This document shows, piece after piece, positions 1-25,380 of a stretch of DNA of 25,380 nucleotides. Made by a program: the position numbers and the translations under genes. The notes below the pieces were generated by a model. That model made no database searches. It saw nothing but the letters and a program-made list of their open reading frames with translations, and had not been told where the DNA came from. Origin of the DNA: a virus (taxonomy: Duplodnaviria > Caudoviricetes); the IMG/VR virus record IMGVR_UViG_3300023240_001054, positions 1 through 25,380 of that record; one strand, given 5' to 3'. Every line of letters begins with the position of its first letter. Positions within the stretch are counted from its first letter, which is position 1.

Positions 1-2
1 CC

Positions 3-716
3 TCCAACATATGATTCTGCAGTAATAGATGAAGTTATTTCTAGCGGTAAAAGCCCACTTATTTTAGTTGCGTCTACAACAAAAAGCGTACCTGCATCAT
101 TCAAAACACCAAAGCCTGCAGGTGTTACATTTGTTTGAAATAATGTTCCGTCTGCACGTCTTGCTGTTGTTAAAACACTAACAACACTACCTGTAATATC
201 TCCATTATATATTGTGTTTGCTTGTACTTGGTTTTCAAGGTCAGAGAAATCACTTACTCCGATAATCATAGTATCTCCGTCAAGACCCATAGGAGAAAGG
301 TCTCCCATAAGAATACCTGTGTTTATATCTGGCGTTGAGCTGTTGATGTAGATGTTTGCGTATCCTTTCAAATCAAACCCTATATCAAGCAAGTCATCAC
401 TTACATCTCTAAGAACTACTGACCCTGTGAGGTTGGTGTTTTGTCTAAATAAATCTTCTGTTACATTTAACCAAGAACCTGCAAGGTATGAGTTTGCACT
501 AATATCGTTTGTTGTAACCGAAACACCCAAAGTTTGCCCTCTGTCTGTGACTGATTGAAGTGTGTCTGTTTCAGCTGCACCAACCTCGACATTAGCAAAG
601 GTTGTTGCGCTTGTTTTTTGTATTGCTTGAGTTGCTGTTGATGTACCTAAGTTCAGCAAAGAATCAAGCAGTGCTTGATCGTCTAGTGATATGGGTCTTG
701 TGCTAAAATGTGACAT
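3..716 (-). CDS. Second fibre protein, paralog of the 868-aa fibre (3'-truncated by the window edge; not in ORF track)
   Basis: ATG at 716-714, 3 nt after the stop of 720..5033; the frame is open to the edge. Hand translation MSHFSTRPISLDDQALLDSLLNLGTSTATQAIQKTSATTFANVEVGAAETDTLQSVTDRG...NTNLTGSVVLRDVSDDLLDIGFDLKGYANIYINSSTPDINTGILMGDLSPMGLDGDTMIIGVSDFSD aligns with the N-terminal part of 12519..15125. Confidence 0.85.
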   Translation of the reverse strand, partial: MSHFSTRPISLDDQALLDSLLNLGTSTATQAIQKTSATTFANVEVGAAETDTLQSVTDRGQTLGVSVTTNDISANSYLAGSWLNVTEDLFRQNTNLTGSVVLRDVSDDLLDIGFDLKGYANIYINSSTPDINTGILMGDLSPMGLDGDTMIIGVSDFSDLENQVQANTIYNGDITGSVVSVLTTARRADGTLFQTNVTPAGFGVLNDAGTLFVVDATKISGLLPLEITSSITAESYVG

Positions 717-719
717 ATA

Positions 720-3700
720 TTATTTTTCTAAAATTTCTGATAAAGGTAACTGTAGTGCAACATCATCTGTTATAATTTTCTTTTCCATGTACTCTTGAAA
801 CAGTTCTAATCTTTCTTGCAATGTATTTAATTTAAGCATCTGTTTTGTTATTTCTTTTGATCTAGCTTTATTAGAAACACCTAGATTAAGTAGTGTCTGG
901 TCTCTGTCTGTAATACCAAGCGAGTCATCCTGCACAGCGTCAGCCATAGAGTCAAGTAAAGTAGGATATTTTTTTACCAACTGAAGAATTTCAGACGCCG
1001 GCGCTTCTCCAGAGTTTAAAGCATCTAGTGTTTGCCTAGCAAAAGAATCACCGTCAAAATATTTTTGAGCTTGTTTACCTGAGTACTTTCCAAACAACAA
1101 TGCTTGCACATTTTTCTTAAAGTCTCCACCTACGTTGAATTGAGGTAGCTCATCTTTTGTTTGAGACTGCCCTTCTTTTATAGATTGAGCGCCTCCTACT
1201 GTTTTCTTTACTTGAGAACCTCCAAACGGTAATGCTATTTTATATAAAGGATCAGACAGTGCTTTTGTAGAAAGTAAACCAGAACCAAAACGAGAAGGAT
1301 CACCAGCTCCAAACAATTCTTTACTTGTTGGAAGTGTGACACCATTAATATCAGCTCCATACTTAGGGTAAGCAGAAGCTATCGATTGACCGAAAGGAAC
1401 GTTTGATAGTACTTCACCTGCAATCCTACCAAAAGCATTTCGTACCCCTTTGCCGTCAGGATTTTCTACCACCTCACCTACAGCGTCCCGCATTGCATTA
1501 ATAGGATCAAAGGCAACCCTGTTTCCTGTAACTTCTTCAGTAGCGCTATTCATTAAATAAATAGAAACAAACAAAGTAGCAAAAGCATTTAACTTTTTTA
1601 GCATTGTTTTATTATCTGTATTTAAGTCTTCCATCGCCCACCATAAGTTACCTACCTCAAGTTGAAAAGGGGCTACTACTTGAAACACTTGAGATTCTTG
1701 TATTAAAGGTTTTTCACCAATACCACGCCCCGCTACAAGCTTCCTAGCATTAGTATCAGCAAAACGTATAGCCTCCTTACTCATAGGTTCTAATCCTTGC
1801 TCTAAAGCTTTTTGATATTGACCGTTCCATATAAACCTTGTTCCGGTTTCATCAAGAACTGTTACCATCCACACAGCAAACTTTTTAGGCTTGTTTAAAA
1901 AGCTTTCATCAAAACTATCAAATGATTTAAAGTATCGTTCTTTTAAAAAGTTTGAAGCTGCTTGCTCAGGGCTTTTAATAAAAATTTCAGAAAGAGAAGG
2001 TCCGATAGCTTTTATAGAGTTAACCTTACCAGCGCTTGCTACACCTTGAGGTACGTTAAAAATTTGAGAAATAGATGAAGAAGCGTTCATTAATATAGTG
2101 TTAGCCTTTACTCTGTTGTTAAGCCAGTTCACTGAAGCCAGGGCCTGTCTTCCGACCAATTCATTTACAGCCCTGTCTAACCCTGGAGTTTTTCCAGCTA
2201 GTATGTTTGTCCAGTTTTCAAGACCCTCAATATAGTTATTTAAGTTTTTTGTTTTACGTGTACTTTGTGCCATAACCTCAGATAAACCTCTAAACTTACC
2301 AATGTGCGGATCTATATTAATAGCGTACCCTGCACTTTTAATGTACTCCAAATAACCTTCAAGCGCTCCCAGCTCGTTGGAGTTTCCAAGTCTTCGTTGT
2401 TTAAACGAAGCCCACTTAGTTAAAGGTTTTGTATCGGCTGTCTTACCTGCCAGAAGAGGATCAATCTTGATCGGCTTTTCAAAAATGTTTTGTAGTCGGG
2501 AAAAAGAGTTGTTGTTTGCCACTCCGTGTTTGTAGTAATTTTTAAGTTTTGGTAGCCACTTCTCTGGGTTATTAGGATAAATGTCTTTTAGCACAGTGTT
2601 AATTTCATCACTCAACCTATTGTAATTATTCCTAAAGAAAGAATCAAATTCAACAATTTGGCTAGCTCTTTCCTGCCCGAACCTTTCCACGAGAGTTTCT
2701 TTTGTTATTTTCTTTTCACCAAAATCACGAATAGCGTGATCTACTTTCCCTCCTGGTTTAAACTTCATTGTTCCAAACAAGTTTTTCCTTACACTTTCTA
2801 ACTCCATATTAAAAAAGTCAATCAAATCACCTTTAGACTGATCAAATGGCGCAAGAAATTCTTTATCAATAATAGAAAAATCTTTTCCAAAAACCTGTTC
2901 CGAGTTTCTGTAAATATCTCTTGCGTTCTCTTTAATTTTTCCTATGTCTTTATATTTACTTGCTCTTGCATCGATACCAGAACCTCTTATTGTTTCTCGA
3001 GCTATCATAACCTGATTAGGAAACTCGGTTGGTTCAGGTAGAATGTTGTTAAAATCATTAGCTTTTTCTACGGCGTCTCTTGCACTTAATATTTGGTCTT
3101 GTATACTGTCTGTATATGAAGAACTTTCTTGTGAATTTAATGCTGGGACTTTTGACCCTTCTATATTACCCCTACTTTCTGTCAACGGTACTGGGGACTG
3201 TGTTGCTGGTGCGACTGATGTGGTTGATTCAGAAAGAGTTTGGTCTGTACCGAGAGAAGAGCTTCCACTCATGGTTTGACCGTTTTTAGTTTGTATAGTT
3301 AGAGTTTCCCCTCCTTGACCAGCTTTAGCTTGTCCTTTTATTGCTTCTCGAACATCCATACCCATACTCTTAAGCTCACTTACTTTTTTATCAGGATAAA
3401 TATCTTTCAGGAAGTTCAAATAGCCAGCTTCTGCTTTACTAGCTGTTTGTCTTGCTACAATATACAAAGCCTTATCTACGTCGCTTTCAAATTTAAGTGT
3501 GTATGACTTGCTCCCGTAATTGTAACGAGGCTTTGCTCCAGAAAGAGACTTAGGTAATCTAGCTGGTGTATTACCTTTCTCAACGATAGCTCTCTCTCTT
3601 GCAGTGAGAGCTAGTGGTCGTCCTTCTGCGCTAAACTTAAGATGGCTTTTACCTGTAGGTTTTGGAGCTTGATCAATTAAATCATCTAAGAACTTCATAG

Positions 3701-5033
3701 TAAAAGGATCGTCAGAAACGTCAATCTCTTTTTTTAGATTACTAATAACCTCCTGTGTTATAACGTGGTCGCTAGATCTGTTTTTAACAAAATCAATCAT
3801 TGATTGATAGATACGTTTTTGATTTTTTCCAACAGGAACTTTACCTGCTGTTATATCTTCAGCAGCGCGTACATTAGCAGCAGATTTTAAATCATCAGGA
3901 AGAAAGTTAGGAAAGACACCTTTGTTTCTAGTTCTTACACCTTCTAGTGTTTCAGAAAGTTGACCACCTTTTACAGCTGTATCTAATTCAGTAAAAATAC
4001 CAGACACTGAGTCTTGTATAGATTGACTGACTGCTACAGAGTTTGATCCAAAGCCAACAGGCTCAATAGGTCGAACAGATAGTCCAAACGCAGGTCCTTG
4101 TCCAGGAACTGGACGGTATCCCGGCAATGCTCCAGCTGAAGCAGGTCGAGTTCCACTGTTAGCTACGCCAGCTAACTTAGCTGCTTCTTTTTCACTTACC
4201 CCAAACATCTTTCCTAAGAAACTTGGTTTAGCAGAAACAAGATCGAACCCTTTAAGGAACTCGACCTTTTGTTTTGTGTTCATTGCCCCCATCTTTTCAC
4301 TAATAATGTTTGTGACTTTTGGTGACAGACCTAATTGTTGTGCTGACTGTCGTCCAGAGAAATAATCAAACAAGGTCTTCCTAGATACGTTCTGGATCTC
4401 TCTTTCAACTAAACGTGTTGGTGTAAACTTCCGTAACCCTGCGCCCGTGACTGCCTTAACAGGGCTAGCGATCATAACAGCGTCAAGAATCCCACTTATT
4501 AAAGTGCTTGAATAAGCTTTTTTCTCTGAAACTCCAGAGGCCAAAGCGTCGTCGTACATCTCTTGAAAACTACTTGCATTAAGTAAGGAGTCGCCAGTTA
4601 AAGGGCCTTTTGTTTTTAGTTTAGGTAACGGTTTTCCACCAGCTAGTTGCTTGCTTGAAGATAAGAAGTTCCACCCAGCGTTTACAACAGGGGCTATGAA
4701 CTGTGCAGGTAATTCAGCAACGGTTCCAAAAGTTATGTCTTTCATTTGTGAGGCAGGTTTGCTGGTCGGTAACGGGGTTGGTTTAGGTATGCCAAACGAT
4801 GTAGCTTTTTTAGAAAGATTATCTACTATACCTGGAGATGTTTGAGTGTTTTTATAAAGACTACTAAGGTAATCAGGTGTCTTCATTGGAGTTCTTTTAG
4901 GTCCAATAAAAGGAGTTTCCTTAGGTGAAGGAGAAGTAATACTAGATTGCACGGGGCCTATAAAAGGCACCTTGTTTTGGCTGGTTTGATCTAGTCCTGT
5001 TATTCGCCTTAAGTCATCTAAGAATTTTACCAT
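720..5033 (-). CDS. Large internal virion / DNA ejection protein (large polyvalent protein-like, T7 gp16 position)
   Basis: 1437 aa; last and largest of three genes after the tail genes; low-complexity P/S/T/K N-terminus; helical C-terminal half with hydrophobic segments (AFATLFVSIYLM, LSNVPFGQSIA, IALPFGGSQ). Assignment from synteny and composition. Confidence 0.65.
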   Translation of the reverse strand: MVKFLDDLRRITGLDQTSQNKVPFIGPVQSSITSPSPKETPFIGPKRTPMKTPDYLSSLYKNTQTSPGIVDNLSKKATSFGIPKPTPLPTSKPASQMKDITFGTVAELPAQFIAPVVNAGWNFLSSSKQLAGGKPLPKLKTKGPLTGDSLLNASSFQEMYDDALASGVSEKKAYSSTLISGILDAVMIASPVKAVTGAGLRKFTPTRLVEREIQNVSRKTLFDYFSGRQSAQQLGLSPKVTNIISEKMGAMNTKQKVEFLKGFDLVSAKPSFLGKMFGVSEKEAAKLAGVANSGTRPASAGALPGYRPVPGQGPAFGLSVRPIEPVGFGSNSVAVSQSIQDSVSGIFTELDTAVKGGQLSETLEGVRTRNKGVFPNFLPDDLKSAANVRAAEDITAGKVPVGKNQKRIYQSMIDFVKNRSSDHVITQEVISNLKKEIDVSDDPFTMKFLDDLIDQAPKPTGKSHLKFSAEGRPLALTARERAIVEKGNTPARLPKSLSGAKPRYNYGSKSYTLKFESDVDKALYIVARQTASKAEAGYLNFLKDIYPDKKVSELKSMGMDVREAIKGQAKAGQGGETLTIQTKNGQTMSGSSSLGTDQTLSESTTSVAPATQSPVPLTESRGNIEGSKVPALNSQESSSYTDSIQDQILSARDAVEKANDFNNILPEPTEFPNQVMIARETIRGSGIDARASKYKDIGKIKENARDIYRNSEQVFGKDFSIIDKEFLAPFDQSKGDLIDFFNMELESVRKNLFGTMKFKPGGKVDHAIRDFGEKKITKETLVERFGQERASQIVEFDSFFRNNYNRLSDEINTVLKDIYPNNPEKWLPKLKNYYKHGVANNNSFSRLQNIFEKPIKIDPLLAGKTADTKPLTKWASFKQRRLGNSNELGALEGYLEYIKSAGYAINIDPHIGKFRGLSEVMAQSTRKTKNLNNYIEGLENWTNILAGKTPGLDRAVNELVGRQALASVNWLNNRVKANTILMNASSSISQIFNVPQGVASAGKVNSIKAIGPSLSEIFIKSPEQAASNFLKERYFKSFDSFDESFLNKPKKFAVWMVTVLDETGTRFIWNGQYQKALEQGLEPMSKEAIRFADTNARKLVAGRGIGEKPLIQESQVFQVVAPFQLEVGNLWWAMEDLNTDNKTMLKKLNAFATLFVSIYLMNSATEEVTGNRVAFDPINAMRDAVGEVVENPDGKGVRNAFGRIAGEVLSNVPFGQSIASAYPKYGADINGVTLPTSKELFGAGDPSRFGSGLLSTKALSDPLYKIALPFGGSQVKKTVGGAQSIKEGQSQTKDELPQFNVGGDFKKNVQALLFGKYSGKQAQKYFDGDSFARQTLDALNSGEAPASEILQLVKKYPTLLDSMADAVQDDSLGITDRDQTLLNLGVSNKARSKEITKQMLKLNTLQERLELFQEYMEKKIITDDVALQLPLSEILEK
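3080..3107 (+). promoter_or_regulatory. Putative antisense sigma70 promoter TTGCAC-N16-TATACT
   Basis: TTGCAC at 3080-3085, TATACT at 3102-3107, ATG 8 nt later at 3116. Confidence 0.5.
3116..3289 (+). CDS. Putative 57-aa membrane microprotein nested antisense in the ejection gene
   Basis: MKNFLVNLMLGLLTLLYYPYFLSTVLGTVLLVRLMWLIQKEFGLYREKSFHSWFDRF: MK start, ~35-aa hydrophobic stretch, charged tail. It is preceded by a promoter-like element and overlaps an S/T/P linker of the host protein. Confidence 0.45.
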   Translation: MKNFLVNLMLGLLTLLYYPYFLSTVLGTVLLVRLMWLIQKEFGLYREKSFHSWFDRF

Positions 5034-5045
5034 GTAGTGTGATTA

Positions 5046-6008
5046 TTAATTAACTAATTCTTCGGCTGCTACTGCTTCTTCTATCTTTTGTAAAAGTAAC
5101 ATCGAAGCGCTAGTTGAAGAGTCTTTGATTCCAGCTTGGTCATAGCTCTGAGGGTTTAAGAACCTTTTAAAGTTAGATATGTAACTGCTGTCTGATCCTC
5201 CGTTTGACTGCCAACTGTCTCTTGTCTGCATCCAAACAGCTGGATCAATATAATTATCTTCTCCTTTTATTTCAGTAAAGATTTTAGCCGTCTCAGATAC
5301 ATTTGTTGTTTTGTCGAAGTCTATTTCATTAGCTTTTTCAGAAGCTTTCTGAGCATCTTGAGCAGCTTTAATTCCAAACTGTCGCTTATCTTCTTCAAAC
5401 TTTCTTTCATCGAAGGCCCTGTCTTGTTCGTCTTGATATGCTTTTTGAGCGCTATCAATGGTGTCTGTAGCTGCGTTGTATTTATTTAAGTTATTTCGTT
5501 GTTGATTTTCTATACTTCGGAGTCCAGAGTTTTGAATACTTCCATCATTTCCAAGTAGTGATAGTCGAGCAGCGTTTGAAATATTTGCATTCTCTAGGTC
5601 TTGTGAATAAATGTCAGCATTTGTTTGATCAATCTGTTCTCCTCCGGCCCGTAATGCAACATCGTTTCCAATAAACTCATCACTTGCTGATTGTTGTGAC
5701 CTTTGTAAAATTTGTTTTAAAATTGCAGACATTGATTCTCCACCTCCAGTATTCTCTGGCAAACTTGCAGGTCCTTGAGGTTGATTAGATGACTGTGTTA
5801 GTGAGTCATAACTAGGCCCTGAAGGTAACGCCGGCCCTATTGGAGACTTAATAACATCATTAGGTTGTATCAGGTCTGGATTAGACTTGTATCGTGGGTT
5901 TGCAACCAAAAGATCAGAAAGACTTCTTCCTGATGACTTGGCGATTCGAGAAAGACTATCTCCTTTCTGTACTATTATATTCCCTGTTTTTTTATCTATT
6001 CTTGACAT
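5046..6008 (-). CDS. LysM-domain putative ejection/internal virion protein
   Basis: N-terminal LysM pattern IIVQKGDSLSRIAKSSGRSLSDLLVANPRYKSNPDLIQPNDVI, then a Q/N-rich coiled coil (AFDERKFEEDKRQFG). No catalytic domain recognised. Confidence 0.75.
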   Translation of the reverse strand: MSRIDKKTGNIIVQKGDSLSRIAKSSGRSLSDLLVANPRYKSNPDLIQPNDVIKSPIGPALPSGPSYDSLTQSSNQPQGPASLPENTGGGESMSAILKQILQRSQQSASDEFIGNDVALRAGGEQIDQTNADIYSQDLENANISNAARLSLLGNDGSIQNSGLRSIENQQRNNLNKYNAATDTIDSAQKAYQDEQDRAFDERKFEEDKRQFGIKAAQDAQKASEKANEIDFDKTTNVSETAKIFTEIKGEDNYIDPAVWMQTRDSWQSNGGSDSSYISNFKRFLNPQSYDQAGIKDSSTSASMLLLQKIEEAVAAEELVN

Positions 6009-6012
6009 ATTA

Positions 6013-6972
6013 TTAATTATATAAATCTGAGTATGAAATTCCTTTAGCTTTACGCTTTGACGCTTCTTGAACGTTTTGGTTTCGCAATGCTAATCCAGCA
6101 GCTTCTTGAGCTTGTGGAATACTCCCTAGCTGATAAGTTCCCGGTGTGTAATTTGTATCCGCCTGACCTGACTGTGCAAATCCTCCCTTGCCTGCCAGTG
6201 AAGCTGAATAGTTATTTAGAGAAGGTAGATTAAATCCTGCTGCTCCGTCTGTACCTAAGTTCTTTTCAAGGTTGCGAGAATAATCACCAAGACTATTTCC
6301 AGCAGCTGAAGACAACGAAGAAAGGTTTCTGTTCTGTTCAGCAAGTGCGTCCTGTTCTTGAGCGCCTCTTACACCGCTGAACGTTGTACCTGATCCTGCG
6401 TTTCGTTCTCTAGAGTTTTCTAAGTTACGCCCGAAGCTTGCTTCAGTGCTTGCAATACGTGAGTTATAATCATCGATAGTTAGGTTAGCATTTCTTAAAG
6501 TGTCTTCTTTTAATGCATCTATTTGTTGAGCGTACTCAGGAGCAACTGTTTCTTTTGCTTTATCAAGTATTTGAGCAATAACATCAGCTGTAAGATCCAT
6601 GTCTGGTTTAACAGCTAGGCCCTGATTTTGCAGTTGGTTTAAGTAAGGAACAATAGCATTGTTCATAAAGTTAGCATCCTCTTCATTTTGTGTTTGATAA
6701 GACTGACCATTAACAACTACTGTATTTCTACTAGGTTCTGGTGTGCGGTTTCGAGAAGGCTTGCGATCAGAATTAGAACCTCCTGAAAGCTTTCCTCGAG
6801 TTATTGGTCCCACAATACCATCAGCCGCAATGTTTTGCCTTGACTGATATGCTCTTACAGCAGCTTGAGTTTTTGGACCGAAGATTCCATCAACTTTTAC
6901 TCCAATTTTTCTTTGAAGTTCTTCTACTTGTTTTCCTCGAGAGCCTACTTTTAATTGTTGTGTTATCGCCAT
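6013..6972 (-). CDS. Peptidoglycan-binding (PG_binding_1-like) putative ejection/internal virion protein
   Basis: LKVGSRGKQVEELQRKIGVKVDGIFGPKTQAAVRAYQSRQNIAADGIVGPITRGKL is a typical three-helix PG-binding domain; the remainder is A/S/N/Q/G-rich and helical. Confidence 0.78.
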   Translation of the reverse strand: MAITQQLKVGSRGKQVEELQRKIGVKVDGIFGPKTQAAVRAYQSRQNIAADGIVGPITRGKLSGGSNSDRKPSRNRTPEPSRNTVVVNGQSYQTQNEEDANFMNNAIVPYLNQLQNQGLAVKPDMDLTADVIAQILDKAKETVAPEYAQQIDALKEDTLRNANLTIDDYNSRIASTEASFGRNLENSRERNAGSGTTFSGVRGAQEQDALAEQNRNLSSLSSAAGNSLGDYSRNLEKNLGTDGAAGFNLPSLNNYSASLAGKGGFAQSGQADTNYTPGTYQLGSIPQAQEAAGLALRNQNVQEASKRKAKGISYSDLYN

Positions 6973-6981
6973 ATTACTTAT

Positions 6982-6990
6982 ATTATACCA
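6982..6990 (-). promoter_or_regulatory. Extended -10 promoter TGGTATAAT, 9 nt before the ATG of the first ejection gene
   Basis: Plus strand attatacca at 6982-6990, in the short intergenic gap. Confidence 0.6.
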
Positions 6991-6997
6991 TTATTTA

Positions 6998-8476
6998 CTA
7001 ATAAACTGAATTGTTCGGCTTGTTCATATTTAAAAACCTTTCGTTCGCCATAAATTCATCTTCTGTCTTATTCTCAAACCTTTTTTCTTCATGCCCTTTT
7101 CTTTTCCCCCAGATTTGATATGTACCATCATCACACTGAATGAACTTATACGGGGCAACTGTCACCTGAAGAAATAAAGTATCTACACTGTCTTTATTTT
7201 CACAGAAGTCCATAAACCAAACTTCCGGAGATTCTATACAATACAGTGCATTATGTCCCTCAGATGTTGGAACGATTGCTGATTTTATAGCTCCTATTGA
7301 AGCATATGTACCAGTTGAATCCTTAAAACTAAGATTGCTACCTGTTGAATATATATATACGTTATTATTCCCTGAATTAAAATAATGATATCCACCAGCT
7401 CTTATTGTTCCAGATCCAGCTGAGAGAGTTGAAGCAACTATATCTCCACAGTCAATATCCCTAGACCCGAGATCTAAATGATCATGAACTTCAATAGTTG
7501 AACCTGATTCAGCATAGATATCATTTGTCTCAAAATATGTTGTAGCTGTAAGAATATTAAAATCCCCAAAAACAGACTCTACTGTACCAAGCCCTGAGAT
7601 ACTGTAAGAACTGAAAGATTTATTGGTGTCGATAGAGATGTCAGACCAATCTCCTGAAAATTCTTCTGGCCACGATGACTCAACATCACCATTAAGTGAT
7701 ATTGAATTTACATATAGTCTTTCCCACCTGTCGCTATTGGTTCCTAGATCTGGTTCAGAGGAACCGTCTGCATAAAAATAACTTGTATTAAAGTGGTACA
7801 CCAAAGAAGATGAAGCAACAGTTAACACAACGTCGTTTGTCCCAAAACCGTTTAATGAACCTGACGATGCTCCAGAAACTGTATTGAAAAATATACCAGT
7901 ATCTGACAAAGCAAGTCTGATGACCCCACTATCGTAAACATAGAGCGCATTTGCTGCTGCGTTTAATTCTACCCGTGTAGAGCTAGAAGATGTTCTAATT
8001 GTTCCGTTGATTGTAGCACTTGTTGCAACTAAAGATCCGGTAAGGCTTACACTGAAAGGAGCTGAACCAAACGAAGTTGCACCTAAATGAATCCCTGACG
8101 TAGTATCAAGTTGGATTCTTGAAGAACCTGAACCTGCATAAAGCGCGTCAGCCGCAATAGTAAACCCTCCAATGGTTCCAGTTGTGGCACTAATGTTTCC
8201 TGAAACAATAAGTTCTGTACCTGTCCAGTTAAGATAATTAGAAGTATCCCCAATATAAAATTTAGGAACACCTTCGTCAACACCAAGTATGTATCCAGAA
8301 ACACTGTTAGAGAAATCTTGCTTTCCACTGATTAATGCTCCAACGTATTGATTCTTCTGATCAACAGAAGCTCCAGACCCTACGGCGCTTGGAGGAATAG
8401 GATTAGACGTACTGTAAGCCTCTTCAGGACTTATCTTGTACAGGTCTCTATTTAATACGTTGAATATGTTATCCAT
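6998..8476 (-). CDS. Tail tip / needle / fibre protein with conserved C-terminal domain
   Basis: Follows the nozzle (TAATG overlap at 8476); G/S/T-rich beta repeats (ISATTGTIGGFTI, APFSVSLTGSLVATSATING, DLGTNSDRWERLYV); C-terminal KSAIVPTSEGHNALYCIESPEVWFMDF. Confidence 0.65.
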   Translation of the reverse strand: MDNIFNVLNRDLYKISPEEAYSTSNPIPPSAVGSGASVDQKNQYVGALISGKQDFSNSVSGYILGVDEGVPKFYIGDTSNYLNWTGTELIVSGNISATTGTIGGFTIAADALYAGSGSSRIQLDTTSGIHLGATSFGSAPFSVSLTGSLVATSATINGTIRTSSSSTRVELNAAANALYVYDSGVIRLALSDTGIFFNTVSGASSGSLNGFGTNDVVLTVASSSLVYHFNTSYFYADGSSEPDLGTNSDRWERLYVNSISLNGDVESSWPEEFSGDWSDISIDTNKSFSSYSISGLGTVESVFGDFNILTATTYFETNDIYAESGSTIEVHDHLDLGSRDIDCGDIVASTLSAGSGTIRAGGYHYFNSGNNNVYIYSTGSNLSFKDSTGTYASIGAIKSAIVPTSEGHNALYCIESPEVWFMDFCENKDSVDTLFLQVTVAPYKFIQCDDGTYQIWGKRKGHEEKRFENKTEDEFMANERFLNMNKPNNSVY

Positions 8477-9939
8477 TATTTCTTAAAGTTTAATAGCTGT
8501 GTTGTAGCTTTCATTATGTCATAACCTTCGTACGAGATTATCTGCCCTTCAGATGTTCCAGATAGCTTAAACTGGATTCGACGACCCGAGATATTCACAT
8601 TATCAAAAGCTTTTTCTGTACTGGTTATTTCTCCTACTGGTTTTGTAAAGTCGTTAGCAATGTCATCTGAGGTTCTGTATGTTACAGAAGTTCCAGCCAT
8701 TCCTTCTTGCATAAACATGATGTAGTTAATAATCTTTTTAGTTGAATCATAACCATCAATATTGTATAGCTGATGCGTCACTGAGTAAAAAATTGGAGAG
8801 CCTTTATCTGTAACTCCACTTTTAGTTATTAACACATTTCCATCATCATCCCCAGCAATAGAGCTGATAGTTGAACCATCATTATATTGAGTTCCTATAA
8901 GGTGTTGAGTGGGGTACGAATAGTGCGTCCACACTTGTGTTGATATTGTATATCGAACTACAAGGTTTGTATAATCTACACCGCCATAAGAAACATCTCC
9001 TACTGACCAGCAGATATGATCTCCGTCAGTCTCCAAGTAACCAGAGACTTTTGAAAAGTTTGCAAGCGTGATGTTATTTACAATATCAATAACAGGTCGA
9101 GATATTTCACTTACTCCACCATCGTATCGATAAAACCCTGTGGAGTGATGAAAGTAAACTCCGTTTTTAGTTTCGACAATACTATCTTTTGAATAAGTTC
9201 CAACGTTAAATTGTGGGTCCGGATCAGTCTGAAGTTTAGAATACACACGATAAATATGGTTTTCTTTAAAGACAAGTAAGGCGTCTCGAGTCCTATGTAG
9301 AGCTGTCATATTCTCTCCATCACTAGGAGAGATGTCAATCCAGTCACCAGTAGCAACACTTGTGTCCCATGTAATAACAGGGGTTGTAACAGAGCTTGGT
9401 AAAGATGAAAAATAAAGTCGATCAGGGTAGGTATCATTTCCACCTATCCACATTCTTGACCTAAAGTTTTCTACAAATTTTCCTGATGGCGCAGAGTCTG
9501 CGTTACCTGTAGTAATAAAAGAGTTGCCTGTTTCTCCGTCCCATACAGCCGTTGCTTCCGTACCGTTAACCATGAATACAAAGTTAAGGTATGTTGAAAA
9601 GTCCGCCTTACTTGCAGCCGTTAGTCCTGTACGTTTAGATGTCCACGTTGCACCTGCTAGATAATAAACAACTGTTCCGTTAACCATAATCAAGCGAGAG
9701 TTAGTTCCACCTGAGTCTACAAATTGATATAACCCTAGTATGTCACCTGTCAAACTATTCCCGAGCGCGGTAGAACCTTTTCTTAAAGAAACTTTTCCGA
9801 TAACGTCATAGTTAAAATTCAATGACTCAACAAGAGCATCTTTAGGGTAGTCACTTTCAGCTACGGCACTTTTAGTAATAAGTCCGCTTTTGATAGACCC
9901 GTTTCTAATTGGTGATAATTCTTTTATAAGATCAGCCAT
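8476..9939 (-). CDS. Tail nozzle / stabilisation protein (P22 gp10 / T7 gp12-like beta-propeller)
   Basis: Motifs LRKGST, FVENFRSRMWIG, DRLYFS, DGENMTALH, LLVFKENHIYRV, GRRIQFKLS. The start is probably ATG at 9939 (MADLIK), 4 nt after the upstream stop, rather than 9987. Confidence 0.75.
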   Translation of the reverse strand: MADLIKELSPIRNGSIKSGLITKSAVAESDYPKDALVESLNFNYDVIGKVSLRKGSTALGNSLTGDILGLYQFVDSGGTNSRLIMVNGTVVYYLAGATWTSKRTGLTAASKADFSTYLNFVFMVNGTEATAVWDGETGNSFITTGNADSAPSGKFVENFRSRMWIGGNDTYPDRLYFSSLPSSVTTPVITWDTSVATGDWIDISPSDGENMTALHRTRDALLVFKENHIYRVYSKLQTDPDPQFNVGTYSKDSIVETKNGVYFHHSTGFYRYDGGVSEISRPVIDIVNNITLANFSKVSGYLETDGDHICWSVGDVSYGGVDYTNLVVRYTISTQVWTHYSYPTQHLIGTQYNDGSTISSIAGDDDGNVLITKSGVTDKGSPIFYSVTHQLYNIDGYDSTKKIINYIMFMQEGMAGTSVTYRTSDDIANDFTKPVGEITSTEKAFDNVNISGRRIQFKLSGTSEGQIISYEGYDIMKATTQLLNFKK

Positions 9940-9943
9940 ATTA

Positions 9944-11386
9944 TTAATCCATTGGACCGTTAAATCCTCCACCCCATGTAGGGACAAAGCTAATGTTCTG
10001 ACCCAAGACTTCTTGCCCTACTAATTGAGATAGTCCTTGTTGGAAAAGTAGGTAGTCTCCGTCTTTCATAGGGTTAAGATCTCCGTTTGATTTTAGTGAT
10101 TTGATTTTAAACTTAAGATAAGCAACGTATAAATCGTACACTGGTTCGTCCACTACTTCAGAATCTGAAGTTACAGGAGTAAGGTCTTGGTAGTAATCTA
10201 GGTAAATATTTTCACCTGCATATTCGTTACCAAAAGGTATGTCGAAATAAATCATTCCCTTATCAATAGTAAAGGCAGTAGGTATTCCAAATGTTGCTTC
10301 TTGCCAAACATCAGTCCCCACAGCGTGATCCAAAGCTCCAGTTACACCAGAAAGTGTTTCTGCGGAAAGGTCGTTAGCTGTGTAGGCCACCTCGTCTTTG
10401 TCTGTCGATACGTTAGGTGAAGCAATAATAATGTTTCCTGAGTCGTTAAAGTCTCCAGAAGATTCAAGTACAAGAGAAGTGTCTCCACTTGACACAGCAG
10501 TCGCTATTGTTGTATGTCCAACGTTTAAGTAGTTTTGTCTAAACCTTCGATTGTCTTGATAAACAAGAGGAAAGTTTTGTCGTCCAATACGTAAACTTAA
10601 AATGTTCTTATAAGTATTTCTGTCACGTAAATCAGTCGGAGCTGCAATGCTCCATTGTCCTGGAATAATGCTTCCGATATCTGTATTAAATTTAGTACGG
10701 AACGACCATCTAAATACTCTTTGAGATATCCCATCAACGACAGCTGACCCTGTATCTACGATTCTTCGTCCCTCGTTAAGAGAAGAGTTTAAGAAATCGT
10801 TTGTAATTAATTCGTTTGTTTCTTCGCCTAATTGACTCAAAGCGCGCTCTTTTATAGCATATACGCTATTATCTGCGTATCCTGTGGCCGTTACGTTGTC
10901 AGAATAACCAGAGTACAACGTAGATTCACTATTGTAAAATCGATATCGATACACATCTGTAGTGTTATCTCCAGACCTTTGTAGATATGTTTCAGGAACT
11001 TGAGGGTTAATATCTACTGCTGAAAGAGCTGAAAAATTTACTCCTGCATTTGTTGATCTTTCCGGAGTTAGCTGATCGTATTCAATAAGAGTAATTACAT
11101 CACCTCGATTGTGTGAGAAAACTAAGTTTGTATCTAAAGTTATTGAGGTTGAATCTACTGCTGATATTTTAACAATCTCACTTTTTCCTTGTAAAAGTTG
11201 TCCAACAATAACAAACTGATCAACCTCAAAGAACGTACCGTTTGCAGATAGTGATCCACCGCCAGCAGCAACATCCGTTTCGATAAACGACCTTGTGTTA
11301 CCTGATAGATTTGGTAGTGCAAAGAACAAATCGTTTCCGATTGGACTATTTAACTTTATTCTTATTTGTGGTTTTTGATTACTCAT
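9944..11386 (-). CDS. Head-to-tail adaptor (T7 gp11 / P22 gp4-like) with extra beta domains
   Basis: Directly upstream of the nozzle; helical adaptor-like motif IKERALSQLGE...LNSSLNEGRRIV...RWSFR and C-terminal helices YDLYVAYLKFKIK. Confidence 0.55.
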   Translation of the reverse strand: MSNQKPQIRIKLNSPIGNDLFFALPNLSGNTRSFIETDVAAGGGSLSANGTFFEVDQFVIVGQLLQGKSEIVKISAVDSTSITLDTNLVFSHNRGDVITLIEYDQLTPERSTNAGVNFSALSAVDINPQVPETYLQRSGDNTTDVYRYRFYNSESTLYSGYSDNVTATGYADNSVYAIKERALSQLGEETNELITNDFLNSSLNEGRRIVDTGSAVVDGISQRVFRWSFRTKFNTDIGSIIPGQWSIAAPTDLRDRNTYKNILSLRIGRQNFPLVYQDNRRFRQNYLNVGHTTIATAVSSGDTSLVLESSGDFNDSGNIIIASPNVSTDKDEVAYTANDLSAETLSGVTGALDHAVGTDVWQEATFGIPTAFTIDKGMIYFDIPFGNEYAGENIYLDYYQDLTPVTSDSEVVDEPVYDLYVAYLKFKIKSLKSNGDLNPMKDGDYLLFQQGLSQLVGQEVLGQNISFVPTWGGGFNGPMD

Positions 11387-11398
11387 GTTGTTTATTGG

Positions 11399-12517
11399 TT
11401 AAAAGATTGAAATAAAGTTCCCGGATGACGGAGTAACCCCCATATCTACTGTCACTGTTTTTGCATACAGATGATAAGGTTGTCCGCCTTCCTGGTATGT
11501 TATTGCTAAAGTACTACCGCTCAGCATGACCATACTATTAAGTAATCCAATATTTAACGTCCCTGTGACAAGTATTGTTTCTGACTCTACTGTTATGTCG
11601 TAAGAACCATCGACGGTTACTACGTCTATATCTAAATCAGAGTTCTCGTCCCTGCGTACAATAGCGACAGTACTACTGTCTAACAAAACCATAGAATTAT
11701 CAGAAGCTTGTGCTGTTGCGTCATTGTACGTATCCACTAATGTTATATTGTCGTTACCTGAGTCAACAGAATATGTTTTTATTGTATAGTTAACATTATT
11801 AATAGCATAAATTACCATAAAATGTGTCTCATCTATCGAGATAACATTAACGTCTATACCTATTCCTGTGATAGCTATCTCTAGTGTGTCTACGTTAGTA
11901 ATATTGTAACTACCGTCAAGAGTGTAGGTTGTCAGCAGTACATCACTATCGTTTTGCACGAAGGCCCCTACAAACTTTGTAGCAGAAGCTTTGACAATAA
12001 TATTTTTATTAGCTGTACCAGCACCTGCTATTGTATGGCTATCTATCTGAGCTGTTACATAAGCACCACTTATCGAAAATGTCCTAACATCGTACTCACT
12101 TGATCCGTTGTACCCTGCAACAATAAGGTGGTCACTATCAATTTCTGCGTATCCAGGATAAAAGAAAAGCGTTGTGTCAAACTCATTGGTATTCACTAGC
12201 GTTATAGAAGTTCCACTTGAGTGCGAAAATGTTTTAATAAACCCGTCATTACCTGGACCAGTATAGACAATCCCGAAATGAGTACTGTCTATTGAAAAAA
12301 TTTGAGGGTACCTAGCTTGTGTACCGTCAAACTCTAAGGTATCTATAACTGAATCTGTTGCTATATTATAAGTCTTAACTTCACCTGGGCCCGCTGCACC
12401 AGTCCCCGTCATGTAGGCTACAGCAATTATGTTGTCAGTGATCTTTATAAGTGTCCCATAAGCCCCATCAGTATCCACTGTTCCAGTACTGTCTGTTGTT
12501 ACATCATATAGTGCCAT
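11399..12517 (-). CDS. Seven-repeat beta-propeller protein, putative receptor-binding adhesin
   Basis: Seven ~50-aa repeats with cores IKITDNIIAVAY, FSIDSTHFGIVY, AEIDSDHLIVAGY, VKASATKFVGAF, ISIDETHFMVIY, VLLDSSTVAIVR, VMLSGSTLAITY; hydrophobic C-terminal tail GNFISIF; starts 1 nt after the fibre stop. Confidence 0.6.
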   Translation of the reverse strand: MALYDVTTDSTGTVDTDGAYGTLIKITDNIIAVAYMTGTGAAGPGEVKTYNIATDSVIDTLEFDGTQARYPQIFSIDSTHFGIVYTGPGNDGFIKTFSHSSGTSITLVNTNEFDTTLFFYPGYAEIDSDHLIVAGYNGSSEYDVRTFSISGAYVTAQIDSHTIAGAGTANKNIIVKASATKFVGAFVQNDSDVLLTTYTLDGSYNITNVDTLEIAITGIGIDVNVISIDETHFMVIYAINNVNYTIKTYSVDSGNDNITLVDTYNDATAQASDNSMVLLDSSTVAIVRRDENSDLDIDVVTVDGSYDITVESETILVTGTLNIGLLNSMVMLSGSTLAITYQEGGQPYHLYAKTVTVDMGVTPSSGNFISIF

Positions 12518-12518
12518 A

Positions 12519-15125
12519 TTATGCTTCCTGTGAAATAGCTATTAAGTCCCATTTAGTATCTGCAACGTTGTATTTGAATCCAACATATAATGTTTTACTG
12601 ATAACAGTTGTAGTAGGAAGAACTTGACCTACAGCTCGGAAGATTGCGTTCCACGCTAACACTCTAGCTGTTCCATTGTCTTTAATTCTTATAATTAGTG
12701 TGTTTTTATCTGTCAGTGATATTACTGAGGTTGGTACTCCAATCGTATCTGCTACTGCAAGCGCTGTAACCGTGTGAGTATGTCTTGTTCCCGCAATAGC
12801 GACTACTGTTGCGGCGCTTGAAGCTTCTGTAGTTGATCCGTCCGTCGTTACGGTAATTCCTTCGATTGCAACCACTCCTGCAGCTGTACGTGAAAGCGTT
12901 GTATCTGTAGCCGCTCCAAGTTCGATAGTTGTAAATTGAGGTGCTGTAAGAGAAGAAAGGATAACAGTCCCTCCTACTGTCGGCATGTTTGTTGATTCAA
13001 TGTCTGTAGCCCATAGCTTTGTTACACGTGTACCAGTTACCCCAATAGAACCTGACATTGTAATATCATTAGTTCCAAGAGCTAAGTTTCCACCTGAGAC
13101 TGTAAATCCTCCTGTTGCAGTTTCTACTGTTATATTACCTGTACCATCAAATGATACACCTCCGATTGTTCTAGCATCTTCAAGTGCTGTAGCTGTAGCT
13201 GCGTTACCTGTAACAGAACCAGCTATTGCATTAGTTACCTGTAAATCTGTAAACCAACCTTTAGTTATTCGAGTTCCTGTTGAACCAATATCTCCAATTA
13301 ATTGTAAATTAGAACCATCATAAGTAAGTCCTGAAGTTCCTTCAATTGTTCCGTCTCCTGTCCACACACCTACTTGGTTGTCTACTGGTGTACCTACTTT
13401 AGAAACATCTCCAGATCCTGATGGAGTTGCAAAACTTGGAGCTGAAGATGCTCCGTTTGATTTTAAGAAAGTTCCATCTGAACCTAGAGCAAGTTCGGTA
13501 ACATCCCCGTCTGTATTTGAATAAAAGACTCTCCATGCTGTTTGATCAACAAAGTCTGTAAGGTCTGAGTAATTCTTTAAAGCGGTACCATTTACTGTTG
13601 GCATGTTTGTAACTTCCAAGTTTGTAAACCAACCTTTAGTTATCCGAGTTCCTGTTGAACCAATATCTCCAGTAAGTTGAAAATTAGAACCATCGTAAGT
13701 AAGGCCTATAGTTCCCTCAATCGTTCCATCACCAGTCCAGACTCCTATTTGGTCGTTTGCTGGAGTTCCAACTTTAGAAACGTCACCAGATCCTGATGGA
13801 GTTGCAAAACTTGGAGCTGAAGATGCTCCGTTTGATTTTAAGAAAGTTCCATCTGAACCTAGAGCAAGTTCGGTAACATCCCCGTCTGTATTTGAATAAA
13901 AGACTCTCCATGCTGTTTGATCAACAAAGTCTGTAAGGTCTGAGTAATTCTTTAAAGCAGTACCACCTACTGTTGGCATATTTGTAATTTCCAAGTCTGT
14001 AAACCAACCTTTTGTTACTTTACTTAAAGCGCTTCCAAGATCACCTGAAATTACCAAATTGTTTCCATCGTAAGTAAGTCCTGAAGTTCCTTCAAGTGTT
14101 CCATCTCCAGTCCAGACTCCTACTTGATTATCTACTGGCGTTCCGACTTTAGAAACGTCACCTGAACCAGCAGGTACAGCAAAGCTTGGAGCTGCAGAGG
14201 CTCCGTTTGATTTTAGGAAGGTTCCATCTGAACCTAGAGCAAGTTCGGTAACATCCCCGTCTGTATTAGAGTAAAAGACTCTCCATGCTGTTTGATCAAC
14301 AAAGTCTGTAAGGTCTGAGTAATTCTTTAAAGCAGTACCACCTACTGTTGGCATGTTAGTAATCTCTAAGTTAGTGAACCAACCTTTAGTTACTCTGTCT
14401 CCAGTAGTAGCAAGTGAGCCAGTCATAGTTACATCGTTTGATCCCACGTCAAGGTCTACACCTGTTAGAGTTACTGATGAATCGTCTATATTGAATATAG
14501 TTCCACTAGCTGACTCAACAGAGAGTCCTGCGGTTGACTCTATTTTTACTTTATAAGATGAACTATCTGCTTTGTTTCTAGTTGACAGTTCAATAAGTTG
14601 GTCGTCATCAGTAAATGAATTTTGGATAGCAATACCTGCTTGACCTTGGTCTTGATTGTCTGAAAAGTCCTGAGAACCAATTATCATAGCATCACCAGAA
14701 AAACCAATAGGTGATAGGTCTCCAAATAGAAATCCAGTTTGTATATCTGTGGTTGCTGTGTTTATGTAGAGTGTTGCATGTCCCTTAAGAGGAAAACCTA
14801 AACCTAAAAGGTCTGCACTTGTGTCTTCTAACACTACCCCACCTGTAAAGTTGGTTGAAATCTTAAGTTTAGAAGAACTCCTCACAAAGTCTGTACTCCC
14901 CGCAAGAGTCCCGTCTCCTGTCCAAACTGCGACCTGCTCGTTTACTGGAGTACCAACTTTAACAACATCACCAGTACCTGCTGCTGGTGTTGAGTTTTCA
15001 AATGTAGTAGGTCCTGTTTTGCGAATATACTCACCTGCAGGTGAAGTATTCAACGCAGTTAAGTTAGCTAACGCAGTTGCTTCTGAAGTTGTGTTTTGTT
15101 CTCCACGGACGGATAAATTACTCAT
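12519..15125 (-). CDS. Fibre protein (head or tail) with three 125-aa tandem repeats
   Basis: 868 aa, G/T/S/D-rich; fibre motifs GNAATATALEDARTIGGVSFDGTGNIT and LALGSDGTFLKSNG; C-terminal beta domain LIIRIKDNGTARVLAW...WDLIA. Confidence 0.85.
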   Translation of the reverse strand: MSNLSVRGEQNTTSEATALANLTALNTSPAGEYIRKTGPTTFENSTPAAGTGDVVKVGTPVNEQVAVWTGDGTLAGSTDFVRSSSKLKISTNFTGGVVLEDTSADLLGLGFPLKGHATLYINTATTDIQTGFLFGDLSPIGFSGDAMIIGSQDFSDNQDQGQAGIAIQNSFTDDDQLIELSTRNKADSSSYKVKIESTAGLSVESASGTIFNIDDSSVTLTGVDLDVGSNDVTMTGSLATTGDRVTKGWFTNLEITNMPTVGGTALKNYSDLTDFVDQTAWRVFYSNTDGDVTELALGSDGTFLKSNGASAAPSFAVPAGSGDVSKVGTPVDNQVGVWTGDGTLEGTSGLTYDGNNLVISGDLGSALSKVTKGWFTDLEITNMPTVGGTALKNYSDLTDFVDQTAWRVFYSNTDGDVTELALGSDGTFLKSNGASSAPSFATPSGSGDVSKVGTPANDQIGVWTGDGTIEGTIGLTYDGSNFQLTGDIGSTGTRITKGWFTNLEVTNMPTVNGTALKNYSDLTDFVDQTAWRVFYSNTDGDVTELALGSDGTFLKSNGASSAPSFATPSGSGDVSKVGTPVDNQVGVWTGDGTIEGTSGLTYDGSNLQLIGDIGSTGTRITKGWFTDLQVTNAIAGSVTGNAATATALEDARTIGGVSFDGTGNITVETATGGFTVSGGNLALGTNDITMSGSIGVTGTRVTKLWATDIESTNMPTVGGTVILSSLTAPQFTTIELGAATDTTLSRTAAGVVAIEGITVTTDGSTTEASSAATVVAIAGTRHTHTVTALAVADTIGVPTSVISLTDKNTLIIRIKDNGTARVLAWNAIFRAVGQVLPTTTVISKTLYVGFKYNVADTKWDLIAISQEA
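13230..14400. repeat. Tandem repeat, period 375 bp, ~3 copies, inside the fibre gene
   Basis: The anchor aaagtctgta ends at 13560, 13935 and 14310; 13411-13583 is identical to 13786-13958. Confidence 0.95.
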
Positions 15126-15607
15126 AGAAGTTTAATTTTTAAATTGTTGGTACTAATAATTTTTGCAAGTCTTGATTTGTAAATGTCTAGATCTTTCTTA
15201 TAAAAATCTAAAGTTTCTTTTTCTTTTACAATAAACAGGTGTGCTTCTTCTTTTTGTTTTAAAATGCTGTCCAGCTCTATTGTTTCTCTTTCAATTTTTT
15301 TACTTATGTTTTCAAGGGTTGAAAGATATTCCCTCATAACATTTCCTCCTTCGTTTATCGCACCTCGGATACTTACTACAACACCGTCTGACTCTTTTAT
15401 GGCCTCTGTATAAACATCTGAAAGTACGTTTACTTTTTTAACAAGAATGTCTTTTTGTTCTGAAATGTCTTTTACTCTGTTACTTAAGTTTTCAGCATGA
15501 TGCATAGACAGTTCCTTCTCACTTTTTAGGCTAGATATCTCCTCTCTAAGACTTTTAATCTTAGCGTGAGTGTCAGCATATGTTTGTGTTGATGGAACTT
15601 GAGTCAT
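15122..15607 (-). CDS. Coiled-coil protein of unknown function
   Basis: Probable start ATG at 15607 (MTQVPS), 1 nt after the upstream TAG; K/E/L/I heptad composition; ATGA overlap with the fibre gene. Confidence 0.7.
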   Translation of the reverse strand: MTQVPSTQTYADTHAKIKSLREEISSLKSEKELSMHHAENLSNRVKDISEQKDILVKKVNVLSDVYTEAIKESDGVVVSIRGAINEGGNVMREYLSTLENISKKIERETIELDSILKQKEEAHLFIVKEKETLDFYKKDLDIYKSRLAKIISTNNLKIKLL

Positions 15608-15608
15608 A

Positions 15609-16478
15609 CTAATCTTTAAGGTTATTTTCTTGCAAAGCAATGCTTATTTTCTTTTCTCTTAGTCGGCACTCAGATTCTCTTAACATAACTGTCTGCTCTC
15701 TTTTTATTGAGTTTTCATTTAAGTTTTCAATTCTAACTTCTTTTCTTTGAAGAGCTAATTTACTTTCAACACATTTCTTTTCAATCGTTTTAATAAATTC
15801 TTCTACGTTGTTAAGTCTTAATTCTTCCGACTTTATAAATCTCTGAGTATGAAGCACTTGGTCTTCTCGATGTTCTAAAGATTTTATTTTACTGTCGTAT
15901 GTTCGGATAGTATCGTTTGCTTTATCTATTTTTTGAACAAAAGAATCTTTCATGTTTTTTACTTCTTCTGACTCTTCTTCAAGAGTTTTCATTGTATTAA
16001 CTATATAATCTTCTTTTGTTTTTAAGCCTAGACTAATATCCTTACTCAATCGCTCCTTTTCAATGATTTCTTTTTCTCGCTTTCTAAGATTTACACTGAG
16101 GAACGTCAATGAAGACCGTTTGTCATCCATGCCTTGATCCTCTTTTTTATATTTTTCCTCTAAGTTTGCAAGATTGTCTGATGCAATTTTTTCTTCTTTA
16201 AACCTTTCAATTAAAGTTGCATTGCTTGATTCAATTTTTTGAATCAGACTACTTAAAAATAATTCTTTTTTTTCTATCTGCTCATTAAGTTGATCAATCT
16301 TTAGGTTGTCCTGAAAGACCATCCCTTTAAGTTGTTTCTCTGCACTGGTTTTTGCAACCTCTAAGTCACTTACCTCTTTAGAGATAGCGTCTAGTTTTTC
16401 TTTTGTACGAGTCACTTCACGATTGAGAAAAGTCAATTCATACACTATTTCTTTTTCTATATCAACTTTTTTTTGCAT
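15609..16478 (-). CDS. Long coiled-coil protein of unknown function
   Basis: 289 aa, strongly K/E-rich, no Pro and very few Gly. Confidence 0.75.
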   Translation of the reverse strand: MQKKVDIEKEIVYELTFLNREVTRTKEKLDAISKEVSDLEVAKTSAEKQLKGMVFQDNLKIDQLNEQIEKKELFLSSLIQKIESSNATLIERFKEEKIASDNLANLEEKYKKEDQGMDDKRSSLTFLSVNLRKREKEIIEKERLSKDISLGLKTKEDYIVNTMKTLEEESEEVKNMKDSFVQKIDKANDTIRTYDSKIKSLEHREDQVLHTQRFIKSEELRLNNVEEFIKTIEKKCVESKLALQRKEVRIENLNENSIKREQTVMLRESECRLREKKISIALQENNLKD

Positions 16479-16482
16479 GATA

Positions 16483-16821
16483 TTAATTTCCTATTTCACG
16501 GTATCTAATAAGGCCTCCGACTTGAACAGCTCCACCTAGATTTATTACAAACGCTGTGTTAGGGCTAAGAGTTATAACACCGTTTACGTCCTGACTAGCG
16601 TTTTCCCACGTTAGTGGTTGCTTTGCATCTAAGGGAAGAGGTCCACCATAGGCAGTCATTGCCCCGTCTTTTAATTGTACTTCGACAGCCGTTGTTGGCA
16701 TAAAAGAGATAAAGTCTATTGCTAGAAAGTTCCCTGGAGTAGTTGGCGCTGCAATAATAGCGTTGTCACCACTTGAAGAAATATCTATATCTGCTTTTCT
16801 TGAATTTTCTGCGTATGACAT
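16483..16821 (-). CDS. Small beta-sandwich virion protein (possible head-fibre base)
   Basis: 112 aa, alternating beta pattern, first gene after the major capsid protein. Confidence 0.5.
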   Translation of the reverse strand: MSYAENSRKADIDISSSGDNAIIAAPTTPGNFLAIDFISFMPTTAVEVQLKDGAMTAYGGPLPLDAKQPLTWENASQDVNGVITLSPNTAFVINLGGAVQVGGLIRYREIGN

Positions 16822-16840
16822 ATGTTTTTTATATTACCAA

Positions 16841-16882
16841 CCTGATCGTTACCCCTGAGACATTCTCAGGAGTAAAGTCAGG
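16841..16882 (-). promoter_or_regulatory. Long stem-loop after the major capsid gene without a U-tract (mRNA stabiliser / processing site / weak terminator)
   Basis: RNA CCUGA-CU-UUACUCCUGAGA-AUG-UCUCAGGGGUAA-CGA-UCAGG; a U-G wobble makes the 12-bp helix continuous only on the minus strand. Confidence 0.65.
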
Positions 16883-16902
16883 ATAGTATTAACTAGTAAT
16901 AA

Positions 16903-17892
16903 CTATGAAGACGTTGAGTTACTAAATACCCACATTCGAGCAAGGTCGTTGAATCCTAGATCAAACAAAGTTGTTGCTGATGTTTGGATTTCTTTTGTCT
17001 TGTAAACAACGTTTACAGGATCTACCATTGCTGCTTGTGATTCAATAAATTGGAATCCGAATTCATCGGCCATTAATGAACTGTCAAACATAGCCCAGTA
17101 ATTTGCGTTTGCAATAAATGGAAGTGCTACGATCTTGAAAGCATTTACAGCTGATCCATCGTATGTGTTAGATCCAGGTAGATTGTTTCCAGTAATAGCT
17201 TTAAGAATTTCCTTAGCTTTGAAGTGGTTAGCTGAGTTCTTCTTAACTACAAGCACATCCAAGTCTGGAATCATTGGGTTTCCTCGAGGGTCTACCATAA
17301 GTCCAGCTGTTCGGTATGCTGCTTTAACTCCAGCGTAATCAAATGGAAGGTTGTAGTCAGATCCATCGTAAACAATGTTGTTCATATCTGGCCCTCCGTC
17401 TTCACGTGTATGAGCGTTAGACGCTGCTGCAAGACCATCACCTCCGGCAATGTTCATTACCTTGTTACCTGATGCACCGTAAGCGGTGTATGAAGTAGCA
17501 TAAGCATTGTCGATTCGCTCTGCACATAGCTTTTCTTTTCGTTGTGCGATTGAATTCTTAAGTTGTCGAGCCGTATTTTCTAGGTCTCGCTTTCTAATAC
17601 CGAATTTCCACATTTGAAATGTAAAAGGAACGATAATTCCTACCATGTTTTGTGTATAAGTTTTCTTATACCCTTGCACTGGTGTATCTGCAAAGATAAT
17701 TCCGTTTTCGTCAACGAAATCAGCTTGAGTTAGACCTGATAGAGATGAATCTTTCTCGTAATAATCTTCAGTTGTTCGTACATTAAAGTACTGAGGGTAT
17801 AGCTTTTCTGGTTCTGCTTCTTTTGAGAAAACTTTTTGGATCGAAAGATCTACTAAGTCTGCTGCTTGGTTGATTGAAAGTGGTGCTGACAT
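16903..17892 (-). CDS. Major capsid protein (HK97 fold, Mu gpT-like)
   Basis: 329 aa after the scaffold and decoration genes; patterns YPQYFNVRTTEDYYEKDSSLSGL, GGDGLAAASNAHT, MVDPRGNPM, LFDLGFNDLAR. Confidence 0.85.
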   Translation of the reverse strand: MSAPLSINQAADLVDLSIQKVFSKEAEPEKLYPQYFNVRTTEDYYEKDSSLSGLTQADFVDENGIIFADTPVQGYKKTYTQNMVGIIVPFTFQMWKFGIRKRDLENTARQLKNSIAQRKEKLCAERIDNAYATSYTAYGASGNKVMNIAGGDGLAAASNAHTREDGGPDMNNIVYDGSDYNLPFDYAGVKAAYRTAGLMVDPRGNPMIPDLDVLVVKKNSANHFKAKEILKAITGNNLPGSNTYDGSAVNAFKIVALPFIANANYWAMFDSSLMADEFGFQFIESQAAMVDPVNVVYKTKEIQTSATTLFDLGFNDLARMWVFSNSTSS

Positions 17893-17896
17893 AATA

Positions 17897-18328
17897 TTAT
17901 GCGGTTACTGTTGCTACTCGAAGAATGTTTCCAACAATAACTTTGTCGGCAACAGCTCCAATAACACCTGTTTGTAAGAACACAGCTTCGTCAGTCGTGT
18001 TGTTAGAGTGAGTGTTATTTACTTCAGATTTGTTTGCAAGTAGCATTTTCTGATAATTATCTGCAAGTGTAGGTGTGTTAGAAGCTCCAACTGTCCATTC
18101 TTGAGATGCGTCTACGATACATACCAATATTTCAGTTGCGTTTGAGGCTACTGTTTCCATTGCTACGGCGAAAACGTTTGTTGATGTTGTTGCAGCGGTA
18201 GCTGGCACTACGTCAATAGCGTCTGCTGTTCGGTCTAACATCACAAGGTCTCCAAGTGTGTACGCTTGAGAATCTATACGTACTTTTTTGTATACAGTCT
18301 CATTTGACTCTTTAATAAGTTTAAACAT
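17897..18328 (-). CDS. Capsid decoration / cement-like protein
   Basis: Between scaffold and capsid; beta-rich AYTLGDLVML, VFAVAMET. Probable start ATG at 18328 (MFKLIK), which avoids overlap with the scaffold gene. Confidence 0.55.
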   Translation of the reverse strand: MFKLIKESNETVYKKVRIDSQAYTLGDLVMLDRTADAIDVVPATAATTSTNVFAVAMETVASNATEILVCIVDASQEWTVGASNTPTLADNYQKMLLANKSEVNNTHSNNTTDEAVFLQTGVIGAVADKVIVGNILRVATVTA

Positions 18329-18344
18329 ATTTATTGTTAAGTTA

Positions 18345-19196
18345 TCAGCTAAATAATTCCTCTTTCTCTTCATCTGTAAACCCTTTCATCGCATCTATGC
18401 GTAGATCATGATTTACTGATTTTTTTACTTTAGGAGTTTTTTCAGCTGATGCTCCGGTGTGAGAAGCGACTTTTATCTTTTCACGTGAAGCATTAATTTT
18501 ATTAAGGTTTTTTTGTGGTTGAGTTCCAAAAATTTCTTTATGAACCTTGTTAAGTACTTTTTTCAAAGACTTGGGATCTGAAGGTGCAACATAGAGGTTA
18601 AACTCTGATTTAAACTGGTCCCATAGAACACCGTCTGAATCGTTTTCTGGAAGATACTCTGGATGTGCTTCAAGGAAAGAATCGAATTCGCTATTGTTTT
18701 TATCCGATGCAATTTCGTCTTTCTTTGCAAACCCCATCTTTGTAGCTATTTGCTCAAAACGCTTTAACTCATCTGGATCATATCCTGACAGCTCGTCGTC
18801 TGAATCATCTTTCTTTGATTTCTTACTTACAAACAATTCGTCTTGTCGTTCTTTTCGTAAGAGAGCTTTTAGCCTCGTAGTCTCTAGACGCAATGCGCGT
18901 TCTCTTGGTGTCTCACCTTCAACTGGTTTTGGTTCATCTTTTTTTGTCTCTTCCTCCTGATGATCTTCATCCTCTTCTGTAGAATCTTCGTCTTCATCTT
19001 CGGTGTCTTCTTCAGACTCCTCTGATTCGTCTTCATCTTCTTCATCTGGATTATCATCAGTATCGTTTTCTTGAGTAGAAGAATCCTCGTGAGTTTCGCT
19101 CTCATCTTCATCGACTAGCTCATCGTCCTTTGAAGGATCAATTTTTACTGTATCAACAAAGTCTTTTACTTCCTCGTTATTATTTTCTGTTTCCAT
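18345..19196 (-). CDS. Capsid scaffolding protein
   Basis: Very acidic disordered N-terminus, central helix ERALRLETTRLKALLRKER, terminal helix MKGFTDEEKEELFS; lies upstream of the capsid genes. Confidence 0.78.
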   Translation of the reverse strand: METENNNEEVKDFVDTVKIDPSKDDELVDEDESETHEDSSTQENDTDDNPDEEDEDESEESEEDTEDEDEDSTEEDEDHQEEETKKDEPKPVEGETPRERALRLETTRLKALLRKERQDELFVSKKSKKDDSDDELSGYDPDELKRFEQIATKMGFAKKDEIASDKNNSEFDSFLEAHPEYLPENDSDGVLWDQFKSEFNLYVAPSDPKSLKKVLNKVHKEIFGTQPQKNLNKINASREKIKVASHTGASAEKTPKVKKSVNHDLRIDAMKGFTDEEKEELFS

Positions 19197-19237
19197 AATT
19201 TTTTTACTCCCTTTTGTTACCCGCTGGAGAGAGCGGG
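19197..19237 (-). promoter_or_regulatory. Leader pseudoknot copy 1 (scaffold 5' UTR)
   Basis: CCCGC-UCUCUCCA-GCGGG-UAACAAAAG-GGAG-UAAAAAAAUU-AUG; loop CUCC is complementary to GGAG. Confidence 0.7.
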
Positions 19238-19241
19238 AATT

Positions 19242-19270
19242 AAAAACAGCCCTTTACTGGGAAGGGCTGT
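19242..19270 (-). terminator. Intrinsic terminator-like hairpin whose loop pairs with an upstream junction
   Basis: ACAGCCCUU-CCCAGUA-AAGGGCUGU followed by UUUUAAUU; perfect 9-bp stem, short U-tract. Confidence 0.55.
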
Positions 19271-19355
19271 GTAACTCTCACTATAGAGGTAAAACTGCGA
19301 CGTAAAACCTTTCAAGCAAGAGCTATACAGCTCTCCCCAGTAATCGCAGTTTAAC
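19242..19355 (-). ncRNA. Unrecognised structured RNA (multi-stem junction plus kissing pseudoknot)
   Basis: P1 AAACUGCGA/UCGCAGUUU (19352-19344 with 19300-19292); inner hairpin GAGAGCU-GUAU-AGCUCUU; junction UACUGGG (19342-19336) complementary to loop CCCAGUA (19261-19255). Confidence 0.65.
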
Positions 19356-19374
19356 TAATAAATTGACAAACTTT

Positions 19375-19635
19375 CTATTCTTTATCGTCTTCTATTTCTG
19401 ACTGAACATCTGCACTTTCGTCGTCCTCTCTTTCAGTGTCAACGTCAGCGTCAGATTTTTCAGGCACTTCTACTGTATCGTCTACAATATTAAGTGGTTC
19501 TTCTGTAGGTTCCGCAGGAATTACTTTTCCTGTTCCCTCGCAGTTGTTACAAGTTGTAACTGACCCTTGTCGTAAGATTGGAAAAGCTCCTGATCCTACA
19601 AGGCCTTCACCTGCGCATGTTTCGCAATTATTCAT
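19375..19635 (-). CDS. Small DnaJ-type zinc-finger protein with acidic tail
   Basis: Two CxxCxGxG motifs (CETCAGEG, CNNCEGTG), then a D/E-rich tail. Confidence 0.7.
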   Translation of the reverse strand: MNNCETCAGEGLVGSGAFPILRQGSVTTCNNCEGTGKVIPAEPTEEPLNIVDDTVEVPEKSDADVDTEREDDESADVQSEIEDDKE

Positions 19636-19972
19636 TGTTTATTTTTTTATTAATTTCCATTAATGGCGCATCAGCAAGTGACAACTGTTGAGCTTTATTT
19701 TTTTCTTTAAAATGCTTTGTAAAGAACGCAACTGATTTGTCTGAAAGTTCGATGTCTGTTTCAAATGGTGTGTCCCATTTGTATGAAGTAAGATTTCCGT
19801 CTTTATCTAAAACTTCAGCAAACTTACATTTCTTTTTATCTTCTTCACTAAGTGAAACCTGAGGAATATCCTTTAGTACTGCCTCCAGTGTTTCAACATC
19901 TCCTTTCACTTGATTGAAAACTCCTATCAGTTGGACTCGTTCTGCTATTCCTATTTTTATTGTTTTTGACAT
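19628..19972 (-). CDS. Hypothetical protein
   Basis: 114 aa, operon-coupled (8-nt overlap with the next gene), globular-looking composition. Confidence 0.7.
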   Translation of the reverse strand: MSKTIKIGIAERVQLIGVFNQVKGDVETLEAVLKDIPQVSLSEEDKKKCKFAEVLDKDGNLTSYKWDTPFETDIELSDKSVAFFTKHFKEKNKAQQLSLADAPLMEINKKINNE

Positions 19973-20000
19973 AATTTAAATTGATTAATTTGTTAAAGGT

Positions 20001-20546
20001 TTATCGAACTGGTCGATTAAGATTTTGTAAAACTAACTTAGCCCATTTTTCCACACCGTCTTCTCCTCTGAATTCTTCTCGCTCTAAGTTTACTGTTCGC
20101 CTATCTTCTTTCATTTCAGCTAAGTATTCTTTTGGAGCGTTAGAGAATTTTTCTGCTACAACTATTGTAAACAATAGTCCTCCTTCTTTTGGATACACTG
20201 TGTATGTTCGTGCTAGTCGCTCACCTAATACTTCTTTAGCTTTTGCGTTATATCGAGGATTAATTTCTGACATATCACTTGAAGCTTCGTCGATCTTTTT
20301 ATCTTCCTTAGCTGATGATACTGCATCTACCTCTGCGCTTTTAGGCTTATCTTTTATTAGGTCTACAATCTGTGCAAATGACTTATTCATTTCACCTTTC
20401 AAACTATCAAATTCTTCACGTGAAACAGATGGTACTTCAGATGGTTCATTTTCTTCAAATCCATCGTCTAAATCCATTGCTTCACTTACTACTGAATCTT
20501 CAATCTTTTCGTCTACTACCTTATCGTCTTTTTTCTTATTTGCCAT
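20001..20546 (-). CDS. Hypothetical protein with acidic scaffold-like N-terminus and globular C-terminus
   Basis: 181 aa; EVPSVSREEFDSLKGEM helix; shares a leader RNA motif with the scaffold gene. Confidence 0.7.
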   Translation of the reverse strand: MANKKKDDKVVDEKIEDSVVSEAMDLDDGFEENEPSEVPSVSREEFDSLKGEMNKSFAQIVDLIKDKPKSAEVDAVSSAKEDKKIDEASSDMSEINPRYNAKAKEVLGERLARTYTVYPKEGGLLFTIVVAEKFSNAPKEYLAEMKEDRRTVNLEREEFRGEDGVEKWAKLVLQNLNRPVR

Positions 20547-20588
20547 AATATTTTTTACTTCTTTATTTTACTTCCTGAAGAGGGGAAG
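20547..20588 (-). promoter_or_regulatory. Leader pseudoknot copy 2 (5' UTR of the 181-aa gene)
   Basis: CUUCC-CCUCUUCA-GGAAG-UAAAAUAAA-GAAG-UAAAAAAUAUU-AUG; loop CUUC is complementary to GAAG. Confidence 0.7.
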
Positions 20589-20606
20589 ATTATTAACGAC
20601 TACTAA

Positions 20607-21164
20607 TTAATTTACCATTCCACCGTCAGACGTACCTCTTCGACCTCGTCTTTTTTCTTGTCGGTAGTTTTTTGAGGCTCCTCGAGCTGCTTTATTTGAA
20701 ATTCGGTTAGCCTTTCTTACTGTCTTGCGAGTTAGTGGTTCTTGCCCTCTTGGAGTTACGTACTGTACTGGATTTCTTCCTGTCTTAGCTTTGTATGCTG
20801 CTTCTCTTGCTATAGAAACCGATACCCTTCTTGTCGCTACCTGTCCTTTTGTTGACTTCCGAGCTTCGTTGTAAGCTTTATTTGCAGCTTCTTGAACTTT
20901 TTTAGAAGGCTTTTTTGCTTTTTTCTTTGCATCTTTTTTGTTTTTTTCTTCTCGGTCTATCTTTGCATTAATTACATTAGCTCTTACTCTAAACAAAGGA
21001 TCAGTATGATCATTCTTCACTGGTTCAGATCCTTTTGCTCCTCGGACCATCTTCATGTCTTCAACAAGCTTGCTATCACGTCTAATCATGTTCCGAGCTT
21101 TCCTACGAGCAGGGAATGACAACACGTCAGAAGTTTTATCAATTATTTTTTTTATTGCCTTCAT
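20607..21164 (-). CDS. Highly basic protein, possible nucleic-acid-binding internal protein
   Basis: 185 aa, roughly 30% K+R by hand count (KKDAKKKAKKPSKK, KRRGRRG). Confidence 0.6.
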   Translation of the reverse strand: MKAIKKIIDKTSDVLSFPARRKARNMIRRDSKLVEDMKMVRGAKGSEPVKNDHTDPLFRVRANVINAKIDREEKNKKDAKKKAKKPSKKVQEAANKAYNEARKSTKGQVATRRVSVSIAREAAYKAKTGRNPVQYVTPRGQEPLTRKTVRKANRISNKAARGASKNYRQEKRRGRRGTSDGGMVN

Positions 21165-21170
21165 ACTAGT

Positions 21171-21199
21171 ATTATATCATTTTTAATTATTCTGGTAAA
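21171..21199 (-). promoter_or_regulatory. sigma70 promoter TTTACC-N17-TATAAT with extended TG, leaderless spacing
   Basis: TGATATAAT at 21179-21171, ATG 6 nt later; TTTACC at 21199-21194. Confidence 0.65.
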
Positions 21200-21546
21200 G
21201 AAAGTTCCTTTTCCTTAATTTCCTGTGCAACAATGTTCGGAACATTAATTGGAACTTGAACAACCATAAACTCTCCTTTCTTTAAATCTTTTGTTAACTT
21301 AACCTGTATCTCTTTCATATACTGGTGTCCAAGCTCTTGTTTTACTGGCATCATTAGTGATTGCTGTTCCTTTGTTGCAAGTACAAACATAAATGAAAAC
21401 AAGTCTGAATATTTTACGATTGATACGTTATCCCCAATAGCGATACGTACAGATTCTGGATATTTTTCGTCAAAATTAATATCAAGACCTACATCATTGA
21501 TTTCGTTCTGATCTTTTATTTCTGCTGAAGCTGGTTTATTAATCAT
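21187..21546 (-). CDS. Hypothetical protein
   Basis: 119 aa, 8-nt overlap with the upstream gene. Confidence 0.7.
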   Translation of the reverse strand: MINKPASAEIKDQNEINDVGLDINFDEKYPESVRIAIGDNVSIVKYSDLFSFMFVLATKEQQSLMMPVKQELGHQYMKEIQVKLTKDLKKGEFMVVQVPINVPNIVAQEIKEKELSLPE

Positions 21547-21766
21547 TTTTATCGAGAGCTACTCGCTCCATTGTATTTATAAATTCTTTCAATGCTGATA
21601 TTTTCGACTCTCTTTCAATAGCATTTTTTACTGTTTGAAATTCTGTATCCCCGACAAGGGTTCCCTTATTCCATAGTTCCACCATCGTTGCTTGCATTCG
21701 GTAGATGATTTCAAAATCACTGTTTCTAACTAATCTTTCTAATTGCTTTCTATCTATCTCAGTCAT
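21539..21766 (-). CDS. Small helical protein following the portal gene
   Basis: 75 aa helical; this position after the portal is common in podovirus-like head modules. Confidence 0.65.
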   Translation of the reverse strand: MTEIDRKQLERLVRNSDFEIIYRMQATMVELWNKGTLVGDTEFQTVKNAIERESKISALKEFINTMERVALDKND

Positions 21767-21771
21767 AATAA

Positions 21772-23970
21772 TTATTTCTTATCAACGAATAATCCTCCTA
21801 ATAGATTTTTCCCAGTTGGTGCGCTAATTTGTTCACGTGGAACCACTGTAGGTGACAACTGTTTTGTGTTTCCAGTATTACCTTGCATTGTGTGGCCTTC
21901 TTTTGCTCCTGTTTGGTTAGTCGTGTCTTGAATTTCTGGTGCTGGTGTTTCTTGTTCCTGGTCAATAACTCTTGTGTCTTTCAAGAGAGCTTGTCCAACA
22001 TCTGTATTAGCATCTGCTTTAACACTTACACTTATTTTTGGTTGCTCAGGTGCTGGAGGTGCTGGAGGTGCGGGAGGTTGGAACCATGCGTCAGGTAGCC
22101 AATCTTTTGGATCCTCTTCATTTACTTTACATAATTGAATTGCTGACTTCATTACAAGTTCAGGTGGTTGCTGTAATAGTGGAATAAGCATGTTTGCCAT
22201 TTCCGTCTTCATTTGCTTCATAATAGTTTCAGACTTATCAAGGATTGATCGAGGGATAACTTTAAAGATTCCCTTCCAGTTAAGTTGATCAATAGAGATT
22301 CCTGATCCTATTTGGAAATATTTATTCTTATCAGACTCAAATAGTTTACCGTCTTCTTCGTCTAGCTTAAGTGAAAGCTCGGGTAGATACGTTGCTGTTA
22401 CACCTTCTTGCTCTCCTGTCTCTTCGTTGTTTTTAGAAAATAATTCATTACGTTCGATTTGATTTTCTTTTTCAAAAGCAATCATTTCAGATTCGTTACC
22501 GAACTCTTTTACTTCTGGAGTTGAGTAGATTTGTTTCATCCACGATAGTGTAACGTATGCGTCTTGTTCGATAGCCCATGCGATGTTATCTAATGGAACC
22601 TTTAGTCGTTTTAGTGAAGCCTCTCTAGCAAGCTGCACTTCACCAAGAGTCTTTCCTGTAATTTCACCTTCTAGTGTTGGTGAAATACCAGAGCTTCCGT
22701 CAATACGGCTCTGTCTATAATCTAATCCTTTCCAAGCTTCAGCTCCGGGACCAGGAATTTCCATCCAATCAAACTTACCATTTGTAATTTGTTGTGACTG
22801 CCCTGGAACGATTTTAATAACTCCATCTCCAAGTACTCCTGATGTACCTGTATGAAATCCGAACTTCATAATAGAAAGTACCAACTGGTCAGACGTCATA
22901 TTGTCCATTTTGTCGTACAATGCTTTATCTTGTTTAATGATCTTCCAGATTGAGATACCGTAAGGGCTATCTGAACTACGAAGAATCCATGGTGTGTGCC
23001 ATAGAGAAAGATATCCATCATCATTAGGAAGTGGGCATTTGTGTAGAACTATATCTCCTATAGGAACTACAATAACGTAAGTATCTTTAAGTCTATTTTC
23101 GTAGAATCCAATAGTTACAATGTCCGAACGTTCAGCTGAAACATCCCCGTCTTCTTTTTGCCCATTCTTTTCAAAGTCGTATGAGACCTTAGAGTTTCTT
23201 TTAATGTATTTAAAATTTTCGTATTGTCCAAACTCTACTTCAGCTTCGTCGTAAGAATAGTCCATCTCGTAGTAACAATCATTTGTTGAGTACGTGTTGT
23301 AAGGTTTTGTTTGTTCGTCTATCCATGTTTTGTATGGAGACATTCTTTCTTTAGCAACGTCGTTAAACCAAACAAGCTCCTTGGTTTCATAAACATTATT
23401 TTTTGGATCTGCAGAATCGTACTCAGTAAGTATGTCTTTTTTGTAAGCAATCTTCTTAGGAAACGATCTTCCAACTGCCCATCCGTATTTTAGTAGGTCA
23501 AAAATGAAAAGGCGTAGCACTTGCTTCGAGTCGGTAACAGCCCAGTTTCTTTTCCACAGTGCATAAGCAATTTGAGTATTAGCTTCATACTTTTTAGAAA
23601 GCTCAGTAAGCATTCCTTCTGGATCATTTTCAATCAATACAGAAAAAGCTGTTTGGATTTTAACCAACAGAGAAGGTGAAGAGTTATTACTCCTCCAGTT
23701 TTGTGTTTGATCTCCAATAGGAACCATTCGAGAACGTAGTCCTGTATCTTGGTCTTGTTCAAATCTTTTTTTAGTTGTACCTAGTTCTAATTCGTGAGGT
23801 ATGTATTCAGAATCAGCTTCTTTCCAGTCTTTTTCAACACCTAAGCTAGCACGATAAGCTTGCATAGCATCCTTTCGTTTTTTAACAAAGGACTGCAGCT
23901 TTTTCTCATCCTTATCAGGATTATATATTTTAACTTTTTCTTCTGGTTCTAGATCTTTTGTTTTTTTCAT
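21772..23970 (-). CDS. Portal protein (P22-like, long)
   Basis: 732 aa directly after the terminase; motifs DLLKYGWAVG, SPYGISIW, SSGISPTLEG, KTLGEVQL. Confidence 0.85.
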   Translation of the reverse strand: MKKTKDLEPEEKVKIYNPDKDEKKLQSFVKKRKDAMQAYRASLGVEKDWKEADSEYIPHELELGTTKKRFEQDQDTGLRSRMVPIGDQTQNWRSNNSSPSLLVKIQTAFSVLIENDPEGMLTELSKKYEANTQIAYALWKRNWAVTDSKQVLRLFIFDLLKYGWAVGRSFPKKIAYKKDILTEYDSADPKNNVYETKELVWFNDVAKERMSPYKTWIDEQTKPYNTYSTNDCYYEMDYSYDEAEVEFGQYENFKYIKRNSKVSYDFEKNGQKEDGDVSAERSDIVTIGFYENRLKDTYVIVVPIGDIVLHKCPLPNDDGYLSLWHTPWILRSSDSPYGISIWKIIKQDKALYDKMDNMTSDQLVLSIMKFGFHTGTSGVLGDGVIKIVPGQSQQITNGKFDWMEIPGPGAEAWKGLDYRQSRIDGSSGISPTLEGEITGKTLGEVQLAREASLKRLKVPLDNIAWAIEQDAYVTLSWMKQIYSTPEVKEFGNESEMIAFEKENQIERNELFSKNNEETGEQEGVTATYLPELSLKLDEEDGKLFESDKNKYFQIGSGISIDQLNWKGIFKVIPRSILDKSETIMKQMKTEMANMLIPLLQQPPELVMKSAIQLCKVNEEDPKDWLPDAWFQPPAPPAPPAPEQPKISVSVKADANTDVGQALLKDTRVIDQEQETPAPEIQDTTNQTGAKEGHTMQGNTGNTKQLSPTVVPREQISAPTGKNLLGGLFVDKK

Positions 23971-23981
23971 ATATGATTAAT

Positions 23982-23990
23982 ATTATACCA
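23982..23990 (-). promoter_or_regulatory. Extended -10 promoter TGGTATAAT overlapping the terminase stop, 11 nt before the portal ATG
   Basis: Plus strand attatacca at 23982-23990; a second TATAAT lies at 24000-23995. Confidence 0.5.
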
Positions 23991-25380
23991 CATTATTATA
24001 CCGATAACTATTTGATCCACCTCCTTCTCTTGTTTTCAATTCCTTAATTCTTTTTTCCGCCGCAGTTAAAGTTTTTGGTGACGACTGTTCTCTTAGTGTT
24101 TGGAGTAAATATCGCAGATCATCTAGCGCATCTTGGTGTTCAGCTCCACTATAAACACTTTGCACATCTTCTGGCTTGTTCTTATCATGAATCGCAAGTG
24201 GAATAGTACGAATCATGTCAGGACAAACATCAAATACCTTTAGTTTTGGTTCTGTATTCTTGTCCCAACGTAAATATTGGTGAACCATGTCCCATCCCAT
24301 GATACGATTCTTCATACTTGGTATCAATCCTTCGACTCCGTACCTCTGGAATACCTCTGCAGTTGTTTCTGGCATACCTAATTGAGAAAAAGCAGACGTA
24401 TCGATACAAGTGTACGGGTAATATTCACCTTCGGAGAGCATGGCGATAGCTCTTGCGTGTTCATCGACGTCTTTTCCTGTTTCAAAGTACTCTCGATATA
24501 CATAAACTTCTCCATTTGTAGATAATGCGTACCAGTGACAACTCGTAACACCGCTACGTCCACTTGGATCAATAGACCTTAATCGAATCCAATGCTCTGG
24601 AATCTCAAATGACTTAATAACATGCACATCTTGGTTCCATTCTGAGAAATATTGCCCCTCGAACACATCCCAACTCCCTTCCATGTATGCTTTACGTAAC
24701 TTTTCAGGTAATCGCTTCAATTCCTCGATATAACTCATGGCATTGTGCGGATTATCCGTCGGTAATGACTTAACAAACGCTACTTGTTCAGGTAAAGGGT
24801 CTTCTTCAGTGAATTGTCTGTCCACAAATAGCTTTTTTACCCAATCATGCCCTATTTCACCAGGGTTAGTCCCTGCAATAAACTTTGTATTTTCAATCCC
24901 CGGCCATCGCATAATAGATCGTATCTGATCAAACACTGGTCGCCTATTCTTAGTAAGCTCATCGATAGCAATCGCAGCAAATTCCGAAGACGCATACTTA
25001 GATGGATCATCTAGATTACGCAGCGCGATAATTCCGCCCCCAAATTCAGGTTTTAACACGAAAGACATACCCTCGATGTTAGAATCCGATAATTTTCCTA
25101 GCCAGTCCGGGAACTCTTGCTTGATTTTAGTGATCTGCCTATCTTTCAGCGCTGGGTAGTTCTCACAAAAAAGACCAACACGAACTTTGTGATGGCCTTC
25201 CATTGCCCACTTAACAAGCATTCGTACTAATGCCCATCGAATGATATAGCTTTTACCTCCGCCTTTCGCTCCACCATACATAACGAATTTAACTCTATCA
25301 GATTCATTGATAAATTCTATTTGCTTTGGAGAAGGATTAACAACTTCACTTAATTTAATCTTACTATCTTTTTTCGCTTT
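23983..25380 (-). CDS. terL: Terminase large subunit (5'-truncated by the window edge)
   Basis: Walker A GGAKGGGKS, Walker B AIAIDE, motif III GTNPG, nuclease acidic residues (SIDPSG, DALDDLRY). The frame is open upstream of 25281 to the edge and includes PSPKQIEF (Q-motif), so the ORF-track start is internal. Confidence 0.95.
   Translation of the reverse strand, partial: KAKKDSKIKLSEVVNPSPKQIEFINESDRVKFVMYGGAKGGGKSYIIRWALVRMLVKWAMEGHHKVRVGLFCENYPALKDRQITKIKQEFPDWLGKLSDSNIEGMSFVLKPEFGGGIIALRNLDDPSKYASSEFAAIAIDELTKNRRPVFDQIRSIMRWPGIENTKFIAGTNPGEIGHDWVKKLFVDRQFTEEDPLPEQVAFVKSLPTDNPHNAMSYIEELKRLPEKLRKAYMEGSWDVFEGQYFSEWNQDVHVIKSFEIPEHWIRLRSIDPSGRSGVTSCHWYALSTNGEVYVYREYFETGKDVDEHARAIAMLSEGEYYPYTCIDTSAFSQLGMPETTAEVFQRYGVEGLIPSMKNRIMGWDMVHQYLRWDKNTEPKLKVFDVCPDMIRTIPLAIHDKNKPEDVQSVYSGAEHQDALDDLRYLLQTLREQSSPKTLTAAEKRIKELKTREGGGSNSYRYNNVV

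Follow-up and report, generated by a model that had tools for sequence, protein, structure and literature searches.

The functionality of prokaryotic antisense ORFs is debated, and antisense genes that lie wholly within another gene are rarely backed by clear evolutionary evidence. Of the annotated viral overlaps in PMC8903798, 6.6% are antisense. Within the stretch of DNA analyzed here (the window; 25,380 nucleotides of the Caudoviricetes record IMGVR_UViG_3300023240_001054), a first-pass annotation had read a short plus-strand ORF inside a large minus-strand gene as a membrane microprotein with its own promoter, overprinted on the ejection protein against which it would act. The locus raises two questions, namely whether this antisense ORF is a gene and, if so, what its product could do.

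Genomic context

The minus strand of the window encodes a virion gene cluster in which terminase, portal, capsid and tail genes precede those for the PG-binding, LysM and 1437-aa proteins. The same genome is also available as a 40.9-kb record (95% complete), and its DNA was found in salt-lake metagenomes. Putative early genes, including one for an anti-restriction-like protein (E 2.7e-4), occupy the remainder of the 40.9-kb record on the strand equal to the plus strand of the window, and a lysis-like cassette, separate and on the sense strand, combines a transglycosylase gene with small holin-like membrane ORFs. TATAAT stands 6–11 nt ahead of the ATG in four window genes, in three of these with TGn. 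The relevant sense features are:

720..5033, minus strand: 1437-aa gene, host gene of the antisense ORF, following the PG-binding and LysM genes within the portal-terminase-capsid-tail cluster
1044..3122, minus strand: conserved helical core, about residues 638–1330 of the 1437-aa protein, polyvalent-protein C-terminal type, likely ejection protein
3123..3290, minus strand: S/T/P/Q-rich unconserved linker, residues 582–637 of the 1437-aa protein, bearing the antisense ORF
6016..6021, minus strand: sense -10 box TATAAT, 7 nt upstream of the LysM gene
6982..6987, minus strand: TGG-TATAAT on the sense strand, 9 nt upstream of the PG-binding gene

The 1437-aa protein

That the host gene encodes a DNA-ejection protein had been taken as given in the first-pass annotation; this received moderate support, with the polyvalent-core fold in its favor and only a modest match to a solved ejectosome. 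The core was modeled with confidence (pLDDT 84) and gave 62 BFVD hits at E≤1e-3, several of them to named polyvalent proteins (best E 6.5e-19, TMq 0.74). When the core was compared with 48,161 PDB representatives, the PhiM1 ejectosome chain 8vb2_A ranked first (Z 5.9, rmsd 5.7, 230 aligned), a Z below the reliability level of the tool for helical folds, and the other listed rows had at most 119 aligned residues. Foldseek on the PDB returned nothing at E≤1e-3 with the core, and a sequence search for a solved ejectosome relative gave nothing relevant.

Large polyvalent proteins are a class for which packaging and injection are predicted (PMC5512222), and phi24B gp47, a polyvalent protein, has been proposed as an ejection protein (10.64898/2026.04.10.717836). 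Their shared region folds like the 1437-aa core, and homologs of the 1437-aa protein likewise bear variable N-terminal domains (PBECR5; precomputed PF18760, PF18796 and PF04002), whereas the window protein itself has no Pfam domain and a nested antisense gene is not mentioned in the accessible portions of either source. Judged from the modeled fold, the 1437-aa protein is likely an ejection protein.

The antisense ORF and its promoter-like site

The arrangement TTGCAC-N16-TATACT-N8-ATG is present as described and opens a plus-strand ORF of 57 aa, with the ATG at 3116 and the stop codon ending at 3289:

3080..3085, plus strand: weak -35-like hexamer TTGCAC, complement of the Ser650-Ala651-Arg652 codons of the 1437-aa protein
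3102..3107, plus strand: -10 box TATACT, 8 nt before the ATG, complement of Ser643 (AGT) and Ile644 (ATA) of the 1437-aa protein
3116..3289, plus strand: antisense ORF of 57 aa, its product predicted to form a helical hairpin in the membrane and to end in a charged, aromatic tail
3119..3163, plus strand: predicted helix 1, residues 2–16, hydrophobic
3188..3241, plus strand: predicted helix 2, residues 25–42, bearing the family Trp W36, mostly over an 18-codon run without T-ending sense codons

The linker codons that had drawn attention by their lack of T endings are codons 603–618 of the 1437-aa gene; the run really comprises 18 codons (602–619) and is the longest of the gene. The remark on local codon usage was also correct, with GCT at 63 of 113 Ala codons across the gene and GCA at all three Ala codons beneath the ORF, as was the underlying frame logic, since sense position 3 is antisense position 2. 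At the latter, T reaches 0.49 within the overlap vs 0.33 gene-wide.

The -35 did not hold as promoter evidence. TTGCAC matches at three of six positions only and is absent from the promoter-scan list, and it was rejected as independent evidence because TTGC is the complement of an Ala codon in the conserved Q-x-x-I-L-x-A-R motif. TTGCRY also occurs in the homologous loci L004 and L007, TGGCAT in L101, and TTGC in the ORF-less relative L052. A promoter scan of the window gave sites no more numerous than in shuffles. From the claim that the near-leaderless spacing resembles that of the sense promoters, the spacing was retained, but the antisense site of the window lacks the TG. Two other antisense ORFs (3043–3279 and 3315–3506) were set aside as likely shadows of the sense gene; the frame of 3043–3279 is the commonest chance frame.

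Chance expectation in a single genome

Since ATG, -10 and -35 overlie the first conserved motif of the core (residues 639–652), the antisense site could have been a protein shadow. On this explanation, the frame opposite the S/T/P-rich linker arose by chance or is decaying, and its site is the complement of an S-Y-x-x-S-I motif. Such frames are frequent, as this explanation expects: 0.32 of 2000 synonymous recodings contained an antisense ATG ORF of at least 45 aa with KD19 of at least 1.8 somewhere in the 1437-aa gene, and an equally long and hydrophobic antisense ORF was present somewhere, mostly in another frame, in 49 of 134 homologous genes. When a -10 box 5–11 nt upstream was also demanded, the fraction was 0.0085 of 2000 recodings. 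A run of at least 18 non-T-ending codons appeared anywhere in the gene in 0.16 of 5000 recodings, and P was 0.00064 for ATG, TATACT and at least 45 open codons at the fixed site, a position picked post hoc. As a background for the pattern, the 242 promoter-pattern matches among those listed (240 other viral loci) gave five small hydrophobic ORFs, one of them nested. From the window genome alone, the 57-aa ORF is within chance range and makes a weak case; it stands above chance because of its homologs and not because of single-genome statistics.

Recurrence of site and frame in homologous genes

From 173 fetched loci, 135 distinct 1437-aa-type genes were kept, comprising that of the window and 134 homologs with about 30–52% core identity. 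No relatives of the 1437-aa protein were found at about 54%–100% aa identity; two cluster mates differ from it by one residue each, outside the overlap, and no sequence variants were seen in contigs from 4 of the 21 runs listed.

A -10 box-N8-ATG in the same antisense frame of the variable linker was present in 25 of the 134 homologs. In alignments anchored at Q645 of the 1437-aa protein, the antisense ATG was kept in register in 5 of 13 homologs, four of which open 47–56 hydrophobic aa and one (L011) 16 aa; in the eight homologs without ATG the frame closes within 3–21 codons. A promoter-first scan for TAnnnT-N8-ATG on the antisense strand of the 135 genes, in which the linker was defined as the 250 residues before the core, yielded 27 linker sites, 23 of them in the frame of the window; 14 of these encode at least 40 aa with KD19 of at least 1.3, and elsewhere 3 of 47 sites did so. 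The linkers of 121 homologs contained 17 such ORFs vs 2.06 ± 1.38 expected from 100 synonymous recodings (maximum 6), and 21 TM-like ORFs of at least 19 aa vs 1.77 by recoding, whereby the thresholds of the homolog scans were chosen post hoc and near copies (L009/L017, L013/L069/L022, L097/L098) inflate the carrier counts. Recoding with the protein held fixed thus produces two ORFs instead of 17, which argues against a shadow.

The consensus upstream of 26 sites is TGnTATAcT-N8-ATG. An extended -10 TG stands at -17/-16 in 21 of these, TG not being demanded in the scans, and T at -17, a synonymous position for the 1437-aa-type protein, is found in 24. The residues of this protein beneath the -10 box vary (S-I, T-I, I-I, N-I) while the box is kept, and the sister of the window in the tree (L004; support 91) has TTGCGT-N16-TATACT-N8-ATG followed by a 56-aa ORF; neither is expected from a shadow. 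Across carriers, the site lies 24 to 331 residues ahead of the core.

On a 115-row tree, 22 carriers require 15 state changes. The first-pass annotation had called the ORF inseparable from its host gene, which is contradicted by 51 of 77 linker-bearing genes without a called ORF on the same side of the tree, close relatives such as L003, L005, L051, L052 and L068 among them. L068 and L011 resemble decayed sites, as the shadow explanation would have it. An overprinted origin is plausible, the alternative being in-frame insertion of a small cassette.

No new member was obtained from 19 further fetched host-type genes (15 whose nearest rows are on the Bacillota side, and 4 others) or, among the matches listed (240 loci), from two DNA-pattern scans of viral contigs; the peptides had diverged too far for their alignments to serve as a seed for such scans. 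A further 300 genomes from the phylum of G009 contained no additional homolog of the 1437-aa gene, and the annotated phages searched gave one distant, unannotated record.

Selection on the antisense frame

In frame-blind nucleotide alignments of the overlap, 45 of 120 pairs were in register. Mismatches amounted to 0.49/0.39/0.56 at antisense positions 1/2/3, which are sense positions 1/3/2, and the same procedure gave 0.41/0.30/0.62 at sense positions 1/2/3 of the core (78 pairs). Hence the sense third position is the most conserved and the second the least in the overlap, the reverse of the core. This inverted pattern points to selection on the antisense frame and is not expected from a shadow. 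Peptide alignments with z>3 were obtained for 33 of 120 pairs in the antisense frame vs 2 of 120 for the sense peptides from the same DNA, although these z-scores may partly reflect a common two-helix pattern.

As judged from sequence comparison, purifying selection on the antisense frame and conserved initiation signals are both indicated, the window copy lacking the TG. An unannotated antisense gene family under selection is very likely, and there is a high probability that the antisense ORF is a real translated gene; that it is a shadow of the 1437-aa gene appears improbable.

The peptide family

At 16 of the 25 homolog sites, two-helix peptides of 42–73 aa are predicted, two of these with three helices; seven sites have single-helix peptides (19–53 aa), L069 is ended by the contig edge, and L011 has 16 aa. 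Hydropathy of 26 members and the AF2 hairpin of the window peptide (helices 2–16, 25–42 and 50–56; mean pLDDT 68, pTM 0.37) predict a small integral membrane protein, a two-helix hairpin whose tail is rich in Trp. The proposal of a membrane-peptide ORF nested in the linker is therefore supported by recurrent two-helix and one-helix ORFs, the selected frame and the promoter-like site.

An HMM of 14 members recovered the held-out L019 (E 5e-5) and L072 (8e-5), and, with weaker scores, L069 and L070; frame and region were identical in all four. A six-frame search of the 135 loci with this HMM (E<0.3) revealed no copy outside the host-type gene, a match in L053 counting as outside only because it touches the locus edge. 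A tight subfamily has a distal Trp in common, together with the motif G-x-x-L-W-x-L-R. On leave-one-out testing, all 300 shuffles were outscored by 11 of 16 peptides. The window peptide reached 5.5 bits, with 10 of 300 shuffles equally good, and a best pairwise z of 2.6, a weak score that would suit a shadow. It is a divergent member, assigned to the family on the basis of position, frame, spacing, a TGG codon aligned with the W of W-K-L in L004, L101 and L007, and the sister L004.

The 14 members had no meaningful match in Pfam or PHROG, including holin and toxin families, and the called proteins searched contained no match to the family. Foldseek against BFVD with the window peptide gave nothing at E≤1e-3. 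No description of the family was found in the literature searched, whose coverage ends at subscription papers. The family is marked by the inverted codon-position pattern and the conserved promoter-like site, and it is absent from all protein collections searched. PHROG returned three hits, two with E 0.055 and one with E 0.0022, all to unnamed single-member entries, and the best ESM Atlas values were 0.76 and 0.81, which serve as leads only.

Distribution, hosts and lifestyle

In a FastTree tree, from which 9 of the 135 genes were left out because of short cores, all carriers that it contains fall within one 77-row clade (support 92). On the Bacillota-prophage side, none of 45 genes carries the ORF; the opposite side has 26 carriers among 77 genes with at least 120 residues before the core, the nine off-tree genes, at least one of them from Bacillota, being counted on the carrier side by default. 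Some contigs of the carrier clade were binned with Moraniibacteriota, Parcubacteria, Daviesbacteria and Gracilibacteria, and the off-tree carrier L168 was binned with Paceibacterota; other bins in the clade are Bathyarchaeia, Gammaproteobacteria and Phycisphaerae. With bins this mixed, the carrier phages may infect Patescibacteria (CPR).

Among 112 ORFs on stretches of Patescibacteria bins, 32 -10 boxes at 6–11 nt and 12 SD-like sites were counted, eight of nine stretches being used without a phage contig and possibly being non-chromosomal; Bacillota prophage loci had 2 -10 boxes and 42 SD-like sites among 111 ORFs. The many close -10 boxes and few SD-like sites in the Patescibacteria bins mean that the near-leaderless antisense site would fit such hosts.

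The tyrosine integrase domain PF00589 was detected in 2 of 15 carrier records, namely the provirus L024 and L011 with its 16-aa ORF, and in none of six records at least 90% complete with an intact ORF. The resolvase domain PF00239 was absent from five of five records. Carriers may have a plasmid-like lysogeny.

Possible functions of the peptide

If the ORF is a real gene, superinfection exclusion comes near to an even chance. The combined proposal, that it encodes an early-made small membrane protein blocking DNA entry by related phages, is possible, though we place it somewhat below that. Such a protein kept in a probable conduit gene would have the exclusion of related phages as its simplest role. 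The arguments for exclusion are analogy together with the size, topology and location of the peptide. The antisense site, which lies inside a late gene, faces the same direction as the putative early genes, and a host sigma70-type polymerase would fire it once DNA enters. A nearly leaderless mRNA would suit a host with few Shine-Dalgarno sites. At the cytoplasmic membrane, the peptide would then obstruct the ejection conduit of the incoming phage, in the manner of T4 Imm or P22 SieA. Similarity of the microprotein and of the core were weakly correlated (Mantel rho 0.29, p 0.052, n 15), that is, co-divergence was weak. Replacement of the nested gene by free-standing antisense membrane genes was considered and rejected, with 8 of 43 non-carriers vs 2 of 15 carriers having them (p=1).

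Some small phage proteins are known to block pilus assembly, and the peptide could be a real early membrane microprotein aimed at a membrane machine of the host cell (a phage receptor, a transporter, a protease or pilus assembly), which would sit in the linker only as the sole unconstrained stretch of a compact late region. All evidence for the reality of the gene (frame scan, recoding, TG consensus, substitution pattern) is shared by this explanation, and the variable distance of the site to the core, the three size classes with one, two or three helices, the weak co-divergence and the pilus-blocking precedent suit it. The frame, however, stays in one gene across lineages at about 40–50% core identity, and neither the six-frame searches nor the called proteins gave a free-standing copy. 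We regard a host-machine target as doubtful.

The antisense transcript itself could be functional by damping early read-through of the ejection operon through interference or pairing, with the peptide as by-product or RNA stabilizer. Conservation is highest in the -10 region, which is kept with ORFs of 16–27 aa in L011, L062, L067, L097, L098 and L135. Sense -10 boxes lie upstream at 6016 and 6982, a transcript from 6016..6021 (minus strand) would run head-on toward the antisense site, and the scan listed no plus-strand terminator-like site from the ORF to 4169. Against these points, the substitutions spare antisense codon position 2, which an RNA function does not predict, a recurrent W-x-L-[RH] motif and distal Trp are likewise unexpected, and the RNA is not folded more stably than its shuffles (z 0.56) and has no match in Rfam. 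An RNA role is accordingly considered very improbable.

Type I toxins, antiholins and pinholins are small one- or two-helix proteins, so that the size and topology of the peptide would also fit a membrane toxin or lysis timer of these kinds, with the late sense mRNA as antisense control and its overlap as automatic shut-off. Imm, moreover, is said to resemble a holin (PMC6832632). A separate lysis-like cassette is present on the sense strand, however, a host-type promoter active early would fire too soon for a holin, and the 14 members match no holin or toxin family in Pfam or PHROG, which leaves this explanation unlikely.

Relation to known systems

Returning to exclusion as the preferred function, two known proteins offer models for it. 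The sieA gene of P22 is free-standing, and so is imm of the contractile-tailed phage T4, which encodes about 80 aa with two hydrophobic segments; Rz1, a small and conserved membrane protein, is encoded wholly inside the phage gene Rz. Rz1 is a lipoprotein encoded on the same strand and shares a late transcript, whereas the window ORF is on the opposite strand with its own promoter-like site and its peptide has no lipobox cysteine. Imm is the closest match to the window peptide in size and lifestyle, but unlike the latter it has a free-standing gene, and the peptide family has no Pfam or PHROG match.

In the lytic phage T4, the membrane protein Imm brings about exclusion by preventing secondary phages from translocating their genomes (PMC6832632). 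P22 SieA, whose escape mutants map to ejection proteins (PMC10883804), is a membrane protein directed against the ejection-protein conduit of related podoviruses and as such the working model for the window peptide. It differs in having 162–164 aa and three TM segments and in being expressed from a prophage (same source), whereas here 42–73 aa are encoded antisense within the putative target gene. Membership in the SieA family (types A–C, about 160–210 aa, 3–4 TM) was rejected for the window peptide in view of its 57 aa, two predicted helices and lack of a sequence match. The SieA-style (prophage) model of the first-pass annotation is weakened; as none of the six near-complete carriers has a tyrosine integrase, exclusion would be more Imm-like (lytic) than SieA-like.

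In Pseudomonas phage Fc02, olg1 and gene 10 are opposite-strand overlapping genes with small products and exclusion activity (PMC9936078). That overlap lies between small genes in a lysis-lysogeny control region, in contrast to the window ORF inside a large virion gene; homology was checked by PHROG and Pfam only.

In its full form, the proposal would be that a widespread phage clade, probably of Patescibacteria, encodes an exclusion gene antisense in the very ejection gene that it blocks, that the linker is largely the shadow of this gene, and that gene callers missed the family; we consider it rather unlikely in this entirety. Were exclusion true, immunity and target would lie on two strands of one locus, and lock and key would travel together. 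Hidden genes in other phage virion genes could be sought by the same recipe, namely a -10 box, N8, ATG and a fixed frame opposite a disordered linker.

Short and free-standing antisense ORFs

In the linkers of five fetched loci with homologs of the host gene (L062, L067, L135, L097 and L098), short single-helix ORFs of 19–27 aa were found with promoter and frame as in the nested family; these may represent a second family or truncated forms. At the sites equivalent to host residue Q645, L068 has GATACT-N8-ATA with the frame closed, while L011, whose record contains an integrase, has GATACT-N8-ATG with an ORF of 16 aa. Both sites are apparently decayed. Two further sets of antisense ORFs were detected (locus:position):

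L006:1269, L064:1785, L107:697, L021:609, L052:6807, L014:6786 (ATG), minus strand: small antisense membrane ORFs that are free-standing
L028:473, L030:376, L032:1141, L033:740, L039:1140, minus strand: related antisense membrane-anchored ORFs

The six free-standing ORFs bear -10 boxes of the leaderless type, adjoin the ejection-type gene cluster and are moron-like in character; a PHROG scan of five of them (L006, L064, L107, L052 and L014; L021 left out) gave no matches. The second set, comprising mutually related ORFs of 122–136 aa with leaderless-type promoters, is located upstream of the host gene in a subclade linked to Moraniibacteriota/Parcubacteria. Judged by eye, these ORFs look like S26 signal-peptidase relatives.

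Host protein family

Among the host-protein homologs P0033, P0073, P0076, P0082 and P0119, N-terminal domains are swapped (PF18814, PF18760, PF18796, PF04002), which is the polyvalent-protein pattern. Family members are also contained in Bacillota genomes.

Late-gene promoters, repeats and hairpins

For several late genes, a separate TATAAT box, in most cases with TGn, precedes the ATG by 6–11 nt:

window 23970, 21164, 6972, 6008 (-): TATAAT-bearing late genes
L175:1701, 3219 (+): TATAAT-bearing late genes

Together with the AT-rich upstream regions of these genes, the individual boxes suggest that structural genes are transcribed leaderless, gene by gene.

Further features of the window were:

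12519-15125 (-): 868-aa tail-fibre-like protein
19246-19270 (-): strong, GC-rich terminator-like hairpin

The 868-aa protein has segments in common with the protein whose start is at 716 and contains three near-identical repeats of ~125 aa each; on the plus strand, these repeats produce a matching set of three terminator-like hairpins. The hairpin at 19246-19270 lies directly upstream of a 283-aa scaffold-like gene.

Follow-up and report, generated by a model that had tools for sequence, protein, structure and literature searches.

The window analysed here, a stretch of 25,380 nucleotides, comes from an uncultured tailed phage and covers its region of head and tail-structure genes, all of which lie on the minus strand. 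The gene set includes those for a terminase, a portal protein, small proteins, a 181-aa protein, a 114-aa protein, a zinc-finger protein, a 283-aa putative scaffold protein, a cement-like protein and the major capsid protein. Two copies of a small H-type pseudoknot were identified, one directly before the putative scaffold gene and one before the gene for the 181-aa protein (Table 1). Elsewhere in the window, an 868-aa protein (12519-15125) contains three near-identical internal repeats.

Table 1. Features of the head-gene region, in window coordinates
Feature	Position	Strand	Remarks
Downstream cassette: 143-aa cement-like and 329-aa major capsid genes	16903..18328	-	
283-aa putative scaffold gene	18345..19196	-	Disordered acidic N-terminus, helical C-terminus, gene position
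U-A-rich tail, copy 1 to scaffold AUG	19197..19206	-	10 nt
Pseudoknot copy 1	19207..19237	-	Sequence, coordinates, covariation
Terminator-like hairpin and U5 tract	19242..19270	-	Formed from the rod 3' arm; ends 4 nt before copy 1
Rod, about 40 pairs	19254..19343	-	Predicted antiterminator; possible RNase III-type substrate
Strand a*	19292..19300	-	In rod apex
Strand a	19344..19352	-	Predicted anti-antiterminator; pairs with a*
BoxA-like site	19359..19370	-	Just after upstream stop codon; deviant in this copy; conserved block in relatives
86-aa CXXCXGXG zinc-finger gene	19375..19635	-	Stop codon opens the scaffold leader; missing here in several relatives
114-aa gene	19628..19972	-	Homologue in G009 carries a third pseudoknot
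181-aa protein gene	20001..20546	-	Helix 43-65 and alpha-beta-beta-(alpha)-beta-alpha domain
Tail, copy 2 to 181-aa AUG	20547..20557	-	11 nt
Pseudoknot copy 2	20558..20588	-	Sequence, coordinates, covariation

The assignment of the 283-aa protein as a putative scaffold is based on its gene position, its disorder and helix features, and a neighbour in the Atlas that carries the name capsid assembly protein (score 0.93); fold and profile searches revealed no significant family. In the downstream cassette, the cement-like protein gave a Pfam match to PF09956 (E 0.003, below the cut-off) and the major capsid protein to PF25209 (E 1e-9). In some relatives the major capsid gene is interrupted by a small-ORF insert (L024-L032, L258:4338-5520 and L257:4152-5731), which is suggestive of a self-splicing intron with a homing nuclease.

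The original prediction had paired the 283-aa and 181-aa products as two acidic scaffold-like proteins, a description that does not fit the latter. The 181-aa protein has a confidently predicted, folded alpha/beta C-terminal domain, which fold and profile searches assigned to no significant family. The best structural match (5zep_x, an HPF-type chain by its entry title) had a Z of 5.6 and an rmsd of 3.5 over 71 aligned residues, and likeness to the HPF and dsRBD folds is weak (Z at most 5.6; Foldseek E above 0.03). The protein is also predicted to self-associate: an arm-swapped homodimer model of residues 38-181 scored 0.61 against 0.00 for the best control, the mark applied being reached by 20 of 30 solved pairs and by one of 23 single chains. 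The runs agreed in at least 93% of contacts, with pLDDT of at least 83. In this model, the invariant residues S135, N136, D148, R150 and N175 grip residues 84-91 of the partner copy, and the conserved face looks like a peptide groove, not an RNA site. Since the invariant residues lie in a predicted protein-protein groove, the 181-aa protein becomes weaker as an RNA binder. Judging from these models, it is neither scaffold-like nor a strong candidate for binding the pseudoknot.

Inspection of the sequence located both pseudoknot copies on the minus strand, at the positions and with the build originally proposed. Copy 1 consists of a 5-bp stem 1 (19237-19233/19224-19220), a 3-nt loop 1, a 4-bp stem 2 (19229-19226/19210-19207), a 1-nt loop 2 and a 9-nt A-rich loop 3, and is followed by the AUG at 19196. 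The corresponding elements of copy 2 are 20588-20584/20575-20571 (stem 1), 20580-20577/20561-20558 (stem 2) and the AUG at 20546. Between the two copies, stem 1 shows three double changes and stem 2 one, just as initially described. Taken alone, the single hairpins are unremarkable (z -1.6 and -1.2). The pairing descriptor found three matches in the window, namely the two before the AUG codons and one intragenic, compared with 0.13 matches per shuffled window in 30 shuffles and 0.035 in 200 shuffles, none of the latter before an ORF. The proposed novelty check against Rfam 15 gave no match to the pseudoknot in the window (one unrelated match elsewhere had E 1.8), and no match was obtained in six related loci.

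Related viral and metagenomic loci were gathered by capsid-protein, 181-aa-protein and two DNA-pattern searches. Among 41 descriptor-picked copies, 93.8% of stem cells pair and 82 cells are changed on both sides; none of 500 shuffles matched that pairing, and slid registers dropped to 36-49%. An alignment of 43 distinct rows found with a model that did not include stem 2 showed pairing of stem 2 in 99.4% of cells, three chance matches being among these rows. The pattern matches L038, L041 and L045 were rejected as chance. Covariation also recurs inside supported clades of the scaffold tree, where a clade of 6 rows has four variants of stem 2 and a clade of 8 rows has five; the analysis used a wrongly picked stem 2 for L032. 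As the changes recur within well-supported clades, they do not represent a single inherited event. To judge from these comparisons, related phages keep a genuine H-type pseudoknot of about 31 nt in which both stems covary. The covariation between loop and downstream block, read in the original prediction from two copies as a sign of conserved structure, is thus borne out in homologous leaders (41 and 43 rows).

The helices are set in a near-invariant frame, U-C...G-U-A-A-A-A: the first base of each is C, preceded by U, and the last is G, with U and then several A residues behind it. The paired positions themselves vary. The inner pair, which corresponds to the preQ1-I pocket floor, is C-G in 14 cases, G-C in 12, U-A in three, A-U in one and another combination in nine; 43 of 52 copies have one or two G-C pairs among the four pairs of stem 2; and loop 2 is A in 17 of the 52, G in 12 and a lone C in two. 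In small H-type knots, A-rich loops pack on the minor groove (PMC11625349). By analogy, loop 3 would pack in the minor groove of stem 1 (A-minor packing), and the tail might pack likewise on stem 2.

The pseudoknot is confined to a few genes. In the first 32 loci and the window, the descriptor gave 42 matches, 39 of them directly before the AUG of a scaffold or 181-family gene; the other three represent one intragenic site met three times. Because the descriptor itself selects for pairing, the count was repeated with genes chosen by protein HMM, taking one gene per distinct C-terminus and dropping ORFs that start less than 80 nt from the locus end or lack an early ATG. Under a relaxed test, 34 of 35 scaffold leaders and 21 of 27 181-family leaders passed, and the pseudoknot model recovered one more of each (35/35 and 22/27). 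Among 235 ORF starts in five genome sets, the ten that passed all belonged to scaffold or 181-family genes, leaving none of the 225 other starts. In ten phage records, nine of them at least 90% complete, one to three strong copies were counted per record and every copy lay in the head module, a distribution more in keeping with a specific regulon than with a general signal. A third copy was found in G009 before a gene unrelated to the other two, a member of the 114-aa family. The two-gene regulon of the original prediction therefore stands as regards restriction to scaffold and 181-family genes, and needs amending for the third gene in G009 and for the 181-family genes (5/27) that have no knot. 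The scaffold's own leader is never without it. The knot is absent before the cement-like and major capsid genes. We saw no concerted evolution of the two copies within one phage: in a permutation test on 20 pairs, with windows that were fixed and rough, copies from the same phage resembled each other no more than copies from different phages did (p 0.35).

Shine-Dalgarno (SD)-like words precede 8 of 111 phage ORFs, an approximate figure as first-ATG starts were used. In stem 2, the 3' strand occupies the place of an SD and is SD-like in 6 of 52 copies. Given SD-poor phages and a last strand that is no SD site, the knot is no SD-hiding riboswitch, and an SD-sequestering switch was rejected on these counts. 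A small-molecule riboswitch related to preQ1-I is very improbable as well, in line with the original judgement, which recognised no known riboswitch. The resemblance to preQ1-I (RF00522; PMC11625349) concerns size and topology: an H-type fold of about 31-33 nt, a 5-bp first stem, a pyrimidine-rich loop and a U-then-A-rich loop 3. Unlike preQ1-I, the motif lacks the specificity C (UC or AC directly before the P1 3' strand), a fixed G-C pair as pocket floor, the conserved junction bases and neighbouring queuosine genes, while having a fully Watson-Crick covarying second stem and a second U-A-A-A-A module after stem 2. As the junction bases vary, there is no ligand pocket of the preQ1-I type. Also, there is no SD to hide and no Rfam match, and the downstream genes are not metabolic.

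Small viral frameshift knots share a similar architecture, and G-T-A-A-A-A is present twice, so that a recoding signal (-1 frameshift or read-through) or a direct-repeat protein site at the DNA level was considered. Either is equally hard to credit. The element is intergenic, a slippery heptamer lies in range in 5 of 53 leaders, and a stop in the AUG frame falls within the element in 41 of 53; frameshifting was excluded on these grounds. Against a DNA-level site, covariation needs a single strand.

The knot ends 7-11 nt before the AUG in 27 of 29 scaffold leaders. Tails in 181-family homologues range from 6 to 21 nt and measure 14-21 nt in 8 of 23. In all five 181-family genes without a knot, a -10-like hexamer lies 7-13 nt upstream of the AUG, and before 181- and 114-family genes the knot, a leaderless start and coupling substitute for one another. 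Such behaviour would be expected of a start-site enhancer, in which the knot would dock on the 30S platform with stem 2 in the place of the SD:anti-SD duplex and promote fresh initiation at the first gene of each coupled cassette. The tight scaffold spacing and the position of the stem 2 3' strand also speak for this possible, though rather unlikely, alternative. Yet neither the major capsid gene nor any of the 225 other starts, many of them uncoupled, is preceded by the knot; it was not found in the bacterial genomes covered by the limited searches described below; and structure near SD-less AUG codons generally hinders initiation (PMC3121790).

Several further words were observed near starts. 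The 60 nt upstream of knot-less 181-family genes contain TTATCC(A/C)CA, which we take to be DnaA-box-like, together with a -10 hexamer just before the AUG (L009:2876, L014:158, L215:1873 and L203:2941). In the window, extended -10-like hexamers lie 8-12 nt before several starts (21164-21180, 23970-23990, 6972-6990 and 16821-16840), and their sequences suggest leaderless or very short-leader mRNAs. The word A-A-A-G-G-T-C-G occurs 3-25 nt before many 181-family pseudoknots, before other phage genes and after the capsid gene (L010:1160, L015/L304:7305, L016:3510, L018:2791, L019:3212, L023:836, L032:3348 and L306:11752). Neither this word nor AAAGGTCG was enriched in five genomes of the Patescibacteria phylum.

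The survey beyond the phage family was negative within its scope. A GTDB pattern scan, restricted to the CUUY:RAAG class in one geometry and thus to an estimated third of members, gave 34 matches, none with both stem 1 and a start codon. A model search of 151 Patescibacteria-phylum genomes, scoring 41 of about 200-1,700 candidates per genome, returned three weak matches and no true copy. Of 401 genomes of this phylum, one encoded a capsid homologue (27%), on a different phage-like contig (L276; G325:C64) that also has scaffold- and terminase-like genes and no pseudoknot. Our guess is that the host belongs to the Patescibacteria, the phylum of G011. There was no match among GenBank phages, and the literature search found no description of the motif. 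Its words are absent from the searchable supplements of PMC10690425, whose 10,006 candidate alignments lay outside this search and may contain it. In our view the pseudoknot is a genuine and new RNA motif whose functional kind is known, and the attenuator-like leader to which it is joined has not been reported.

This leader fills the gap before the scaffold gene, where the original prediction rightly placed the knot and missed the rest. The whole 178 nt form one element: boxA-like site, strand a, rod, terminator hairpin and knot. In 19 of 30 leaders, the pairing of strand a with the a* of the same leader reaches -10 kcal/mol or better, which 9.4% of cross pairings do. In these 19 leaders, picked for having the helix, 35 cells of a:a* are changed on both sides (0/500 shuffles); the register was chosen from a slide table, and a register two columns off is 39% paired. 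The hairpin with its U tract is present in 17 of the 19 leaders with a:a* and in none of the 11 without, which comprise one clade of seven and four scattered lineages. In the clade that has lost the 181-family knot, stem 1 of the scaffold knot contains a U-U mismatch, and neither a:a* nor the U tract is present (L009:4421-4465, L203:4471-4515, L215:3403-3447 and L245:1257-1301).

Transcription attenuators are built of three mutually exclusive helices, the terminator, antiterminator and anti-antiterminator, with a hairpin and U tract. For the window copy, mutually exclusive antiterminator and anti-antiterminator states were predicted at -50.4 and -41.1 kcal/mol. Folding of successive prefixes gave a:a* as the best structure at 82 to 106 nt and the rod from 112 nt, ahead of the completion of the terminator at about 129 nt; blocking the first 32 nt gave the rod and no a:a*. 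In these predictions the three helices follow attenuator logic, a:a* plus terminator versus rod, and in most family members the scaffold knot is preceded by a predicted two-state transcription switch. Termination would then depend on an effector. The zinc-finger gene does not lie upstream of the leader in every relative, so its product is not the necessary trigger. In this arrangement, ending in a hairpin and U tract with a boxA-like site on the 5' side, the leader resembles known attenuators. Unlike known attenuators, it uses an unusually long rod as antiterminator and runs straight into a pseudoknot, and no aptamer, leader peptide or antisense RNA was identified in it. The boxA-like site, which would be a Nus site, is no perfect match to the gammaproteobacterial consensus of PMC5725501. 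It is close to sites in Patescibacteria 16S leaders, a comparison in which the scoring seed was drawn from both sets and only the fixed position therefore counts as independent. A second boxA-like word occurs at 19987-19997, between the 181-aa and 114-aa genes.

In 29 of 30 leaders the scaffold copy has a rod of 21-43 pairs ahead of it, and this holds also where a:a* and the terminator have been lost. This constancy would fit a role of the knot as a 5'-end shield that keeps exonucleases from degrading the message from its 5' end once the rod has been cut or, for 181-family transcripts, from close to their start site, several 181-family copies lying about 20 nt after a -10-like hexamer. Such a role leaves the tight distance to the AUG unexplained, and we consider it improbable.

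Taking the evidence together, we tentatively favour, at somewhat less than even confidence, a translational operator that a head protein of the phage, probably the scaffold, keeps closed. The knot would be marginally stable alone, and a head-module protein, most likely free scaffold, would bind it and hold it folded, thereby blocking ribosome loading near the SD-less AUG. A second stem of four pairs suits such a protein-held switch. SD-less initiation requires a local lack of structure (PMC3121790), and a fold so close to the AUG should therefore be inhibitory. The upstream predicted attenuator would first decide on transcription of the scaffold-cement-capsid message, its trigger perhaps being a factor that sits at the boxA-like site and covers strand a. 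Folding in vivo, repression and the identity of the binder are inferred. The shared translational element of the original prediction is thus retained as the best reading, an operator being somewhat more probable than an SD-independent enhancer and its binder putative.

Several observations count against the operator. In all five knot-less 181-family genes the knot is exchanged for a leaderless start, as an initiation signal would be; the scaffold spacing resembles that of an SD; and the longer 181-family tails may place the knot outside the ribosome footprint. If translation of the cement and capsid genes is coupled to that of the scaffold gene (gaps are mostly below 40 nt), repression by free scaffold would also cut capsid synthesis. 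The lack of any extra similarity between the two copies of one phage and the groove position of the invariant 181-aa residues point the same way. A protein-free rheostat, by which the knot alone would dampen translation of the scaffold and 181-aa proteins to a fixed ratio against the capsid protein, is a doubtful alternative: tertiary contacts alone, such as the packing of A-rich loops on the minor groove (PMC11625349), could account for the invariant U and A runs, but a plain hairpin would suffice. One elaborate fold has been kept across knot-bearing relatives whose capsid proteins are 51-82% identical, which suggests recognition and argues against a rheostat.

The proposed operator has parallels of different depth. 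In phage P22, the scaffold protein reportedly autoregulates its synthesis post-transcriptionally (Wyckoff and Casjens 1985); the same kind of control is proposed here, with no sequence or structural link and, unlike in P22, with a second and a third gene sharing the site. GP20 is a scaffold family. The GP20-a (RF02991) and GP20-b (RF03003) motifs and six further candidates precede GP20 genes (PMC10690425) and, like the present motif, are structured RNAs that lie no more than 25 nt from a head-module gene of a phage. Unlike those two, which measure 107 and 72 nt, our motif has no Rfam match and its gene no GP20 Pfam match. The T4/RB69 gene 32 operator, a phage leader pseudoknot with UAAA-type repeats before the start, offers a model for protein-dependent repression (PMC535899). 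There, the knot is followed by more than 40 unstructured nt with an SD and controls an ssDNA-binding protein, whereas here it ends 6-21 nt from an SD-less AUG and serves two or three head genes, not ssb. In the Escherichia coli rpsO operator, a pseudoknot is bound by the translation-repressing protein S15 (PMC3985624), as proposed here for a phage protein; it differs in size and sequence, in controlling a host gene with an SD, and in its known rRNA mimicry.

A bolder combination of both elements is a two-tier switch of head genes for an SD-less host, in which a three-helix attenuator gated by a Nus boxA would be followed by a miniature knot whose stem 2 takes the place of the SD:anti-SD duplex on the 30S platform, that is, a bacterial, phage-specific internal ribosome entry element of about 40 nt. 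We think this improbable too.

The motif is compact, strongly covarying and absent from Rfam, and dozens of natural variants are ready for probing. Since it occupies the usual SD place in SD-less phages, it permits a direct test of how structure at a start codon is read. An operator would provide a defined RNA site for scaffold feedback; an enhancer would represent a structured entry signal of minimal size in bacteria. If it acts as such, the coupled attenuator would allow the late head genes to be timed with no obvious sigma factor or Q protein of the phage involved.
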